The position numbers and the translations under genes are program-made. A DNA stretch of 64,000 nt from an uncultured Clostridia bacterium (lineage in GTDB: Bacteria; Bacillota; Clostridia; TANB77; CAG-465), in NCBI GenBank assembly GCA_934149365.1, contig CAKPEI010000004.1, positions 112,487 to 176,486 on the forward strand. The letters are read 5' to 3'. Position 1 is the stretch's first letter. Each line of letters begins with the position of its first letter. Below are positions 1 through 64,000 of this stretch, in pieces. Under the pieces are notes generated by a model that had not been told where the DNA came from, ran no database searches, and saw only the letters and a program-made list of their open reading frames with translations.

Positions 1-2
1 CT

Positions 3-3000
3 GATTGGAATATATCTACAGGAAGAGTTGGAACAACTGAAAAAAATATACAACCTAATTTGTCAGGTTATATATATCAAGAAGTATATGAGAAAAAGTC
101 CGGAGCAGGAGCGCTAAGGATAGCAAATATAAAATATGACCATGAAACGGCAGGCTCATATTGGAATCTATTAAGTACATCTCAAAAGAGTACATATAAT
201 AATTATACTTGTATAGGTTCAGCGGTCGGTAAAGGCGACAGAGTAGATTTAGCAGAAGTGAAAAGAGATGAAGCTACCTTAAATGTAATTGGAAATAGTA
301 AAATCAATTTTGTAAATTATAGTCAAGGATCCGTTGCCCAATCGGCAGATAGTTATATAAATAAAAATGGTAATTATACTTCAGAAGTTATAGGAGATAA
401 TGATTATAGAACAGTAGTGGTCGATTTCTATTATGTGAAAGATGTATGTCAAGGTGATTCTTGTATCGATGTTGACCCTAGTTATAAGCGTGTTTACGTA
501 AGACATATTGATGTTACTGGTATTGATGATAAAATTAATGCTGCCAATATTGATACTGCAGTTAGAAATGGTAAGGTATTAAGTGGAAAAGGAAAGGCTA
601 AAAAGAATGATTGGAGTGAAATATCAAAGGATGGAGGAAATTATCCTGGATATCAAGAAAGATATACAATAAAATCTAATGAAAGCTTAGAAGTATTTAG
701 GGATCCAAATGATAATTATAATTGTATAGGATCAAACATGACTATGACTAATGATAGTAATATAAACACAGCCAAAAGTAGAATGAATACAAAATTAAAT
801 AGTTATGCTTCAAAATACGATAGCTGGCTTAAAGAATCTAGAAAAACTACAGCTAGTGATAACTCTGATGTTGTTATAATGGATTTCTATTATACAAGCA
901 AGCATTCAGGAACACCAATAGAAAGAAATAAAGTTGGAAGATTAGCATTTTATACAACAGGACAAAGTGATAAATTTTCATCTAAGGTAAATAACCATAC
1001 TAATAACGACTCAGGCACAGTATATGATGTTATACCTTCAAATGAAGTATTAAGAATGTCAGTAGATAACGCATATACATACATGCTAGGCGCAATAAAT
1101 ATAAAAGAACAAACAATACAAGACACATACACTTTTGATTATACGCTAAAGCAGCCATATAGTATTACATATAAAGATTGGTATTCTTGGTGTAATAAGT
1201 GTGGAAGAGGAGCTAGTGATAAAAAATCAGGTGCTTGTGGCAAGTTAATACCAAAAACGTGTCCAGATGGTAACGGAGGTACAACAGATTGTTCTTATAT
1301 ATGCCCAGGAAGCTGGAATTCAGACTATAATATAAAAACTTATTCGGGTGAAGTTACAAGAACATACAGATATCAAATACCATATAAATATACTTACTAT
1401 AAGGTAAAGAACTTAAGGTTATATAGTATTAGTAAAATAGAATTAAATGATGGATATAATAATAAAGGCCTTCCTTTATTTGACGGAAAAACCCATACTG
1501 TTCAAACAACAGATAAGTATAAATCAGGTTTCAATGATTCAACTTTTACAATATCTTCTAATAATCAAATAAATAACAGAGAAAGTAAAGAATTAAGCTA
1601 TAGGTTACCATACTCATATGATAATAATGATGGAGATGTTTCAACGTCGGAACTTATCAATTATGCTTCAGGACAAATAAATTCACTGTTTAATGGTATA
1701 AGTCATACAGATGCAGCTCAAATAGAAAAATTTAATGATATAAATTCATCAAGTTATACAAGTACATCAAACCATTTAACAGCAACATTATATGTAAAGA
1801 ATGATGAAATAAGTTTCATGGATAAAATAAAAAATTCAAGAATATATTTAATTGGTCAAAATGTAAGCAGTTTAAACACATTAAATGGTATGTATGTAAG
1901 ATCTGAAAAAGACGCAACAAGAAAAATAGATTTAGTATCATATACTGCTTCAAAAACTACAAATAATTCTAGAGGTACATATACGTATTCAGTTTCAGAG
2001 GCAGACAGAGTTAATGTAGAAACAGTATATCCAAAATCTACTAAAGATAAATATCTTCCATCAGATAGTAAAACTAATTCAGGAGGTTATGGTGGTAGAG
2101 ATTATTATAATTTAGAAAATCTAAACATACCAGAATCAAGATTAAATGGAAAGAGATATTCATATGGAAAGATATACTATACATTACTTTCAGGAAATAA
2201 TGTGCTAAACTTTGATGTCGATGATAATAAAGTGGTTAATGGAAATCATAATTGGAACAGTGACAACAGCAAAAATAGAAAAAGTGTAAGTGGAGCAACA
2301 GGAAATACATTTGTAGATACAGAAATGTACAATACAGATGGAACATCAAACCCATTAAAAACTACACTTATTTCCCCAGGAACATTAAGTGATGTTATAT
2401 GGGAATATGGAAAAAATAATGGAACAGATGCAGATATTGTAGATGTATTTACTCCAATATCATTTACTACAAAGATAGTAGGAAATTCTAATAGTGATAT
2501 AAGAGTTGATCACACGGTTGTAAATAAAAATAATAATAAGCAAAAACAAATACAAAAAAATTCGAGATTTACAATACAGATAGATGCAACAAATAATAAT
2601 AGTACTTATAGTGGAGTACAAACTTCCAAGTATCTTGGAAAGTATTATGTTAAATTCAATTTTGATGTTCAAGATATAAAAATTTCTGATGCAATGGGAA
2701 CAAATAGAACATATTCAAGTAATTCTGCAAGCAGTGAAACTTGGATAGGACCTATATATAACAGATATAATGGTAATTCGATAGGAACAGTTACAGTAAG
2801 TGCTTATGCATTAGCTGATCCAAATGAGGCAAGTGGCGTTGTAAATCAAGAGCAAAATGAATATGAAGTAAGAGCTGTAGCGATAAATTCTCCAAGTACA
2901 CTTGATTATGATGTACTAAGAGGAAGAATTTCTGAAACAACGAAATTTATAACCACAATTCAAAACACATTTTCAGGAACTGGAAGTAACAATCAATATC

Positions 3001-4082
3001 ATCAAAAATATTATGATCAAAAGAACATATATGGTCAAAGTAATTATGTGGCAAATGACGTTGTTGAAACTGAAAATATAAGTAGGGTATATGATTTTAA
3101 GGTTACTGATGTCAAAGATGTTGATTGGAAGAGCATATTTAGGACATCTACTTCTACTACAACTAACGTGCATTCAGGTAAAGCATATTATTCCGGAGTA
3201 AAAAAATGGAATATATATACTACAGCATACAATAATATGATAACAAGAGATGTTTCTGAAATAGGAGCTACAAAACAACAAATATTACCAGTAGGACCAT
3301 ATAAACATACTACTTCTGCATATACTAAAGCACCAAAACTTGGATATAAATTTAGCTTTGATTTAAAAACAACTGGTGCTAATGCAAACAAGAAAATTGT
3401 AATACAACCAAGTTTTTACTATATTAAAAAAGATGCTACTGGTTATACAGAGGATATAAAATTATATTATAAAAATAGCAGTAACAAATATGTAGACATA
3501 TCTAATTATAAATTGTACTTTGTACCAGATGATGGATATAGACTAACGTTTGAGGGAACAGACCAATCATATAGATTTTCGTCTTCCTCAATATCAAAAA
3601 CAACCAAGTTATTAGGTAGCACTAAAGAAATAACACTAACTCAGGAAATGATGGAACAGGCAGATAATAATTTCGTACAGATTTGGTATGGTGAGTACAA
3701 ATTACCAAATTCTACAATAGTAATAGGTAAGGGTACAGATGGTAAATACAATATAAATAGAGATAGATTGACAGGTGGTTATATAGGAATAAAATTTGAT
3801 ATTAAAGTTTATGAATATAAGTCATCAACAATGACAGAAACTAATATTAGTAAGGTATTAAGTTATTCTCAAAATGATAAAAATGCATCATCTAATACTA
3901 ATACTTCTCAATGGGATTATGAAGGGTTCTTAGGCTTTTCAAATCCTGGTAGTTCGGCAAATAATATTAAGGTATCCTTAGAAAAAGGAGTATGGACATT
4001 AAACGATACTATGTATAACAAAATAAAAGGAACCGTTCTATTATATGATACTGATGCTACAGCATCATCAGATTACGATTAA
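3..4082 (+). CDS. Very large Asn/Ser/Thr/Tyr-rich secreted or surface protein, 5' end cut by window edge
   Basis: Frame is open from nt 3 into the listed TTG at 60 with no stop, so the gene continues upstream. More than 1340 aa, low-complexity N/S/T/Y-rich. Internal duplicated module (NY[TN]CIGS then VV[VI].DFYY at about aa 119-125 and 271-278 of the listed ORF). Single Cys cluster at nt 1191-1304. No LPXTG or SLH at the C-terminus. A hairpin terminator follows. Confidence 0.7.
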   Translation, partial: DWNISTGRVGTTEKNIQPNLSGYIYQEVYEKKSGAGALRIANIKYDHETAGSYWNLLSTSQKSTYNNYTCIGSAVGKGDRVDLAEVKRDEATLNVIGNSKINFVNYSQGSVAQSADSYINKNGNYTSEVIGDNDYRTVVVDFYYVKDVCQGDSCIDVDPSYKRVYVRHIDVTGIDDKINAANIDTAVRNGKVLSGKGKAKKNDWSEISKDGGNYPGYQERYTIKSNESLEVFRDPNDNYNCIGSNMTMTNDSNINTAKSRMNTKLNSYASKYDSWLKESRKTTASDNSDVVIMDFYYTSKHSGTPIERNKVGRLAFYTTGQSDKFSSKVNNHTNNDSGTVYDVIPSNEVLRMSVDNAYTYMLGAINIKEQTIQDTYTFDYTLKQPYSITYKDWYSWCNKCGRGASDKKSGACGKLIPKTCPDGNGGTTDCSYICPGSWNSDYNIKTYSGEVTRTYRYQIPYKYTYYKVKNLRLYSISKIELNDGYNNKGLPLFDGKTHTVQTTDKYKSGFNDSTFTISSNNQINNRESKELSYRLPYSYDNNDGDVSTSELINYASGQINSLFNGISHTDAAQIEKFNDINSSSYTSTSNHLTATLYVKNDEISFMDKIKNSRIYLIGQNVSSLNTLNGMYVRSEKDATRKIDLVSYTASKTTNNSRGTYTYSVSEADRVNVETVYPKSTKDKYLPSDSKTNSGGYGGRDYYNLENLNIPESRLNGKRYSYGKIYYTLLSGNNVLNFDVDDNKVVNGNHNWNSDNSKNRKSVSGATGNTFVDTEMYNTDGTSNPLKTTLISPGTLSDVIWEYGKNNGTDADIVDVFTPISFTTKIVGNSNSDIRVDHTVVNKNNNKQKQIQKNSRFTIQIDATNNNSTYSGVQTSKYLGKYYVKFNFDVQDIKISDAMGTNRTYSSNSASSETWIGPIYNRYNGNSIGTVTVSAYALADPNEASGVVNQEQNEYEVRAVAINSPSTLDYDVLRGRISETTKFITTIQNTFSGTGSNNQYHQKYYDQKNIYGQSNYVANDVVETENISRVYDFKVTDVKDVDWKSIFRTSTSTTTNVHSGKAYYSGVKKWNIYTTAYNNMITRDVSEIGATKQQILPVGPYKHTTSAYTKAPKLGYKFSFDLKTTGANANKKIVIQPSFYYIKKDATGYTEDIKLYYKNSSNKYVDISNYKLYFVPDDGYRLTFEGTDQSYRFSSSSISKTTKLLGSTKEITLTQEMMEQADNNFVQIWYGEYKLPNSTIVIGKGTDGKYNINRDRLTGGYIGIKFDIKVYEYKSSTMTETNISKVLSYSQNDKNASSNTNTSQWDYEGFLGFSNPGSSANNIKVSLEKGVWTLNDTMYNKIKGTVLLYDTDATASSDYD

Positions 4083-4088
4083 CAAAAA

Positions 4089-4123
4089 AGAGATACACTT
4101 TATTTTAGAGTGTGTCTCTTTTT
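4089..4123 (+). terminator. Rho-independent terminator of the large surface protein gene
   Basis: Stem agagatacac (4089-4098) / gtgtgtctct (4110-4119) with one G-U pair, followed by a T run. Confidence 0.75.
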
Positions 4124-4163
4124 GTCGAATAATGTGGTAAAAAGCAAACAAGATTACATAATA

Positions 4164-4192
4164 TTGACAATGTAAATTAATTAATATATAAT
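4164..4192 (+). promoter_or_regulatory. Sigma-A type promoter for the SLH-domain gene
   Basis: TTGACA (4164-4169), 17-nt spacer, TATAAT (4187-4192). Confidence 0.6.
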
Positions 4193-4252
4193 ATAGCCGA
4201 AAAATAAAGTTTGGATTAGAATTAATATTAAAATTAAAAAGGAGTGTGTATT

Positions 4253-6205
4253 ATGAGAAGTTTTAAATTTAAGCGGTGGATTAGTGCTTTAATAGCAACT
4301 ATTCTTTTGCTAGGAAGTGTTAATGTTGTAATTGGGGCTGATACAGAAGTGGATTGGTCAGATGTAGAGAGATATTATCCATTTAGTAGCTGGGCCGTAG
4401 ACACGGGTGTTAAGTATAAACTTATATTTCTCGAAAATAACAGAAGAGAAACAACCAGGTATGAAGTTGCTAATATCTTGTTTAACTTGTCATCACTAAA
4501 AAATAACGCTAATAAGGAGTTTAGCGATATAGATGAAATTAGCCCCGCATTAAAGGAAAGAATATTAAAAGTTGCAGGAGCAGGAATTGTACAAGGGTAC
4601 GATGACGGAACTTTTAGACCAAATAATAAAGTAACTAGAGCTGAATTTGTGACTATGTTAAATAAATCTAATTTATTAAAAGATGTCAAAGCTAATAATC
4701 AAAATGTTAAATTTATTGATATTAGTGGGCACTGGGCAGAAAAAAATATAATTGACATAGCAAAAATAGGTATAGTCACTGGAAAGGGAAATGATAAGTT
4801 TTGCCCAGAGGAAAACATAACCCCACAGGAATTACTTATTATATTGGATCGATTAGTGTCACTTAAATGTATATCAGAGGAAAAACTAGTAACCACAATA
4901 ACGGATACATTTCAAAGTAAAAGATATGGTGAAAAAGAACAATATATAATTGAGGTGATGTATAGTCAATTTGATAAGGTACAGAATGATATAATACACG
5001 TATGGCCATATAATAATTACTATAATGTTGAAAATTGGCAGGAAAAGGCAACATATAATGACTTGCTGTATGCTATTTATTTTTCTACTACCAGAAAAGC
5101 TAATATAGAAGATATATTGCCAAATGGAGAAAGTAGAATAGATAGGATGATAAGGTATATGTTCGAGGTTCAGGGCCTTGAAAATAATAAGGAAGCATAT
5201 ATAAATAACTCTATTAATATGAGAAATTTGCTATATTTTGTTATTGCTTCTTACCAATTTGAAACCAGTGAAGCTAAAAGTTTGAATAATATTCCTTTCA
5301 AGGCAAAATCATCCGAGGGATTAGAATTTTCAAATGCAAATGAGCTTTCACCTACAGATATGGGAGCACTCATTTCGGCATCACTTTTCTATGTGGATAA
5401 TATACCATACTATGAAAATAATAAAATGTATTTTCCTATGGATGCACCAGTTACTAAATATATGCTTAATTACACTATATTAAGGCTTCAAAAAAGGTAT
5501 AATATTTTTGGAAATATGGTGGGAAGCGAGTTGAAAGAGATGTTTGGAGAGAATGCAAACGGCTTTGAAACAGATCTTGGTAAATTGCCATATAATTATT
5601 ATCAATATCCTTTTGTGGTAAAAGAAATACCTAAAGAAGTATATGAAAGACAATTTAAAGTTGGCGACGAAGGAATGTATACACCTCTTCAATGTTATGG
5701 ACAATTTTACGAATATGAAGATTATACAAGATATACCGCTAGGAAGTATTATAATACAATACTTAATGTCGATTATAGAACGCTCAATATTGATAGTTTT
5801 GTAAAAGAAGTTATGAATTATTCAATATCAAGTGAGCAAGAAGTTAGGGCATATGCGGAATATGTAATAAATAATCAGATTATACTCAAAGGAAAAGGAG
5901 AACTCATTCCTGGAACGATATATTTATCCTCTCCATTTACTCATATGAGAGCGGTAATAAGATTTGATATTGTGTCAGCACTTGACAGAACCAATTTACT
6001 ATATAAAGATTTAAGTTATTGTTCACAGGAAGGACAATTGCTTAATGTTGAATATACAAAAGATAGTTATGAATTAGCATATGATGTTATGCTTTCAGGT
6101 GTATATGACATTCAAGAGTGGAAAATAGCAGGGTATAGAATATATACTGAACCCGTAATAGTAAGCTATTATTATAATGGATGTGGAATAACACAGATGC
6201 CTTAA
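4253..6205 (+). CDS. SLH-domain cell-surface protein with uncharacterised C-terminal region of about 430 aa
   Basis: ATG at 4253 sits about 9 nt after GGAG and is preferred over the listed GTG at 4244. N-terminal signal peptide (MRSFKFKRWISALIATILLLGSVNVVIGA). SLH-like repeats (e.g. FSDIDEISPALKERILKVAGAGIVQGYDDGTFRPNNKVTRAEF and FIDISGHWAEKNIIDIAKIGIVTGKGNDKFCPEENITPQEL). Confidence 0.8.
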   Translation: MRSFKFKRWISALIATILLLGSVNVVIGADTEVDWSDVERYYPFSSWAVDTGVKYKLIFLENNRRETTRYEVANILFNLSSLKNNANKEFSDIDEISPALKERILKVAGAGIVQGYDDGTFRPNNKVTRAEFVTMLNKSNLLKDVKANNQNVKFIDISGHWAEKNIIDIAKIGIVTGKGNDKFCPEENITPQELLIILDRLVSLKCISEEKLVTTITDTFQSKRYGEKEQYIIEVMYSQFDKVQNDIIHVWPYNNYYNVENWQEKATYNDLLYAIYFSTTRKANIEDILPNGESRIDRMIRYMFEVQGLENNKEAYINNSINMRNLLYFVIASYQFETSEAKSLNNIPFKAKSSEGLEFSNANELSPTDMGALISASLFYVDNIPYYENNKMYFPMDAPVTKYMLNYTILRLQKRYNIFGNMVGSELKEMFGENANGFETDLGKLPYNYYQYPFVVKEIPKEVYERQFKVGDEGMYTPLQCYGQFYEYEDYTRYTARKYYNTILNVDYRTLNIDSFVKEVMNYSISSEQEVRAYAEYVINNQIILKGKGELIPGTIYLSSPFTHMRAVIRFDIVSALDRTNLLYKDLSYCSQEGQLLNVEYTKDSYELAYDVMLSGVYDIQEWKIAGYRIYTEPVIVSYYYNGCGITQMP

Positions 6206-6213
6206 ATTGTAAA

Positions 6214-6243
6214 AATGCTGCAGATTCTTGCAGCATTTTTTTA
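6214..6243 (+). terminator. Rho-independent terminator
   Basis: Stem aatgctgca (6214-6222) / tgcagcatt (6229-6237) plus T run. Confidence 0.8.
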
Positions 6244-6347
6244 TATATCCATTTAAATAATATGTAGAAAAAATACAAATAAAATCAATCAAAAAGTGTA
6301 ATGCATTTTTCTATGATATAATCACCATAATATATAAAGGTGAACGT

Positions 6348-7421
6348 ATGATAGATTATAAAAAAACAACATTAAATATATTAGGATTATTTGCAATATC
6401 CGCATTAATATTAATTGGCCTTTTGTGTGGTGTGTTTTTTTGGCCTTTTTTAATAGCAATAATTGTATCTATAATTTTAGAAAAAGCAGTGGAATATGTG
6501 GTTAAAAATACAAAAATATCAAGAAAAATTGTAGGGACAATTATTGTAATTTTATTTTATGCATTGATTGCTTTTTTAATATATTTACTAGTTTCCAAAC
6601 TTATAAAAGAAGCATTTTCAATAGCAATAGATTTACCGACTGTTTTTGAATATGTTAAAGAAAAATATCAAGTATTATATAATAAATATATGAGTGCTAT
6701 GAATAATATCCCAGATACAGTAAGTGGCAAAATATATGAAATAGGAATGGACTTTTTATCAACTATATCTAAATATATAACCAAGTTTTTTAACAGTACC
6801 ATTAATTTTATAATGTTCATACCAAATATTTTTATATATGCAGTAATAACGTTACTTGCTACATTATTCTTAGTTACAGACAGAAGAAAGCTTTCCATGT
6901 ATGTACATGATGTGTTTCCTAAAAAATTTGTAAGAAAAATAAATAATATATTTAAAGAAACAGTAACTTCAATATCACAATATCTAAAAGCACAAGGTAT
7001 AATGATGTGTATCACATTTATAGAGCTATTAATTGCTTTCTTTATTTTAAAGCAGGAATATCCATTTACGCTTGCCGTGGTCATTGCTATTATAGATGCT
7101 CTACCTATATTAGGAGTGGGAAGTGTATTAATTCCATGGGGAATATATGTAGCTATAATGGGTAATATGAAATTAGCAATAGGATTACTAGTAACATATG
7201 CAATAATAATTGTAGCAAGGCAACTAATTGAACCAAGAATTGTAAGTAGTAATTTAGGGGTTCATCCATTTGTGACATTGATAACAATGTATATAGGTTT
7301 TAAATTATTTGGGTTATTTGGACTTATTGTAGGACCAATAGTTATGGTAGTATTTAAAAATGTTTTTTCACAACTTTTCGAACAAGGATATTTGAAAAAT
7401 ATGATTGTGTATAAAAAGTAG
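6348..7421 (+). CDS. AI-2E/PerM (UPF0118) family membrane protein, YtvI-like sporulation integral membrane protein
   Basis: 357 aa with multiple TM helices. Size and C-terminal half (ALPILGVGSVLIPWG..IEPRIVSSNLGVHPF) are typical of the AI-2E/YtvI family. Confidence 0.75.
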   Translation: MIDYKKTTLNILGLFAISALILIGLLCGVFFWPFLIAIIVSIILEKAVEYVVKNTKISRKIVGTIIVILFYALIAFLIYLLVSKLIKEAFSIAIDLPTVFEYVKEKYQVLYNKYMSAMNNIPDTVSGKIYEIGMDFLSTISKYITKFFNSTINFIMFIPNIFIYAVITLLATLFLVTDRRKLSMYVHDVFPKKFVRKINNIFKETVTSISQYLKAQGIMMCITFIELLIAFFILKQEYPFTLAVVIAIIDALPILGVGSVLIPWGIYVAIMGNMKLAIGLLVTYAIIIVARQLIEPRIVSSNLGVHPFVTLITMYIGFKLFGLFGLIVGPIVMVVFKNVFSQLFEQGYLKNMIVYKK

Positions 7422-7471
7422 CAGAGGCTTACTTTATTCATAACACTATAACCGCTGCTACTCGAGTATAC

Positions 7472-7969
7472 TTAATAGCTAGAAGGAGGCTCTACAAAAG
7501 TGTTTTCAGGAGCTGTAATTTTCTTAATTGTTTTTACTTTTATTATAGGCATATCAGTTTGGTAAAAACCTTTTTCTATAACTCCAGTAACTTCAACCCA
7601 TTCTGATTCTAAAAGTTCAGATGCTTCATCATAATTGCATAAAAAGCCAACGACTTTCTCATTCCCAGAGAGTATCATATTTCTTGCACAAACAAAGTAG
7701 CTATCTTTAAAGTCTGGCATTGTAAATACGAAACCAGATATGCTAACAGTTTTACCAACGTTCTCATCAATGTGTTCATGAATATCTTTTAACATATTAG
7801 TAAAATTACTTTCAGTTATATTATAATCAAAGGTATCATTATAAATAGTTACATTGGAATTTTTTTTGTTAAATACTCCAAGTTCTAGACATATTGCTAT
7901 AATTACAGCAATTATTGCAACAAAAATCATTACTTTTTTTATATTAAGTTTAAAATTACATACAAACAT
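7472..7969 (-). CDS. Hypothetical membrane-anchored protein (single N-terminal TM)
   Basis: 165-aa ORF with one N-terminal hydrophobic helix then a soluble domain. A faint resemblance to the DUF1980-type C-terminal domain is unverified. Confidence 0.5.
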   Translation of the reverse strand: MFVCNFKLNIKKVMIFVAIIAVIIAICLELGVFNKKNSNVTIYNDTFDYNITESNFTNMLKDIHEHIDENVGKTVSISGFVFTMPDFKDSYFVCARNMILSGNEKVVGFLCNYDEASELLESEWVEVTGVIEKGFYQTDMPIIKVKTIKKITAPENTFVEPPSSY

Positions 7970-8026
7970 ATCTCACCTCTAAATGTTATTATTTACTAAA
8001 TATTATGCAGGTAAAATTAATATATG

Positions 8027-8058
8027 CAAAAAAACAAGCCCTAAATTAGAGCTTGTTT
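8027..8058 (-). terminator. Rho-independent terminator for the 8066-8641 gene
   Basis: Stem aaacaagc (8032-8039) / gcttgttt (8051-8058). The A run on the + strand gives a T run on the - strand. Confidence 0.7.
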
Positions 8059-8065
8059 CTTTCAA

Positions 8066-8641
8066 TTAATTGTAGTCTTCCTCCTCATCATTACAATCTT
8101 CGCAATTGTATTTGTCAACAGGATCTTCGCACATGAATAATATTTGTGAGATGTCATAGTCTTTAACATATACAAGTGCTTTTTCCCAGTATGGATAATC
8201 TGCAAATTCTTTGCCCTCAATACTTTTTTTGCCGCGTTCTTCACCTTCAATAGTAAGACCTATGGTGTTCAACTCATTTAAAAAGTATCTTATTTTTTCA
8301 GGATACCTTACAAGATCTTCTGGTGTAAGATTAGCATCAAGTAAAATGCACAAAGCACCATTGTAAATTTCCCAGTCAATACGATATCGATACATAAAGC
8401 TGTAGGCAAAGTTGATTACTTCTGCAGTATGCTGAATGCCGAAAATATCTATGAGTTTTGGAGCAATAGCTTCTTTAGGTAAAATACCATAATCATGGAT
8501 TGCTACTTCACTTTCATGGTAGATTAAATCTACAGCTTCTTTCTCTGTTAAACCATAGCTCCGAAGACTGATCAAAGCCTGATTGACATTTCCAATGGTT
8601 ACACCAATTACCAATGGGTTAGTGGATAATTCTTTACACAT
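8066..8641 (-). CDS. Hypothetical protein with acidic Cys-containing C-terminal tail
   Basis: 191-aa ORF with GGAGG-type SD upstream (aggaggtatttt before ATG on the - strand). No motif recognised. Visibly more G+C than neighbouring genes. Confidence 0.6.
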   Translation of the reverse strand: MCKELSTNPLVIGVTIGNVNQALISLRSYGLTEKEAVDLIYHESEVAIHDYGILPKEAIAPKLIDIFGIQHTAEVINFAYSFMYRYRIDWEIYNGALCILLDANLTPEDLVRYPEKIRYFLNELNTIGLTIEGEERGKKSIEGKEFADYPYWEKALVYVKDYDISQILFMCEDPVDKYNCEDCNDEEEDYN

Positions 8642-8751
8642 ATAAAATACCTCCTAATATAATTATATATAGATTTTTATGTCTTGTACAGTTACATTAT
8701 AGCATTAACAAAGAAAAAAGTCAACAAAGTATACATAATTTATATACATAA

Positions 8752-8780
8752 TTGACAAATATTGCCTCAAATGTTATAAT
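8752..8780 (+). promoter_or_regulatory. Consensus sigma-A promoter for the 8846 gene
   Basis: TTGACA (8752-8757), 17-nt spacer, TATAAT (8775-8780). Confidence 0.65.
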
Positions 8781-8845
8781 ATTAATGTGTGTTATGAAAA
8801 AACGTGTTTATATAAATAATTTTGTGTAAAGGAGGATAAAGGGTA

Positions 8846-9841
8846 ATGAGTGGCATTATCACGAGAGAAGACGTTATTAAAGATAAAATGATTGACATTA
8901 AAGAAGATAATTACTTAGTACAACTTTTTAAAGTAGCAGAAGAAGTAAACATAGGTGGTGAAATAGAATTACAAAATAATTTTACTTTTGCGGCTATGAG
9001 AATGGTTGAAGCAGCGCTTGAAGAGCGGAGCATGATAACCTTTGAGACTGTGAATAAGGGAATACAAAACGTATATTATGTTGTAGAACTTTATTTGAAA
9101 GGGTTCAGTGATGATAAGCCGTATATGGGGCTTGAGGAATTTCTTTTGCTTGTAAAAGCGAATAAGGCAGATCAAATAATAGAAGAAGCGAAAAAAACAT
9201 TTGAACTGCGGATAAACCGGTTAAAGAAAATAATAAGCAAGTCAAAAAAGAAAATTCCTTGGGGTGATATACATTATATGGGAACAAGAGAGCTCTTAGA
9301 GGAAATTGATAGTGATCTAAGATATTGTTTTAACTTTCCTACAACCCCGGCAAATCTCAGGAATTTTTATTTCGGAAGTTATCATGATCTTTGCAAGCCG
9401 GTAATGATTACTAAACCAACAGGTATCATATCACTTGAAAAGGTAGTATACGGGCTTTACAGTGAACTTCGTATCTTGACTAAATTTGATAGAAAAGATA
9501 TAGACTGGATATGTAGAAAATACATAGAAAGTATTCAGCTTGAAGTTCCGTTTAATTTGTTCGAGCGGGTGATTAACAACTACTTGTTTGCTACTTTGTA
9601 TTCTGACGCTCCTGAAAAATTGCAGATATCTAAAATTGATGCAAGCCTTATAATTCGGGAGATAAAGATGGGAGCTTTAAATTCAGAGGAACTTATTAAA
9701 AACTTTATAGAAAGATATGAATTTAAAGATTACGAAATAGCATATTTGAAAAAATATGGCGCTCATCTTCAAAAAAGACTCGATAGTTTGAGGAAGAGCA
9801 ATTACTTTGGCGAGTTATTTGTTATAACTAAGCCAAAGTAA
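8846..9841 (+). CDS. Hypothetical protein
   Basis: 331-aa ORF with AAGGAGG SD 8 nt upstream of the ATG. No recognisable motif. G+C looks elevated relative to the flanks. Confidence 0.6.
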   Translation: MSGIITREDVIKDKMIDIKEDNYLVQLFKVAEEVNIGGEIELQNNFTFAAMRMVEAALEERSMITFETVNKGIQNVYYVVELYLKGFSDDKPYMGLEEFLLLVKANKADQIIEEAKKTFELRINRLKKIISKSKKKIPWGDIHYMGTRELLEEIDSDLRYCFNFPTTPANLRNFYFGSYHDLCKPVMITKPTGIISLEKVVYGLYSELRILTKFDRKDIDWICRKYIESIQLEVPFNLFERVINNYLFATLYSDAPEKLQISKIDASLIIREIKMGALNSEELIKNFIERYEFKDYEIAYLKKYGAHLQKRLDSLRKSNYFGELFVITKPK

Positions 9842-9847
9842 TTTAAG

Positions 9848-9884
9848 AAGACTAATAATTAAATATTATTGGTCTTTTTTTTTT
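9848..9884 (+). terminator. Rho-independent terminator
   Basis: Stem aagactaataat (9848-9859) / attattggtctt (9865-9876), one G-U pair, followed by a long T run. Confidence 0.8.
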
Positions 9885-9957
9885 ATGCTATATATGATAT
9901 AATACCGTAAGTATTTGCTATATTTGTATGTGGCAATAAATGGAGGTAAATATACAA

Positions 9958-12726
9958 ATGGGAATAATCGAAAAAATAATAGGAACGTACAGTAGTAGAG
10001 AAATAAAAAAGATACTACCATTAGTAGATAAAATAGAAGCTTTAGATGAAACTATGCAAAAGCTTTCTGATGCAGAATTAAAGGCAAAAACAGATGAGTT
10101 TAAGAAAAGACTTGCAAATGGTGAAACTTTAGATGACATATTAGTTGAAGCTTTTGCTGTTGTTCGTGAAGCAGCATATAGAGTTCTTAATATGAAACAC
10201 TTTAGGGTGCAGCTTATTGGTGGAATAATATTACATCAAGGAAGAATTGCTGAAATGAAAACAGGTGAGGGAAAAACTTTAGTTGCAACTTTACCTGTGT
10301 ATCTTAATGCACTTACAGGTAAAGGGGTTCATGTTGTAACTGTAAATGATTACTTGGCATCTCGTGATAGCGTTTGGATGGGAAAAGTGTATAAATTTTT
10401 AGGGTTAACAGTAGGACTAGTTGTTCCATCCATGTCTCCTAAAGATAAGAAAAAAGCATATGCCTCTGATGTAATTTATGCAACAAATAATGAACTTGGT
10501 TTTGACTATTTAAGAGACAATATGTGTATGTCAAAAGAAGATATGGTTCAAAGAGAGCTTAATTATGCAATAGTAGACGAAATAGATAGTATATTGATAG
10601 ACGAAGCCAGAACTCCACTTATAATATCTGGTATGGGAGACAAATCTACTGATTTATATGAAAAAGCAAACAAGTTAGTAAAGAAAATGACACCAAGAGT
10701 AATTGTTGAGGGCAATGATAAGGAATTTGATGATGATAATGAGAAGTATGACTATGTAGTAGACTTAAAAGCTAAAAGTGTATCCTTAACAGAAAAAGGT
10801 ACTAAAAAATGTGAAGAGTTCTTTGGAATTGGAGAACTATCTGATATGGATAATATGGAAATATCTCATCATATAAACCAAGCATTAAAAGCATATGGAA
10901 TTATGAAAAAAGATATTGATTATATAGAAAAAGATGGTGAAATACTTATAGTTGATGAGTTTACTGGACGTATAATGGAAGGTAGAAGATATAGTGATGG
11001 ACTTCACCAAGCTATAGAAGCAAAAGAAGGAGTGAAAATAGCAAGAGAATCAAAAACACTTGCTACGATAACATTCCAAAATTTCTTCAGGTTATATTCT
11101 AAGTTGTCTGGTATGACAGGTACAGCTAAAACAGAAGAAACAGAATTTAAAGGCATATATGGACTTGACGTTATAGAAATTCCAACAAACAGAGAAACAA
11201 TAAGAATAGATAGAAATGATGTAGTGTATAAAACTGAAAGAGGAAAGTATAACGCAATAGTAGAAGACGTAAAGGAAAGCTATGAAAAAGGACAACCAGT
11301 TCTAGTTGGTACAGTATCAATAGAAAAATCTGAAATACTAAGTAAAATGCTAGATAAGGAAAGAATTCCACATAAAGTTTTAAATGCAAAATATCATGAA
11401 AAAGAAGCTGAGATAGTAGCACAAGCTGGTAAGTATAAAACAGTTACAATAGCAACTAACATGGCCGGAAGAGGAACAGATATTTTACTTGGAGGAAACG
11501 CTGAATTCTTAGCAAAAAGGAAATTGCTAGGAAAAGGTATAGATCCAGAAAAAATAGAATTTGCATCTGGTTATGCTAATACTGATGACGAAGAGCTATT
11601 ACAAATAAGGAAAGAGTATAAAGAGTTAGAGAGTGAATTTAAAAAAGAAATAGATGAAGATAAGAAAAAAGTAATTGCTGCTGGTGGTCTTAAAATAATT
11701 GGTAGTGAAAGACATGAATCAAGAAGAATTGATAACCAGTTAAGAGGTAGATCTGGAAGACAGGGGGATCCTGGTGAAAGCCGTTTCTACATTTCACTTG
11801 AAGATGATCTTATGAAATTGTTCGGGGGAGATACAGTAGCTACTGTTGCAAATACAATGCAACTTCCAGAAGATATGCCAATTGAGATGGGTATTCTAAC
11901 AAGAGCTATAAGAACTGCTCAAAAAAGAGTAGAAGGTAGAAACTATAGTATAAGAAAAAGTGTGCTTGAATATGACGATGTTATGAACAAACAAAGAGAT
12001 GTAATATATAAACAGAGAAAACAAATTTTAGATGATGAGTCTGTAGAAAATGATATTATGAAAATAACTAAGGCTCAGATAAATAAAATTGTAGCTGAGC
12101 ATATGGCACATGTAAGACATTCAAGTGAAATTGATATGGAAACGTTTGCACTTGCACTATATAACTTATTTGGAAAAGAGCAATTGGTTACGTTAGAAGA
12201 TGTTGAAAATGTGGATATGAACGAAACATTTGAGACAATATTTGCAAAAGTAAAAGACATATATCAAGATAGAATAAAAGAATTTGAGGAAAAAGGTGCA
12301 ATAGAAGCGTACAGGAAGATAGAGAAATACATATTACTAAAAACTGTAGATGAAAAATGGATGAATCACATTGATGATATGGCACATTTAAAAGAAGGAA
12401 TTCATTTAAGAGCATATGGTCAAAGTAGTCCAGTAGATGCATACAAAATAGAGGGCTTTGATTTGTTTGAAGAAATGAATGAAGCTATACAAGAAGATGT
12501 TTTGAAAGCAGTATTTACAGTTAAGTTTAATAGATCTGATGTACCTGTTAAAGAAAATGTAATTGATGCAAACTATGAGAAGCAAAGTGTATCAGCATTT
12601 TCTGATAATAATTCTACTCCAGCTCCAAAAGAACCAATTAGAGTTGCAAAGAAAGTTGGAAAAAATGAACTTTGCCCATGTGGTTCAGGGAAAAAATATA
12701 AATATTGTTGCGGCAAGGAGCAATAG
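9958..12726 (+). CDS. secA: Preprotein translocase ATPase SecA
   Basis: ATG at 9958 sits behind GGAGG (9943-9947) and is preferred over the listed 9940. Motifs [13 protein letters not shown] (Walker A), [30 protein letters not shown]-terminal zinc motif [14 protein letters not shown]. Confidence 0.97.
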
Positions 12727-12838
12727 TACAAAAAAGTTAAGAGCGTAACAACTAATAGTTAGATTGAAATAAAATAAAGGTGTGAACATTTATATTGTGT
12801 TGGCACCTTTTAAACTCTAATAGAATGGAGGTATAACA

Positions 12839-13849
12839 ATGGAAGAAAATAACAATAATATTGTAATTTATCAAACTGATGATGGAACGACAAAAATAGC
12901 TGTAAAACTAGAAGATGAAACAGTATGGTTATCACAACAACAGATGGCTTACTTATATGATACGACTAAACAAAATATAAGTTTGCATATTAAAAATATC
13001 TTTGATGAAGAAGAATTAGACATAAATTCAACTGTCAAGGAATTCTTGACAGTTCAAAAAGAAGGAAATCGAAAAGTTGAAAGAAAAGTTAAATATTACA
13101 ATTTAGATATGATTATATCTTTAGGATATAGAATAAAATCAAAAGTTGCTACTAATTTTAGAAGATGGGCGACTGAAAGATTAAAAGAATATATGATTAA
13201 AGGCTTCACTATGGATGATGAAAGACTTAAAGGTAACGGTGGCGGTAATTATTGGAAAGAATTGCTTGCTAGAATTAAAGATATAAGGTCATCTGAAAAG
13301 GTATTATATAGACAAGTTCTTGATTTGTATGCGACTGCTGTAGATTATAATCCTAAAGACAGTAAATCAATTGAATTTTTTAAAATTGTTCAAAATAAAC
13401 TTCATTATGCTGTCCATGGACATACAGCACCTGAAGTAATATATGAAAGGGCAAATTCTGATAAACCTTTTATGGGATTAACTACTTTTAAAGGTGATTT
13501 GCCAGTAATGAGTGATGTTATAATTGCTAAAAATTATTTAACAGAAGAAGAATTAAAAATTTTAAATAATTTAGTATCTGGATATTTTGATTTTGCTGAA
13601 ATACAAGCAATTAGACATAATCCAATGCATATGGATGATTATATTAAGCAACTGGATACAATCCTTTCTAGTACTGGAGAAAAGCTACTTGTTGGTGCAG
13701 GTGCAATTAGTCATAATAAAGCAATAGAAAAAGCAAAAGATGAATATAAGAAATATCAAGTAAAAACAATAAGTCCGGTGGAAAAAGAGTATTTAGAAAC
13801 TTTAAAAGCAATAAGTAGTAAAATTGATGATAAAGCAAAGAGTGAATAG
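12839..13849 (+). CDS. RhuM-family (virulence/Fic-associated) protein
   Basis: N-terminus IVIYQTDDGTTKIAVKLEDETVWLSQQQMAYLYDTTKQNISLHIKNIF and ..LGYRIKSKVATNFRRWATERLKEY are typical of the RhuM family. GGAGG SD present. Confidence 0.75.
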   Translation: MEENNNNIVIYQTDDGTTKIAVKLEDETVWLSQQQMAYLYDTTKQNISLHIKNIFDEEELDINSTVKEFLTVQKEGNRKVERKVKYYNLDMIISLGYRIKSKVATNFRRWATERLKEYMIKGFTMDDERLKGNGGGNYWKELLARIKDIRSSEKVLYRQVLDLYATAVDYNPKDSKSIEFFKIVQNKLHYAVHGHTAPEVIYERANSDKPFMGLTTFKGDLPVMSDVIIAKNYLTEEELKILNNLVSGYFDFAEIQAIRHNPMHMDDYIKQLDTILSSTGEKLLVGAGAISHNKAIEKAKDEYKKYQVKTISPVEKEYLETLKAISSKIDDKAKSE

Positions 13850-14055
13850 AGTGTATCATGTAGGTATACTCTATTTTTATATGTATATCAATGATAAGGA
13901 GAGTGATAAAATGATGTAAATAAAACTAGGGTAGATTCAACATGCCTAATAAGGGAAATTTACTTTTTATGTAATGTGTGATATAATGTGACAAAATAAA
14001 TAAGGAAACTTGTACTTATTAATACAAGTAATAAAAAATGAAAGGCGGAAATGAT

Positions 14056-14688
14056 ATGGAAAAAGAGAGAAGAGTAGTAGAATATTATGTTTTGTGTAAT
14101 AAACTTAAAAATCTTATACGAACGGGATGGAAAGATTGGAATGTCAAAAGAGAAAGATTAGAAAGCGTTGCAGAACATATATATGGCACTCAAATGCTTG
14201 CAATTGCTATGAAATCAGAATATGAATATGACATAGATATAATGAAAGTTGTATTTATGTTAGCAGTTCACGAACTTGAAGAAACTTGCATAGGTGATTT
14301 GACACAGTTTCAAATATCAAAAGAAGAAAAAGATAAATTGGGACATGAAGCAGTTACTAAAGTTTTAAGTAAGTTAATTGACGGAGAGCAAATATATAAA
14401 ATAATTGAAGAATTTGATGAAAGAAAAACTAAGGAAGCATTATTTGCACACTTTGTTGATAAGCTTGAATGTGATTTGCAGAGTAAGTTATACGATGAAG
14501 AAAATTGTGTTGATTTGAATAAGCAGCAGAATAATAAAACATATTATGATGCTGATGTTCAAAGATTACTTAAAGAAGGCGGAAGCTGGTCTGATATGTG
14601 GTTAAAGTTTGGAAGACAAAAATATAACTATGATCAAAATTTTGAGGCTGTTTCTAAGTATGCACAAACTCATAAACTGTTAAAATAA
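14056..14688 (+). CDS. HD-superfamily hydrolase, YfbR-like 5'-nucleotidase fold, with H-E in place of the H-D dyad
   Basis: VAEHIYGTQMLAI .. AVHELEETCIGDL .. FVDKLECD spacing matches YfbR-type HD proteins. The in-frame ATG at 14056 has a better SD (aaaggcgga) than 14038. Confidence 0.65.
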   Translation: MEKERRVVEYYVLCNKLKNLIRTGWKDWNVKRERLESVAEHIYGTQMLAIAMKSEYEYDIDIMKVVFMLAVHELEETCIGDLTQFQISKEEKDKLGHEAVTKVLSKLIDGEQIYKIIEEFDERKTKEALFAHFVDKLECDLQSKLYDEENCVDLNKQQNNKTYYDADVQRLLKEGGSWSDMWLKFGRQKYNYDQNFEAVSKYAQTHKLLK

Positions 14689-14695
14689 AATAATA

Positions 14696-14719
14696 AAGCT
14701 CCTATTAATTTAGGAGCTT
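14696..14719 (+). terminator. Terminator hairpin, copy 1 of a duplicated 30-nt module
   Basis: aagctcct (14696-14703) / aggagctt (14712-14719). The 30-nt string ataataaagctcctattaatttaggagctt (14690-14719) recurs exactly at 15667-15696. Confidence 0.7.
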
Positions 14720-14764
14720 GGATTTTATTAATATTAATTTTTTGATAAAAGAAAAGAATATATC

Positions 14765-14793
14765 TTGACAAATCAAACAAATGTTTGTATAAT
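14765..14793 (+). promoter_or_regulatory. Consensus sigma-A promoter of the Bro-N/DinD-like gene, with a palindrome in the spacer
   Basis: TTGACA (14765-14770), 17 nt, TATAAT (14788-14793). The spacer contains the inverted repeat CAAACAAATGTTTG (14774-14787). Confidence 0.65.
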
Positions 14794-14816
14794 ATTTTAC
14801 ATCGTAGGAGGTGCCT

Positions 14817-15638
14817 ATGGAACATAAATTAGCTCTTTTCGAAGGAAAAAAAGTAAGAAAAATATGGAAAGAAGATAAGTGGTATTTTAGTGTTATAGAT
14901 GTAATATATGTATTAACTGATAGTAATAAACCTAGAGATTATTGGTACAGATTAAAAAAGAGAGCTAGTACCGAAGAACAAGTTGAGTTGTCGACAATTT
15001 GTCGACAACTGAAAATGCAGTCAAATGATGGCAAAAAATATAATACTGATTGTGCTGATACGGCTGGAATATTACGTATTATTCAATCCATACCGTCTTT
15101 AAAAGCAGAACCTTTTAAAAGATGGCTTGCAAAAGTTGGAAGTGAGAGAATAGATGAAATTAATAATCCTGAACTTGCAATGGATAGGATGAAACAAATA
15201 TATGAAAATAAGGGATATTCAAAAGCGTGGATTGAACAAAGGGAACGAGGAATAATTACAAGGCATAATTTGACAGATGAATGGAGAGAACGAGGTGCAA
15301 AAGTTGGCAGAGATTATGCTATATTAACAAATGAGATATATAAATATGGGTTTGGACTTAGTGCCAGAGAATATAAAAATATTAAAGGATTACACGAAAG
15401 TAAAAATTTAAGAGATTCTATGACTAATATTGAACTTGCATTGACAAATTTAGGAGAGGCAACTGCTGTTGAAATGCATCAAAAAAATGATAGTAAGGGT
15501 TTAAATCAATTAAAAAGAGATACTGGTGAAGCAGGTAAAGTTATAAATTCGGCCAAAAATGAAATTGAGAAAAGATTAGAAAGACCAATAATCACTTCAA
15601 AAAATTATCTTGAATTAACTGAAAAAATAATAAAATAA
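14817..15638 (+). CDS. Bro-N domain protein with DinD-like (DNA-damage-inducible protein D) C-terminal half
   Basis: ATG at 14817 behind TAGGAGG. N-terminus LALFEGKKVRKIWKEDKWYFSVIDVIYVL resembles Bro-N. C-terminal LRDSMTNIELALTNLGEATAVE resembles the E. coli DinD segment ILDHMGSTELAANLFRATQTE (from memory). Confidence 0.65.
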   Translation: MEHKLALFEGKKVRKIWKEDKWYFSVIDVIYVLTDSNKPRDYWYRLKKRASTEEQVELSTICRQLKMQSNDGKKYNTDCADTAGILRIIQSIPSLKAEPFKRWLAKVGSERIDEINNPELAMDRMKQIYENKGYSKAWIEQRERGIITRHNLTDEWRERGAKVGRDYAILTNEIYKYGFGLSAREYKNIKGLHESKNLRDSMTNIELALTNLGEATAVEMHQKNDSKGLNQLKRDTGEAGKVINSAKNEIEKRLERPIITSKNYLELTEKIIK

Positions 15639-15674
15639 TAAAATAATAAAATAATAAAATAATAAAATAATAAA
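15627..15674 (+). repeat. Perfect tandem octamer (ATAATAAA) x6
   Basis: Six head-to-tail copies counted from 15627 to 15674. The array spans the last codons and stop of the Bro-N gene and runs into the terminator stem. Only one full copy precedes the other terminator copy (14690-14697). Confidence 0.9.
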
Positions 15675-15696
15675 GCTCCTATTAATTTAGGAGCTT
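15673..15696. terminator. Bidirectional terminator hairpin, copy 2 of the duplicated module
   Basis: aagctcct (15673-15680) / aggagctt (15689-15696). It overlaps the last codons and stop (15687-15689) of the convergent tlpA-like gene. Confidence 0.7.
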
Positions 15697-16283
15697 TGGT
15701 TTCTTTCTATTAATTGATCTAATTCTTCTAATGTTATAGTTCCTTCATGTGAGTCAATTAGTTTAGCATCTTTATCTAATATGTATGTAAGTGGAACAGA
15801 GTCAGCTTCAGGATTTATATTTGAACGTATTATTCTTTTTTCATCGAAATACACTTCATAATTTAAGTCATTTTTTCTCATGTATTCAGCAAGTTCATTT
15901 ATATCATTATCATGTGATATAACATATATGGTATATCCTTTATTTTGATAATCTGTTAATGCTGTCTTTAAAACATCATATTCTTCTTGGCAATGAGAAC
16001 ACCATGAAGCCCAGAAGAATATTAGAGATTTATGTCCCTTAAACATATTTTCATTATAATCAGTTATTATACGTATAGTTGAGTCATTGTCCACTGTTAT
16101 TATTTGATTATTGTTAAGCGATGCGTTACTAGAAGATGGAGCTGTAGTGCTAGTGTTATCGCTATTTAGATTTTCAGCTTTGGTTGATAAATATTGAACT
16201 AAAGTATATATAAAGCATATGGCTGCTATTATTACAAGTAGTATAATGATGTACAATATAATTCTACTTTTGTCTTTTTTCAT
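15687..16283 (-). CDS. Membrane-anchored TlpA/ResA-like thiol-disulfide oxidoreductase (thioredoxin fold)
   Basis: WASWCSHCQEE CxxC motif and an N-terminal TM helix. ATG at 16283 follows AGGAGG and is preferred over the listed 16316. Confidence 0.85.
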   Translation of the reverse strand: MKKDKSRIILYIIILLVIIAAICFIYTLVQYLSTKAENLNSDNTSTTAPSSSNASLNNNQIITVDNDSTIRIITDYNENMFKGHKSLIFFWASWCSHCQEEYDVLKTALTDYQNKGYTIYVISHDNDINELAEYMRKNDLNYEVYFDEKRIIRSNINPEADSVPLTYILDKDAKLIDSHEGTITLEELDQLIERNQSS

Positions 16284-16364
16284 TATTTTCCTCCTAGAAT
16301 GTCTATAGTATAACACAAAATAGTAAAAAATTGAACAGAAAAAATATATAATTTCAAATTTCTA

Positions 16365-16393
16365 TTTACAAATAACTATTTTTTTGATATAAT
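16365..16393 (+). promoter_or_regulatory. Promoter for tRNA-Lys
   Basis: TTTACA (16365-16370), 17 nt, TGaTATAAT extended -10 (16385-16393), about 18 nt upstream of the tRNA 5' end. Confidence 0.55.
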
Positions 16394-16410
16394 AATTTAG
16401 CGTTAGAGAT

Positions 16411-16486
<76 letters not shown>

Positions 16487-16494
16487 TTTTTTTA

Positions 16495-16525
16495 CCTTCT
16501 ACTTTTTAGTAGGAGGCTTTTTTTA
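16495..16525 (+). terminator. Terminator after tRNA-Lys
   Basis: Stem ccttctact (16495-16503) / agtaggagg (16509-16517), then cttttttt. Confidence 0.7.
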
Positions 16526-16630
16526 ATTTTAAAAAAATATATAAAGTTATAAAAAATGAACTTGAATTTGTAACATAAATGTAATTTAATTACGTTTTAA
16601 TTTATACAATAAACATAGCTTTTTTTAACT

Positions 16631-16860
16631 ACATAAAAAATAGAAAAAATGTGAAAAAATGCGATTTTTCAAAAAAATAAAAAAATAAAAAGTGCTAAAA
16701 AATGCCAAAAAAGTCAAAAATGCTAAAAAACGCGTAACCCTAGAAATATAACGGCAAAGTATTGTTTTTGCGGAACAAAAAGTGCGATAAAAACGGCTAA
16801 AAATTACATAAAAATGAAAAAATGATGTAATCAAAAAATAGCAAAAAAATAACAAAAAAT
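16631..16860. other. Helically phased A-tract array (predicted intrinsically curved DNA) upstream of the nrdD promoter
   Basis: A5-7 tracts start near 16635, 16644, 16654, 16671, 16681, 16697, 16707, 16716, 16725 and again near 16778, 16789, 16798, 16810, 16818, 16834, 16844, 16854. Spacing is about 9-11 bp. Confidence 0.7.
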
Positions 16861-16896
16861 ATATTGACTATGTATGTATATTGGTGTAATATATTG
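16858..16896 (+). promoter_or_regulatory. nrdD promoter with two AATATATTG repeats (possible NrdR boxes)
   Basis: TTGACT (16864-16869), 17 nt, TAATAT (16887-16892). AATATATTG occurs at 16858-16866 and 16888-16896 (30 bp apart), overlapping the -35 and -10. It partly matches the NrdR-box core (acaCwAtATaTwGtgt, from memory). Confidence 0.45.
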
Positions 16897-16919
16897 TCAT
16901 ATCGAGGGGGGAATTTGAT

Positions 16920-19319
16920 ATGTCAGAATTACAAGAAAACAATATAACATTATTAGTTGTAAAAAGAGATGGAAAAAAGGTTGACTTTAATGGTTCTAAA
17001 ATAGCACTAGCAATAAAAAAAGGGTTTGACAGTGTAAAAACAGAAGAGGAAGATGCAGTAAAATATACTGAGAAGGATGTCCACAAAGTATATCAAGCTG
17101 TTATAGATAGATTAGAGGAGTTAAATAAAGAAAAGGAAAAAGTAAAAATTGAAGAAATTCAAGATATGATTGAGGATGAACTTCAAAAAAGAGGTTATGA
17201 AGATGTTTTTGAATCTTTTTCTAATTATAGAGAAAGAAGAGCTCAATCAAGAAAAGTATTTTTTGATGAGAAAAAACAACATAAGTTTTTAAAAGCGTTA
17301 GAAGGTTTAGGCCTTAAATCTGCTCATGAAGAAGATGCAAAACGTGAAAACGCAAATGTTGATGGCGATACTGCTATGGGAACTATGCTTCAATATGGTA
17401 GTACTGTATCAAAAGAATTTGCTAAGTCATATTTAATGAAAAGAAAATTCGCAGAAGCTCATGATAGTGGTGAAATTCATATACATGATATGGACTTCAT
17501 GCCAATGGGAACAACAACTTGTTGTCAAATTGATATAAACAAATTATTTAAAAATGGCTTTTCAACAGGACATGGTCATCTAAGAGAGCCAAAAGATATA
17601 ATGTCATATACAGCACTTGCAGCAATAGCAATACAATCTAACCAAAATGATCAACATGGTGGACAAAGTATACCAGCATTTGATTATTACATGGCACCAG
17701 GTGTTCTTATAACATTCAAGAAACAATTAAAACAAACAATATATGATTACTTAGATTTAACAGATTTCAAATATTATATTAACATGGATAAAATAGCAAG
17801 AGAGATTGATAGACTACCTAGTATAGAGATAAATGCAGAAGAAGTATTTGAACCATTTTATAAAGAATCAGAAGAATTAAAAAGATTATTTATGAAATCT
17901 TATGAAAAAGCAATTCAGAAGACTAATCGTATAACTTACCAGGCTATGGAAGCATTTATACATAACTTAAATACTATGCATTCAAGAGCAGGAGCTCAAG
18001 TACCATTTTCTTCTATAAATTTCGGAACAGATACATCACCAGAAGGAAGAATGGTTATAGAAAATTACTTAAAAGCAACTGATGCAGGATTAGGTAAAAA
18101 TGAAACACCTATATTCCCTATATCAATTTTCAAAGTTAAAGAGGGAGTAAATTACAACAAGGAAGATAAGAACTATGATTTATTTAAGTTAGCTTGCAAG
18201 GTTTCTGCTAAGAGACTTTTCCCTAACTTCTCATTCATAGATTCTCCATATAATTTACAATATTACAAACCAGGAGATTACAATACAGAAGTTGCATATA
18301 TGGGTTGTAGAACAAGAGTACTTGGAAATGTAGTAGACCCAAATAAAGCTGTAACAGCAGGTAGAGGAAACTTATCTTTTACTTCTATTAACCTTCCAAG
18401 ACTTGGTATAAAACATGGTATAGTAAGTAATGAAAAAACTGATTTAGATGGCTTCTTTGCTGAACTTGAAGAGAAGATGGAACTTGTTAAAGACCAATTA
18501 TTAGAAAGATTTGAAGTTCAATGCAATAAAAGAGTATATAATTTCCCATTTTTACTAGGACAAGGTGTTTGGTTAGATAGCGAAAAACTAAAACCAGGTG
18601 ATAGATTAAGAAAAATATATAAACATGGAACATTGACATTTGGATTTATAGGTCTTGCAGAATGTTTAAAAGCTTTAATAGGTAAACATCATGGTGAAAG
18701 TGCAGAAGCTCAAGAATTAGGTTTAAAGATAATTGGCTTCATGAGAAAGAAAGCTGATGAATATGCAGAAAAATATAATCTTAACTTTTCTGTTATAGCA
18801 ACTCCAGCAGAAGGATTGTCAGGAAGATTTGTTAATATAGATAAAGCTATATATGGAAAGATAAAAGGAGTTACAGATAGAGAATATTATACAAATTCAT
18901 TCCATGTACCAGTTTACTATAATATATCTGTTGCTAAAAAAATAAAAACTGAAGCTCCATATCATGCACTAACAAATGCAGGTCATATTTCATATATAGA
19001 ATTAGACGGAGATACTACAAATAATATTGATGCTTTTGAAAAAGTAGTAAGACTTATGAAAGAGAATGGAATAGGTTATGGTGCTATAAATCATCCAGTA
19101 GATAGAGATCCAGTTTGTGGATTTACTGGAGTTATAGGAGATCAATGTCCTGGTTGTGGTAGAACAGAAGCAGATGGCGTAGGATTTGAAAGAATTAGAA
19201 GAATAACAGGATATCTTGTTGGTACAGTTGATAGATTTAATAACGGAAAAAGAGCAGAAGAAAGAGATAGAGTAAAACATACTATTGAATTAACTAAAGA
19301 AGATAAATCTGAAGAATAA
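16920..19319 (+). CDS. nrdD: Anaerobic ribonucleoside-triphosphate reductase (class III)
   Basis: N-terminal ATP-cone (VVKRDGKKVDFNGSKIALAIKKGF). C-terminal CPGCG zinc site and glycyl-radical motif RRITGYLVG. 799 aa. Confidence 0.95.
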   Translation: MSELQENNITLLVVKRDGKKVDFNGSKIALAIKKGFDSVKTEEEDAVKYTEKDVHKVYQAVIDRLEELNKEKEKVKIEEIQDMIEDELQKRGYEDVFESFSNYRERRAQSRKVFFDEKKQHKFLKALEGLGLKSAHEEDAKRENANVDGDTAMGTMLQYGSTVSKEFAKSYLMKRKFAEAHDSGEIHIHDMDFMPMGTTTCCQIDINKLFKNGFSTGHGHLREPKDIMSYTALAAIAIQSNQNDQHGGQSIPAFDYYMAPGVLITFKKQLKQTIYDYLDLTDFKYYINMDKIAREIDRLPSIEINAEEVFEPFYKESEELKRLFMKSYEKAIQKTNRITYQAMEAFIHNLNTMHSRAGAQVPFSSINFGTDTSPEGRMVIENYLKATDAGLGKNETPIFPISIFKVKEGVNYNKEDKNYDLFKLACKVSAKRLFPNFSFIDSPYNLQYYKPGDYNTEVAYMGCRTRVLGNVVDPNKAVTAGRGNLSFTSINLPRLGIKHGIVSNEKTDLDGFFAELEEKMELVKDQLLERFEVQCNKRVYNFPFLLGQGVWLDSEKLKPGDRLRKIYKHGTLTFGFIGLAECLKALIGKHHGESAEAQELGLKIIGFMRKKADEYAEKYNLNFSVIATPAEGLSGRFVNIDKAIYGKIKGVTDREYYTNSFHVPVYYNISVAKKIKTEAPYHALTNAGHISYIELDGDTTNNIDAFEKVVRLMKENGIGYGAINHPVDRDPVCGFTGVIGDQCPGCGRTEADGVGFERIRRITGYLVGTVDRFNNGKRAEERDRVKHTIELTKEDKSEE

Positions 19320-19338
19320 TAACTAAAAGGTGGTTAAA

Positions 19339-19911
19339 ATGAAAATAAGGTTAGCAGGCGATATACAGACTGATAGTATAGTTGATGGTGAAGGAATAAG
19401 AACGGTTATATGGACACAAGGATGTTCACATAATTGTAAAGGTTGTCACAATCCAGAAACTCATGACCATACAAAAGGAAATTTGGTAGATGTAGAAGAA
19501 ATTAAAGAAAAGCTTTCTAAAGTAAGTAATCAAGATGGAGTTACACTATCTGGAGGAGATCCTTTCTTCCAGGTAGAAGCTTCAGGAGAGATTGCTAAGT
19601 TCTGTAAAGAAAATAACTTGAATGTGTGGGCGTATACTGGTTTTACATTTGAAAAGTTAAATGAGATGTCAAAACATAATGAGAAACTTAGAGAGTTTAT
19701 GCAGAACATAGATGTCTTAGTAGATGGTAAATTTGAGCTTGAACAAAGGAGTTTGAATTTGAAGTTTAAAGGTTCTAGAAACCAAAGAGTTTTGGACATG
19801 CAGGAAAGCCTTAAAGAGGATAAGCCGGTTGTTATAGAAAAGTACAATAAAGAAAGCGTATTTTTAGGTTATGATTGCACCAAAAAAGAAAAAGAATTTA
19901 TGTATATATAA
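19339..19911 (+). CDS. nrdG: Anaerobic ribonucleotide reductase activating protein (radical SAM)
   Basis: CSHNCKGCHN (CxxxCxxC) cluster. Lies directly downstream of nrdD. ATG at 19339 follows AAAGGTGG and is preferred over the listed GTG at 19330. Confidence 0.9.
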   Translation: MKIRLAGDIQTDSIVDGEGIRTVIWTQGCSHNCKGCHNPETHDHTKGNLVDVEEIKEKLSKVSNQDGVTLSGGDPFFQVEASGEIAKFCKENNLNVWAYTGFTFEKLNEMSKHNEKLREFMQNIDVLVDGKFELEQRSLNLKFKGSRNQRVLDMQESLKEDKPVVIEKYNKESVFLGYDCTKKEKEFMYI

Positions 19912-19913
19912 AA

Positions 19914-19946
19914 AGATGCACGGGATTTTTCCCGTGCATCTGATTT
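19914..19946. terminator. Bidirectional terminator between nrdG and the convergent small membrane gene
   Basis: Perfect 12-bp stem agatgcacggga (19914-19925) / tcccgtgcatct (19930-19941). Confidence 0.85.
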
Positions 19947-19955
19947 GTTATAGCA

Positions 19956-20285
19956 TCATAATAATGCTATTAGCAGGTTCAAAATAAACAGAATAAAGAA
20001 AGTAGCACTACATACATATGCAATTATTGAAGGCACTTTCTCGCTGTTTTCTTTTGAAATAGAACCAGAGATAAATTCCATAAACGAAATAGCCAATAAT
20101 ACAACAAGTTGAAGTATCATGAAGAATGGCGTTTTAAATACTGCATTGAAGAGTATTACGAATAAATTGTACAGAAAAGCCATCATCACGATGAATGAAA
20201 AACTTAAACTATGATCGTAACACCAGTTGTAAAGCTTGTTGTACGGATTGATTTTCCGAAGAAATAAGTTTAATTTAAAAAACAT
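19956..20285 (-). CDS. Hypothetical small membrane protein
   Basis: 109-aa ORF with about three hydrophobic helices. No motif recognised. Confidence 0.5.
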   Translation of the reverse strand: MFFKLNLFLRKINPYNKLYNWCYDHSLSFSFIVMMAFLYNLFVILFNAVFKTPFFMILQLVVLLAISFMEFISGSISKENSEKVPSIIAYVCSATFFILFILNLLIALL

Positions 20286-20298
20286 ACTATCTACTCCT

Positions 20299-20622
20299 TT
20301 ATATTTTTTTTAGTTGTAATACCATTAATACCCATCTTGAAGGAGCAAGTTTTCCATATAAATTTCTGTAATATTTTATAGTAGTACTTTTGGATAAACC
20401 GACATTGAAGTTTTTAAAATTAATATTATCTAACACGTCATTGATTGTGGGGAAAATCTGAATATAAATTACTTGAAAAGTATTTTCTTTCCATTTTATT
20501 ATATCGTTATTATTTATCGAGGTGTCTTTAAGTTTACGTATTAATATGGGTTTTATAGTCCAGAATGTTTCACTATTATTTGATTTAGATATTTCCTTGA
20601 TTGGAATTTTTAAATATAGCAA
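20299..20622 (-). CDS. Hypothetical protein
   Basis: 107-aa ORF directly upstream of, and co-oriented with, the membrane protein gene. No motif recognised. Confidence 0.45.
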   Translation of the reverse strand: MLYLKIPIKEISKSNNSETFWTIKPILIRKLKDTSINNNDIIKWKENTFQVIYIQIFPTINDVLDNINFKNFNVGLSKSTTIKYYRNLYGKLAPSRWVLMVLQLKKI

Positions 20623-20722
20623 TACCTTACTCCTTTCAAATTATTTCCGGGATTAATAGTGATTACGTAGTACATTATATCATACGTGTCAATAGGTAGG
20701 AGAAATAAAATTTACATAACAA

Positions 20723-21328
20723 TTATGAGCATATGGCACCATAAGCTTCAGCTATCATAACTGACGTTTCTAAATTAACTTTTGTGTTACTAAATATCAT
20801 ATTTTTTATTGGAGTATATGCTAAATTCGTTTCTCTTAAATCAGCGTTTTTGAAATTACAGCGATTAAGATTGGCATAAGATAAATTAACATTTTTTAGC
20901 TTAGCTCCTTCAAATGAACTCTCTGATAAATCGGCTCTTTCAAAATTGGTGTTTTCAAGTATATGATTTTTAAACGATGCTCCTCTTAGATTCACGTAAG
21001 ACCAATCACCTTGTATAATATTTAAGCCAGTAGTATTGCTACCAGCAAAATTTGATCCTGTTAATTTACATTCTTTAAATGTAGAGAGAAACAAGGTTGT
21101 ATTTTCAAAGTTACAATTTGTAAATGCAGAATTTTCACACAATATGTTTTTCATGTCAGCAAGATTAAAGTTGCAAGAATTAAATCTTGAATTTGTTATA
21201 TTTGCTTCCGATATATTTGATAATTTAAAATTACAGTTCGTAAATTCGCAGCCTTGTATTTGAACTTCTGTAAAATCTTCTGATGAAAAATCCTCATTTT
21301 CATAACTTGTATTTGGAAGAATATTCAT
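20723..21328 (-). CDS. Pentapeptide-repeat protein of Qnr/MfpA-like size
   Basis: Continuous A(D/N)LxX-type pentapeptide repeats (..ANLNRCNFKNADLRETNLAY..). ATG at 21328 follows AAAGGTGA and is preferred over the listed 21397. Confidence 0.8.
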   Translation of the reverse strand: MNILPNTSYENEDFSSEDFTEVQIQGCEFTNCNFKLSNISEANITNSRFNSCNFNLADMKNILCENSAFTNCNFENTTLFLSTFKECKLTGSNFAGSNTTGLNIIQGDWSYVNLRGASFKNHILENTNFERADLSESSFEGAKLKNVNLSYANLNRCNFKNADLRETNLAYTPIKNMIFSNTKVNLETSVMIAEAYGAICS

Positions 21329-21454
21329 AATATCACCTTTTAAAATTATTCTATTTTTATGCTCTTGACTATATATTATATATTGTATATAATACAAAAA
21401 GCAATAGGTTGTAATTACTTTATATTTTTGAAAAAATATTAAGGAAGTGATAAT

Positions 21455-22675
21455 ATGAGTTATTTAGAAATGAATGATAAGGAAATATACGATATAATAA
21501 AAAAAGAGGAGGCAAGGCAAAATAATAATATTGAGCTTATAGCCTCTGAAAATTTTGTAAGCCCAGGTGTCTTAGAAGCAGTTGGAAGCATACTTACTAA
21601 TAAATATGCGGAAGGATATCCAAATGAGAGATATTATGGTGGATGCGTAAATATAGATGAAATAGAGACATTAGCAATAGAAAGAGCAAAAAAACTCTTT
21701 GGAGCAGAATATGCCAATGTTCAACCACATAGCGGTAGCCAGGCAAATATGGCAGTATATATGACGATTTTAAATCCAGGTGATACAGTACTTGGCATGG
21801 ACCTATCAAATGGAGGACACTTAACACATGGTAGTAAGGTTAATTTCTCTGGTAAATTGTACAATTTCATATCTTATGGAGTAGATGAAAATGGATATAT
21901 AGATTATGAAGATGTAAGAAAAAAAGCGTTGGAAAACAAACCTAAACTTATTTTAGCAGGTGCAAGTGCTTACCCAAGGAAAATAGATTTTAAGAAGTTT
22001 AGAGAAATAGCCGATGAAGTAGGAGCTTACTTTATGGTGGATATGGCGCACATTGCAGGGTTAGTTGCCGCAGGAGAACATGAATCACCGGTGCCTTATG
22101 CTGACTTTGTCACAACAACTACCCATAAAACATTAAGAGGACCTAGAGCAGGACTTATTCTTTGTAAAGAAGAATATGGTAAAAAGATAGATAAAACAGT
22201 GTTCCCTGGAATGCAAGGAGGCCCACTTGAGCATGTTATAGCAGGTAAAGCTGTTTGTTTCAAAGAGGCTATGACAGATGAATTTAAGAAATATATACAT
22301 CAAGTTGTTTTAAACACAAGAAGGTTAGCAGAAGAACTTACAAAGAGAGGATATAATTTGGTATCTGGTGGAACAGACAATCATTTGATGTTAGTTGATT
22401 TAAGAAATAAAAAATTAACTGGAAAAGAGGCAGAGGAGCTTTTAGATAGTGTTAATATAACTGTTAATAAAAATGCAGTACCAAATGATCCTGAAAAGCC
22501 AAAAGTTACAAGTGGTATAAGAATAGGTACAGCTGCTTGTACTACCAAAGGATTAAAAGAAGAAGATATGGTGGACTTGGCAGATGCCATAGATTTAGCA
22601 TTATCTAAAAAAGATGGAAGTATATTGAAAGCCAAAGAAATGGTAGAAAAAATAGTTAGGAGGTACAATAGTTAG
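21455..22675 (+). CDS. glyA: Serine hydroxymethyltransferase
   Basis: 406 aa. PLP-lysine motif [12 protein letters not shown] and N-terminal ELIASENF. Confidence 0.97.
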
Positions 22676-24708
22676 TGGCAGGCAAATTAGTAATAGTGGA
22701 ATCACCTTCAAAAGCAAAAACTATTAAAAAGTATTTGGGAAAAGACTATGAAGTCATAGCTTCACAAGGACATATAATTGATTTACCAGCAAGTAGGATG
22801 GGAGTCGACTTAGAGAATGATTTTAAACCTGAATATATTAAAATGAAGGGAAAGGCTAAAATAATAAAAGAAATTAAAACTGAAGCAAAGAATAAAGATA
22901 TAGTTTATCTTGCAACTGACCCTGATAGAGAGGGAGAAGCAATAGCGTGGCATCTTAGAAACGAGCTTAATATACCAGAGAAAGAAAAATGCAGAATAGA
23001 ATTTAATGAAATCACAAAATCTGCAGTTACTGATGCCGTTAAAAAGGCAAGAACGGTTGACATGGATTTAGTTAATGCTCAGCAAGCAAGAAGAATACTA
23101 GATAGAATTGTTGGTTATCAAATAAGTCCTTTGCTTTGGAAAAAGGTAAAAAGAGGGCTTAGTGCAGGTCGTGTTCAATCAGTAGCTCTTAGAATTATAA
23201 TGGACAGAGAAAACGAAATAAGAAATTTTGTGCCTGAAGAATATTGGGAACTTAATGCGTTACTTAATAAACAAAATAGTAAAGAGGAAATATTTGCTAG
23301 GTTTTATGGAGATAAAAAAGGAAAAATAAACTTAAATAATGAAGCTCAAGTAAATGAAATAGTAAGTAAAATAGATGGAAAGAAATATCAAGTTACAGAA
23401 GTGAAAAAAAGCGAGAGGAAAAAGAACCCTCCAGCACCATTTACAACATCTAGTCTGCAACAAGATGCTTCAAGAAAATTTGGCTTTCCTGTAAAAAAAA
23501 CTATGATGATAGCTCAAAGGCTATATGAAGCTGGATATATAACATATATGAGAACAGATTCTATTAGAATATCTGAAGAAGCACTTAAAATGGCGAAAGA
23601 TTATATCACTAAAAATTTTGGAACTAAATATTACATGAGTAGAGTGTTTAAGAGCAAATCTAATTCTCAAGATGCTCACGAAGCCATAAGACCAACATCT
23701 CTTGGAAATGTAGATGGCATGACTCTAGACAAAGATTCTATGAAACTATATACACTAATATATAATAGATTCTTAGCAAGCCAAATGCAACCTGCTGTGT
23801 ACGATACAGTTAAAGTTACTATAGGAGTTTCTGATTATATTTTTAATGCAACAGGATCTACAATTAAATTTGATGGATATATGAAATTATATATAGAAAC
23901 TAAAGAAGATAGTGATGAAGAAACAGAAAATTCTAAGCTTCCGGAGCTGGAAAAAGGCGAAGTGTTAAAGCAGAAAAAACTAGATTTTAAGCAGAAGTTC
24001 ACAGAGCCACCTTCAAGATATACAGAGGCTAGCTTAGTAAAAGTACTTGAAGAGAAAGGGATTGGAAGACCAAGTACATATGCTCCAACTATTTCGACAA
24101 TTATCGAAAGAGTATATGTTGAAAAAGATAAAAAGTATCTAGTTCCAACTGATTTAGGAGAAGTAGTAAATGATATAATGGTTAAATATTTTAAAGATAT
24201 TGTAGATATAACATTTACCGCTAATATGGAACACAAGTTGGATGAAATATCTGAAGGCAATGTAGAGTATGTTGGAATGCTTAAGGAATTCTATGGGCCT
24301 TTTAAGAAAAATTTAGAAGACGTTCAAGATAAAATAGAGAAGGTAAAGCTAAAAGAAGAAGTAACAGATGTTATTTGTGAATTCTGTGGAAGAAATATGG
24401 TTATAAAACAAGGCAGATATGGAAAATTCTTAGCTTGTCCAGGATATCCTGAGTGTAAAAATGCAAAACCAATTGTAGAAGAAATAAATGAGAAATGTCC
24501 TAGATGTGGTGGAAAAATAATAGTTAAGAAAACTAAGACAAGAAGAAGTTTTTATGTTTGTGAGAATAATACTAATGATGAAAATAAAACTTGCGATTAC
24601 ATTTCTTGGACTAAACCAAGTCAAGAGGGAAAGAAAAAAGTAACTAGAAAAACTACTAAAAAGAAAAAGACTACTAAGAAAAAAACAGCTACTAAAAAAT
24701 CTAAGTAA
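22675..24708 (+). CDS. topA: DNA topoisomerase I
   Basis: GTG start shares its G with the glyA TAG stop. AGGAGG at 22658-22663. TOPRIM IVESPSKAKTI, active-site YITYMRTDS, C-terminal CxxC zinc ribbons and a Lys-rich tail. Confidence 0.95.
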   Translation: MAGKLVIVESPSKAKTIKKYLGKDYEVIASQGHIIDLPASRMGVDLENDFKPEYIKMKGKAKIIKEIKTEAKNKDIVYLATDPDREGEAIAWHLRNELNIPEKEKCRIEFNEITKSAVTDAVKKARTVDMDLVNAQQARRILDRIVGYQISPLLWKKVKRGLSAGRVQSVALRIIMDRENEIRNFVPEEYWELNALLNKQNSKEEIFARFYGDKKGKINLNNEAQVNEIVSKIDGKKYQVTEVKKSERKKNPPAPFTTSSLQQDASRKFGFPVKKTMMIAQRLYEAGYITYMRTDSIRISEEALKMAKDYITKNFGTKYYMSRVFKSKSNSQDAHEAIRPTSLGNVDGMTLDKDSMKLYTLIYNRFLASQMQPAVYDTVKVTIGVSDYIFNATGSTIKFDGYMKLYIETKEDSDEETENSKLPELEKGEVLKQKKLDFKQKFTEPPSRYTEASLVKVLEEKGIGRPSTYAPTISTIIERVYVEKDKKYLVPTDLGEVVNDIMVKYFKDIVDITFTANMEHKLDEISEGNVEYVGMLKEFYGPFKKNLEDVQDKIEKVKLKEEVTDVICEFCGRNMVIKQGRYGKFLACPGYPECKNAKPIVEEINEKCPRCGGKIIVKKTKTRRSFYVCENNTNDENKTCDYISWTKPSQEGKKKVTRKTTKKKKTTKKKTATKKSK

Positions 24709-24719
24709 AGGTGAGTTAT

Positions 24720-25584
24720 ATGAGTGAAAGTAAAAAAGAAGTGAAAAAGGTGGGCATCATTCGGCATAGTTGCCAACCTTTTCTTATTAGCCTTAAAGTT
24801 TTTGGGAGGCATATTTTTTAAATCTCAAGGTCTTATTGCTGATGCAATAAATAGTTTTGGAGACGTATTTTCATCTGTTGTTACTTTAATAGGTGGCAAA
24901 ATAGCTGAAAAACCAGAAGATATCGATCACGAATTTGGACACGGAAAGGCAGAATATGTTGCATCATTTTTGATAGGAATATTTATGATAATAGTTGGCT
25001 TAGATACGCTATATAGCAGCGCTAGAGCAGCTATATATAATCAAAGTTTTGAACTTTCATATATGCTTGTACTTATTCCACTTATAACTATATTTGTAAA
25101 AACAATATTATACGTTTTAGTTAAATTTATAGCTAAAAAGAAAAAGAGTGTTTTAATTGAGGCCAATGCAGCAGATCATAGAAATGATGTTATGGTGTCT
25201 ATAGGTGTTCTTGTTGGAATTGTATTTGGGTATAGTGGTTACTATTTTGTAGATGGTATAATAGGAACAATAATTTCTATAATAATTATTGTAACTGGAA
25301 TTAAAATAGCAAGAGAAGCTTATGATATATTAATAGATAAATGTATAGATGCTAATATATCAAAAGAATTAAAAGAACAAATAATGGAATTTAATGGAGT
25401 TAATCATATAGATGAAGTAAAATCAAAGCCCACAGGAGATAAACATATACTTATTGTTAAAATATCTGTAGATCCAAACATGACTGTCTTAGAGAGCCAT
25501 AAAATAGCCGGAATGATAAGAGATAAAATGAGGAAGAATGATAAAATATATGATACAATAGTTCATATAAATCCGGATGTATAA
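24720..25584 (+). pseudogene. Cation diffusion facilitator (CDF) efflux transporter with an apparent +1 frameshift near nt 24762
   Basis: ATG at 24720 gives MSESKKEVKKVGII, then the frame stops. Shifting +1 at 24762 (att-c-ggc) continues GIVANLFLLALKFLGGIFFKSQGLIADAINSFGD, a typical CDF TM1. The listed ORF (TTG at 24802) would lack most of TM1. Confidence 0.6.
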
Positions 25585-25591
25585 TAAAAAG

Positions 25592-25615
25592 AACTGGTTT
25601 TAAGCCAGTTTTTTT
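25592..25615. terminator. Short bidirectional terminator
   Basis: aactgg (25592-25597) / ccagtt (25605-25610), flanked by an A run and a T run. Confidence 0.5.
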
Positions 25616-25616
25616 A

Positions 25617-26345
25617 CTATATTTTTAATGTATATGAAAGTACGCAGAAGAAATGACAAATTGAACCTCCAAGTACAAATATATGAAATATTGAATGAAA
25701 ATATTTCACTTTTTTTAATGAGTAAAAAATAATTCCAACAGTATAAGTTATTCCTCCTATTATAAGCCAATATATGCTTGATATACAATTTATTGTACTT
25801 AATTCTTTAAGTAAAGCTGGAATTAAGAAAAGTGCACTCCATCCCATTAAAGCATAAGAAGTTACATTTAGTACCTTAAATTTTCTTGGAAATACAGAGT
25901 ATAAAATAGTTCCTAATATTGCCATAAGCCATACAAATCCAAATACTATCCAAGTAGTTTTACCAGTATTTCTTAATACTGTAAAAGTAAGTGGAGTGAA
26001 AGTTCCTGCAATTAAAAAGTATATTGAACAATGATCAAATACTTGTAATACTTTTTTGGCCCTTTCGTTTGATATCGAATGGTATAGAGTAGACATCGTA
26101 TATAACAGTATTAGAGTTCCACCATATATAGTTACGCCTACAACGTCAATAGCAGTTCCATCATGTTTAACAGTGAATACAATAAGAAGTACTAGGGCAG
26201 CTATTGCAAGAAGTGCTCCAATTCCATGCACAACACTGCTGAAAATTTCTTCACCTAAAGAATATTTTTTTGCTGTTTCTTTTTTCTTTGGGTTAAGCTC
26301 ATTTAGCTTTTGTTCCTCTAATTTTTGTATTATTATATCACTCAT
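25617..26345 (-). CDS. Hemolysin III / PAQR family membrane protein
   Basis: 242 aa with 7 TM helices. Motifs SSVVHGIGALLA .. STLYHS .. FDHCSIY .. HIFVLGGSICHFF. Confidence 0.85.
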   Translation of the reverse strand: MSDIIIQKLEEQKLNELNPKKKETAKKYSLGEEIFSSVVHGIGALLAIAALVLLIVFTVKHDGTAIDVVGVTIYGGTLILLYTMSTLYHSISNERAKKVLQVFDHCSIYFLIAGTFTPLTFTVLRNTGKTTWIVFGFVWLMAILGTILYSVFPRKFKVLNVTSYALMGWSALFLIPALLKELSTINCISSIYWLIIGGITYTVGIIFYSLKKVKYFHSIFHIFVLGGSICHFFCVLSYTLKI

Positions 26346-26346
26346 T

Positions 26347-27411
26347 TTAAACTATAGTTCCTCCTCCTATAACAATATTATTATCATAAAAAACAATTGC
26401 TTGGCCAGGTGTAATAGCACGTTGTGGCTCTTTGAATACAACTTTTACGTCACCGTTTTCTAAAGGAAAAATAGTTGCTTCTGCTTTTTTTGCAGAGTAT
26501 CTTATTTTTGCTAAGACTACCATTGGTTTTGTTAAGCTTTCAAATGGCATAAAATTACATTTTGTGCAGATTAATGTGTTAGAAAATAGTTTATCATTTT
26601 TATCTAAAATAACTTGATTACCCTTAACATCTAATTTTGTAACGTAAAGAGGTTCTTTCAAAGAAAGGCCTAAGCCTCTTCTTTGTCCTACGGTATAATG
26701 TATAATACCTTTATGTTTTCCTAATACCTTGCCAGTTTCGTTTTCAACAAAATTACCTGGTTTTGATTTGTAGTTGTAATTTTCCTCAATGAATTTTGCA
26801 TAATCATCGTCCTCAACAAAGCATATTTCTTGGCTGTCTGATTTATTGGCAACCCCAAGACCATTATCTAAAGCAATTTTTCTTACTTCTTCTTTGGTAT
26901 ATTTACCAAGAGGCATTAATATATGTTTTAGTTGTTCTTGTTTTAGATTATATAATACGTAAGTTTGATCTTTATTTGCAGCTTCTGATTCTACAATATA
27001 GTATCTACCATTTTTCTTGTTATATTCAACATTTGCATAATGTCCTGTTGCAATATAATCGGCATGAAATGTGTTTAAAGCTTGATTTAAAAGCTCTTCA
27101 AATTTTACATATCTATTACACGCTACACAAGGGTTTGGTGTATGACCTTCCATATATTCTTTAGCAAAATAGTCTATAACATTTTTTTTGAATGTATCTT
27201 TAAAGTTTAAAGTATAAAATGGTATCCCTATTTGCTCGCAAACTTTTTTTGCATCATTTATAGATGATATATTAGAACAGGGTTTATTAGATGAAGGATT
27301 GGGCAATAAATCTAAGTTTACACCAATAACTTCATATCCTTGATTTTTAAGTAGCAAAGCACATACAGAACTGTCTACGCCACCACTCATTCCTACAATT
27401 ACTTTTTTCAT
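26347..27411 (-). CDS. mnmA: tRNA 2-thiouridine(34) synthase
   Basis: PP-loop VGMSGGVDSSV. 354 aa, with C-terminal GQAIVFYD typical of MnmA. Confidence 0.95.
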   Translation of the reverse strand: MKKVIVGMSGGVDSSVCALLLKNQGYEVIGVNLDLLPNPSSNKPCSNISSINDAKKVCEQIGIPFYTLNFKDTFKKNVIDYFAKEYMEGHTPNPCVACNRYVKFEELLNQALNTFHADYIATGHYANVEYNKKNGRYYIVESEAANKDQTYVLYNLKQEQLKHILMPLGKYTKEEVRKIALDNGLGVANKSDSQEICFVEDDDYAKFIEENYNYKSKPGNFVENETGKVLGKHKGIIHYTVGQRRGLGLSLKEPLYVTKLDVKGNQVILDKNDKLFSNTLICTKCNFMPFESLTKPMVVLAKIRYSAKKAEATIFPLENGDVKVVFKEPQRAITPGQAIVFYDNNIVIGGGTIV

Positions 27412-27593
27412 AATTTATCCTTTCATTTAACATATATATTTTACAACAAAAGAGACTTTAAATCAACTTGTATTAAAATATATATAACTTGAAAATTGCA
27501 ATAATGCATAGTTTATGATATAATGCTTTACATAATGAAAGCTAGTACATATCTAATTAGATATGAATAAAAACTAATTAGGAGGAATTTTCT

Positions 27594-28259
27594 ATGAAGA
27601 AGATGACCAAAAAAGTGCTAGCGGTGTTATGCATAATATTTATGGCTTTCATTATGTATGAAATTTTGGTTCAAAACAATAGTGAGAACATACAAAATGA
27701 GATTGTGCAAAATGAGGAAAAATTGAAAACAGATGCAGAACTCACTAAAGAGATTGTTCAAAAGAATTTAGAAAAAGTAACTAGAATACAGGAGATGATA
27801 GATACTGAGCCTGAAATAGTTGTATTAAAAGAAAAAGGTCATATGATATTAGAGCATGATAAGGTTAAGGAAAAAAATAAACTTATTGATTGGCTTGTAT
27901 TTTCAGGAATTGAAATTAATGTAAAATATACAGCCAGTCTTAGCATAAGTTCAAGTGATATTGATATATATTTTGATGAAGAAAGTGAAAATATTAATAT
28001 TATTTTAGATACTCAAAAAATTAAACTGCATGCTATTAACATTGATGATATTATTTTATGCACTAAAAAAGGACTTATAGCTAAAGGATATTCTCCAAGT
28101 GAAGTTACAGCACTTACAATGATTGCAAAAGAAAAAATAGAAGAGCAGATTTCAAATGATAGTGGACTAATGTTTCTAGCTGAAATGAATTTAAAATCAT
28201 ATCTGCAAAATCTTGCATACAGTATGGGAATATTTAATGTTGAAATCGTACAAAAATAG
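27594..28259 (+). CDS. Hypothetical membrane-anchored protein (possibly DUF4230-like)
   Basis: AGGAGG SD, N-terminal TM helix, 221 aa. The DUF4230 resemblance is from memory only. Confidence 0.5.
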   Translation: MKKMTKKVLAVLCIIFMAFIMYEILVQNNSENIQNEIVQNEEKLKTDAELTKEIVQKNLEKVTRIQEMIDTEPEIVVLKEKGHMILEHDKVKEKNKLIDWLVFSGIEINVKYTASLSISSSDIDIYFDEESENINIILDTQKIKLHAINIDDIILCTKKGLIAKGYSPSEVTALTMIAKEKIEEQISNDSGLMFLAEMNLKSYLQNLAYSMGIFNVEIVQK

Positions 28260-28269
28260 AAATAAAAGA

Positions 28270-28300
28270 AAAATAGCAGTTTTTTCTGCTATTTTTTCTT
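28270..28300 (+). terminator. Rho-independent terminator
   Basis: aaaatagcag (28270-28279) / ctgctatttt (28286-28295) plus T run. Confidence 0.8.
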
Positions 28301-28357
28301 TTTCTAGTTGATTTAAAAATAATAACTGGTATAATTATTATGTGGGAGAGGATGTAA

Positions 28358-28780
28358 GTGAAAAACACAAAAAAGAAAAAATATAAAGCATCAAAAAGAA
28401 CGTGGATAATATTATCAATATTTTTATTAGTTTTAATTTGTATAATAACGGGAGTTTTGTTATATACTAACTCAGAAAAATATGAAAAGAAAAAAGTAGA
28501 AAAAACAATGGAAAAATGGGCAAAAGAGTATTATACTGATCAACTAGTTAAAGTAGCATCAGGTTACATTAAAACAAAAGCTGAAAGAGATGAAAGCATA
28601 ACTATAAATATAGATGCACTTAAAAAGTATGGAAAAGATACGTCGCAAATAAAAAATACAAAGAAAAATAAACAATGTAACGATATAGAAAGTTATGTGT
28701 CTATAAAAATAAAAAAAGATGCAAAAAATATAGCAAAAGATTTCATATTAGAAAAAGTAGTATTGGATTGTTTTGAATAA
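28358..28780 (+). CDS. Hypothetical Lys-rich membrane-anchored protein
   Basis: GTG start behind gggagagga. N-terminal TM helix. 140 aa. Confidence 0.5.
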   Translation: MKNTKKKKYKASKRTWIILSIFLLVLICIITGVLLYTNSEKYEKKKVEKTMEKWAKEYYTDQLVKVASGYIKTKAERDESITINIDALKKYGKDTSQIKNTKKNKQCNDIESYVSIKIKKDAKNIAKDFILEKVVLDCFE

Positions 28781-28859
28781 TAAAAAAAACAGTATTACAC
28801 ATACTATTTGAGTAATAGAAGTTTTGCTATTAATAAATTAAGTTATGGAGGTGATGTGT

Positions 28860-29204
28860 GTGAAAAAATTAGCTGTTGTTTTAATAATTCTTGTAATACT
28901 ATTTGGAATATTACCTGTATGTTTTGCTACGAATGTAGAAGATACTACAAAAACAAATGATAGTACAGAAGTAATACCAAAAGAAGTAGTCGATGATACA
29001 GATGATATTGATGACATAAATGATGTTGATGATAGTGATACAATAGTAATAAGCGATACTTTAGAAACTAAACCAGTAGAAACAGAAGTGAATAAAGAAA
29101 ATGCTACTAGAGTATGGACAATAAGCTTGGCAGTAGTTGCAATCTTAATTGTTATAGGAGTTTGTATTTATTATATGACAAATCCAAAAGTAAATAAAAA
29201 GTAA
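28860..29204 (+). CDS. Hypothetical secreted/anchored acidic protein
   Basis: GTG at 28860 is 8 nt after GGAGG (28847-28851). Signal-like N-terminus, Asp-rich middle (DDTDDIDDINDVDDSD) and a C-terminal TM helix. Confidence 0.5.
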   Translation: MKKLAVVLIILVILFGILPVCFATNVEDTTKTNDSTEVIPKEVVDDTDDIDDINDVDDSDTIVISDTLETKPVETEVNKENATRVWTISLAVVAILIVIGVCIYYMTNPKVNKK

Positions 29205-29309
29205 TTTAAGAGTCCTAAAAAAAGAGAGGTAAATCTCTCTTTTTTGTCGTTTTTTGACACATTATTTTTCTTGACTTGATACTATTGAAATATATAATTA
29301 AGTTAAGAG

Positions 29310-29849
29310 GTGAATAAAATTAAAAGTGGGACATATGTATATAAAGAAATAGTAAATAAATTAAAAAGTAGTTATATAGAAAGTATTACAATTATAAGTA
29401 AAAGGAAAAACTTAATAGAAGATTATAAACTAGTTTATGTTATAACTCCAGAACTTAAAGAGAATAAAGAAATATACTTAAAACTTTTTAATAAAGAAAA
29501 ATATAGCTACATTAATATTGATAATGTAGGTAATAAGGCGGCTGTAAACGTGATTGATATTTCAAATGGTGATAAAATATATGTTACTTTAAAAGAATGT
29601 ATTTCTAAATATAAATTAAAATATATTAGTCAATATATTTCGATTTCGCTTGCAGATTACGTTATTGTAAATAAAATTAAGAGTATATCGGAAAGTATGG
29701 TAGAACTAGATATAGCCTTAGATTTAGGAAAAGAAATCTATGCAATACCAGGTGATATATTTAGTTACAAAAATTATTTAGCTAATTTTGCAATAAAACA
29801 AGGTGCTGTACCTATATGTTCAGAGCATGACGTTACCAATATAAAGTAG
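29310..29849 (+). CDS. Degenerate DprA/Smf-like protein (C-terminal half of the Rossmann domain only)
   Basis: C-terminal LDIALDLGKEIYAIPGDIFSYKNYLANFAIKQGAVPI aligns by eye with the DprA segment ALDQGRDVFAVPGSIFS..LIQQGA. The N-terminal catalytic half is absent. The start codon is uncertain. Confidence 0.45.
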   Translation: MNKIKSGTYVYKEIVNKLKSSYIESITIISKRKNLIEDYKLVYVITPELKENKEIYLKLFNKEKYSYINIDNVGNKAAVNVIDISNGDKIYVTLKECISKYKLKYISQYISISLADYVIVNKIKSISESMVELDIALDLGKEIYAIPGDIFSYKNYLANFAIKQGAVPICSEHDVTNIK

Positions 29850-29914
29850 AAAAGAACTAGGATGTATTGTTTTTTTTTACTTTATATAGTAAAATTATAT
29901 ACGAGGTGATTAAT

Positions 29915-32248
29915 ATGCCGTCAGACAAAAAGGGCAAAAAAATTAAGCTTAAGAAGCTTGATTATAAAAGAAAAATAGATGACCCAAACAGTAAAGAAGC
30001 AAAGGAATATAAAAATAAAAAAGGCAAGAAGAAAAAGCTTGGCTTTAAAATATTTAAGATTTGCTTATTTACATTTATAGCTTTGGGAATAATAGGTATA
30101 GGAGTTGTAGTAGGCGTAATTACTGGAATAATAGATAAGACAGAGAGTGTAGATTTAGCACAGCTACAAATGCTTAAGTTAACATCGTTCGTATATGATA
30201 GCGAAAATAATGAAATAGCATCAATTTATGGAGATGAAAATAGGGTAAATGTAACTTATGATAAGATACCTAAGCATTTAATCGATGCTGTTATATCTAT
30301 AGAGGATGAGAGATTCTTAGAACATGGTGGTGTTGATATAAAAAGAACAGCTGCAGCCATTGTTACTTACGTGTTTAATGGTGGAAAGTCTACATTTGGT
30401 GGAAGTACAATAACACAGCAATTGATTAAAAACACTACAGGAGATAATGAGACTAAATGGACTAGAAAAATAAGAGAATGGTACAGAGCAATAAGCCTAG
30501 AACATAAACTAAGTAAAGAAGATATAATGGAATCATATCTTAACACAATTTATTTAGGGGCAGGAGCTCATGGTGTTGAAGTTGCAGCTCATACATATTT
30601 TAACAAAAGTGTAACAGATATAAATCTAGCAGAAGCAGCTACACTTGCAGCAATAATTCAGCTTCCAGAAGGGTACAACCCATATAGAAGTGAAGAAGCT
30701 GCAGAAAAATTAAAAAATAGAAAAGAAGTTGTACTTAAAAAGATGCTTGAACTTGGAAAAATAACTCAAGAAGAGTACGACGAAGCAATGGCTTATGAAA
30801 TTAAATACGAAAAAGGAGCTGTTGCTACAGGTACAAAATATTCATACTATGTAGATGCAGTTATAGAAGCTGTTGTAGAAGATTTGATGGAACAAAGAAA
30901 TGTAACAAGAGAACTTGCACTTCAAATGTTATATAATAATGGTTACAAAATATATACACCACAAGTAGCAAGCGTACAGAAATCTATAGACTCGGCTTTT
31001 GCTAATAAAAAGTGGTTTTATACAGACAAAAAAGGCGAATTTATGCAAGCGGGTATGGTAGTTATCGACAATGCAACGGGAAATGTTGTAGGTTTGTGTG
31101 GTGGTGCCGGAGAAAAATCAACAGATAGAGGATTTAATAGAGCAACTCAAGCTAAGAGACAACCAGGTTCTTCATTTAAACCAATAGCAGCGTATGGACC
31201 AGCATTTGAAAAAGGTGTTTCATATCCAGGTATGGGATATGATGACTCTCAAATTACAATAGGTAATTGGACACCTAAGAACTATTATGGATACTTTAAT
31301 GGATACGTTTCAGCAAGAAATGCGATAAATCAATCTATGAATATCCCAGCGGTAAGAGCAATGCAGTCAGTTGGCGTAGAATATGCTAAGAAATTTGCTG
31401 AAAATCTAGGAATTAGCACATTTACAAAAAATGATAATTCTTTATCAATGGCACTTGGTGGTTTAGATCAAGGTGCTACAGTTCTTGAAATGGCAGGAGC
31501 ATATGCAACATTTGCAAATGGTGGGTTATATATAAAACCTAAACTATATACAAAAGTTTTAGACTCAGAGGGTAAAGAAATATTATCTACTAAAACAACA
31601 GCTCAAAGAGTTATGAAAGATACAACTGCATATCTAATAACAGATTGCTTGAAAACAGTTGTAACAAGTGGTACAGGTACATCAACTAAAATAGGTGGAG
31701 GAATAGATGCAGCAGGTAAAACTGGTAACTCTAACGATGATAAGGACCAATGGTTCGTAGGATATACTCCATATTATACAGCAGCTGTATGGAATGGTTA
31801 TGATACACCAAAATCTATATCAAGACCTTATCCATATACTTGTATGAGAGTATATACAGATGTTATGAGAGCTATTCATAAAGGACTTGAAGCAAAGACA
31901 TTTACAAAACCTAGTGGAATTATAACAGCAAGCGTATGTACAGCATCTGGAAAGATGCCTACAGAAGCATGTGAAAGATATGGTGGAGTGGTAAAGACTG
32001 AAATATTTGCGTCAGGAACAGTTCCAACGGAATCATGTTCAGTGCATAAGCTAGCTTCAATATGTAAACAAACAGGAAAAGTTGCAACTCCATATTGTCC
32101 TGAGGTAGAAGATAGAGCATTTATAACAAGAGATGAGAATCCTAAGGTTAAACCAAGAGATTGGTCAAGAATGCTTACAAAAGATACATGTACAGTACAT
32201 ACATCATCAAATGGTGGAAACGGTGGAGTTAATCCATATTCAAATTAA
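29915..32248 (+). CDS. Class A penicillin-binding protein (PBP1A family, glycosyltransferase plus transpeptidase)
   Basis: ATG at 29915 behind GAGGTGA. GT51 motifs ISIEDERFLEHGG and GGSTITQQL. Transpeptidase motifs SSFKP (SxxK), SMN (SxN) and KTGN. Cys-rich C-terminal extension. Confidence 0.93.
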   Translation: MPSDKKGKKIKLKKLDYKRKIDDPNSKEAKEYKNKKGKKKKLGFKIFKICLFTFIALGIIGIGVVVGVITGIIDKTESVDLAQLQMLKLTSFVYDSENNEIASIYGDENRVNVTYDKIPKHLIDAVISIEDERFLEHGGVDIKRTAAAIVTYVFNGGKSTFGGSTITQQLIKNTTGDNETKWTRKIREWYRAISLEHKLSKEDIMESYLNTIYLGAGAHGVEVAAHTYFNKSVTDINLAEAATLAAIIQLPEGYNPYRSEEAAEKLKNRKEVVLKKMLELGKITQEEYDEAMAYEIKYEKGAVATGTKYSYYVDAVIEAVVEDLMEQRNVTRELALQMLYNNGYKIYTPQVASVQKSIDSAFANKKWFYTDKKGEFMQAGMVVIDNATGNVVGLCGGAGEKSTDRGFNRATQAKRQPGSSFKPIAAYGPAFEKGVSYPGMGYDDSQITIGNWTPKNYYGYFNGYVSARNAINQSMNIPAVRAMQSVGVEYAKKFAENLGISTFTKNDNSLSMALGGLDQGATVLEMAGAYATFANGGLYIKPKLYTKVLDSEGKEILSTKTTAQRVMKDTTAYLITDCLKTVVTSGTGTSTKIGGGIDAAGKTGNSNDDKDQWFVGYTPYYTAAVWNGYDTPKSISRPYPYTCMRVYTDVMRAIHKGLEAKTFTKPSGIITASVCTASGKMPTEACERYGGVVKTEIFASGTVPTESCSVHKLASICKQTGKVATPYCPEVEDRAFITRDENPKVKPRDWSRMLTKDTCTVHTSSNGGNGGVNPYSN

Positions 32249-32257
32249 AAAAACATA

Positions 32258-32292
32258 AAAGTGGTTAAGAAATATACTTAACCACTTTTTTT
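32258..32292. terminator. Bidirectional terminator shared by the PBP gene and spoIIR
   Basis: Perfect stem aaagtggttaag (32258-32269) / cttaaccacttt (32277-32288). It overlaps the spoIIR stop codon. Confidence 0.8.
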
Positions 32293-32834
32293 AAAGTTTC
32301 TACTATTCCTGATTGTATTTGTATTTCTTCATTTTCATCATATAATTCATCTTTTCCTAACTCATAGTTTGGATTATACGCATATGGAAAAATAAGTGTC
32401 CAAAAATTTTCTCCATTTCCATTACCTAATACTATTTGCATAGAATCGTAAGTTCCTTTTTTCATGTCTATTTTATCAGAATGCTTTTCTCCGTAAGCTA
32501 TTTTGCCTATTTTTGCAATTGCAAAGTAATTTGTATTTTCTTTAGCTAGTTCATTATTTGCTATTTCTAAGATATTACCAATATTATTCTGTATAATTTC
32601 TTTGGTATTTTCTTTATTAATATTTTCCATATTCAAATTAGATATATAATTAGTTATCTTTTTTGATATTTTTAATTTAGTTATCTGGTCATCTATTGAA
32701 TTGCTATTTGCTACTATGTGTAATCTAAAGTAATCTTCTTGATTTGAATTTGTTTTTAAGCAAGCTATAACAAGAAACATATTAAGAATTATAAAAGAAA
32801 AAATAAATATATATATACAATAATTTTTATTCAT
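32265..32834 (-). CDS. spoIIR: Stage II sporulation protein R
   Basis: 189 aa with a signal-anchor. The motif FRLHIVANSNSIDDQ is typical of SpoIIR. Confidence 0.85.
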   Translation of the reverse strand: MNKNYCIYIFIFSFIILNMFLVIACLKTNSNQEDYFRLHIVANSNSIDDQITKLKISKKITNYISNLNMENINKENTKEIIQNNIGNILEIANNELAKENTNYFAIAKIGKIAYGEKHSDKIDMKKGTYDSMQIVLGNGNGENFWTLIFPYAYNPNYELGKDELYDENEEIQIQSGIVETLKKVVKYIS

Positions 32835-32850
32835 AAAACATCACCATAAA

Positions 32851-32879
32851 TATTATGGATAAATTTTCCAAAATTATAC
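32851..32879 (-). promoter_or_regulatory. Candidate forespore (sigma-F/G type) promoter of spoIIR
   Basis: On the - strand: GTATA (32879-32875), 17 nt, CATAATA (32857-32851). This matches the GTATA-N17-CATAnTA pattern recalled for sigma-F/G. It would leave a very short leader. Confidence 0.35.
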
Positions 32880-32955
32880 AAAAGTGTATAAAAAATTCGG
32901 TTGACACTACATATAATAAATGGTAAAATTTGGATATAACAAAGGAGGAAGAAAT

Positions 32956-33429
32956 ATGAGAAAGGTTAAATTTTGTTGCTTTACAGTAAACACAACACAT
33001 GCTTTAATTATAGCTAATAATTTTATAGCAAGTAGGTTAAATAATGTTAAAATAATATATATTAATGAGAAAGAGGAAACTAAAAAAATAAAGAAAATAA
33101 TAAACAAGTTCTACAAAAATATGCAAGATAGGATGTATTATTCAGAATGGCTCAATGAAGATATTCTAAACGATTATGTTAATGAAAATTTTGTTTACGT
33201 AGTACATGGAAAAGAAAAATTTGTGGAAAATGCAAATAAATTTTTAGATATAAATGATTTTAATGGTTATGTTATAAATTGTTATGATGTATATGATATA
33301 AAGGAAGATGTGAATGAAATTATCGATAAACATGACTATTACATGAATACTACCGGAGTTATTAAAAAAGAATTTGGAAATGACATATCACAGAAAAAAT
33401 ATATAACCAAAGAAAATGAAATAATGTAG
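32956..33429 (+). CDS. Hypothetical protein
   Basis: ATG at 32956 behind AGGAGG. 157 aa. No motif recognised. Confidence 0.55.
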   Translation: MRKVKFCCFTVNTTHALIIANNFIASRLNNVKIIYINEKEETKKIKKIINKFYKNMQDRMYYSEWLNEDILNDYVNENFVYVVHGKEKFVENANKFLDINDFNGYVINCYDVYDIKEDVNEIIDKHDYYMNTTGVIKKEFGNDISQKKYITKENEIM

Positions 33430-33447
33430 TAAAAAAGGGGAGAAATC

Positions 33448-34158
33448 TTAATTTTTCTCCTCTTCATTTAATATTTCCCAACCTGGTATGTTGGAACGTT
33501 TTATTGCTCCAAAAACGTGTTCTCTTACTCTAGGAATGTCTTTCTTTAAGTCTTTTAACAAGTCTTTCATATATTCTCTTTTAGTAAAGCCATCTTTGGG
33601 ACAACATTTACCCATAACTGGATAATTTTTTTCTCTTGCTACTGCTCTAATAGTTTTTTCATCAACGTATATCATAGGTCTTATTGTTTTTACATTACTT
33701 CTGCTAAGATAAGTAACAGGCGCAAATGTATGAATTTTACCATTTAAAAATACACTCATCATAAAAGTTTCCATTACATCGTCCATGTGGTGACCTAGAG
33801 CAATTTTATTACATCCGTGTTCTATTGCAAGACTATTTAACATACCTCTTCTCATATTGGCACAAAGAGAGCAAGGGTTTTTCTCTTTCCTTATATTAAA
33901 TACTACTTCTGCTATATTAGAATCATATATTAGGTACTCTATATCTAAATCTTTACAAAGTTTTTCTAGTTCTGCTGTATTAAAAGTTTCACTTCCTGGA
34001 TGTATAGTTATGGCCATAATATCAAATTTTTTAGGATAAAACTTTTTTAGGTAATATAGAGCATAAAGTAAAGTTATACTATCTTTTCCTCCAGATAAAC
34101 CTACAGCTATTTTATCACCATCTTCTATCATATTGAAATCATCTATTGCTTTACGCAT
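33448..34158 (-). CDS. TtcA-family PP-loop ATPase (tRNA 2-thiocytidine synthase-like)
   Basis: SGGKDS PP-loop and CSLCANMRRG motif. 236 aa. Confidence 0.85.
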   Translation of the reverse strand: MRKAIDDFNMIEDGDKIAVGLSGGKDSITLLYALYYLKKFYPKKFDIMAITIHPGSETFNTAELEKLCKDLDIEYLIYDSNIAEVVFNIRKEKNPCSLCANMRRGMLNSLAIEHGCNKIALGHHMDDVMETFMMSVFLNGKIHTFAPVTYLSRSNVKTIRPMIYVDEKTIRAVAREKNYPVMGKCCPKDGFTKREYMKDLLKDLKKDIPRVREHVFGAIKRSNIPGWEILNEEEKN

Positions 34159-34203
34159 TTTTCCGTATAATTTGTTGTAACATATTATTCACTCCTGGTT
34201 AAT

Positions 34204-34232
34204 ATTATACAAAAATACATTGAACTTGTCTA
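34204..34232 (-). promoter_or_regulatory. Promoter of the ttcA-like gene
   Basis: On the - strand: TAGACA (34232-34227), 17 nt, TATAAT (34209-34204). Confidence 0.55.
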
Positions 34233-34349
34233 CATAAAACAGAAATATTATTTCAAAAAAAAGTGGAGAAATAGTATAAAAAAATCAAGAAAACTACACT
34301 ATGAGTATTAATTAAGGGTACTAATATCATATAACGGAAGTGCAAACAC

Positions 34350-34377
34350 TTGACATAATAAAATATTGTGATATAAT
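34350..34377 (+). promoter_or_regulatory. Strong orphan sigma-A promoter pointing into a gene-free region
   Basis: TTGACA (34350-34355), 16-nt spacer, extended -10 TGaTATAAT (34369-34377). There is no + strand ORF with an SD longer than 10 codons downstream before the asnB terminator. Confidence 0.6.
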
Positions 34378-34653
34378 ATTAGTGTCTAAAAAATAAAAAA
34401 TATAATTTAAATAAAAAGTATGACGTTTTAATATAACTAACTTATATGTTTTTAAGATACCTTAGGGTATTTTAATAAAGAGCAGGTTACTGCTTGTAGT
34501 TTTACAGTGTCTCTTAGGAGATATGGTTATGTATTACTATTTGCGATAATCTTTTTACGACATGTAAGCTAATTAATTATTTATATATACTTATACTATT
34601 TAGAAGATAGTATCCTTGTCTATCCGCAGGTTGTGGGATTGTGCGTAAAATCT

Positions 34654-34746
34654 CTACACGTGAGACCGACAAGTCATGTGGCGGTCTGGTTTGGCAAAGA
34701 TGAATAGGGCCATTTGTATACAGCAAATGGCAAAGTTTAAAATCAT
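34654..34746 (-). CDS. Candidate 30-aa hydrophobic peptide (resembles a type I toxin)
   Basis: AAGGAG (34757-34752) lies 5 nt before the ATG (34746). The peptide is MILNFAICCIQMALFIFAKPDRHMTCRSHV. It is fully antisense to the candidate + strand RNA. Confidence 0.3.
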   Translation of the reverse strand: MILNFAICCIQMALFIFAKPDRHMTCRSHV

Positions 34747-34777
34747 GCTGTCTCCTTATAATTATATATATATTTAG

Positions 34778-34809
34778 AAAGAGTCACGAACAATGTTTCG
34801 TGGCTCTTT
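34778..34809 (-). terminator. asnB terminator hairpin
   Basis: aaagagtcacgaa (34778-34790) / ttcgtggctcttt (34797-34809), one G-U pair, immediately downstream of the asnB stop on the - strand. Confidence 0.7.
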
Positions 34810-34817
34810 CGCCCTTA

Positions 34818-36662
34818 TTATACTTCAATACTAATGTTATATTCTTCAAGCCACATATTTATTTGTATTAGATATGCTAAAGTTTGTGGGTAGGTCATAA
34901 GCTGGCCAAACCAGTTTTCTTTTAAGTTTGTTCCTTTTGATTCTAATATTTGATTTAAATAATCTACATCTATGATTTGACATAGAGGAGAAGTTGGTTT
35001 TTTTAGTATAGTTTTAATCTCATTTTCTACAAGATCTAAATATTCTTTTCCATATGTTTTTGGGAATGGAGATTTCTTCCTGTAAACAACTTCGCTAGGA
35101 ATATCTTTTTCAAAAGCTTTTCTAAGTAAATATTTTTCTACAGGTTCCCTATTATGAACTAAGCCCAGTTTATATTTTGCGGGAACATTATATATATATT
35201 CAAATATTCTATGGTCTGCAAAAGGGACTCTTACTTCTAATCCAGAAGCCATAGATGTTCTATCAGTTCTTTCTACTAAAGTATTCATGAACCATTTAAC
35301 AGTAAGATAGTTAGTTTTCCTAAATTTGTTTTCAAATTCATTATTTGAATTTAATTCTACATTACTTAGTGTATTGTCATAACTTTCTTTAATGTAGTCT
35401 TTTACATTGTAATTTGAACATAAATCTTTCTTTAACAGGCTATTTCTGATTTTATCTGATAATGCCCAAGGAAAAGAAGGGTAGTTTACTAGCTTTTCTC
35501 TATAATACCATGGGTAGCCACCAAATATTTCGTCAGAACATTCTCCTGAAATACATACCTTAAAGCCATTGTTTGATATAGCTTCGCAAAAAGCATACAT
35601 TGAACTATCTATATCTGCCATACCAGGCATATCTCTTGCAATCATAGACTTTTTTAACAAATGAAATAAGTCCTCATTTTTAAAATAAATTGTTTTATGT
35701 TTAGTATGTAAGTAGTCACTCATTATTTTTACATACTCTGCATCTTGGGTAGGTTGATATGAGTTTGAAGCAAAAGATGTATCATTGCCAGTAAAATCAA
35801 TGGAAAAAGTAGATAAACTAGGAATTTCTTCTTTAGCAAGGTAGGTAAGTACACTTGAGTCAAGTCCACCAGATAACATTGTACAAACTGGTACGTCTGA
35901 AACAAGCTCTTTTCTTAAAGAATCTGTAACAAGTTCTTTAGTTTTAGAAATAGCAGTATAAACATCATCTTCACAGTTTTTGGTTGTTAGGTCCCAATAA
36001 CAATATGTATTAAAATTAATTCCAGAATAAGTGGCAAAGTGACCTGCTTTTAATTCATATATGTCTTTAAAGTAAGTAGAGCCAGGGTTATGTGCAGGAC
36101 CAAGACCTATAAGCTCCATCAATTCTTTTTCGCCAATTTTCGCTTTAACAGATGGGTGCTCTAATATTGCCTTTACCTCAGAAGCAAATATTAGTGTGTT
36201 ATTTGATATTGTATAAAAAAGTGGTTTTATACCAAGTCTATCTCTTGCTAAGAAGAGAGAATTATCTTGCTTAGAATAAATAGCAAAAGAATATATTCCA
36301 TTAAACATATCTAAACATTTTTCTTTATATGCTACATAACAGGCAAGTATTACTTCTGTATCAGAAGTTGTCTTAAATGAAAAACCTTTATTTATTAATT
36401 TTTCTTTTATTTCTTTGGTATTATATAACTCACCATTGTATGTTATGACATAAGTATTTGAATTGTATTCATATATCATTGGCTGACTTCCGGTTAATAA
36501 ATCAATAATGCTAAGCCTTGTATGACCTAGAGCTACATTTTTATCTGTATATACATTTAGTGCATCAGGTCCTCTTCTGTTTATGCTACTGGCCATTTTT
36601 GTTATTATCTTTGAATCTTTAATCTTTTCGTTTGAATTCATATATCCACAAATACCGCACAT
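34818..36662 (-). CDS. asnB: Asparagine synthase (glutamine-hydrolysing)
   Basis: N-terminal MCGICGY (Ntn Cys) and PP-loop SGGLDSS. 614 aa. Confidence 0.93.
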   Translation of the reverse strand: MCGICGYMNSNEKIKDSKIITKMASSINRRGPDALNVYTDKNVALGHTRLSIIDLLTGSQPMIYEYNSNTYVITYNGELYNTKEIKEKLINKGFSFKTTSDTEVILACYVAYKEKCLDMFNGIYSFAIYSKQDNSLFLARDRLGIKPLFYTISNNTLIFASEVKAILEHPSVKAKIGEKELMELIGLGPAHNPGSTYFKDIYELKAGHFATYSGINFNTYCYWDLTTKNCEDDVYTAISKTKELVTDSLRKELVSDVPVCTMLSGGLDSSVLTYLAKEEIPSLSTFSIDFTGNDTSFASNSYQPTQDAEYVKIMSDYLHTKHKTIYFKNEDLFHLLKKSMIARDMPGMADIDSSMYAFCEAISNNGFKVCISGECSDEIFGGYPWYYREKLVNYPSFPWALSDKIRNSLLKKDLCSNYNVKDYIKESYDNTLSNVELNSNNEFENKFRKTNYLTVKWFMNTLVERTDRTSMASGLEVRVPFADHRIFEYIYNVPAKYKLGLVHNREPVEKYLLRKAFEKDIPSEVVYRKKSPFPKTYGKEYLDLVENEIKTILKKPTSPLCQIIDVDYLNQILESKGTNLKENWFGQLMTYPQTLAYLIQINMWLEEYNISIEV

Positions 36663-36878
36663 GTTACCTCCTATTAAACATTAATCATTTAAGTATATGC
36701 TATAAATATTATGTTTATGAAAAACGCTATAACATTGATAAATATTGGCATTAACGTATTAAAATTTAGTAAAATACTTGATTTTTGGGTGCTTATAATA
36801 TATACTTGTGTTGTAGGTAAAAATCAAGGGGACTAAAAAATTTTTTATAGTCTAAATAATTAGAAATGAGGTATTTAT

Positions 36879-38246
36879 ATGAACAAAAAGACTTATGTGC
36901 TGAACAAACCTGCCTTATTAACGTCGGAGGAGTCGCTTTTAAGATTTGACGGTGGAGATATTGTTATCCCCATGGCGGTTCTTGAGGATTTACAGTCTTC
37001 AATTTCCAAACTCAAATCTGCGCGGCAAGCCATAGCAAGAAAGGTACTTGATAAGTTAGATAAATTCAACTTTAAAGATTTAAGCACAAAGGGAATTAAA
37101 CTTGAAAACGGAACACTGCTTAAAGTGAGTATAAACTATACGGAAATAGAAGTCGATATAGAAGGCGTGTCACAAAAAGATAAGAGGATACTTCAAACTT
37201 GTCTTGGTCTTAAAAATGAAGGGAAAAATGTTATCCTTATATCAAACAACCCGGTAATGAGAATGAAAGCTAGACAGCTTGGAATTGTATCAGAGGAACT
37301 TAAGGACAGAGTTTTCCCGTCAATTAATGACCAGTATAAAGGTTATGAGGAAGTTTATGCATTATCTTCTGACATTGATGAGCTGTTTAAGAATGGAAGT
37401 CTGGAAAAAGAAAGAATCTATGAGTACGAAAAAGTTGACTGGCAGACAAATTTGTATTTGAGTATAAGGTCGGAGACGAATACTGCGGCGCTTGCATATT
37501 ATGACGGCGATGTTATTGTTCCTATAAAGAACATACCAAAGCCTTATGGTATAACGGCAAAGAATATACGTCAAAAATTCCTTATACATGCGTTAATGGA
37601 TCAGGATACACCTCTGGTTATAATAAAAGGGGTTGCAGGAACCGGTAAGACATTTTGTTCTCTCGGAGCAGCGCTTGAGCAAACCGTAAAGAAAGATATA
37701 TATGATCAGATTTTGATTACAAAATCTACTAAAAAAGTGGATCAAGAAGAACTTGGATATCTTCCGGGTGATTTGAGTGAGAAGTTTGATCCGTATATAT
37801 CGAGTATATACGATAACCTTGAAGTCTTGTACAGAGCGCAGAATGGAAGAGGTTCTGAGAGTTACAAAGAAAGCACAAAGTTTAAGTCGTTAAGAGAAGA
37901 AATAAATGGTTGCTTGTTTGATACTGAAATAATTAAGATTCAGACAGTTGGCCATATAAGAGGTCGTTCTCTTATAAACAAGATATTCATTATCGATGAA
38001 ACTCAGAACATTGCGCCGGAATCAATAAAACAGATTGTAACAAGAGCTGGCGAAGGTTCCAAGTTCATATTCTTAGGAGACCCTACACAGGTAGATTCAC
38101 CTGAACTTACTGAGAAATACAATGGACTTGTATATCTCTCGGAGATGATGAAAGGTAAGCCACTTTGCAGGCAGATAACATTGGAAACTGCAGGAGATGC
38201 AGTAAGATCTCCTCTTGCACAGCTTGCAGTTGATGCACTTATTTAA
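36879..38246 (+). CDS. PIN-domain plus PhoH-like ATPase (YlaK-type)
   Basis: Walker A GVAGTGKTF and Walker B IIDETQN. N-terminal PIN-like domain. 455 aa. Visibly higher G+C than most of the window. Confidence 0.88.
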   Translation: MNKKTYVLNKPALLTSEESLLRFDGGDIVIPMAVLEDLQSSISKLKSARQAIARKVLDKLDKFNFKDLSTKGIKLENGTLLKVSINYTEIEVDIEGVSQKDKRILQTCLGLKNEGKNVILISNNPVMRMKARQLGIVSEELKDRVFPSINDQYKGYEEVYALSSDIDELFKNGSLEKERIYEYEKVDWQTNLYLSIRSETNTAALAYYDGDVIVPIKNIPKPYGITAKNIRQKFLIHALMDQDTPLVIIKGVAGTGKTFCSLGAALEQTVKKDIYDQILITKSTKKVDQEELGYLPGDLSEKFDPYISSIYDNLEVLYRAQNGRGSESYKESTKFKSLREEINGCLFDTEIIKIQTVGHIRGRSLINKIFIIDETQNIAPESIKQIVTRAGEGSKFIFLGDPTQVDSPELTEKYNGLVYLSEMMKGKPLCRQITLETAGDAVRSPLAQLAVDALI

Positions 38247-38263
38247 AGTTTAAAAGATGGTAA

Positions 38264-38292
38264 AAAGCTAGGAAAATTTTTCCTGGCTTTTT
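38264..38292 (+). terminator. Rho-independent terminator
   Basis: aaagctaggaaaa / ttttcctggcttt hairpin followed by T residues. Confidence 0.75.
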
Positions 38293-38311
38293 GCTATTTA
38301 TGTATTAATGG

Positions 38312-38340
38312 TATACAAAACATACTTAGTATGATATAAT
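38312..38340 (+). promoter_or_regulatory. Candidate promoter of the toxin-like operon
   Basis: Weak -35 TATACA (38312-38317), 17 nt, extended -10 TGaTATAAT (38332-38340). Confidence 0.45.
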
Positions 38341-38400
38341 TAATTATGTAATGTAAGTTACAGATTAATTTAATAATTTAAATTTAGGAGGGGATTTTTT

Positions 38401-40110
38401 ATGAGTAAAAAAGTCACGAGTATTTTTATGGCTGTTTTGATGGTCCTGACGTGTGTTTTTACACAGATACCTGCAGTAACAGTCCATGCATTTTCAAGTT
38501 ATCAGGTTGAGGTTACTAAAGATAACGCGCCTATTAGAAATGGATATTATCAATCCAAGAAAATAGTGCGGAGAGTAAGTAAAGGAACAATACTCACAGT
38601 AATTGATGAAAAAACCAACTTGAAATTTAACAAGTGGTACAAGGTAGGCAAGGATGAGTATATATTTAGCGGTAACGTAAAAAAGGTACAGAAGCCTCAC
38701 ACACATAGTTATAAAAGGACGGGTTACGAAAAAGCGCATCCACATTATGCAATTTATGACTGTTCATGTGGTCAAGGAGGATATTGCTCTAATACGGAAA
38801 CTAAGAAACAGGCAGGATGTAATAAATGCTATCCACCTGAGGAGGCAAAGCTTAAACCATATGCTCCAGATATTCCAGTAATAAATCCTGAACAAACGGT
38901 CAAGGAATATCAGAGAGTACATGAGCACAAGTACAACATTACAGGGTATGCAAATGAACATCCGCATTATGCTCAAAAAGAATGTTCTTGTGGTAGCAAG
39001 ATAAAAGGAAACGAAACTACAAGAAAAGATGGTTGTGAAACATGTTACCCACCAATAGCTAAAGTGATAGAGTCCATGCCAGATAGATTTTCGCATGAAT
39101 GTAAATATGTAGCTATAGGTAGTTTTGCAGAACATCCCCATTATACTAAAGAAAAATGTGAAGAATGTGGAAACATAAGAACTAACACTTATGTTACTAA
39201 ATTCGATCCTAACTGTAGCATTTGTACATCTCCTTTTAAAACGGGAATAGATTATACTGATTTAACAGGAAGACTGTATGATTTGTCTAATGGTTATACG
39301 TGGGACTTTACAAACGGTCAAAAGAAAGAGTTATATGATTTTGCATCCGATTTACATGCATCTTTGGATATATGTGGTTTGGTGTTTGATGGCTGTGATT
39401 TGTTAAATGTTGCATTTTACATTGTAGAAGGAAAATGGGCAGATGCGGCTTTGTCTGGAGTAGCTGTAATACCATATATAGGCATTGTTACACCATCTGG
39501 TAAGGCAATAGCAAAATCTGGGAAGATAACCGTGGATGCAGCTCAAGGGACAGGAGCCAAAATTGTTAGAGAAACTACTGAAGATGTAGGTGAAAAAGTT
39601 GCTACAAAAATAACAAAAGATGTGGTAACTAAGAATTTGGGAAATTTATCCGACACTGCAAAAGCAATAGTAAAGAACTCTGACGATTACTCTGAAGGCT
39701 TACTTAGAACAATAAAGAAAATCTCTGAAAATCAAAAGGTGGATCTCTCTGATGCGTTTTATAAAAAACAGTTACTTTTAGGAAAGGATTATTCAGCAGA
39801 GATAGTTACAAAAAGTGGTCTTAGATATGCGAATGTGAGAGGTGAAAACCGGATAATGCATATTGTAGAAAGACACGGACTTTATTCTTCTGATGCAACT
39901 AGAAATCATTTTAAAGTGGCCGGGAAACAAATTTTCGACATTATAGATGATGTGGTGTTAGATGGTAATATCATAGCGAAGTCTCAAAGTAAAAATGGTA
40001 ATATGGTAATAGACTATATAGCACCTTATGTTATAGGAAGTAATGGTGAAATGAAATTACGTCTAATAACTTATGAAGGAAAAGTTGTAACGGCATTTCC
40101 AATGAACTAG
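38401..40110 (+). CDS. Secreted multidomain polymorphic-toxin-like protein: signal peptide, SH3b-like segment, 3 His/Cys repeats, PT-TG-like module, unassigned C-terminal domain
   Basis: Signal peptide ending ..AVTVHA/FS. SH3b-like aa 35-95. Repeats with HPHY..CxCG..CxxC at aa 99-146, 174-217 and 231-278. aa 320-375 (DICGLVFDGCDLLNVAFYIVEGKWADAALSGVAVIPYIG) resembles the pre-toxin TG module. The C-terminal ~100 aa carry IMHIVERHG. Confidence 0.6.
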   Translation: MSKKVTSIFMAVLMVLTCVFTQIPAVTVHAFSSYQVEVTKDNAPIRNGYYQSKKIVRRVSKGTILTVIDEKTNLKFNKWYKVGKDEYIFSGNVKKVQKPHTHSYKRTGYEKAHPHYAIYDCSCGQGGYCSNTETKKQAGCNKCYPPEEAKLKPYAPDIPVINPEQTVKEYQRVHEHKYNITGYANEHPHYAQKECSCGSKIKGNETTRKDGCETCYPPIAKVIESMPDRFSHECKYVAIGSFAEHPHYTKEKCEECGNIRTNTYVTKFDPNCSICTSPFKTGIDYTDLTGRLYDLSNGYTWDFTNGQKKELYDFASDLHASLDICGLVFDGCDLLNVAFYIVEGKWADAALSGVAVIPYIGIVTPSGKAIAKSGKITVDAAQGTGAKIVRETTEDVGEKVATKITKDVVTKNLGNLSDTAKAIVKNSDDYSEGLLRTIKKISENQKVDLSDAFYKKQLLLGKDYSAEIVTKSGLRYANVRGENRIMHIVERHGLYSSDATRNHFKVAGKQIFDIIDDVVLDGNIIAKSQSKNGNMVIDYIAPYVIGSNGEMKLRLITYEGKVVTAFPMN

Positions 40111-40121
40111 GAGGTAAAAAC

Positions 40122-40346
40122 ATGAAGTGTAATTTTTGTGGTCAAGGAGACATTGTCGTAGCTACAATGAAAGATGGCAAAACTAAACTTGCAATTTGTG
40201 ATGAATGCGACGAGGTCTACGAAATTGATAAAAATGGCAAAGTTGTAATGGATCATGATCCAAACGACGTCGAGTATAATGAAAGACTAAATGCTTTATT
40301 TAAGTCTTGGGATGACGTTTTGTCTTACGTAAAGTATGATGAGTAA
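40122..40346 (+). CDS. Candidate immunity protein (74 aa, zinc-ribbon-like CxxC..CxxC)
   Basis: Starts 12 nt after the toxin stop, behind its own GGAGG. CNFCGQGD .. CDECDE. Acidic. The role is inferred from position only. Confidence 0.45.
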   Translation: MKCNFCGQGDIVVATMKDGKTKLAICDECDEVYEIDKNGKVVMDHDPNDVEYNERLNALFKSWDDVLSYVKYDE

Positions 40347-40393
40347 TATGTCGTAGATTTTAATTAAAAATATGTGCAAGAGGAGGAATAGAC

Positions 40394-41116
40394 GTGAATA
40401 AAATTCTGAGAGTACTTGTTACTATTATTTTGTTTACTACCTTAATTGGAACAGCTGTCATGGCTTCAAGTGACTTCTGTAAAGAATCTGAAGATGGTGA
40501 ACACTTATTTGAAAGTATGGATGTAGAAAATAAACATCCACATGCAGGAGAATATACATGTTATTGTGGTGAGAAGATTTATTTTTCAAAGTCGTACTTG
40601 CCAGAGGAGTGTAAAAAATGCAGAGAAGAATTGTGCAAAGTTGGTATACACAATTACTCTTTTGATAGCTATGAAGAAGATGGAATTATACTATGTGAAT
40701 GCTATTGCGGAGATACAGAGTATCTATCTAAAAAAGAGTCTGATGAATTTTTAAATAAAGTAGGAAAAGAGGAAGTTATACACTTTCCTAATTGTGAACT
40801 TACTTATGAAAAAATTCATCCACATGCAGGCTATACTGAATATTCTGATGGTTATGTAGAGTATTTTGATGATTTTCATGCAGGTGACTGTATAATATGT
40901 CAGTTTAATGATGACTATATTATAGAAGTTGATAATTACCAAAGAGACCTTATAATATACGGTGAAGGAATCAGAGAAGAGTATGATTCTTCAGAAGATG
41001 ATTCGTATAATTCTAAAGCCACCAACTATTATGAAGGAAACTATGGAAACACTTCAAGTGTTCAGGAATATGATGACTTTTATGAGTGGCTTGAAATTAT
41101 GAAAGAATTATTGTAA
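40394..41116 (+). CDS. Secreted His/Cys-repeat protein related to the toxin's N-terminal module, with no toxin domain
   Basis: GTG start 7 nt after AGGAGG. Signal peptide ..GTAVMA/SS. KHPHAGEYTCYCGEK..CKKC and KIHPHAGY..CIICQ motifs. Acidic Tyr-rich C-terminal tail. Confidence 0.6.
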   Translation: MNKILRVLVTIILFTTLIGTAVMASSDFCKESEDGEHLFESMDVENKHPHAGEYTCYCGEKIYFSKSYLPEECKKCREELCKVGIHNYSFDSYEEDGIILCECYCGDTEYLSKKESDEFLNKVGKEEVIHFPNCELTYEKIHPHAGYTEYSDGYVEYFDDFHAGDCIICQFNDDYIIEVDNYQRDLIIYGEGIREEYDSSEDDSYNSKATNYYEGNYGNTSSVQEYDDFYEWLEIMKELL

Positions 41117-41127
41117 TCATTATGGGA

Positions 41128-41166
41128 GAGTGTTAAGAAGTTAAAACTTCTTAGCACTCTTTCTAG
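41128..41166 (+). terminator. Rho-independent terminator of the toxin-like operon
   Basis: 16-bp stem agagtgttaagaagtt / aacttcttagcactct (one G-U pair), then ttct. Confidence 0.8.
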
Positions 41167-41279
41167 ATTTAGTAACAGTTAAGTTTTTTTGTTAGAAAAT
41201 ATATAAAAGTATTGAAAAAAGATATAATATACGGTAAAATATGGACATAAGTGGAAATAATTAAAGAGGTGAATAATAA

Positions 41280-41348
41280 ATGTTAACTAAAACGCGTAAA
41301 ACCATTGGGAGAGTAACACACGCGCGCGCACACACAAGTAATATCTAG
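41280..41348 (+). CDS. Speculative 22-codon basic mini-ORF
   Basis: AAAGAGGTGA lies 7 nt before the ATG. The peptide is MLTKTRKTIGRVTHARAHTSNI. It contains the alternating Pu/Py tract. Confidence 0.2.
   Translation: MLTKTRKTIGRVTHARAHTSNI
41316..41336. repeat. 21-nt alternating purine/pyrimidine tract (AC)3(GC)4(AC)3A
   Basis: acacacgcgcgcgcacacaca read directly from the sequence. It is an extreme compositional outlier in this AT-rich window. Confidence 0.9.
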
Positions 41349-41543
41349 AAATAAACTAGATAGAGGTTTTTGCGCATATAAAGAATATATATTAGATAAA
41401 ATAAAGTTAGTTATACAGTAAAAGGTATAGCTAGCTTTTTTGCGTTTAAAGTAAGGTATAACCATGACATATGTCATGTAAATATACACACAATGTATAA
41501 ATAGAGAAAACATAAAAAAATAGGCAAAAGCAATCAAAAATAA

Positions 41544-41572
41544 TTGCAAAAATTAAAGTAATGTGAAATAAT
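41544..41572 (+). promoter_or_regulatory. Candidate promoter shared with the paralogue at 59106-59134
   Basis: TTGCAA, 17 nt, AATAAT, with the block aTGTGAAATAATAT conserved in both copies. Confidence 0.45.
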
Positions 41573-41616
41573 ATGTATATATTAAAATTGTTCTAAGAAA
41601 ATGGGAGGTAAAAAAT

Positions 41617-42751
41617 ATGGGAACAAAAGTAAAATCGAGAAAGCGGAATATCATTAATAGTATTAGTAATAACAATAATAGTAATGATAATATTAGCAGC
41701 CGCAATAATACTATCACTATCAAATAGTGGAATAATAGGGAAGGCAAATAAAGCCAAAACAGATAGTGATACAGCAAATTTAAAAGAGTATGTAAATACA
41801 CTAAGAGCAGAATGGGAGTTAATGACAGCAGAAGAACAAACAGCAGCAGGGTCATTTGTAGATTATGCAAATTCTAAGTTAGCTGAGAAAGGTTACAAAA
41901 GAGAGCTAGCAGCAGATGGAGAGACAGTAATGAATGAAAATGCGACAGCAGCAGTAAAAGCAGGAATAAAGGTAGGATGTGAGGTAGAAGGTTATAATGA
42001 TTTGCTTGATGAAAAGGAGTATCCAATAAAGGCAGGAGTGATAGATGCTACAGATGAACAAACATTAAAAACAAATTCGAAATATAAGTGGTATTATATT
42101 GGAATAGGAGAAGATGGAAATTTATTAATAGCGCCTAAAATATCAGGAACATTAGCAGCAGAAGATAAGATGACGTTAAAAGGGGTAAAAGGATATTTAA
42201 ATGGAGAAGAAGAGTTAAATAATGCGTGTAGGGTACTATATTCGGTAGAAGGAAAAGGAACGGCAAGAAGTATGAATATAGATGATGTGAATAGTATATT
42301 GGGATATACTGGTGAAAAAGGCCAATATTACGATGAAACTGATAATTTGCTTACAATAGGTCAAACTGGTCAAGTTAAAGAATTGGGCACAAATACAAGA
42401 ACTCCAGAGAAACCAACAAATGGAACAGTAGAAGATATAAGTAAATATAAATTAGATTTTTATAGTGTAAGTAAATCAAGAACTGATATTATAAACAAAG
42501 AACTTGTATTCGCATCTAGTGACACTTGTGCGTATTGGCTTTCATCTACGTGTGTTGGTGCGTATTTTAACCTTGGTTATGCCTTTTTTAGTATGCGAGG
42601 AGTGAATTCTATAAGTGTAAACTCATATAGCTTGTTTTATTCACAAAACAGTTCAAGAACAATGTCCTGTGCAGTTCGTCCTGTAGTAGCATTAAATTCT
42701 AATATGAAATTAACACCAAATGCAGATAAAACAGTGTGGGCAATAAACTAG
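41617..42751 (+). pseudogene. Pilin-like protein with DUF1566-like C-terminus, paralogue of 59181-60356, N-terminus disrupted by a 1-nt insertion
   Basis: GGAGG (41604-41608) then ATG at 41617 gives MGTKVKSRK. After an extra C at 41644 the +1 frame reads GISLIVLVITIIVMIILAAAIILSLSNSGIIGKANKAK, near-identical to the 59181 protein. The original frame stops after 36 codons. Confidence 0.6.
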
Positions 42752-42788
42752 AGTGAGATGTTTTAAAATATGGTAGTATAATATATTA

Positions 42789-42815
42789 AAAGTCACAGGA
42801 AACTGTGGCTTTTTT
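42789..42815 (+). terminator. Rho-independent terminator
   Basis: aaagtcacag (42789-42798) / ctgtggcttt (42803-42812) plus T run. Confidence 0.8.
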
Positions 42816-42922
42816 GTGCATTATTTTATCACAAGATATATGTGGAAATTGTTTATTACTTATGATATAATTCAGTAGGAGTTGTTATTAACCTTGAGTT
42901 TAATTAAATTAAGGAGGTAAAT

Positions 42923-44041
42923 ATGTATAAAAGTTTAGTAAAAATTGCTATTACAGGTGGCCCCTGTGGAGGAAAGACTAGTGGACTTGCTAGAGTAAGC
43001 AGAGAACTTTCGGATAAAGGATATGAAGTTATTGTTGTTCCAGAGGCAGCGACAATGATTAAAAATTCAGGAACTAAAATCGGAGATGATTTTGCCAGTG
43101 TATTATATTTTGAAAAAATGGTGATGAACCTGCAACTTTTCAATGAAAGAATGTATGAACGGTATGCAGAAAAGCTGTATGGCAGAAACGTGGTACTTCT
43201 TTGCGATAGAGGAGTTGTTGATTGTAAAGCATATGTAAAAGAAAATGAATACAAAGATTTGGTTGAAAGTGAAGGCTATAGTGAAGTGGAAATTCGTGAT
43301 AGCTATAGTGCAGTATTTCACTTAAAAACTGTTGCTGATGGCAAAGAAGAGTTCTATACTTGTGAGAACAATTTAGCTCGTACAGAGACACCAGAAGAAG
43401 CAAGAAAAAGTGATATAAAAACAGTTAATGCTTGGGTAGGACATCCACACTTCAGAATTATTGATAATAGCACTGATTTTGATGGAAAGATGTCAAGACT
43501 TATGGGTGAAATATATTCATTTTTGGGAGTCCCCGTTCCACTTGAAATTGAGAAAAAGTATCTCATATCAATGCCTGATCTTGAGTTTATTCTTAAAGAA
43601 TGTAAAGCGGTAAAATCTGAAATAGTTCAAGTGTATTTACTACCTTCAAAAGATAATGAAGAAGTACGTATAAGGCAAAGAGGGGCAGAAGGAAGTTTTG
43701 CATATTATCTTACACGCAAGATTAAATTAAATGATATTTCAAGACATGAGGTTGAGGAAAAAATTACTAAGGATAAGTACCTTAGCTTACTTATGGAGGC
43801 AGATACAAGTAAAAATGTTATACGTAAAACTAGATATTGTTTTGTGTATGAAAATCAATATTTTGAACTTGATGTATATCCATTTGAAAAGGAAAAAGCA
43901 ATTCTTGAAATTGAGCTTACAAATGAAAATCAAGAAATAGCTATTCCTCCGTTTATTTCGGTAATAACTGATGTTACAAAGGATGATAGATTTAAAAATG
44001 CAAGTATAGCGGAAAACAAAGATGTTTTTAAAATGATTTAA
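42923..44041 (+). CDS. P-loop NTPase (AAA_28/NadR-kinase-like) fused to a CYTH domain
   Basis: Walker A ITGGPCGGKTS. C-terminal half has the CYTH signature ExExK (LEIEKKYLI), with later acidic and basic strands (RIRQRG, RHEVEEKI, FELDVY, ILEIEL). Confidence 0.75.
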   Translation: MYKSLVKIAITGGPCGGKTSGLARVSRELSDKGYEVIVVPEAATMIKNSGTKIGDDFASVLYFEKMVMNLQLFNERMYERYAEKLYGRNVVLLCDRGVVDCKAYVKENEYKDLVESEGYSEVEIRDSYSAVFHLKTVADGKEEFYTCENNLARTETPEEARKSDIKTVNAWVGHPHFRIIDNSTDFDGKMSRLMGEIYSFLGVPVPLEIEKKYLISMPDLEFILKECKAVKSEIVQVYLLPSKDNEEVRIRQRGAEGSFAYYLTRKIKLNDISRHEVEEKITKDKYLSLLMEADTSKNVIRKTRYCFVYENQYFELDVYPFEKEKAILEIELTNENQEIAIPPFISVITDVTKDDRFKNASIAENKDVFKMI

Positions 44042-44047
44042 AAGATT

Positions 44048-44083
44048 AGAAAGAATGATATTATATATGTCATTCTTTCTTTA
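44048..44083 (+). terminator. Rho-independent terminator
   Basis: Perfect stem agaaagaatga (44048-44058) / tcattctttct (44070-44080). Confidence 0.75.
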
Positions 44084-44165
44084 TATAATATTAACAAATT
44101 TTTTAAGTATATATGTTGAAAATTCATTTAATATGGTATAATATAGAGCAAAGGTGATAAAAAAT

Positions 44166-44561
44166 ATGGAAAAAGAGTTGGACATAAGAGAGTACAATAT
44201 AAAGACTCTTGCATACATGGGAGATGCTGTGTATGAGCTATATGTAAGAGAACATGTGGTAAAGAATTCAAGAGAGGTTGCAAGTAAATTACATAGAAAG
44301 ACGATAAAATATGTAAGTGCTAAAGCTCAAGAATACGCTATGTCTAGAATATATGAGTTACTTACTGAAGAAGAAAAAGAAATATATAAAAGAGGGAGAA
44401 ATGCAAACGCTAATACAGTTCCAAAAAACACAGATGTTGTAATATATAAAAAGGCAACTGGGTTTGAGGCTGTTATAGGTTATTTATATTTAACTAAACA
44501 AAAAAGAAGATTAGAAGACATTGTTAAGGAAAGTATAAAAGTAATAAGTGAGAGGGTTTGA
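44166..44561 (+). CDS. mrnC: Mini-ribonuclease III
   Basis: The LAYMGDAVYELYVREH motif and ~130 aa size. ATG at 44166 is 8 nt after AAAGGTGA. Confidence 0.88.
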   Translation: MEKELDIREYNIKTLAYMGDAVYELYVREHVVKNSREVASKLHRKTIKYVSAKAQEYAMSRIYELLTEEEKEIYKRGRNANANTVPKNTDVVIYKKATGFEAVIGYLYLTKQKRRLEDIVKESIKVISERV

Positions 44562-44565
44562 TATT

Positions 44566-44832
44566 ATGAATACATATGATAAAAATTATGACTGGGGTTT
44601 AAATAGTGAAATGGAGAATTTATTAAATGGCATAAATTTGGACACGGATAAGCATGTGTTATATACAAATGGTGATAAACAGTACATGTATGATAACGGA
44701 CAGGTGTATGCTACTAATTCTAAATATTATTCTAAAGGTAAACTTATATCAAAAGCCCAGTTTAGAGAGCAAACAGAAGAAATGATGATAAATTACAAAT
44801 GTAATAGAAGAAATGATAACGTAATTGAGTAA
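44566..44832 (+). CDS. Hypothetical small protein
   Basis: ATG at 44566 behind GAGAGGG. 88 aa. No motif recognised. Confidence 0.45.
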   Translation: MNTYDKNYDWGLNSEMENLLNGINLDTDKHVLYTNGDKQYMYDNGQVYATNSKYYSKGKLISKAQFREQTEEMMINYKCNRRNDNVIE

Positions 44833-44858
44833 GAGTGAAAAAGCTCTTACTTTTTTTT
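44828..44858 (+). terminator. Rho-independent terminator
   Basis: agtaagag (44828-44835) / ctcttact (44844-44851) plus a T8 run. Confidence 0.8.
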
Positions 44859-44916
44859 CACCAAAAAGGTTATAGTTCATATAATATACTATGATTATGT
44901 GAAAGGAGTATATTAT

Positions 44917-45495
44917 ATGGAAGATGAAGAAAGATTTTTAGGAGATGGACTGTTCTGGAATATAGGTCCAATTGCTACTGCACCAAATGGTTTAACTTAT
45001 GGAATTACATATCCTGGCATGATGCCTTTTTGGGGTTTTGGTTTAGAACCTAATTTATGGGGAGAAGCAAATATCCCTGAAACTTTTGAAGAGCCTGTTA
45101 TGAGACATCACATGGGTGGTATGCAAGGCAAGATGATGCCAATAGATGTACTTTATCCTAGATGTCACAAGATGATGCAGGATGTTGTATATATGGAATG
45201 TAACAATTTCTTTAAAGCAAATAATGGAATTATGCCAAATAAAATAGCTAAAGAAGAATTTTGTAAAATGGTGGAAAGATGTACAATGCATATAATGAAA
45301 AATGAAGATATGTTTATGAGTAAACTAAAGGAGAACTGGGCATGCAGTAGAGAAGCAGAAGATACTGAAGTAGAGGAAGAAGAAAATGAAACAAGGTCTT
45401 ATATGAAAATGTATGACAAACTTCTTATAGGTAGCATGATAGGAATATTACTTATTCAAGAACTAAAAAGAAGAGGTTGTATGTATTGTTATTAA
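44917..45495 (+). CDS. Hypothetical Met/Cys/His-rich protein with C-terminal hydrophobic segment
   Basis: ATG at 44917 behind AAAGGAG. About 21 Met in 192 aa by hand count (e.g. VMRHHMGGMQGKMMP). Ends ..RRGCMYCY. Confidence 0.55.
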   Translation: MEDEERFLGDGLFWNIGPIATAPNGLTYGITYPGMMPFWGFGLEPNLWGEANIPETFEEPVMRHHMGGMQGKMMPIDVLYPRCHKMMQDVVYMECNNFFKANNGIMPNKIAKEEFCKMVERCTMHIMKNEDMFMSKLKENWACSREAEDTEVEEEENETRSYMKMYDKLLIGSMIGILLIQELKRRGCMYCY

Positions 45496-45510
45496 AGAAT
45501 ATATAAATAA

Positions 45511-45543
45511 GAGCCTAAGTAAGGGTGTTATTTACTTAGGCTC
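45511..45543. terminator. Bidirectional terminator between convergent genes
   Basis: Perfect 12-bp stem gagcctaagtaa (45511-45522) / ttacttaggctc (45532-45543). Confidence 0.85.
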
Positions 45544-45550
45544 ATTAATA

Positions 45551-45925
45551 TTAATTGTTTATTTTGTCTATACAATCTAATTGTTTTTGAGTTTGTGTAT
45601 ATTCGGCTATTTTTTCTATATAATAGTCTCTATTATCAATATAATCATTTAAAGCTTGAGATGCTATTGAACCAAATATTGTAACTCCAAATATAAAGCA
45701 AAGTAGAATTATACCTAAAAGGTCATATTTTAATGTTATATTTTCCTTTGTAGAATAGTACAATATTTCAGCACCTATTAAAATTAGAATAATAGGCCAA
45801 GCATATAACGTGTATTTTAAAACTTTTATCCCTATAAACATAGAGGCAAATGCGGCAATTCCAATTAATATTAGGCAAAAACCTATTGTGAATGTTCCTA
45901 CCTTTTTTATCTTTGTATTTTCCAT
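45551..45925 (-). CDS. Hypothetical membrane protein (last gene of the ECF sigma operon)
   Basis: ATG at 45925 behind AGGAGG. About four TM helices. Confidence 0.55.
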   Translation of the reverse strand: MENTKIKKVGTFTIGFCLILIGIAAFASMFIGIKVLKYTLYAWPIILILIGAEILYYSTKENITLKYDLLGIILLCFIFGVTIFGSIASQALNDYIDNRDYYIEKIAEYTQTQKQLDCIDKINN

Positions 45926-45926
45926 A

Positions 45927-46439
45927 TTAGTCCTCCTTTTGATTAGAAGATACAAGTTTAATACCTACAAATACAGCGATAAGTGAAGCTGCTATTGTTG
46001 GAATGTATCTTGATAAGAAGTTACATACTTTAGTAAGCCACTCAACATCAAATTGCCAAGCAAGTCTAAACAAAACAGAGTCAACAAGTACATATGCACC
46101 AATAACTATTAATATATAACCTATAGCTTTTCTCACATTTTTGTTCTTAGATTTATTTGATATATTACCAAATTCTTGAGAGTTCCACACATAGTCATCT
46201 ATATATTTTTCTCTTTTTTCATTGCTCATGTTTCTTAGGTTATATGTATCAAAGAAACTATATGCTTCAATTACAAGTAATGGAATTATAAATATTGGAG
46301 AACCTGCCACACAAGCTAGTATAAATAGTATGGCAAATATGGACATTATAGATAAGCCTCTTTTCATGTATTCTTGGTACATTTGTCCTGCACCTGGTAT
46401 AAAAGAAAATATAAATGTAAAAAATAAATTTTTCTTCAT
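45927..46439 (-). CDS. Hypothetical membrane protein
   Basis: 170 aa with the N-terminal motif IPGAGQMYQEYMKRGL followed by TM helices. Confidence 0.55.
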   Translation of the reverse strand: MKKNLFFTFIFSFIPGAGQMYQEYMKRGLSIMSIFAILFILACVAGSPIFIIPLLVIEAYSFFDTYNLRNMSNEKREKYIDDYVWNSQEFGNISNKSKNKNVRKAIGYILIVIGAYVLVDSVLFRLAWQFDVEWLTKVCNFLSRYIPTIAASLIAVFVGIKLVSSNQKED

Positions 46440-46443
46440 AATA

Positions 46444-46854
46444 TTAGTCTCCTTTCAAATTATTATCTAACATAAAATCACTAAATTTACTTACTGCATT
46501 ATCAATTTTTTTGGTTACTTTGTATATTGCAATTTTATTTCTAATTTGTACATTTTCTTCTTTGGTTGAAGTGGCATAAGTTGAACTCATAAAAAGTTCA
46601 GTACACAAAGTAATTACAAGTGCAAAGCAAGCCACTTTTAATATGTCTGAAAAAGATAAGCTAAATTTATATACTTTGTTTTCTTTTTCATCTAAAACAT
46701 TTTCGCTTTTATTTACTTTGCCGTAACATTTTGCTAGTATTTTTTCTTTTAAATCTTTAGGTGGAGATATTGATGAGTTTTCTTCTATGTTTTTTATGTA
46801 CTGGGTAAGGTCATCTTTTTCTAATAATTTGTTTACATATTCTAATCTATTCAA
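46444..46854 (-). CDS. Putative anti-sigma factor (single-pass membrane protein)
   Basis: Overlaps the sigma gene stop by 8 nt (translational coupling). One central TM helix. The role is inferred from position. Confidence 0.5.
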   Translation of the reverse strand: MNRLEYVNKLLEKDDLTQYIKNIEENSSISPPKDLKEKILAKCYGKVNKSENVLDEKENKVYKFSLSFSDILKVACFALVITLCTELFMSSTYATSTKEENVQIRNKIAIYKVTKKIDNAVSKFSDFMLDNNLKGD

Positions 46855-47380
46855 AGAAATCTCCTCCTTTCAACTTTTCTTTTAATATTTGTTTAGAACG
46901 ATATAATTGAGTTTTAATAACATTTTTATCTCTTCTTAGTTTTTGAGATATTTCATCTAGTGTTAAATTATTAAAGTAATATTCTATTATTACTTCTTTG
47001 TAAGGTTCTTTTAATTCATTAACTACTTTCTTTATAAGCATTAATCGTTCTTTTTTTATTAGGCTATCCTCTATAGAATCTTCACTAGATAAATTGCCGA
47101 ATACTTCGGTATTTTCTTCTATTGATGACACTAATCTAAAGCTACTACTCTTTAATAAATCTTTACATTTATTTAAAGCTATTTTGCATACAAGATTTTT
47201 TAACTCATTTGGTTTCAAACAAGAATATTTGTAAAAATTCTTGTAAAGGCTTAAGAAAGTATCCTGAGAAATATTTTCTGCTTCATCTGTGTCTCTTAGA
47301 ACGTCAAAACATACTTTGTATATTAATTTGTAATAATCATCTACTATTTTTTCAAAAAGTTCGTTTTTAATATTTCTCAC
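46847..47380 (-). CDS. ECF-type sigma-70 family RNA polymerase sigma factor
   Basis: Region 2 (AENISQDTFLSLYKNF) and region 4 HTH (LTLDEISQKLRRDKNVIKTQLYRSKQILKEKL). GTG start. Confidence 0.85.
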   Translation of the reverse strand: MRNIKNELFEKIVDDYYKLIYKVCFDVLRDTDEAENISQDTFLSLYKNFYKYSCLKPNELKNLVCKIALNKCKDLLKSSSFRLVSSIEENTEVFGNLSSEDSIEDSLIKKERLMLIKKVVNELKEPYKEVIIEYYFNNLTLDEISQKLRRDKNVIKTQLYRSKQILKEKLKGGDFFE

Positions 47381-47648
47381 CCCACTTTAGACAATATATA
47401 TAACGAGTTAAAATGTGTAAAGATAACAATATTTTTAATTAAATCGAAAAAAATATTTAAGTTATTATAACATAAAAAGAAAAAGGTGTATATAATAGTA
47501 CTTGTAACCTTGATTTTTAGAGCTTTTTGTAATAAAATGTAGTAAATTGAAACACAAAAAATAATGAAATATATAAAATATGACAAAAAATATTTTTAAT
47601 ATGTAGTAGTATATATGTAGAATAAATGGAAGCATAAGAGGTGTAATA

Positions 47649-49970
47649 ATGGTTTTTGAACAAGAGCAGAGTGATACAATAAACGTAAAGTATAGTAAAT
47701 TAGATGGCGTGTTATCATTTTTTAAGAATATTGTTGGTTATAAAGTATTTATATTTACAGTTATATTAGCTGTATCTAGCATGGTATCAATCTTTGGATA
47801 TCATCCAATACCATTTGTGATGTTAGCAGTAGCAACTGTATTTAAAATACCGTTACTACTTCCTGGTGTTGTTACGGTACTGTCAATGATTATTTTAAAA
47901 GCAAGTGTACCTGAGATTATGCTATATGTTTTGACAAATATAACATACATAATAGCGACAGTGGCTATAAATATTCAGGATGTAGGGCGAAAAGTTGCAA
48001 TTGGAATAAAATTGGCAATTTCTATGGCAATAGTAACAGTTATAATGTTCTTCGTTAAGAATTTTGAATTAGGTTATTTATTAGATAATGTTGCATTAAT
48101 ATTTTTGGTACAAGCAATATATTATGTATATGTGCATGGCTTTTATTTTCTATCAAACATAGATAAAAATATGATATATTCAGTGGAAGAAATTGTTTCT
48201 ATGGCTGTCATGGTTATGATAACATTACTTCCTATTACAAATGCCGGAACTGTTGGAATGAATATATGGATGACAATCTGTCTATTGTTTGTAGTACTTA
48301 TTGGTTATACAGGTAATGCAATATCTGGGGTAGCAGTGAGTGTAGTATTAGGTATGTTTAGTGCTATTTTATCAAAAGATATAAATTTACTTGCCGTAGT
48401 GGCAGCTCCTGGAATAGTTGCTAGTTTATTAAATAGAGTTAATAAAGCCTTTTCAATAATTGGTGTTGTTATTTCTGCTGTTATTTTAAATTATATAATG
48501 CAAAGAAATTTAGTAATATCTCCAGAAATAATAGAAACAGCAATAGCTTCACTTGTAATATTGATATTACCAAAGAAAGTTATGGTTGTACTTGAAGACA
48601 TATTTGATAAGAACAACACTCTAAGAAGTGCATATGAAAAAGAACTTGGTGTTGGAAGTGATATAAAAAACAAACTTAGTGCAATGTCTGAGGTGTTTGA
48701 CAATTTATCTAGCATAACATTAAACTCTAATAAAGAATACTTCGAAGAAACACAAAAAGTTATAGAGAAGTATTTAAATGATTACAAAGAATCAAAATGC
48801 TTGAGTTGTAACAAAAGGTATTATTGTTTAAAAGATAATATGAATTTAGTATCTTCGTACATTGCTAGAAAACTTGAGGGAAATGATGAAATTACAGAAA
48901 GTATGCTTCCAGTTGATTGTGAAGAAGCTACTGTAATGATAAAAGAAATAAAAGACATATATAACAATATGAAGCTTATGAGAATAATAAAACAAAAAGA
49001 GGAAGAGAGTAATATTAAGCTTGCAAATGAATATAAAGAAGTTGCCACTCTTATAAAGAATATGTCAAGAGATGTAAATAAGCTAAAAAAAGAAGTGTCT
49101 TATACACAAAAATGTATTAGACAAGAGTTAAAACTTTTAGGCTATCAAATATATGAAGATAATTATATAGATGAAAAAGATAATAAAATATATGAATTCA
49201 TTACCGATATTTTAGATGATGTTGATAAAGCCAAAGGTGAAATACAGACAGTAGTTGGCGAAGTGATAGGCCAAAAGATGAATATTAAGCTTATACTAAA
49301 TAGTAGCAAAAACGAAAAATCAAGAATTAAACTTGTGTCAGATGGTAAGTATGCTATAAGCACTGAAATTTACCAGAAAAGTAAAAATGAAGGCGAAAAA
49401 AATGGAGATACGTATTATGTGTCTGATATAAAAAATGGTAAAGTAATAGCGATAAGTGATGGAATGGGCTCTGGAAGTAATGCTAACCAAACAAGTTCTG
49501 CAGTAATAAGTATGGTAGAGAAACTTTTAGAAAGTGGCTTCGGAAACAGTACTATTACCAAAGTTGTAAATGGTATGGTTAAGCTAAAAGAGGATGCAAG
49601 TAATGCGGCAACTTTGGATATGACAGTTATAAATACAAATAAAGAAAAAATAGAGTTTGTAAAAGCTGGAGCAGCACCTACATATGTTATATCCAATTTC
49701 GAATTACAGGAAATAGGTGAAGATACATTACCGTTGGGACAAAATATTGATATAAATTATGATAGTAATAGTATAGAAATAAAATCACCTATGATTGTTG
49801 TGAATATTTCAGACGGAGCTTATAGCGATGAATTAAGAGAATATTTTGAATACATTTCAAAAAAGAATTTTGCTTTTATAACAAAGAAAGAAATAATATC
49901 TGGAATAATTGAAAGAATAAGTGAAAATAGCAGTGACGATGTAACTATAATTGTTACTAAAATAGAATAA
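47649..49970 (+). CDS. spoIIE: Stage II sporulation protein E (PP2C phosphatase)
   Basis: About ten N-terminal TM helices plus a C-terminal PP2C domain (VIAISDGMGSGSNA .. DDVTIIV). 773 aa. Confidence 0.9.
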   Translation: MVFEQEQSDTINVKYSKLDGVLSFFKNIVGYKVFIFTVILAVSSMVSIFGYHPIPFVMLAVATVFKIPLLLPGVVTVLSMIILKASVPEIMLYVLTNITYIIATVAINIQDVGRKVAIGIKLAISMAIVTVIMFFVKNFELGYLLDNVALIFLVQAIYYVYVHGFYFLSNIDKNMIYSVEEIVSMAVMVMITLLPITNAGTVGMNIWMTICLLFVVLIGYTGNAISGVAVSVVLGMFSAILSKDINLLAVVAAPGIVASLLNRVNKAFSIIGVVISAVILNYIMQRNLVISPEIIETAIASLVILILPKKVMVVLEDIFDKNNTLRSAYEKELGVGSDIKNKLSAMSEVFDNLSSITLNSNKEYFEETQKVIEKYLNDYKESKCLSCNKRYYCLKDNMNLVSSYIARKLEGNDEITESMLPVDCEEATVMIKEIKDIYNNMKLMRIIKQKEEESNIKLANEYKEVATLIKNMSRDVNKLKKEVSYTQKCIRQELKLLGYQIYEDNYIDEKDNKIYEFITDILDDVDKAKGEIQTVVGEVIGQKMNIKLILNSSKNEKSRIKLVSDGKYAISTEIYQKSKNEGEKNGDTYYVSDIKNGKVIAISDGMGSGSNANQTSSAVISMVEKLLESGFGNSTITKVVNGMVKLKEDASNAATLDMTVINTNKEKIEFVKAGAAPTYVISNFELQEIGEDTLPLGQNIDINYDSNSIEIKSPMIVVNISDGAYSDELREYFEYISKKNFAFITKKEIISGIIERISENSSDDVTIIVTKIE

Positions 49971-49982
49971 GAAATAGATGGT

Positions 49983-50010
49983 GGGGGAAGTTTACTTCCT
50001 CTTTTTTTTG
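49983..50010 (+). terminator. spoIIE terminator
   Basis: gtggggaag (49982-49990) / cttcctct (49995-50002), tetraloop ttta, then a T run. Confidence 0.75.
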
Positions 50011-50036
50011 TTGCACATCTAAAATATTTTAATAAT

Positions 50037-50068
50037 AAAAAAGATGCTATGTATCTCTACATAACATC
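50037..50068 (-). terminator. Terminator downstream of tRNA-Arg
   Basis: gatgctatgta (50043-50053) / tacataacatc (50058-50068), one mismatch. The A6 run on the + strand gives a T run on the - strand. Confidence 0.6.
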
Positions 50069-50077
50069 CTACTAAAC

Positions 50078-50154
<77 letters not shown>

Positions 50155-50269
50155 ATAGTACTTAGTACTAGTATATAATAACATAAATGGACAATGTTTG
50201 TCAATATTTTTATTAGAAAAATTAAATAAATGTGAAAAATTATTAATTAAAAAAGTAAAATCCGTTTAG

Positions 50270-50305
50270 AAAATAAAATAACACCCTGCATAATTTGCAG
50301 GGTGT
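50270..50305 (-). terminator. Terminator of the 50318-50878 gene
   Basis: Perfect 10-bp stem acaccctgca (50281-50290) / tgcagggtgt (50296-50305). Confidence 0.8.
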
Positions 50306-50317
50306 ATAGCGAATAAA

Positions 50318-50878
50318 TCAGTTTTCAGTGTTAAGTTTAAGTTGTTGAACTTCCGTTAGTACGCTTGCTTCCGGATTATATACATGAATAGTATATTTGC
50401 TGAAAGGGAGATTTTTTAAATTTTCATTTGAGAAAAAGTCAATCTGACGTTCAGCGGTTATCCAAACAAGTCTATGATTTACATGGAAGTCGGGATAAAC
50501 CGTTTCTTCTCTATATTGGTCAACAACCCACACATTTTCTTCCATGGGGTAATCATTATCTCTTTTCTTATGCTCAACATATCTTCCCGGCGTTGCTTTT
50601 ATACCTTCGCTTGTCAAAACTTTTTTGATTATACGCTCGTAAACGTCCCAGGCATCTCTGCTTACACTTTCTTCTCTAAAAGCGCTATAAGCTTCGTATG
50701 GTAAAGAGTAAAGCTTTACTTCATAAGTTTTCTCCCATCCTTCAGGTAAAGCAGAAACTAGCCGCTCGTACCAACTTTCAGAGTGGAGATGACTTAGTAA
50801 TAATGCTTGAACATCATTTAACTGCTGCCCCATATCTTCAGGGCCTTTTTGCTTTTTTGAATAAACTGAGTACAACAT
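50318..50878 (-). CDS. Hypothetical protein (G+C-rich relative to flanks)
   Basis: ATG at 50878 is 7 nt after GGAGGA. 186 aa. No motif recognised. Confidence 0.6.
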   Translation of the reverse strand: MLYSVYSKKQKGPEDMGQQLNDVQALLLSHLHSESWYERLVSALPEGWEKTYEVKLYSLPYEAYSAFREESVSRDAWDVYERIIKKVLTSEGIKATPGRYVEHKKRDNDYPMEENVWVVDQYREETVYPDFHVNHRLVWITAERQIDFFSNENLKNLPFSKYTIHVYNPEASVLTEVQQLKLNTEN

Positions 50879-51073
50879 CAAAAAATCCTCCTTAAAAAAT
50901 AATTATTTCTTAATTGCTATTAAATAGCACATATATGATATCACAACTTTACATAAAAGTAAAGAGAAAGGGTAAAATTGTAATTAATTTATTTAGTAAT
51001 AATAATATATTATTGTTATTATTTAAATAAATGATATAATATAGACAAATAATAAATGTAAAGGTGAATATTT

Positions 51074-51934
51074 ATGTATGATGTAATAGTTATAGGAAAT
51101 GGTCCAGCGGGAGTTACTGCTGCAATATATACAAAAAGAGCCAATTTAAATACTTTAGTTATAGGAAAAGATGGAGGCTCATTAGAAAAAGCGGAGAAAA
51201 TACAGAACTACTACGGTTTTGAAAATATAACAGGTAAAGAGTTAGTAAAACTTGGTATAGAACAAATAAAAGGTCTAGGAATAGAGCATAAGAAAGAAGA
51301 AGTAATAGCTATAGAAAAAGGCGAAAATGTATTTAAAGTAATTACTAATATTAATGAATACGAAGCAATATCTATAGTGATAGCAACTGGAACTGTAAGA
51401 AACAAAGTAAATATAGATGGAGTTAGTCAATTTGAAGGCAAGGGAGTAAGCTATTGTGCAATATGTGATGCATTTTTCTTTAAAGGAAAAGATGTAGCAG
51501 TACTTGGAAATGGCAAGTTTGCTGTTCATGAAATAAACGAGTTATTACCAGTTGTTAAAACAGTTACTATGCTTACAAATGGAAAAGAGAAGCTTAATTT
51601 TAGAGATGAAAGAGTAAATGTTTTAGATAAAAAAATAAAGAGAATATCCGGTGAGAGTAGATTAGAAAAAGTAGAGTTTGACGATAATACAAGTTTACCT
51701 ATATCTGCTGTCTTTATAGCTGAGGGAACAGCAAGTAGTGTTGATTTTGCTAAAAGAATGGGAGCTGTAATATCTGGTAATAATATAGTTGTAGATAATA
51801 AGTACATGACTAATATACCGGGAATGTTTGCAGCAGGCGATTGCATTGGTGGGTTACTTCAAGTTTCAAAAGCAGTATCAGATGGCGCAAATGCAGGAAT
51901 ATCTATTATAGATTATGTGAGGAAGAACAAATAA
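51074..51934 (+). CDS. trxB: Thioredoxin-disulfide reductase-like flavoprotein
   Basis: FAD motif VIVIGNGPAGVTAA, redox CAIC, second dinucleotide motif VAVLGNG, C-terminal GMFAAGD. Confidence 0.85.
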   Translation: MYDVIVIGNGPAGVTAAIYTKRANLNTLVIGKDGGSLEKAEKIQNYYGFENITGKELVKLGIEQIKGLGIEHKKEEVIAIEKGENVFKVITNINEYEAISIVIATGTVRNKVNIDGVSQFEGKGVSYCAICDAFFFKGKDVAVLGNGKFAVHEINELLPVVKTVTMLTNGKEKLNFRDERVNVLDKKIKRISGESRLEKVEFDDNTSLPISAVFIAEGTASSVDFAKRMGAVISGNNIVVDNKYMTNIPGMFAAGDCIGGLLQVSKAVSDGANAGISIIDYVRKNK

Positions 51935-52605
51935 TGGAGTACGTACTTATTTTTTTAGAAGGAATTATTACTTTTATTTCTCCATGTATGTTGCCAATGC
52001 TACCTATATACATATCATATTTTGCTGGAAAAGATAATAGTAAATCAAGTAAATTTATGACTTTGCTCAATGCGGTTTGTTTTGTTATAGGCTTTTCTAT
52101 TGTGTTTACAGCTTTAGGAGTTTTTTCTGCATCATTAGGAACTTTTTTTAAGAATAATAGTAGAGTAGTAAATATTGTCTTAGGAATAATTATTGTTATA
52201 TTTGGCATTAATTTTATGGAAATAATTAAAATACCGGGTATAAATAACAGTAAAGGTATAAAAATAAATATTAATAAATATAATTGTATGTCATCATTTA
52301 TACTTGGAGTTGTTTTTTCCATAACGTGGTCACCTTGTGTGGGAGCTTTTTTAGGAACTGCACTTAGTATAATTTTAGTAAATGGTAATGTTTTAAAGGG
52401 AACAATATTAATTTTAATCTATTGCTTAGGGTTGGGAATTCCTTTTGTAATATCAGCAGCATTAATTGATAGATTAAAAAATACATTTGATTATATTAAA
52501 AAGCACTATTTATTAATAACTAGGATATGTGGAACTTTCCTATGTATAATAGGAATTTTAATGATGACCGGTACTATAGATAAATATTTTATGCTAGTTT
52601 CATAG
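51934..52605 (+). CDS. ccdA: CcdA/DsbD-family transmembrane thiol-disulfide electron transporter
   Basis: ATG overlaps the trxB TAA (TAATG). Conserved Cys motifs ISPCMLPMLP and WSPCVGAFLG. Six TM helices. The listed upstream extension (51841) lies inside trxB. Confidence 0.85.
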   Translation: MEYVLIFLEGIITFISPCMLPMLPIYISYFAGKDNSKSSKFMTLLNAVCFVIGFSIVFTALGVFSASLGTFFKNNSRVVNIVLGIIIVIFGINFMEIIKIPGINNSKGIKININKYNCMSSFILGVVFSITWSPCVGAFLGTALSIILVNGNVLKGTILILIYCLGLGIPFVISAALIDRLKNTFDYIKKHYLLITRICGTFLCIIGILMMTGTIDKYFMLVS

Positions 52606-52625
52606 AAATCAGAAAGGAAATGTAT

Positions 52626-53186
52626 ATGAATGATAAATTAAAAACAATTATCTATATAGTTATATTTTGCGTTGTTATGGCTTTTCTAGTATTGGTATAT
52701 ACTAAACTAAGTAATGAGAAAAAGTTAAGTGCAAATGATAAAGATATAGAAATAAAGAGTTCAAACTATAAAAAAGAAAAGCTTAAAGATTTTAGCTTGT
52801 CTCTAGAAGATGGTAGTAAAATAAATATCTCATCTTTGATAGGCAAACCAATTGTAATTAATGTATGGACTTCATGGTGTGCATATTGTAAAATAGAAAT
52901 GCCATATTTTAATGAACTTTATCTAAAGGAAAAGGATAACATCAATTTTGTAATGATAAATGTAACTGGTGATAGGGACACAAAAGAAGATGCTAAAAAA
53001 TTTGTAAATGAAAACAATTTTGATTTTAACATATATTATGATTTTACATTAGATTCTGTAGAAAATTTGGAAATATATAGTTATCCTACAACGATATTTG
53101 TAGATAAAGAAGGCTATATAAATTATGTAAGAGTTGGAACTATAACAAAAGATGAACTTGTAGATAAAATAAATGAATTGAAGTAG
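52626..53186 (+). CDS. Membrane-anchored TlpA/ResA-like thiol-disulfide oxidoreductase
   Basis: WTSWCAYCKIE CxxC motif and an N-terminal TM helix. The start is either 52620 or 52626. Confidence 0.85.
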   Translation: MNDKLKTIIYIVIFCVVMAFLVLVYTKLSNEKKLSANDKDIEIKSSNYKKEKLKDFSLSLEDGSKINISSLIGKPIVINVWTSWCAYCKIEMPYFNELYLKEKDNINFVMINVTGDRDTKEDAKKFVNENNFDFNIYYDFTLDSVENLEIYSYPTTIFVDKEGYINYVRVGTITKDELVDKINELK

Positions 53187-53198
53187 GGAGGAATAATT

Positions 53199-53507
53199 AT
53201 GATAATAGAAATAACAAGAGATAATTTTGAAGAAGAAGTTTTAAAATCTGATAAGAAGGTGCTTGTAGACTTTTGGGCTACTTGGTGTAATCCTTGTAAA
53301 ATGATGCATCCTGTACTTGAAAAGTTAGATGAAGAGTTAAATGGTGAGGCTAAAATAGGGAAGATAAACATAGACAATGACCCAGAACTAGCTTCTAAAT
53401 TTGGAGTTATGAGTATACCGACATTTATGGTGTTTGAAAAAGAAGAATTAAAAAGCACTTTGGTGGGAACTCAAAGTTTAGAAAAACTAAAAGAAATAGT
53501 AAAATAA
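53199..53507 (+). CDS. trxA: Thioredoxin
   Basis: 102 aa with active site WATWCNPCK. Confidence 0.93.
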   Translation: MIIEITRDNFEEEVLKSDKKVLVDFWATWCNPCKMMHPVLEKLDEELNGEAKIGKINIDNDPELASKFGVMSIPTFMVFEKEELKSTLVGTQSLEKLKEIVK

Positions 53508-53520
53508 AAGAGTATAAAAA

Positions 53521-53560
53521 AAGAAGGCTTAACTTCAATGTGAAATTAGGCTTTCTTTTT
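53521..53560. terminator. Bidirectional terminator between trxA and the SPFH gene
   Basis: aagaaggcttaa (53521-53532) / ttaggctttctt (53546-53557), two G-U pairs, flanked by an A run and a T run. Confidence 0.65.
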
Positions 53561-53567
53561 ATTTTAA

Positions 53568-54497
53568 TTAATTATCTTTCATTATTTCTTTTGCAGCTCC
53601 AATTGCTCCTAAAGCTTTTGTTGCATCAAAAGGAATAAATACTTTGTTTGCAGGTCCTTCTGCAACTTTTTCAAGTGACTCTAAAGCTTTTATAGCAACA
53701 AGATTATCACTTGGTTTAGCATCCATTATAGCACCATAAACAGCTGTAATTTCTTGAGCTTTAGCTTCTGCTATTTTCTTTATAGCTTCAGATGTACCTT
53801 CAGCTTCAAGAATCTTAGCTTCTCTTATACCTTGAGCTCTTCTTATGCTAGATTCTCTTTCTGCCTCAGCTTCTAATATAATAGCTTCTTTTTTACCTTC
53901 TGCATGAGTTATATCAGATTGCCTTTTACCTTCAGCTTCAAGTATAGCTGCTCTTTTTGTTCTTTCTGCATTCATTTGCTTTTCCATTGCATCTCTAATA
54001 TCTGCAGGTGGTTTAATGTCTTTTATTTCAACACGTTCAACTTTACAGCCCCATTTGTCAGTAGCTAAATCTAAAACATCTCTTAATTGTGAGTTTATAG
54101 AATCTCTTGAACTAAATGTGTTATCTAAGTCCATTTTACCTACGATATCACGAATTGTTGTTATAGCAAGGTAAGCGATACCTTTTTGAAGATTTTCAAT
54201 TTCATATACAGCTTTGGCTGGATCTGTTATTTGATAGAAAACAACAGTATCTATCGTTATAGTAACGTTATCTTTTGTTATAACACCTTGTGGCGGAACA
54301 TCCATAGTTTGTTGCTTTAAACTAACTACAGCTCTTACTCTATCTACAAAAGGAAATATCAAATTAAGACCAGCATGAGCTTCTTTGTAGAACTTACCTA
54401 ACCTTTCTATAATGTATACTTCAGATTGTCTAACTACTTTAATTGAAAATAATGCAATTATTATTATAAAAATAAAAACACCAATTAAAACTCCCAT
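53568..54497 (-). CDS. SPFH/band 7 (stomatin-like) protein
   Basis: N-terminal TM helix, SPFH core (VVRQSEVYIIERLGKF..) and an Ala/Glu-rich coiled C-terminus. Confidence 0.88.
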   Translation of the reverse strand: MGVLIGVFIFIIIIALFSIKVVRQSEVYIIERLGKFYKEAHAGLNLIFPFVDRVRAVVSLKQQTMDVPPQGVITKDNVTITIDTVVFYQITDPAKAVYEIENLQKGIAYLAITTIRDIVGKMDLDNTFSSRDSINSQLRDVLDLATDKWGCKVERVEIKDIKPPADIRDAMEKQMNAERTKRAAILEAEGKRQSDITHAEGKKEAIILEAEAERESSIRRAQGIREAKILEAEGTSEAIKKIAEAKAQEITAVYGAIMDAKPSDNLVAIKALESLEKVAEGPANKVFIPFDATKALGAIGAAKEIMKDN

Positions 54498-54521
54498 ATA
54501 AATACCTCCTTAAATTATTTA

Positions 54522-54953
54522 TTAAACTTTTTTAACTATAAGTTTAACTCCTTCTATTTTTAATACAACTACGGTAGCACCTTCTTCAATATTTTCGTCT
54601 GTTGAAGATACTGCTGACCAAATTTCACCTGCTACTTTTACTTGTCCTTTTCCATGCAAATTATCAATTTCTTTTATAACAACAGCATTTTTACCAATTA
54701 CTGATTCAGAATTCATTGCAACATCTTTTGCTTTAAAAAATTTAGTTACAATTGGTCTTATAAAAGCAATCAATAAAATAGAAGATATAACAAATGTAAT
54801 AACTTGCACTTGCATACTAGCCCCAAATATTGCACATAAAAATGCTAGAAAAGCTCCTATTGCAGGGAAAAATAACAAAAAGCTAATAGTAAATATTTCA
54901 AGTATGAACATAACAGCACTTGCTATAAGCCAAATTCCCGCTCCAAGTGGCAT
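54522..54953 (-). CDS. NfeD-family membrane protein
   Basis: ATG at 54953 behind AGGAGG. TM helices plus a C-terminal OB-like segment (GKGQVKVAGEIWSAVS). Classic pairing upstream of an SPFH gene. Confidence 0.85.
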   Translation of the reverse strand: MPLGAGIWLIASAVMFILEIFTISFLLFFPAIGAFLAFLCAIFGASMQVQVITFVISSILLIAFIRPIVTKFFKAKDVAMNSESVIGKNAVVIKEIDNLHGKGQVKVAGEIWSAVSSTDENIEEGATVVVLKIEGVKLIVKKV

Positions 54954-55133
54954 GAAATACGCCTCCTTCCGTAACACATAATTGATGTAAACAAATTATA
55001 TAACAAAAGTATTTAAAAAGGAAGCTTTTTATTACAAATTATAGAATAAAATAATGCAAAAAGAATTCACAAATTGTCATATTTGATATATAATTGTAGA
55101 TAGCAAAAGAGAATGTAAGGGGTAAATATTTGT

Positions 55134-56705
55134 ATGAAATTTAATAAAAAATCTTTTTTTAGATATTTGGTATTATTGTTAGTGATAATATTAAGCTTTG
55201 TGACGATAAATGTGTGTAATAATAAAAAAAGTATTAATATAGATTTGTTTGGAAAAAATATTAAAATTAAATCAAGTGATATTTTAGAGGAAAATGGAGA
55301 ATACTATTTATCGTATGATTTTATTAAGCAAAATATAGACGAAGAAATATACTATGATGTTGTTTCTAAAAAGGTAGTAATAGCTTCTGATAAATGCCTT
55401 TTGAAAGCTAAAATAAATGAAAAAGAAGTTAGCAACAATTTTCAAAAGGAAAATGTGGAAAATATATGCGTTATTGAAAAAAATGAGGAAGAGTATGTCT
55501 CTTTAGAAGTTTTAGAAAAAGCCTATGATTATGATATAACAAAATACAAAAATACTATATATGTATCAGAAAAAGATTATTTCGAATGTATTGTAAAATC
55601 AAATGATACAAGAATGTATGAAAAGAGTGACTTTAAAAGTAGAGTAGTAAATTTTACTGATACAAAAACTCATTTGACAGGTATTATGGAAAAAGACGGC
55701 TTTATTCTAGTTAAAACAGATGATGAAAAAATAGGCTATATATCAAGTAAAATGTTAAATTATAAATTAAATGTAAAAGAGAATGTAGAAGAAGAAACTA
55801 AATTTTCAAAATACATATTCGCAGATAGCACAAACCAATATGTGGAAAAAGGATTGGGCGTAGATGGAGTAATGTTAAATATGTTTAATATTACTCAAAA
55901 ATCAGGGGATGTAAATGAACAGAAGATAGATAGCAGCTTTCTTACTAGCGTAAAAAATAACGGATATAAAGTATATGGAATAGTTACTAATGGATATAGT
56001 TTGGCTGGCTTTAATACTACAACTATTTCACAAATATTATCAGATGAATGTAAAAGACTTTTAGTCATAAATAATTTGGTAAGTTATTCTGAAAAATATA
56101 ACTTAGACGGAATTGTAGTTGATTTTAGAATGATTAAAGAGGAAGATAGTGATAATTTTACTCAATTTATAAAAGAGTTTAATGCTTTTTATACTAAGGA
56201 AGTTGTAGTTAGTATAAATGCAGGAGAATATAAAAACTATGTAAAATCTATTAAGTATTCTGATTTTTCAATAGTAAATTTTTATGAACAAAGAGATTTA
56301 AACTCTAATGTGTCTGGTTCTGTTTCAGAGCTGCCATGGATGGAACAAATTATAAAAAATATAATAGAAGAAACGAAGGCAAGCAAAGTAGTAGCATGCA
56401 TACCTAGTTATTCAATATTATGGACAGAAAAAAATAGCAATGTGGTTAATTCTAAAGTGTACAACTTAAGTTCTATTCAAGATTACATTACAAAAAATAA
56501 ATTAACTAAAAAATATCTTGAAAATTTAAAACAAAACTACGTTGAGTTTAAAAAAGGTTCACTTGTTTATAGAATGTGGGTAGAAGATGATACTTCAATA
56601 AAAAATAGGATGGAAATAATAAAAAATAACAAATTAGGGGGAGTAGCTATATACAAGTTAGGGTATGAAAATAGTGATATATTAAGCTTGGTAAATATTG
56701 AGTAA
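55134..56705 (+). CDS. GH18-like (YaaH/YdhD-type) protein, catalytic DxDxE motif apparently degenerate
   Basis: Signal-anchor. GH18-like strands (NLDGIVVDFRM where DGxDxDxE is expected; ..LGGVAIYKLGYEN near the C-terminus). Confidence 0.6.
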   Translation: MKFNKKSFFRYLVLLLVIILSFVTINVCNNKKSINIDLFGKNIKIKSSDILEENGEYYLSYDFIKQNIDEEIYYDVVSKKVVIASDKCLLKAKINEKEVSNNFQKENVENICVIEKNEEEYVSLEVLEKAYDYDITKYKNTIYVSEKDYFECIVKSNDTRMYEKSDFKSRVVNFTDTKTHLTGIMEKDGFILVKTDDEKIGYISSKMLNYKLNVKENVEEETKFSKYIFADSTNQYVEKGLGVDGVMLNMFNITQKSGDVNEQKIDSSFLTSVKNNGYKVYGIVTNGYSLAGFNTTTISQILSDECKRLLVINNLVSYSEKYNLDGIVVDFRMIKEEDSDNFTQFIKEFNAFYTKEVVVSINAGEYKNYVKSIKYSDFSIVNFYEQRDLNSNVSGSVSELPWMEQIIKNIIEETKASKVVACIPSYSILWTEKNSNVVNSKVYNLSSIQDYITKNKLTKKYLENLKQNYVEFKKGSLVYRMWVEDDTSIKNRMEIIKNNKLGGVAIYKLGYENSDILSLVNIE

Positions 56706-56779
56706 GTATAAGTAAAATTTCGTTGACAATATTTCCTATTTATAATATGATATAGCTATATTTGTAAAAGAGGTGCAGT

Positions 56780-57238
56780 ATGAAAAAATATAAAAGTGGT
56801 GTAACAGTTGTTTCGGTACTAATAATCGTGGTTGTTCTTGCTATTTTATCTTCTGCAATTGTTATATCTTCAAAATTAATAACAGATTACACGTATAAAA
56901 AAGAATTTAAAAATGAATATTATTTAGTAAAATCTGCAGTTAATGATTATATAATGAGAAATAGTGGAGTTATAGATTTTGAAGAAACACAAATAGATTT
57001 AACTAATATCACAAATAATAATTTAAGTCAATTTAGTGGAGAAACAATTGTTAGTAACAAAATAGACGCATATGTTGTTGACCTAGATAAAGTAGGTGTG
57101 TATAACACAACTTATGGAAATAAATTAGATAGTAATACAAATGATGTGTATGTTGTTACTAAAGACAAACATACAGTGTACTATAAAAAAGGTTTTAGCA
57201 GTAATAATTCTGTTTACTATAAAGCAATTGAAGATTAA
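56780..57238 (+). CDS. Small pilin-like protein (no Glu+5), homologous to the N-terminal 150 aa of the next gene
   Basis: Leader MKKYKSG/VTVVSVLIIVVVLAIL. Shared motifs with the next protein include LSQF..ET and YGNK...DVY.V....VYY..GF. Confidence 0.55.
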   Translation: MKKYKSGVTVVSVLIIVVVLAILSSAIVISSKLITDYTYKKEFKNEYYLVKSAVNDYIMRNSGVIDFEETQIDLTNITNNNLSQFSGETIVSNKIDAYVVDLDKVGVYNTTYGNKLDSNTNDVYVVTKDKHTVYYKKGFSSNNSVYYKAIED

Positions 57239-57254
57239 AGAGGAAGTTGATAAA

Positions 57255-59066
57255 ATGAGAAAAAAGGGAATCTCGCTAGTTTCGATATCAATAGCTGTAA
57301 TAGTTATGTTGGTACTTGTCTCAACAATAAGTGTATCGCTTACATTTTCTATTACAAATGCTAAGAAAATGACTTTTGCAAAGGAAATATATAATATTCA
57401 AAGTTTGGTAGATGAATATGTGGAAAGAGAAGAAACCTTACCACCAACGCTAGAAACAATACAAATTACTCCTAGTGATTTATCACAGTTTAACTTAGAA
57501 ACATTATCAAATGGGACACTTTTACTTGAAACTTTAGATTTACCAAGTTTAGATATTAAAAGTACTAGCTATGGAAACAAAGAAATAGGAGAAGATGATA
57601 CAGAAAAAGCTAAGGATGTTTATGCAGTATCACTAGCAACGGGTAAAGTATATTATATAGCAGGATTTGAGATAGCTGGTAAAAAATATTACACGCTTAC
57701 AGATGAGTTAAGACAAATGATAGAGAAGAAGCAAAATTTAACAGTAGGAGAAAAAACAGTTACTTTTACACCAAGTGTAGTTGGTTGGGGAAAAGATGGA
57801 ATATCCGTAACAGTTGCTGTACCATCGGAATTTACATCTCCATCACTTGAAATAAGTAATGCTAATATAAAATACACATCTACTACAGCAAATGGGGTAG
57901 TATATTATAACGTAAACACAGAAAAGGTTGCTGAAAATTATACAGTTACAGTTAATTATACAAAAGGTGGTGTGGTGTCAAGTGCGACGTATACTGCTAA
58001 GATAGATAAAACGGCACCTGTTATATCAAAAGATACAAGTGTATCAAATGTAACTGGAAAAGTAAATGGATTAAAAGCTACAGATACTGAAAGTGGTATA
58101 AAGTATTTTAAGTATGCAGAAGGAGTTATATCTTTAAGTGATGCTAATTCATATATGAAAGCTTACGGGAAAAATATAACAAACGGAAGTATAAATTTTA
58201 AAAACAGACAAAACTACACATTGTATGCAGAAGATAAGGCTGGTAACTACTCAATTATATATGTAGATATTAATGGACAACTTGTTACACAAAAACCAGG
58301 AGGACTAGTTATGGAAAAAGCCATAATATGGAGTGAAGGAAGTGGAACTCAAGATGACCCATATATAATATCAAAGGCTGAGAATTTAGCTTATTTATCA
58401 AATCAGGTAAATGCAGGAAACAACTACGAAAATGTCTATTTTTCTATTGGGAATACAAGAATTAATTTATCAGATTTGGATGAACCTTTTATACCTATAG
58501 GAAATAGTGAAAAAAATGCGTTTCAAGGAAGTATAATTGGATCTGGTACAGAAAATACATGTATTTCAAATCTTAAAGTAGGATATGTAAAAAGTGAAAA
58601 TAAATTAATTAAGCAAGAAAAGAATTATCAAGGATTTATAGGATATGCTGGTGAAAAGTTTGATATGCAAAATATTAATTTTTCTGATGTTGATATAGTT
58701 GGAGGAGAATATTGTGGTATAGTAGGATATAATAAAGGAGAAATAAAAAATTGCATAATTAATGTAAGTGTTGAGGGTAAAAAAAATGTTGGTGGAATAA
58801 CAGGATATAATGCAGGGACAATAAGTAGTAATACGATACAGATTAAGGTTACTGGAAATGAAAATGTTGGTGGAATAGCAGGGTATAATAATCATGTTAT
58901 AGAATATAACACGATGTATTCAGCTACAGTTACTGGTACTAATTATATAGGTGGAATAGCAGGGTATAATAATGCGACAATTAATGCTAATAGTACATAT
59001 GGATTAAATGTAACTGGTAAAACAAACTTTGGAGATTTAGTTGGCGGGGGAAATGCTGCAAATTAG
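57255..59066 (+). CDS. Pilin-like N-terminus fused to Ig-like middle region and GLUG-motif repeats
   Basis: ATG at 57255 gives MRKKG/ISLVSISIAVIVMLVLV. C-terminal repeats NVGGITGYNAG, NVGGIAGYNNH and YIGGIAGYNNA are GLUG-type. The listed start at 57141 overlaps the previous gene. Confidence 0.6.
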   Translation: MRKKGISLVSISIAVIVMLVLVSTISVSLTFSITNAKKMTFAKEIYNIQSLVDEYVEREETLPPTLETIQITPSDLSQFNLETLSNGTLLLETLDLPSLDIKSTSYGNKEIGEDDTEKAKDVYAVSLATGKVYYIAGFEIAGKKYYTLTDELRQMIEKKQNLTVGEKTVTFTPSVVGWGKDGISVTVAVPSEFTSPSLEISNANIKYTSTTANGVVYYNVNTEKVAENYTVTVNYTKGGVVSSATYTAKIDKTAPVISKDTSVSNVTGKVNGLKATDTESGIKYFKYAEGVISLSDANSYMKAYGKNITNGSINFKNRQNYTLYAEDKAGNYSIIYVDINGQLVTQKPGGLVMEKAIIWSEGSGTQDDPYIISKAENLAYLSNQVNAGNNYENVYFSIGNTRINLSDLDEPFIPIGNSEKNAFQGSIIGSGTENTCISNLKVGYVKSENKLIKQEKNYQGFIGYAGEKFDMQNINFSDVDIVGGEYCGIVGYNKGEIKNCIINVSVEGKKNVGGITGYNAGTISSNTIQIKVTGNENVGGIAGYNNHVIEYNTMYSATVTGTNYIGGIAGYNNATINANSTYGLNVTGKTNFGDLVGGGNAAN

Positions 59067-59105
59067 TTTTTAATGATATTAGAAAAATAAAAGCATCATA
59101 ACTGT

Positions 59106-59134
59106 TTGCAAATTTTAATACTATGTGAAATAAT
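59106..59134 (+). promoter_or_regulatory. Candidate promoter, copy of the 41544-41572 element
   Basis: TTGCAA, 17 nt, AATAAT, with the conserved block aTGTGAAATAATAT. Confidence 0.45.
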
Positions 59135-59180
59135 ATACATGTATGTTAAGTAAGGGTTTATTAGATGTAAGAGGTAATAA

Positions 59181-60356
59181 ATGAAATCAAGCAAATTAGA
59201 AGAAAAAAGAGGAATATCATTAATAGCACTAGTAATAACAATAATAGTAATGATAATATTAGCCGCAGCAATAATATTATCACTATCAAATAGTGGAATA
59301 ATAGGGAAAGCAAATAAGGCTAAAACAGATAGTGATACGGCAAATTTAAAAGAATATGTAAACGCATTAAAAGCAGAGTATGAACTAATGTCGGATGTAG
59401 AAAAAGAAGATAAAACGTTTGTACAGTTTGCAAATTTAAAATTGGAAGAAAAAGGCTATGAAAGAAAACTAGCAGAAAATGGGGCATTAATGAATGAAAA
59501 TGCGACAGTAGCAGTAAAAGAAGGAATACAAGTAGGAGATGTAGTAGGCTATAACCAGTTTTTAATACAAAAATCGGATGCGGATAAAAGTTATACGACA
59601 GATGGAAGTGAAAATACTGCTTCGGCTGGTTCAGAAACAGCTTCAACACCTCGAACAGTGAAAACAGATGAGACAATGACTTGGAAATACATAGGAATAA
59701 GCGAAGAAGGAAATATAGAGATATCTCCAGATATACCGACAGGTACGGTATCTAATAGTTACAGAATGACATTGGCTGGAAAAGGTGGTTATTTAAATGG
59801 CCCTACAATGTTAGATAAAGCATGTTCATCATTGTATTCTACTACAAAGGGCAACGCAAGAAGTATGAATATAGATGATGTAAATAACATCTTAGGTTAT
59901 ATAGGAGAAAAAGGTGCGTATTATAGTGCGAATGGAAAATATACACCAACACAAAGAGCAAAGATAATAGGCGAATTAGAGATTGAATTAGGAACTCAAA
60001 TAAGTAACACAGAAACTCCTGATGGAAGAAATATAAAGACATACGAAAGTAATTCTTATCATATTGATAAGACAAGTGATGTTAATAAAATGACAAAGGC
60101 AAGTAATGTAGGAATGATTTACTATGAAAACGAATATTGGCTAGCTTCTTCATGCGTTTATGCATACTTCCATAATCACTTTGCTACATTTTATGTACGC
60201 CGTGTTACATCCTCTAGTGTAACAAATTGTGGTATGTTCGATTCACGTAATACTTTTGGTAGTGGTTCATATTTGTTACGCCCAGTAGTGGAACTTAATT
60301 CAGACGTACAATTAATCAAAGACACATCAGCCACAAATACATGGAAAATACAGTAG
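59181..60356 (+). CDS. Pilin-like protein with DUF1566 / Fib_succ-like (lectin-fold) C-terminal domain
   Basis: Leader MKSSKLEEKRG/ISLIALVITIIVMIILAAAI. The C-terminus EYWLASSC..F..V...LRPVVELN resembles the YWSS...VRxV pattern of DUF1566-type domains (from memory). Confidence 0.6.
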   Translation: MKSSKLEEKRGISLIALVITIIVMIILAAAIILSLSNSGIIGKANKAKTDSDTANLKEYVNALKAEYELMSDVEKEDKTFVQFANLKLEEKGYERKLAENGALMNENATVAVKEGIQVGDVVGYNQFLIQKSDADKSYTTDGSENTASAGSETASTPRTVKTDETMTWKYIGISEEGNIEISPDIPTGTVSNSYRMTLAGKGGYLNGPTMLDKACSSLYSTTKGNARSMNIDDVNNILGYIGEKGAYYSANGKYTPTQRAKIIGELEIELGTQISNTETPDGRNIKTYESNSYHIDKTSDVNKMTKASNVGMIYYENEYWLASSCVYAYFHNHFATFYVRRVTSSSVTNCGMFDSRNTFGSGSYLLRPVVELNSDVQLIKDTSATNTWKIQ

Positions 60357-60415
60357 TGTAGGTATATTTGGTGAAAATCATGTAAATACAATATTTTGAA
60401 ATTCATAATACTTGA

Positions 60416-60470
60416 AAAATACAGTATAATGTAATATAATTTGGAATATGAACATTATACTGTATTTTTT
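60416..60470 (+). terminator. Long-stem terminator after the pilin-like cluster
   Basis: aaaatacagtataatg (60416-60431) / cattatactgtatttt (60453-60468), then T residues. Confidence 0.8.
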
Positions 60471-60501
60471 GTATATAAATGTATTATGTATGGTGAGTTA
60501 A

Positions 60502-61380
60502 ATGAAGAAAATAAAATTAATATATAATGTTGCAGCAGGGCAGAATGAGTTTAAATATTTTTTAGATGCAATAGTTGAAAAATTTGTAGACAAAGATTAT
60601 GATGTTTCGCTCTTTAGGGCTGGAAAGGGTGCTAACCTTGAAGAGTACGTAAAAGACTGTGAAGGTGTTTATGGAATAGTTGTAGCAGGAGGAGATGGTA
60701 CTATAAATAAAGTGGTTAATGTTATGATGAAAAATAATATTAAAGTACCATTAGGAATTATACCGGCCGGCACTTCAAATGATTTTGCAAAACATATAAA
60801 CATGCCAAATAGTTTTATTGAGTGTATAGATAGAATATTAAATGGTAATGTAGAGCCTATTGATGTGGGCCTTGCAAATGACAATTATTTTATAAATGTA
60901 TGTTCAGCAGGAATTTGTACTAACGCATCACAAAAAACAGACAAAAAGCTGAAAAACATCTTTGGAAAAGTTGCTTACTTTTTTACAGGTATAGTTGAGT
61001 TTTTTAAGTTTAAGCCTTTTGAAGTTAAAATAGAAACAGAAAATGATGTGTTCGTAGGAAAGATCTTCCTTTTTCTGATATTTAACGGTAGTACAGTTGG
61101 GGGAATGGACTTATTCACTAAAAACCCAAGTGTACAAGATGGACTGCTCGATTTGATTGTTTTAAAGGATTGTAAACATAGAAAATTTAGAAAAATGCTT
61201 GGAAATATACTTGCAGGCAAATTTGAAAAAGATGAAAATATAATTTACGTAAAAGAAAAATATATTAAGATAACAAAACTTTCAGGAAAATGTGACGCTC
61301 CTGATGTGGATGGAGACCCAGGTCCTACATTCCCAATGGAAGTTAGATGTATAGAAGATGGAATTAATATGTTTTTATAA
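60502..61380 (+). CDS. Diacylglycerol/lipid kinase (YegS/BmrU family)
   Basis: DAGK catalytic motif VVAGGDGTINKVVN and IPAGTSNDFA. 292 aa. Confidence 0.88.
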   Translation: MKKIKLIYNVAAGQNEFKYFLDAIVEKFVDKDYDVSLFRAGKGANLEEYVKDCEGVYGIVVAGGDGTINKVVNVMMKNNIKVPLGIIPAGTSNDFAKHINMPNSFIECIDRILNGNVEPIDVGLANDNYFINVCSAGICTNASQKTDKKLKNIFGKVAYFFTGIVEFFKFKPFEVKIETENDVFVGKIFLFLIFNGSTVGGMDLFTKNPSVQDGLLDLIVLKDCKHRKFRKMLGNILAGKFEKDENIIYVKEKYIKITKLSGKCDAPDVDGDPGPTFPMEVRCIEDGINMFL

Positions 61381-61395
61381 TTTGGAGGGAAAATA

Positions 61396-63792
61396 ATGTA
61401 CGATAAAAATATAGATAAAAAATGGCAAGATAAATGGTATGCCACAGATTACTTTAATGCAAAAGATAATAAAGATATGAAAAAATTCTATGGACTAATA
61501 GAGTTTCCATATCCTTCTGGAGTAGGACTTCATGTAGGACATGTTAGAGCATTTATGGGGATGGAAGTTATAGCAAGAAAAAGAAGATTAGAAGGATATA
61601 ATGTACTATTTCCAATAGGGTGGGATGCATTTGGTCTTCCAACAGAAAACTATGCTATAAAAACAGGAATACACCCAAGAGTAGTTACAGATAAAAATAT
61701 AGCTACTTTTACAAGACAATTAAAATCATTAGGTTTTTCTTTTGATTTTACAAGACAAGTAGATACAACTGATCCAAATTTCTTTAAGTGGACACAGTGG
61801 ATATTCTTGAAATTATTTGAGAAAGGCTTGGCATACAAAGATAAAACAGAAGTTAACTATTGTAATAATTGTAAAGTAGTTCTTGCAAACGAAGAGTCAC
61901 AAGGTGGAAAATGTGACAGATGTGGTGGAGAAGTTGTTCAAAAAGAAAAAGAAGTATGGATGCTTAAAATCACAGATTATGCTGATAAATTACTTGAAGA
62001 ATTAGAAAATCTTGACTATCTTCCAAGAATTAAAACAATGCAAGAAAATTGGATAGGAAAATCAACAGGTGCAGAAGTTGATTTTAAAATAGCTGGTAAA
62101 GATGATTCTTTAAGAATATATACTACTAGACCAGATACAATGTTTGGTGTTACATTTATGGTTATCGCTCCAGAACATCCTATATTAAAGAAATATAAAG
62201 AAGAGATAGAGAATATTGCAGAGATAGAAGAATATGCTGCAAACGCTAAAAAGAAGACTGAGTTTGAAAGAGTTCAACTTGCTAAAGATAAAACAGGTGT
62301 TGAAATTAAAGGATTAAAAGCAATTAACCCTATAAATAATAAAGAAATACCAATATGGGTATCTGATTATGTAATGATGGGATATGGTACTGGTGCTATA
62401 ATGGCAGTTCCTGCACATGATACAAGAGATTATGAGTTTGCTAAAAAATTTGATATAGATATTATTCCTGTAATAGCAGGTGGTGATATTTCAAAAGAAG
62501 CTTTTACAGATATATATAGTGGAAAGATGATTAATTCAGATTTCTTAAATGGACTTGAAGTAAAACAAGCTATAGCTAAAATGATAGAATTTTTGGAAGA
62601 AAAGAAAATAGGTAAAAAAGCGGTCAACTATTCAATGAAAGATTGGGCTTTTGCAAGACAAAGATATTGGGGAGAGCCAGTACCTATTGTAAAATGTGAA
62701 AAATGTGGACTAGTTCCAGTGCCAGAAGATGAACTTCCTTTAAAATTACCAGAAGTAGAAGATTTTAGACCTGGTGAAGGTGGAGAATCACCATTAATTA
62801 AGGTAGACTCTTGGGTTAACACAACATGTCCTCATTGTAAAGGCCCTGCAAAAAGAGAAACTGATACAATGCCACAATGGGCAGGTTCTAGTTGGTATTA
62901 TCTAAGATATGCAGATCCACATAATAACGAAGAATTAGCTTCAAAAGAAGCGTTAGAATATTGGACGCCAGTAGATTGGTATAATGGTGGTATGGAACAC
63001 GTTACAAGACACCTTATTTATTCAAGATTTTGGCATAGATTTTTATATGATAATGGCATAGTTCCTACTAAAGAACCATATAAAAAGAGAACAGCGCAAG
63101 GTTTAATATTAGGCTCAGACGGAGAAAAAATGTCTAAATCTCGTGGTAATGTTATAAATCCAGATGATATTATTAATGAATATGGTGCAGATACTTTAAG
63201 AGCATATATACTATTTATAGGAGATTATGAAATGGCTGCTCCTTGGTCAGATAATGGAGTTAAAGGAGTAAAGAAGTTCTTAGACAGAGTTATAAGATTA
63301 GAGCAATTTGTTCAAAAAGATAAATTTGAAAATGAAGAACTTGAAAGAGAACTTAATAAGACTGTTAAGAAAGTTACAGAAGACTATGAAAGTATGAAAT
63401 ACAATACTGCAATAGCTCAGATGATGACATTTGTAAATGTAGTATATAAAGTTGGTAAAATAAGCGTAGAAGATTTAAACAAATTCTTGATAGTTTTAAA
63501 TCCAGTAGCACCTCACGTAACTGAGGAAGTATGGTCAAAATTCAATGATAATATGATAATTGATGCAAGCTGGCCAAAGTATGACGAAAGCAAGATAAAG
63601 ACTGATAACGTAGAATTAGCTGTTCAAGTAAACGGTGCAGTTAAATTTAGAATAAGTGTTAGTCATGGAGCTTCTAAAGAAGAAATAGAAGAAGTTGTTA
63701 TGAAAGACGAAAACTTAGATAAGTACATAAATAGAGAAAATATAAAGAAAATTATTATAGTTCCTGGTAGAATTGTAAATTTTGTTGTATAA
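61396..63792 (+). CDS. leuS: Leucine--tRNA ligase
   Basis: HIGH-type motif (GLHVGHVRAF) and KMSKS (GEKMSKSRGN). 798 aa. Zn-type CxxC pairs in the insertion domain. Confidence 0.97.
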   Translation: MYDKNIDKKWQDKWYATDYFNAKDNKDMKKFYGLIEFPYPSGVGLHVGHVRAFMGMEVIARKRRLEGYNVLFPIGWDAFGLPTENYAIKTGIHPRVVTDKNIATFTRQLKSLGFSFDFTRQVDTTDPNFFKWTQWIFLKLFEKGLAYKDKTEVNYCNNCKVVLANEESQGGKCDRCGGEVVQKEKEVWMLKITDYADKLLEELENLDYLPRIKTMQENWIGKSTGAEVDFKIAGKDDSLRIYTTRPDTMFGVTFMVIAPEHPILKKYKEEIENIAEIEEYAANAKKKTEFERVQLAKDKTGVEIKGLKAINPINNKEIPIWVSDYVMMGYGTGAIMAVPAHDTRDYEFAKKFDIDIIPVIAGGDISKEAFTDIYSGKMINSDFLNGLEVKQAIAKMIEFLEEKKIGKKAVNYSMKDWAFARQRYWGEPVPIVKCEKCGLVPVPEDELPLKLPEVEDFRPGEGGESPLIKVDSWVNTTCPHCKGPAKRETDTMPQWAGSSWYYLRYADPHNNEELASKEALEYWTPVDWYNGGMEHVTRHLIYSRFWHRFLYDNGIVPTKEPYKKRTAQGLILGSDGEKMSKSRGNVINPDDIINEYGADTLRAYILFIGDYEMAAPWSDNGVKGVKKFLDRVIRLEQFVQKDKFENEELERELNKTVKKVTEDYESMKYNTAIAQMMTFVNVVYKVGKISVEDLNKFLIVLNPVAPHVTEEVWSKFNDNMIIDASWPKYDESKIKTDNVELAVQVNGAVKFRISVSHGASKEEIEEVVMKDENLDKYINRENIKKIIIVPGRIVNFVV

Positions 63793-63835
63793 TCTAATTA
63801 AAGTAATTATCTAAAACGAAAGAGGTATATGATAT

Positions 63836-64000
63836 ATGCTTGAAAATTTTGATATGGAGCTGTTTAAGCAGATATACGTTCAGGTAATAGCTACACTTTC
63901 TTTTATTTGTCTTGGTATGGTACTGTATAGATATTCTATACTATATAAACTAAGAGAAACAAAAGTAGTGTCTAAAGCAGCTTATACTGACGCTTTAACA
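63836..64000 (+). CDS. Membrane protein, probable GGDEF diguanylate cyclase, 3' end cut by window edge
   Basis: AGAGG SD then ATG at 63836. 55 codons are open to the window end: MLENFDMELFKQIYVQVIATLSFICLGMVLYRYS.. (TM helix), then ..AAYTDALT, the usual entry into a GGDEF domain. Not in the ORF track because no stop is reached. Confidence 0.5.
   Translation, partial: MLENFDMELFKQIYVQVIATLSFICLGMVLYRYSILYKLRETKVVSKAAYTDALT

Follow-up and report, generated by a model that had tools for sequence, protein, structure and literature searches.

A clostridial operon with a predicted Sec-exported toxin, a candidate zinc-ribbon immunity protein and a secreted partner

Introduction

Does a three-gene operon headed by an exported, modular protein serve antagonism between bacteria and, if so, which of its products is the toxin and which the antidote? 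The question is raised by a 64,000-nucleotide stretch of DNA from an uncultured Clostridia bacterium (GCA_934149365.1, CAKPEI010000004.1:112487-176486), referred to below as the window and numbered from its first letter. A sequence-only reading of the window had likened the operon to a polymorphic toxin locus with a coupled immunity gene and a secreted paralogue, and had guessed at a BECR-like RNase fold for the toxin. In the published definition, the BECR fold consists of an N-terminal helical segment and a four-strand meander, with a conserved Ser or Thr in strand 4 (Zhang, de Souza, Anantharaman, Iyer and Aravind 2012, PMC3482391). The analysis described here indicates that the C-terminal domain of the first gene product and the product of the second gene are very probably a toxin and its immunity protein, and it points, less firmly, to RNA as the toxin's substrate.

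Results

Organization of the operon

Genes A, B and C lie on the same strand and form a single operon between positions 38401 and 41116. An ORF check found all three exactly where the sequence-only reading had drawn them.

38256..38298 (+) terminator-like hairpin at the end of the upstream PIN-PhoH gene, with a T-rich tail after its 20-pair stem, isolating the operon
38312..38340 (+) promoter-like site 5′ of gene A, TATACA-17-TATAAT with a TG extended -10; consensus match only
38386..38393 (+) ribosome-binding site of gene A, AGGAGGGG
38401..40110 (+) gene A, 569 aa; predicted exported modular toxin precursor
40110..40114 (+) ribosome-binding site of gene B, GGAGG, overlapping the gene A stop codon
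40122..40346 (+) gene B, 74 aa; acidic, predicted cytoplasmic, four-Cys zinc-ribbon protein, the probable cognate immunity protein
40394..41116 (+) gene C, 240 aa, GTG start; predicted secreted, very acidic, with His/Cys modules
41127..41160 (+) 14-bp hairpin 3′ of gene C with a weak T tail, the likely transcript end

Promoter-like sites are no more numerous in the region than in shuffled sequence, so the site at 38312..38340 is weak evidence of a promoter. The two ribosome-binding sites and the 3′ hairpin were read from the sequence; the terminator scan did not call that hairpin, and it found no terminator between genes A, B and C. Gene A and gene B are separated by an 11-nt spacer, the TAG stop of the former overlapping the GGAGG of the latter, and this overlap makes translational coupling of the two genes plausible. 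Gene C has a GAGGAGG of its own.

The N-terminal scaffold of gene A

Upstream of its C-terminal domain the gene A product is a succession of modules.

38401..38490 (+) aa 1-30, signal-peptide-like N-terminus
38491..38685 (+) aa 31-95, SH3b-like domain, presumed cell-wall binder
38692..39237 (+) aa 98-279, three His/Cys repeat modules
39313..39504 (+) aa 305-368, helical pre-toxin module
39505..39624 (+) aa 369-408, linker, predicted disordered
39625..39765 (+) aa 409-455, ordered helical segment before the toxin domain
39766..40107 (+) aa 456-569, C-terminal toxin domain, with candidate catalytic residues R484, H487, H492 and T564

The predicted signal peptide, which had been claimed before, comprises MSKK, a hydrophobic core and VHA/F; it is apparent in the aligned N-termini of relatives and is modelled as a low-confidence helix over residues 2-20. 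Treatment of A as a lipoprotein was considered and rejected, "VLTC" being a poor lipobox whose Cys is missing in relatives. The SH3b-like segment, modelled with a pLDDT of 78-88, matches Pfam SH3_3 (PF08239) at E 6.4e-5 (23.5 bits, under the 27-bit cutoff) and a PHROG amidase C-terminus at E 2.6e-5; a protein 99% identical to A (P0001) carries a precomputed PF08239 match. In Foldseek searches A gave local matches to the bacterial SH3b domains 2kt8, 9ovi and 9kz1 (target TM 0.58-0.74, prob 1.00). Together, the sub-threshold Pfam match and the structural matches bear out the SH3b assignment of the sequence-only reading.

The three His/Cys repeats, also anticipated, follow the pattern H.H.Y...HPHYA...C.CG...C..CYP, with HPH at residues 113, 187 and 245. 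No family match was found for them. They are modelled, at low confidence, as beta-hairpins and are probably metal-stabilised mini-domains of that shape. The next module had been taken for a pre-toxin TG module (aa 320-375), an identification that failed: PF14449 (PT-TG) gave no match to residues 283-378 of A at E<=1 and matched none of the 13 clade segments at E<=10. The region does contain a helical pre-toxin module that is conserved, with the pattern H..LD..GL....DG.N..YY..EG....LSG.A..P..G....GK, 11 invariant columns across 13 sequences and modelled helices at 305-353; a profile search with it returned a single marginal fragment (P0159). The linker that follows is poorly conserved and varies in length (pLDDT <50 over residues 353-408), and the segment at 409-455 (pLDDT ~78-87, helices 418-452) is conserved solely within the A clade.

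Parts of dedicated export systems, which had been said to be lacking, were likewise not seen here: among the ORFs scanned within ~8 kb there was no match to an LXG, WXG, T7SS or Rhs family, the only signal bearing on T7SS/LXG membership being a faint match to PF21725 (E 0.13). Four neighbouring ORFs have no Pfam match, and T7SS genes are absent among the neighbours that do.

The C-terminal domain recurs on unrelated scaffolds

The C-terminal domain of A contains the expected IMHIVERHG motif and ends in VVTAFPMN; besides the candidate catalytic residues, Y476, D516, G546 and P567 are conserved. A profile of the domain retrieves at least 371 representative proteins at E<=1e-3, from at least five phyla, and in 154 of the 155 proteins examined the domain ends no more than 10 residues from the C-terminus. 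It caps Rhs-repeat proteins (P0027, P0056, P0155), among whose like is a Clostridium argentinense carrier with 12 Rhs repeats (L016); PT-HINT proteins (P0037, P0039, P0071); CdiA-type proteins (P0075, and a Pseudomonas carrier, L035, with Fil_haemagg_2 and DUF637); and ALF and VWA scaffolds. Neither Pfam nor NCBIfam contains the toxin-immunity family, no member has a solved structure, and the literature yielded no experiment on any member of the toxin family.

This recurrence agrees with the proposed likeness to polymorphic toxins (PMC3482391), which are exported multi-domain proteins with the toxin at the extreme C-terminus, a toxin domain that recurs on scaffolds of the Rhs, CdiA/FilH and PT-HINT types, and a small immunity gene directly 3′. 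The likeness does not extend to modularity on the A scaffold itself, where the toxin domain does not vary: all 13 of the 13 relatives of the scaffold bear this same domain. Nor are there orphan cassettes, toxin or immunity, in the window, which holds a single toxin domain and a single immunity gene. Further unlike described polymorphic toxin systems, a secreted third gene is obligatorily linked. Of the hallmarks of these systems, recurrence on several scaffolds and a linked immunity gene are found, and different toxins on the A scaffold are not.

The window copy keeps every residue that is conserved in the family and therefore looks intact. R484 is lost in three of the 13 clade members. A prediction that this loss would track loss of gene B held for two relatives (P0004, P0006) and failed for P0015, where R is replaced by T and B is kept.

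Gene B accompanies the toxin domain and diverges with it

As had been described, an acidic protein of 74 aa with a CxxC..CxxC arrangement follows gene A. It has a pI of 4.4, against 9.2 for the toxin domain, and no signal peptide; its cysteines (C3, C6, C26 and C29) are invariant among relatives. Profile matches are weak and of the generic zinc-ribbon kind: the zinc finger of ClpX at E 3.2e-4, and ribbons resembling those of Lar and TFIIS.

The sequence-only reading had made the immunity role depend on genetic linkage in other genomes, and the linkage proved strong. Distant loci with an A-type toxin domain were collected in a genome scan based on a 12-sequence subfamily alignment, since the 44-sequence alignment was too diverse, and came from Proteobacteria, Planctomycetota, Acidobacteriota and Firmicutes. 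Of the 48 such loci with a downstream ORF, 46 have as their next gene one whose product, 62-185 aa long and in most cases 65-91, shows the CxxC...CxxC pattern; these ORFs start between -11 and +30 nt from the end of the toxin gene. When an HMM was made from B homologues of the window clade alone, it matched 43 of the 48 downstream ORFs at E<=1e-3, which marks B as the probable cognate immunity protein; in a reciprocal search, B was the sole significant match among 454 ORF fragments of the window (E 3.4e-10). A homologue of B thus follows the domain in 43 to 46 of the 48 distant loci.

Toxin and immunity identities correlate across loci (r=0.65, a value reached in 0 of 2000 permutations; r=0.60 in the distant set alone). 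Mean identity is 31% for the immunity proteins versus 46% for the toxins, so the former diverge faster. Within the clade B is retained, with its four Cys, in seven of nine loci and is missing in L004 and L007/L008. Given this linkage and co-divergence, we are confident that the toxin domain of A and B constitute a toxin-immunity pair.

Fold and chemistry of the toxin domain

The AlphaFold model of the toxin domain is of good quality (pLDDT 92.5, pTM 0.85). Its elements run, in toxin-domain numbering, from a helix at 29-37 that bears both His residues through a second helix at 55-66 to four successive strands. Every one of the 154 members has H487 and H492, and 145 of them have R484. Position 564, in the last strand of the model, is Thr in 132 of the 154 and Ser in 22, so that the domain has the Ser/Thr of strand 4 that characterizes the BECR fold. 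Searches for relatives of known structure returned little: Foldseek against the PDB gave a best E of 0.087 with no BECR enzyme among the top 50 matches, Foldseek against the viral predicted structures of BFVD gave a best E of 0.037 and nothing at E<1e-3, and PDB sequence searches with a single sequence and two profiles gave no match. The guess of a BECR-like fold therefore stands as regards the order of elements and the strand-4 Thr/Ser, and not as regards structural matches. We take the domain to be probably BECR-RNase-like, an assignment that is partly supported, by secondary-structure order and motifs and not by three-dimensional superposition.

Sequence comparison leans weakly the same way. 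Pfam EndoU_bacteria (PF14436) gave sub-threshold matches in 7 of 44 members, with a best E of 1.6e-4. Examination of match coordinates found none in the first ten members and one in a second set; that match scores 17.3 bits against a 25.3-bit cutoff and spans profile positions 65-127 of 129, the beta-sheet half only. The window copy itself does not match PF14436 and is not a member. Pfam Ntox families matched none of the 44 toxin members even at E<=1. A weak Foldseek match to 8hhj_B, which might be taken for an EndoU-type toxin, was discarded: according to its paper the toxin in question folds like RNase A, and the matched chain could be the immunity protein. The clades differ in the spacing of the paired His, HxxxxH in the window clade versus HxxxH in the main clade, and a third His that is common in the main clade is missing from the window clade.

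The same residues admit a different chemistry. H487, H492, D516 and E/D517 might just as well make up a metal site, in which case A and B would still be a genuine toxin-immunity pair, with the domain working as some hydrolase, be it a DNase, a phosphodiesterase, a peptidase or another. The lack of a Foldseek match to a BECR RNase is compatible with this, as is the EndoU similarity, which is sub-threshold and leaves out the His-bearing helix. Yet the element order and the strand-4 Thr/Ser agree with the BECR definition, the pairing of a basic domain with an acidic partner is that of nuclease toxins, published two-His BECR clades such as Ntox35 follow the same logic, and the seven members with a leaning lean to EndoU and not to any metallo-enzyme family. 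We consider a metal enzyme unlikely, and for the chemistry taken by itself we favour an RNase, if by a modest measure.

Gene C and the surroundings of the operon

Gene C encodes a protein that begins with a signal-peptide-like segment, has a tail rich in Tyr, Asp and Glu, and carries a conserved helix, YEWLxIxKEIL, at its C-terminus. With A it has the HPH..CxCG..CxxC module in common, though weakly (pairwise E 1e-4), in line with the earlier description of C as a secreted protein that reuses this module. A profile search with gene C found two clusters only. C accompanies A in nine of nine clade loci, B in seven; this suggests that C is more than a bystander paralogue.

The segment 36879-41116, which takes in the preceding PIN-PhoH gene, has a G+C content of 34.9%, the maximum in the window, whose mean is 29.8% (stretches of the same size have an sd of 1.7%); the higher G+C claimed for this block thus holds. 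The position of the operon varies between relatives. Both observations fit an accessory module. In the window the operon is surrounded by housekeeping and sporulation genes, and no signs of mobile elements are seen.

The constancy of C invites another view, in which A and C make up a surface complex outside the cell of a spore-former, structural or metal-binding in nature and serving mainly some purpose other than antagonism; A would then end in a degenerate or repurposed former toxin, and B would be a leftover or a regulator. A scaffold that never swaps its toxin domain, the loss of R484 in three relatives and the genomic surroundings without mobile elements would suit such a complex, as would the invariable presence of C rather than B. 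Against it, the window copy has kept every family-conserved residue, B with its four Cys persists in most clade loci and co-diverges with the toxin domain, and the variable position and peak G+C are those of an accessory module. We judge a surface complex quite improbable.

Least probable of all is that B is a small zinc-finger regulator or secretion chaperone merely co-transcribed with these toxins: its only family signals are indeed weak generic zinc-ribbon matches, but it follows the toxin domain on Sec, T5SS-type (CdiA) and Rhs scaffolds, different export routes that argue against a route-specific chaperone, and it is acidic where its partner is basic and diverges faster than the toxin while co-diverging with it, as immunity proteins do.

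Discussion

The reading that we favour, and hold to be fairly likely when taken as a whole, is that A-B-C is an operon for interbacterial antagonism. A would leave the cell via Sec with the help of a cleavable signal peptide, the SH3b-type domain probably keeping it on or near the wall of the producer, and the scaffold of metal-stabilised His/Cys mini-domains would present the toxin. The toxin domain, the last ~110 residues, is most likely of BECR type and would cleave RNA by metal-independent acid-base catalysis, with H487 and H492 in the first helix, Arg484, and Thr564 in the last strand as the candidate catalytic set. B, a cytoplasmic four-Cys zinc ribbon, would bind and block the basic toxin domain one-to-one and thereby protect the producer and its kin. 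C, secreted as well, would probably work with A outside the cell, in assembly, release or target binding.

One may go further and suppose that A and C represent an undescribed Sec-dependent route of toxin delivery between Gram-positive cells, in which a wall-anchored SH3b and His/Cys scaffold and an acidic secreted partner with the same module cooperate, and the helical pre-toxin module brings the RNase domain through the membrane of the target; neither a T7SS nor an Rhs cage nor a dedicated peptidase would be needed. This extension is tentative and rather doubtful.

Among the nearest described arrangements are the S8-PTS of Gram-positive bacteria, Sec-dependent systems in which a BECR toxin has as its partner a member of the immunity family "4Cys-Imm", with four conserved Cys and a TFIIS-like zinc knuckle (Li, Tan and Zhang 2022, PMC9424270). 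The two have in common a three-component locus and, as predicted here for A, a Sec signal peptide, a presentation or receptor-binding module and a BECR-type toxin; B resembles 4Cys-Imm, in a comparison by features only, in its four conserved Cys in two knuckles and its place beside a probable BECR-type toxin. Unlike S8-PTS, A-B-C has neither a BetaH domain nor an S8 peptidase; its third component is a secreted His/Cys-module protein and its scaffold is made of SH3b and His/Cys repeats.

Among toxin families, Ntox41 is described in the table of Zhang et al. (2012, PMC3482391) as a predicted BECR clade with motifs [RK]H, [KR] and [ST]xxP, HINT, RHS, FilH and ALF scaffolds and no known immunity protein. 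Set against that table description, A is alike in having R491-H492 and T564-x-x-P567 and in the types of scaffold, and unlike in that the [RK]H pair is confined to the window clade within its toxin family. Ntox35, another predicted BECR clade of the same survey, shares two N-terminal His and a strand-4 S/T. Bacterial EndoU toxins resemble the domain in the two-His, metal-independent RNase logic and BECR-type core predicted for it, to which the weak matches noted above correspond, and differ in that their known immunity proteins, SUKH, SuFu and Imm28, are unrelated to a zinc ribbon. In the CdiA-CT/CdiI pair of Serratia marcescens BWH57 (CASP14 T1065, PMC8616854), the active-site candidates of the toxin, H47, E51 and H52, lie on a helix, and the acidic CdiI covers a basic surface; the pair belongs to a different sequence family, its CdiI being a 98-aa alpha/beta protein with no zinc ribbon, and the CdiA-CT structure appeared neither in the PDB profile searches nor in the top 50 Foldseek matches of the toxin domain.

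If the pairing is as proposed, a toxin-immunity family that lacks a Pfam or NCBIfam model, and that numbers among its members many CdiA-type proteins of Pseudomonas and an Rhs protein of Clostridium, gains a description. A zinc ribbon would be an unusual immunity protein. A simple annotation rule, which looks for a two-His domain with TAYP at its end and a ~70-aa CPxC..CxEC gene after it, could label hundreds of pairs now called "hypothetical". The Sec/SH3b/His-Cys scaffold with its obligatory partner C raises the matter of the means by which Gram-positive bacteria deliver nuclease toxins when no T7SS is involved, for which the small A-B-C operon would be a tractable system. The bacterium that carries it is a spore-former of gut type.

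Organization of the operon

Three open reading frames (ORFs) were found at exactly the positions described in the sequence-only reading, which had proposed a polymorphic-toxin operon with a 74-amino acid (aa) immunity gene. The ORFs, named A, B and C, and two signals upstream of them, identified by sequence scan, are as follows:

38256-38298: terminator-like hairpin at the 3′ end of the upstream PIN-PhoH gene
38312-38340: promoter-like site, extended -10, upstream of A
38401..40110, + strand: gene A, ORF of 569 aa
40122..40346, + strand: gene B, ORF of 74 aa
40394..41116, + strand: gene C, ORF of 240 aa, GTG start

The TAG stop of A overlaps the GGAGG of B (spacer, 11 nt) and C has a GAGGAGG of its own; a AGGAGGGG site, read from the sequence, also lies ahead of A. 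The scan detected no terminator between A, B and C, and a 14-bp hairpin is present 3′ of C. By this layout, the three genes form one compact operon. A is predicted to be a Sec-exported, wall-binding toxin carrying a widespread, uncurated two-His BECR-like domain, and seems to be paired with a putative zinc-ribbon immunity protein (B) and a putative secreted helper (C). The earlier finding is real and its interpretation largely correct: A and B would work like a polymorphic toxin-immunity pair.

Modular architecture of A

The full-length AlphaFold model of A is poor overall (pLDDT 62.5), with informative segments. The protein divides as follows:

aa 1-30: signal-peptide-like N-terminus (sequence)
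aa 34-95: SH3b-like beta domain (pLDDT 78-88; Foldseek, Pfam)
aa 98-279: three His/Cys modules (pattern H.H.Y..HPHYA..C.CG..C..CYP)
aa 305-353: helical module, conserved (11 columns without variation across 13 relatives)
aa 353-408: disordered linker (pLDDT below 50)
aa 409-452: clade-specific ordered helical segment (pLDDT about 78-87)
aa 456-569: C-terminal domain (pLDDT 85-92)

In local Foldseek comparisons, the SH3b-like domain matches best to SH3b domains with which bacterial proteins bind the cell wall (target TM 0.58-0.74); the Pfam SH3_3 match falls slightly below threshold. The His/Cys modules are modelled as beta-hairpins at low confidence. The pre-toxin TG label previously given to part of A finds no support, PF14449 matching neither A nor the 13 clade segments even at E≤1​0. 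An unrelated 939-aa surface protein with Flg_new repeats (P0008) contains the SH3b-like unit four times, and a short His/Cys knuckle comes after three of the copies (e.g., H.H.Y..GGYC..CGY). This arrangement suggests that, in these bacteria, SH3b plus Cys/His knuckle may be a unit that is reused for surface display.

Distribution of the C-terminal domain

The whole scaffold of A is common to only about a dozen proteins (P0002-P0007, P0011-P0016), with 34-42% identity in the alignment and 35-37% by BLASTP (P0002-P0007). All end in the same C-terminal domain; a different toxin domain was never seen on this scaffold among these relatives. A profile of the C-terminal domain alone retrieved 371 representative proteins (E≤1e-3). 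Carriers range from 53 to 1384 aa and include Rhs-repeat, PT-HINT, ALF and VWA proteins, as well as CdiA-type proteins that combine haemagglutinin repeats with DUF637. In 154 of 155 proteins examined, the domain ends no more than 10 residues from the C-terminus, the position of what is probably a terminal toxin-type module. The genome scan placed members in Pseudomonas, Achromobacter, Paraburkholderia and Nitrosomonas, in Planctomycetota, Acidobacteriota and Limisphaerales, and in Clostridium, Lachnospiraceae, Paenibacillus, Bacillus and others. Neither Pfam nor NCBIfam holds a model for it. The term "polymorphic" applies to the domain, which varies in the scaffold it is carried on, but not to the A locus itself, which is no polymorphic hotspot; no orphan cassettes were found in the window.

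B as candidate immunity protein

The first ORF 3′ of the toxin stop was taken at distant loci, 48 of which had one. In 46 of these 48, the encoded protein has the CxxC...CxxC pattern and is 62-185 aa long (65-91 in most cases), with a start -11 to +30 nt relative to the toxin stop. An HMM built only from close relatives of B matches 43 of the 48 downstream proteins (E≤1e-3); conversely, with an HMM of the distant proteins, B is the sole significant match among 454 ORF fragments of the window (E 3.4e-10). Pattern and HMM counts alike link the 74-aa family to the domain in other genomes, and the check that the sequence-only reading had named as able to refute it came out in its favour. Toxin and immunity protein identities co-vary across 42 pairs (r=0.65; 0 of 2000 permutations as high) and do so when only the distant set is taken (r=0.60), and the immunity proteins diverge faster (mean identity 31% versus 46% for the toxin domain). 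B is acidic (pI 4.4) and has no signal peptide, the pI of the toxin domain is in the basic range (9.2), and profile signals for B are limited to weak matches to generic zinc ribbons. These data strongly suggest that B is the cognate immunity protein of A.

Fold and predicted activity of the toxin domain

The AlphaFold model of the toxin domain is confident (pLDDT 92.5, pTM 0.85) and shows, in order, a short hairpin, helix 29-37, helix 55-66 and four consecutive strands. H487 and H492 (numbering of A), both on the first helix, are kept in 154/154 family members, Y476 in 152/154, D516 in 151/154 and R484 in 145/154; G546 is invariant in all 155 aligned sequences. Position 564, in the last strand, is T in 132 members and S in 22, and a TA[YF]P motif ends the domain. 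By the published definition, BECR domains start with a helical segment at the N-terminus, continue as a meander of four strands and have a conserved S/T in the fourth of these; their two-His clades are predicted to cleave RNA like RNase A (PMC3482391). The earlier guess of a BECR-like fold agrees with this definition in element order and strand-4 T/S, but finds no significant Foldseek match in PDB or BFVD. Sequence searches of PDB were negative as well. Pfam EndoU_bacteria gave below-threshold matches in 7 of 44 members; the one inspected covers the sheet half only (profile 65-127 of 129; 17.3 bits, cutoff 25.3). The His spacing is HxxxxH in the window clade (proteins sharing the scaffold of A) versus HxxxH in the main clade, and a third His, common elsewhere in the family, is missing from the window clade. 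Because of these search results and clade differences, the BECR-like character of the model is a fit and not a proof. On balance, we lean towards the domain being an RNase. In the proposed complex with A, B would be expected to lie over the helix bearing H487 and H492.

The nearest published toxins, likened by description only, are Ntox41 and Ntox35, predicted BECR clades (PMC3482391); the Sec-dependent Gram-positive S8-PTS, which includes 4Cys-Imm, an immunity family with a zinc knuckle (PMC9424270), is near in the same descriptive sense. In the literature searched, no experiments on either the toxin or its immunity protein were found, and none of the descriptions consulted contains an SH3b plus His/Cys-repeat scaffold or an obligatory secreted partner. 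While the toxin-immunity concept is established, the toxin family is without name or structure.

Gene C and loci lacking B

Of nine scaffold-clade loci, seven have the genes as A-B-C and two (L004; L007/L008) as A-C. C is present in all nine and is thus the partner that A never lacks; the family of C seems limited to these loci. The protein has a signal-peptide-like N-terminus, His/Cys modules with weak similarity to their counterparts in A (pairwise E 1e-4), a Tyr/Asp/Glu-rich tail and a conserved C-terminal YEWLxIxKEIL helix, with a mature pI of 4.25. In L010 (3198-4454), C reaches 418 aa owing to a duplicated N-terminal His/Cys module block.

No trace of B was found within the 13.3 kb searched in L004. 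In L004 (6001-8707) and L007 (157-2809), C begins 13 nt after the stop of A, which looks like a clean deletion keeping the spacing. R484 is replaced in both, by Ala in P0006 (L004) and Ser in P0004 (L007), suggesting a joint loss of toxin and immunity. P0015, however, carries R484T yet keeps B, so that the correlation (2/3) is not decisive.

The operon lies directly downstream of a KDPG-aldolase and PfkB sugar-kinase pair in L001, L004 and L005; an Exo_endo_phos gene and RecD2 directly follow it in two of these and lie further downstream in L007. The window, L009, L010, L066 and L067 have other neighbours, so the operon has changed its place on the chromosome.

Genomic surroundings

Pfam-matching neighbours (SpoIIR, PP-loop ATPase, AAA_28 NTPase, mini-RNase III, ECF sigma factor, SpoIIE) are chromosomal housekeeping and sporulation genes. 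With SpoIIR (32268-32834, -) and SpoIIE (47649-49970, +) on either side of the region, they identify the host as an endospore-forming low-G+C Firmicute. Four neighbouring ORFs have no Pfam match; another, of 614 aa, we read as a probable asparagine synthetase. No gene for a T7SS, an Rhs protein or another dedicated secretion system was found within ~8 kb; the sequence-only reading had likewise noted no LXG/WXG/T7SS or Rhs parts. The suspected G+C enrichment was also confirmed: the block including PhoH has 34.9% G+C, compared with 29.8% (sd 1.7%) for windows of equal size, the top value in the window. The PIN-PhoH fusion gene directly upstream (36879-38246, +) has the highest G+C among long window ORFs (37.4%); a terminator of its own separates it from the operon, and no functional link between the two was seen.

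The next gene after the operon (41617-42751, +) resembles a type IV pilin or pseudopilin (N-terminus ...GISLIVLVITIIVMIILAAAIILS). Its ATG at 41617, with an RBS, and the long ORF (41684..42751) are not in the same frame, which points to a frameshift near 41640-41650; the gene is then a pseudogene, or the shift is a sequencing artefact. The AT-rich 567-nt intergenic region after C contains a 21-nt alternating purine-pyrimidine tract (41316-41336; ACACACGCGCGCGCACACACA), unusual for a 30% G+C genome.

Follow-up and report, generated by a model that had tools for sequence, protein, structure and literature searches.

The three His/Cys-rich repeats of a secreted, toxin-like protein encoded in the window (the whole 64,000-nucleotide stretch of DNA analyzed here) are members of a real and previously unnamed family of extracellular mini-domains of about 45 residues. 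The His and Cys positions of the repeat are almost invariant across the family, its carriers are nearly all secreted or surface proteins of gut Clostridia, and its predicted fold is a small sheet of three strands. On balance we favor a reading in which this three-stranded antiparallel sheet holds two His2Cys2 metal sites and serves as a tandem spacer.

Repeat copies in the window

The gene at 38401–40110 (+) encodes a 569-aa secreted polymorphic-toxin-like protein, in which a signal peptide is followed by an SH3b-like domain, the three repeats, a pre-toxin-like segment, a linker, and a C-terminal toxin domain. An initial sequence-only reading had described three tandem copies, and the interval 38695–39234, in the frame of 38401–40110 (+), does translate to the sequence quoted there. 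When scored with an HMM trained on 241 repeats from other proteins, R1 (aa 99–146; 38695–38838, +) gave 60.7 bits, R2 (aa 173–218; 38917–39054, +) 54.0 bits, and R3 (aa 231–278; 39091–39234, +) 37.3 bits. The candidate ligands are H100, H102, H113-P-H115, C121-x-C123, and C140-x2-C143 in R1, H174, H176, H187-P-H189, C195-x-C197, and C212-x2-C215 in R2, and H232, C234, H245-P-H247, C253-x2-C256, and C272-x2-C275 in R3. The motif as originally written describes R1 and R2 but not R3, which is of an H-x-C / C-x2-C subtype and has C-x2-C in place of C-x-C as its first Cys pair. The copy preceding the pre-toxin-like segment is of the H-x-C subtype in five of six aligned toxin relatives, the exceptions at this place being P0001, with a lone His, and P0026, in which the first His is missing (QVSC). 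Relative to R1, identity is 48% for R2, 33% for R3, and 30% for the full copy in the neighboring gene. At the DNA level the copies in the window are alike only in about 30 nt around HPH, which indicates that they are old, and a recent DNA duplication was rejected on this ground. The repeats of the window protein are separated by linkers of 11–26 aa and therefore do not form a contiguous rod. The minus-strand ORFs overlapping this region (38494–38745 and 38764–39141) are reverse-frame artifacts of the AT-rich gene.

Matches to the motif in a six-frame regular-expression search of the window were confined to the toxin gene and the gene two ORFs downstream, at 40394–41116 (+), where one full and two half copies are present that the sequence-only reading had not listed. 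The 240-aa secreted product, which we call B-like, scores 36.8 bits for the repeat and consists of a signal peptide, a full repeat (aa 29–77), two half repeats, and an acidic Tyr/Asp/Glu-rich tail, with a conserved FYEWLE.(M/V)K(E/D)(L/I)L motif at the C-terminus. The full repeat (40478–40624, +) has the candidate ligands C29, H37, H48-P-H50, C56-x-C58, and C73-x2-C76. Half repeat 2 (40634–40705, +) has only the N-terminal pair (C81, H86) and C101-x-C103, lacking both HPH and the C-terminal C-x2-C, and is kept in all four aligned B-like proteins and at locus L056. Half repeat 3 (40817–40900, +) has only H142-P-H144 and (H162) C166-x2-C169, lacking the N-terminal pair and the C-x-C, and is likewise kept in all four aligned proteins.

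Size, conservation, and carriers of the repeat family

The profile search that had been suggested for taxonomic spread and domain partners, run as a full scan of 1.84 billion proteins, returned 168 repeat-bearing proteins at E ≤ 1e-3, of which 41 reach E ≤ 1e-10; each protein has 1–10 copies, arranged in tandem at a period of ~45 aa. A word-indexed homolog search with the 185-aa repeat region and with an 83-repeat alignment, a method insensitive to short Cys-rich queries, gave no matches. Across 241 repeats the mean identity is about 38%. The His/Cys positions, whose conservation in homologs had been put forward as one critical check, are retained throughout: H16-P17-H18, C24, C26, and C46 are 100% conserved, C43 99%, the C-x(1–2)-C and C-x2-C pairs about 100%, and H3 86%, figures that are somewhat circular because they come from profile-selected repeats. 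Position 5 is occupied by His (214 repeats) or Cys (27) and by no other residue; since exchange between His and Cys usually betrays a metal ligand, we read it as one. Cys makes up 9.3% of residues inside the repeats and 1.8% outside, a single extra Cys is tolerated, and many Tyr are conserved (positions 7, 12, 19–22, and 31).

Profiles of Pfam-A 2025, NCBIfam 20.0, and PADLOC 2.0 gave no family covering aa 99–278 of the window protein, in agreement with the initial impression that this is not a named domain. No curated family is common to most of 62 repeat-bearing proteins, and 83 single repeats compared with curated families gave scattered matches only, at E ≥ 4e-4, with no family hit by more than 8 of the repeats. 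We found no description of the repeat in the literature.

By a crude test of hydropathy, 134 of 150 carriers have a signal-like hydrophobic N-terminus, and in the kinases among them a transmembrane segment precedes the repeats, which lie in the outer parts of Ser/Thr kinases. Almost all carriers are thus secreted or surface proteins, most of them peptidoglycan hydrolases, BspA-type LRR, dockerin, and SLH proteins, and kinase ectodomains, with Cu_amine_oxidN1 proteins and two toxin families in addition. Wall-directed partner domains are frequent (PG_binding_1, SH3_3, SLH, M23, M15, NlpC/P60, and CHAP), and further partners are Cu_amine_oxidN1, dockerin, LRR_5, Flg_new, Big_2, Pkinase, C-type lectin, and fn3; the repeats are placed between catalytic or binding domains and anchors. 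A degenerate DNA pattern yielded 118 genome loci, of which 23 were chance matches in other phyla with no HMM repeat; the 95 HMM-confirmed loci lie, with one exception, in gut Clostridia metagenome-assembled genomes. The hosts are uncultured Clostridia of the human, ruminant, horse, rabbit, and chicken gut.

From its place between the SH3b and pre-toxin segments, the repeat had initially been credited with a receptor-binding or delivery role. The carriers speak against anything toxin-specific, and we infer a general extracellular module that acts as a rigid spacer rather than as a toxin-delivery device, an argument made from architectures. A binding module, with a ligand such as peptidoglycan, a glycopolymer of the wall, or a receptor on target cells, is nevertheless a possibility, although a somewhat unlikely one; in the toxin it would serve attachment or delivery. 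It would agree with the frequency of wall-directed partners, with the position of the repeats at the distal end of kinase ectodomains, which in other kinases is occupied by PASTA-type sensor repeats, and with the retention of a special subtype next to the pre-toxin-like segment. The aromatic positions are also conserved, and the many conserved Tyr would suit a surface that binds glycan or wall just as well as a spacer. However, the carriers usually possess dedicated binding domains already, the partners (dockerin, C-type lectin, LRR, fn3, and Big_2) are too diverse for a single ligand, copies range freely in number from 1 to 10, and little surface is conserved beyond the ligand positions and core aromatics.

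Predicted fold and putative metal sites

The AF2 model of the repeat (pLDDT 88.7) contains three strands at positions 7–12, 19–24, and 30–37, and covariation in 410 repeats, computed on variable columns only, backs the strand pairings 13–21, 9–22, and 20–37. The strand order positions H3/H5 beside C24/C26, with HPH at the opposite end. The ligand pairs and the three strands are present in the alignment and the model, whereas which pairs meet is read from the strand order; the site geometry rests on this order, not on distances, and covariation linking the ligand segments is weak, with z about 2 (contacts 3/4/7–25 and 15–40). In the spacer reading, two metal ions, most likely zinc, would hold the repeat together, each bound in a His2Cys2 site. 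Site 1 would lie at one end of the sheet and combine the N-terminal H-x-[H/C] pair with the C-x(1–2)-C knuckle of the strand 2–strand 3 turn; site 2, at the opposite end, would join the H-P-H knuckle of the strand 1–strand 2 turn to the C-terminal C-x2-C. The eight conserved ligand positions are consistent with the one or two metal sites per repeat proposed from the sequence at the outset.

In the degenerate copies, the ligands of a proposed site are retained or lost together, a pattern that favors two mixed His2Cys2 sites. The P0079-like and P0141 arrays have one HxH at the start and one Cys pair at the end, and under the His2Cys2 pairing the ligands of these arrays sum to complete four-ligand sites; variant units with two Cys keep HPH. 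The four Cys of each copy, initially likened to a zinc ribbon, are therefore probably not one Cys4 site, since strand topology and degenerate copies both favor two His2Cys2 sites.

The competing arrangement, in which C24, C26, C43, and C46 form a one-zinc Cys4 ribbon as in bL31 and the four His make a separate second site or have another role, appears unlikely. The ribosomal protein bL31 binds one Zn through C-x-C and C-x2-C motifs, and the C-terminal half of the repeat resembles one-zinc Cys4 ribbons of this kind (bL31 and DUF1922) in sequence, which would pair C-x-C with C-x2-C. The best PDB sequence matches of the 83-repeat profile are to bL31 (E 0.08–0.1), followed by eL43 and MTH1184, single repeats give weak matches to DUF1922 (8 of 83) and Ribosomal_L31 (2 of 83), and hhalign against E. 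coli RpmE (P = 1.3e-4, probability 54%) aligns the string HP-x-Y...CSCG...C-x2-C-[H/Y]-P, so that the repeat might also be descended from a bL31-like ribbon. Yet no match to bL31, eL43, MTH1184, or DUF1922 is significant, zinc-ribbon profiles are attracted by any two Cys pairs about 17 residues apart, and bL31 was not returned by Foldseek. The AF2 model shows a single long strand (30–37) between the Cys pairs where a ribbon would have a hairpin, and it puts the whole of strand 1 between H3/H5 and H16/H18, making a His4 site impossible. In addition, half repeat 2 of the B-like protein, with its N-terminal pair and CxC, would be left with two half-sites. Two disulfides stabilizing a small secreted domain, with the His otherwise employed, are very improbable: four invariant Cys in a secreted domain of ~45 aa are a classic disulfide pattern, but the hosts are strictly anaerobic gut Clostridia, the alternation of His and Cys at position 5 leaves 27 of 241 repeats with an odd fifth Cys and single additional Cys are tolerated elsewhere too, variant units with just two Cys keep HPH, and C-x-C and C-x2-C knuckles accompanied by an invariant H-P-H typically mark metal sites. 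Attachment of c-type heme (C-x2-C-H) was rejected, as few repeats have a His directly after the last Cys.

Returning to the two-site spacer, strictly anaerobic gut Clostridia would string 1–10 copies into a stiff spacer between functional domains and wall anchors, with metal cross-links standing in for the disulfides of aerobes. In the window protein the three copies would set the SH3b-like wall-binding head apart from the pre-toxin-like segment and the nuclease-like toxin. In the variant arrays, a tally of ligands would let the HPH of one unit complete a site with Cys of the next unit, and directly tandem arrays could conceivably carry zinc sites at the junctions between beads. The repeat would then be a new class of metal-stapled extracellular module, and surface stalks would owe their length and stiffness, and secreted toxins their integrity, to zinc supply and reducing conditions; we regard this extension as speculative and quite unlikely.

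The host protein and its downstream genes

The host protein looks like a secreted polymorphic toxin, as its relatives, AF2 model, and Foldseek matches indicate and as had been suspected from the sequence. As expected of a polymorphic toxin, it combines an N-terminal secretion part with a putative C-terminal toxin domain that is swapped between relatives. The identical 569-aa protein occurs on 21 contigs from human-gut metagenomes (Hadza and other), and six relatives at 35–42% identity have the same architecture with differing repeat numbers (3 to 7 copies among related toxins). A tblastn search of plasmids with the toxin gave no matches, and a PADLOC search gave nothing relevant.

The N-terminus (aa 1–30; 38401–38490, +; MSKKVTSIFMAVLMVLTCVFTQIPAVTVHA) reads as a signal peptide. 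The SH3b-like domain (aa 51–94; 38551–38682, +) matches Pfam SH3_3 with an E-value of 6.4e-5 and a score of 23.5 bits, below the Pfam gathering score of 27 bits; the window protein itself thus falls short of this score, although relatives exceed it: 9 of 14 toxin family members match SH3_3 at E ≤ 0.1 (best 3e-12) and P0001 reaches 27.2 bits. The toxin family alignment also contains a conserved pre-toxin-like segment (aa ~316–362; 39346–39486, +), H..LD.CGL...D..N..Y..EG...A.LSG.A..P..G, with the invariant columns H319, L322, D323, G326, D333, N336, Y340, E343, S352, P358, and G361. This segment may resemble PT-TG. The pre-toxin module named at the outset is not recognized by Pfam: PT-TG (PF14449) has no match at E ≤ 0.1 in the window protein or its 13 relatives and none at E ≤ 10 on four isolated fragments, and a newer Pfam release (precomputed) shows SH3 alone in the toxin relatives. 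Matches of the full protein to designed 'Pizza' propellers in a phmmer search of the PDB were treated as spurious, since they fall on the Gly/Val-rich linker at aa 354–379 with no significant stretch.

The putative C-terminal toxin domain (aa 430–569; 39688–40107, +) contains invariant H487 and H492 (IMHIVERHG) and a TAFP motif at the C-terminus. Its AF2 model from a 12-sequence alignment has a pLDDT of 92.8 and a pTM of 0.87. The domain has no match among Pfam and PDB sequences; the best Foldseek match in the PDB is 7m5f_C, a chain of a Serratia marcescens contact-dependent inhibition (CDI) toxin complex (E = 0.023, prob 0.95, with a TM score of just 0.38–0.44). The domain is probably a metal-independent RNase-type toxin. 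Behind the same repeat region, the window family carries this unnamed toxin type and P0005 and P0037 carry RNAse_A_bac; filing the window toxin as RNAse_A_bac was rejected, as its hhalign comparison with the RNAse_A_bac-type C-terminus of P0005 and of P0037 covered no more than the last hairpin, with a probability of 8.6%.

The toxin gene sits in a conserved cassette of toxin, 74-aa zinc-ribbon protein, and secreted repeat-bearing protein. The 74-aa cytoplasmic protein (40122–40346, +), with the pattern C-x2-C...C-x2-C, begins 12 nt past the toxin stop and is a candidate immunity protein; its zinc-ribbon matches are weak. Its ORF follows the toxin in three of five loci, namely the window and, as homologs of 36–41% identity in the same position, L125 and L129, and is absent at L128 and L056. 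A B-like protein is encoded downstream of the toxin gene at each of the five distinct loci compared (the window, L125, L129, L128, and L056).

Discussion

In uncultured gut Clostridia the repeat is an unannotated building block, and a sizeable one, of surface and secreted proteins; a name for it would annotate stretches in hundreds of large 'hypothetical' proteins, namely wall hydrolases, LRR proteins of adhesin-like type, dockerin proteins of cellulosome type, receptor kinases, and toxins. If the two-metal prediction is true, strict anaerobes cross-link small extracellular domains with zinc where aerobes use disulfides, which would link surface architecture to the zinc supply of the gut and to exposure to oxygen there; if the junctional sites are true, surface proteins of strict anaerobes have a switch of their own that responds to metal and oxygen. 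With its conserved gene order (toxin, small zinc-ribbon protein, secreted repeat protein), the cassette also offers a tractable new system in which to study Sec-dependent interbacterial toxins of Gram-positive bacteria.

SH3 domains are found at the N-termini of Sec-exported polymorphic toxins, where they probably anchor the toxin to the wall of the producer (Zhang et al. 2012, PMC3482391). The window protein resembles these Firmicutes toxins in its signal peptide and N-terminal SH3, in a central repeat region with a C-terminal toxin domain that varies between relatives, and in the small gene directly 3' of the toxin. In contrast to the described toxins, its central repeat is not among the described repeats, PT-TG is undetected by Pfam in the family, and a second secreted repeat-bearing protein lies downstream at 5 of 5 loci, compared with 3 of 5 for the small candidate immunity gene.

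Like zinc ribbons, which are Zn modules of two knuckles and three strands (TFIIS/Rpb9, eL43, and DUF1922/MTH1184), the repeat is predicted to be a small β module with ligand pairs in or beside hairpin turns, and its C-terminal half, C-x-C-G...(~16)...C-x2-C, gives weak profile matches to several such families; comparison with solved zinc ribbons gave no significant sequence or fold match. Unlike them it has eight conserved ligand positions where they have four, with an H-P-H knuckle that is invariant and an N-terminal H-x-[H/C] pair, and it is secreted and used in tandem arrays of up to ten copies. The Zn-binding, type A form of bL31 shares the local string HP-x-Y...C-S-C-G...C-x2-C-[H/Y]-P, and the module may have been exapted from a bL31-type ribosomal zinc ribbon. 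However, bL31 is a single-copy cytoplasmic protein of ~65–80 aa with only one His, spacings that differ by two residues, and a C-terminal FxTG...RFxxR (E. coli RpmE) absent in the repeats, which are internal and tandem in secreted proteins and whose two matches to Ribosomal_L31 (PF01197) have E ≥ 0.1. In architecture, the repeat is similar to the surface spacers of Gram-positive bacteria (Big_2/Big_3, Flg_new, fn3, and Rib-type stalks), which are tandem modules of variable number linking heads to wall anchors and often occur in the same proteins. Whereas those spacers are Ig-like or β-sandwich domains of 65–100 aa with hydrophobic cores and without metal ligands, the His/Cys repeat is half their size and built around its His and Cys residues.

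Three copies of a His/Cys repeat in the toxin-like protein

The sequence between 38695 and 39234 (+), inside ORF 38401-40110(+) for a 569-aa toxin-like protein, translates to three repeats (R1-R3) identical to those quoted in the sequence-only reading, confirming the observation of a His/Cys repeat in this protein. The motifs follow the order N-terminal H-x-H, an aromatic residue 2 positions on, H-P-H, C-x-C-G, and C-x2-C, with 5 residues from H-P-H to C-x-C-G and ~16 residues on to C-x2-C; copy 3 departs from copies 1 and 2 in having H-x-C for H-x-H and C-x2-C-G for C-x-C-G. An HMM built only from the repeats of other proteins gave 60.7 bits for R1 (aa 99-145), 54.0 for R2 (aa 174-217), and 37.3 for R3 (aa 231-276). 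Identity to R1 is 48% for R2, 33% for R3, and 30% for the full copy of the neighboring gene, and a six-frame regex search of the whole 64 kb placed motif matches in these two genes only. DNA likeness among the copies is left only in ~30 nt around HPH, indicating that the copies are old.

The repeat defines a conserved and unannotated family

Searching a profile of the four window repeats against all 1.84 billion cluster representatives matched 168 proteins at E<=1e-3, of which 41 reach E<=1e-10 and 11 reach E<=1e-30; each of the 168 has 1-10 copies, mostly head to tail with a ~45-aa period. In 241 near-full-length repeats of 148 non-window proteins, H16-P17-H18, C24, C26, and C46 are 100% conserved, followed by C43 (99%), G27 (93%), and H3 (86%); position 7 is aromatic in 96%, position 5 is His in 214 and Cys in 27 with no other residue, and 180 repeats have C-x-C and 56 have C-x2-C as the first Cys pair. 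The His and Cys positions noted from the window alone are therefore kept in homologues. The profile used to pick these repeats itself rewards the conserved residues, but such invariance at ~38% mean identity is far beyond what this selection bias would produce.

The repeat segment has no model in Pfam, NCBIfam, or PADLOC, and single-repeat Pfam scans returned only scattered sub-significant zinc-ribbon matches (DUF1922 in 8/83, Ribosomal_L31 in 2/83), in keeping with the sequence-only reading, which did not recognize it as a named domain. Pfam scans of 62 carriers revealed no family common to most of them, SH3 is the sole entry for the toxin relatives in the precomputed annotation of a newer Pfam release, and no description of the repeat was found in the literature searched. 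This is a genuine family, unannotated and, with 168 clusters (50% identity), fairly rare. It can be classed as a variant among the small zinc-knuckle and zinc-ribbon modules, with the unusual traits of being secreted, tandem, and predicted to bind two metals at mixed His/Cys sites.

Predicted fold and metal sites

The AlphaFold2 model of repeat 1, run with an 83-repeat alignment, has a mean pLDDT of 88.7 and three strands (residues 7-12, 19-24, and 30-37), the first two pairing antiparallel. H3 and H5 immediately precede strand 1 and C24 and C26 are found where strand 2 ends, while H-P-H occupies the strand 1-2 turn at the opposite end of the sheet; C43 and C46 follow 5 residues past strand 3, a long strand that finishes on the H-P-H side. 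Covariation among 410 unique repeats (Neff 360) backs the strand pairing (13-21, 9-22, 10-22, 20-37, 21-30, and 23-29), and more weakly (z ~2) links residue 25 to the H-x-H segment and residue 15 to residue 40. In the B-like proteins, secreted products of a gene downstream of the toxin gene, one half repeat retains just the N-terminal pair (C-x4-H) and C-x-C, and the following one just HPH and C-x2-C, so each site is retained or lost whole. Because strand order, covariation, and degenerate copies agree, we favor two predicted His2Cys2 sites, formed by H3, H5, C24, and C26 and by H16, H18, C43, and C46.

A rival assignment has one Cys4 site, as in bL31, and a separate His site. A profile search of PDB chains placed bL31 at the top (E 0.08), with eL43 and MTH1184 next, and hhalign aligned the repeat with Escherichia coli RpmE (P 1.3e-4, probability 54%) along HP-x-Y...CSCG...C-x2-C-[H/Y]-P, which is suggestive of a resemblance between the C-terminal half of the repeat and one-zinc ribbons. 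Foldseek found no PDB match for the repeat 1 model (best E 3.8, TMq <=0.44), and by profile and Foldseek comparison the PDB contains neither a sequence relative nor a fold relative of the repeat. For the two His2Cys2 sites the metal is assumed, by analogy, to be zinc; iron, nickel, or cobalt is possible instead.

Six repeat-bearing proteins (P0079, P0073, P0082, P0066, P0023, and P0141) have variant arrays built from "mini" units, either HPH-x5-C-x(1-4)-C or HPH with two single Cys, with one H-x-H at the start and one Cys pair at the end of each array. The P0079-like array has one H-x-H, five HPH-x5-C-x(1-4)-C units, and a final C-x2-C, and some units of P0141 have HPH and two single Cys. In agreement with the favored sites, the ligands of both sum to whole four-ligand sites if HPH always pairs with the following Cys, in its own tail or the next unit, and these counts suggest metal sites common to adjacent units.

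The 939-aa protein P0156 has four copies of a short motif, [CK]-x-H-x-Y-x2-G-(G)-[YI]-C-x2-C-x-[YF]-x-[WY]-P (e.g. aa ~100-125, 268-290, and 438-460), each flanked on both sides by SH3-like units, with a Flg_new repeat after the second unit. The motif starts like the repeat (H-x-H-x-Y right behind GNVKK), is only ~25 aa long, and may be a related one-site knuckle.

Carriers, domain partners, and hosts

By a simple hydropathy test, 134/150 carriers have a signal-peptide-like N-terminus; the others are mostly truncated, or Ser/Thr kinases with a TM segment ahead of the repeats. Partner domains in the 62 carriers are LRR_5 of the BspA type (12), Cu_amine_oxidN1 (11), Flg_new (11), PG_binding_1 (10), Peptidase_M23 (8), SH3_3 (8), Dockerin_1 (7), and Pkinase (4), as well as Big_2/Big_3, fn3, M15, NlpC/P60, CHAP, and RNAse_A_bac. 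Typical domain orders are NlpC/P60-PG_binding_1-four repeats-Cu_amine_oxidN1, CHAP-PG_binding_1-repeats-SLH, DUF6273-10 repeats-Big_3-hydrophobic C-terminal tail, repeats-M23, and Pkinase-TM-Big_2-repeats.

Scanning GTDB species genomes with a degenerate DNA pattern gave at least 118 loci. Among the matches listed, 95/118 contain true repeats by HMM, and the remaining 23, which have none, are chance matches in other phyla. The true-repeat loci listed are from uncultured Clostridia MAGs (Oscillospiraceae, Acutalibacteraceae, Ruminococcus, Lachnospiraceae, and Eubacteriales) with one exception, and their gut sources are human (Hadza and others), goat, sheep, yak, deer, horse, rabbit, and chicken. 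None is a cultured isolate, which is probably why the repeat is unnamed. The exception, the sole confirmed repeat outside Clostridia among the matches listed, is in a MAG labeled Bacteroides sp. (JAMPEQ010000002.1), where a 1090-aa ORF (633-3902, minus-strand, reverse-complement coordinates) has a single repeat (E 1e-12).

The toxin and its gene cassette

The 569-aa protein comprises a signal peptide, an SH3b-like segment, the three repeats (linkers of 26 and 12 aa), a conserved segment, a variable linker, and a ~140-aa C-terminal domain, a plan shared by 11 relatives with 31-42% identity in the C-terminal domain. Against SH3_3 the SH3b-like segment of the 569-aa protein scores 23.5 bits, below the cut-off that relatives exceed. 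The proposed pre-toxin module corresponds to a conserved segment (H319..LD..G...D..N..Y..E...S.....P..G) that looks pre-toxin-like by eye but is not matched by Pfam to PT-TG. Six relatives aligned full-length have 3-7 repeats, and in 5/6 the last copy ahead of this segment is of the H-x-C subtype; the last copy has a lone His in P0001 and lacks the first His in P0026. This conserved last copy may be functionally part of the pre-toxin-like segment. The C-terminal domain model (pLDDT 92.8) best matches PDB chain 7m5f_C of a Serratia marcescens contact-dependent inhibition complex (E 0.023, prob 0.95, TM 0.38-0.44), and H487 and H492 are invariant; a putative metal-independent RNase-type toxin is likeliest. 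The protein was found on 21 gut-metagenome contigs.

Starting 12 nt past the toxin stop, 40122-40346(+) encodes the obvious immunity candidate, a protein of 74 aa that has a C-x2-C...C-x2-C ribbon at its N-terminus as well as a conserved F.(S/T)WD(D/E) motif. Homologues (36-41% identity) occupy the same place in loci L125 and L129, making 3/5 loci in all; in L128 and L056 the gene is missing and the B-like gene directly follows the toxin. The B-like gene is downstream of the toxin gene in 5/5 distinct loci (40394-41116(+) in the window; L125 6101-6850; L129 6117-6863; L128 5904-6707; L056 3-404(-)). In its secreted product (240 aa in the window, ~240-267 aa across loci), one complete repeat and two half repeats are accompanied by an acidic tail of Tyr, Asp, and Glu and, at the C-terminal end, by a conserved FYEWLE.(M/V)K(E/D)(L/I)L motif. 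The protein shares 42% identity with aa 282-359 of P0037, an RNAse_A_bac toxin; it may act as an accessory factor or as an inhibitor outside the cell, or be the remnant of a toxin. The flanks are PhoH/PIN in the window and aldolase/PfkB and RecD2 in other loci, indicating that the cassette moves as a unit. The 455-aa PIN_4 and PhoH fusion found by Pfam directly upstream of the toxin gene (36879-38246(+)) is probably unrelated to the cassette, since related loci have other flanks.

Right behind the cassette, the 355-aa ORF 41684-42751(+) has a hydrophobic pilin-like N-terminus (MIILAAAIILSLSNSGIIGK...) and, as its sole Pfam match, a weak one to DUF6923 (E 0.013); its real start may lie further upstream. 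The window DNA is chromosomal, from a spore-forming Clostridia bacterium with ~30% G+C, and its genes include SpoIIR, SpoIIE, and a class A PBP. The 1340-aa ORF 60-4082(+) has no Pfam match at E<=1e-5.

Role of the repeat and comparison with known systems

The delivery or receptor-binding role first proposed from the position of the repeats does not stand as one specific to the toxin, as the carriers are mostly other proteins; the repeat serves as an extracytoplasmic module of general use and not as a device specific to toxins. Its function, like metal binding and the site assignment, is a prediction. The small size with almost no space for a hydrophobic core, the eight ligand-type positions, the freely varying copy number, and the placement between heads and anchors argue for a compact metal-cross-linked spacer bead; binding of a ligand, either a wall polymer or a receptor, is a less likely alternative. 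As a spacer, the repeat would use metal sites in place of disulfides outside the cell, which fits its restriction to strict anaerobes. Zhang et al. 2012 (PMC3482391) describe SH3 domains at the N-termini of Sec-exported toxins, where they probably attach the toxin to the wall of its producer. In the window toxin the repeats would set the toxin part at a distance from the N-terminus anchored by SH3b.

The repeat-bearing proteins P0005 and P0037 have a bona fide RNAse_A_bac domain at the C-terminal end, and the repeat region is therefore joined to differing toxin heads, a combination likewise seen in polymorphic toxins.
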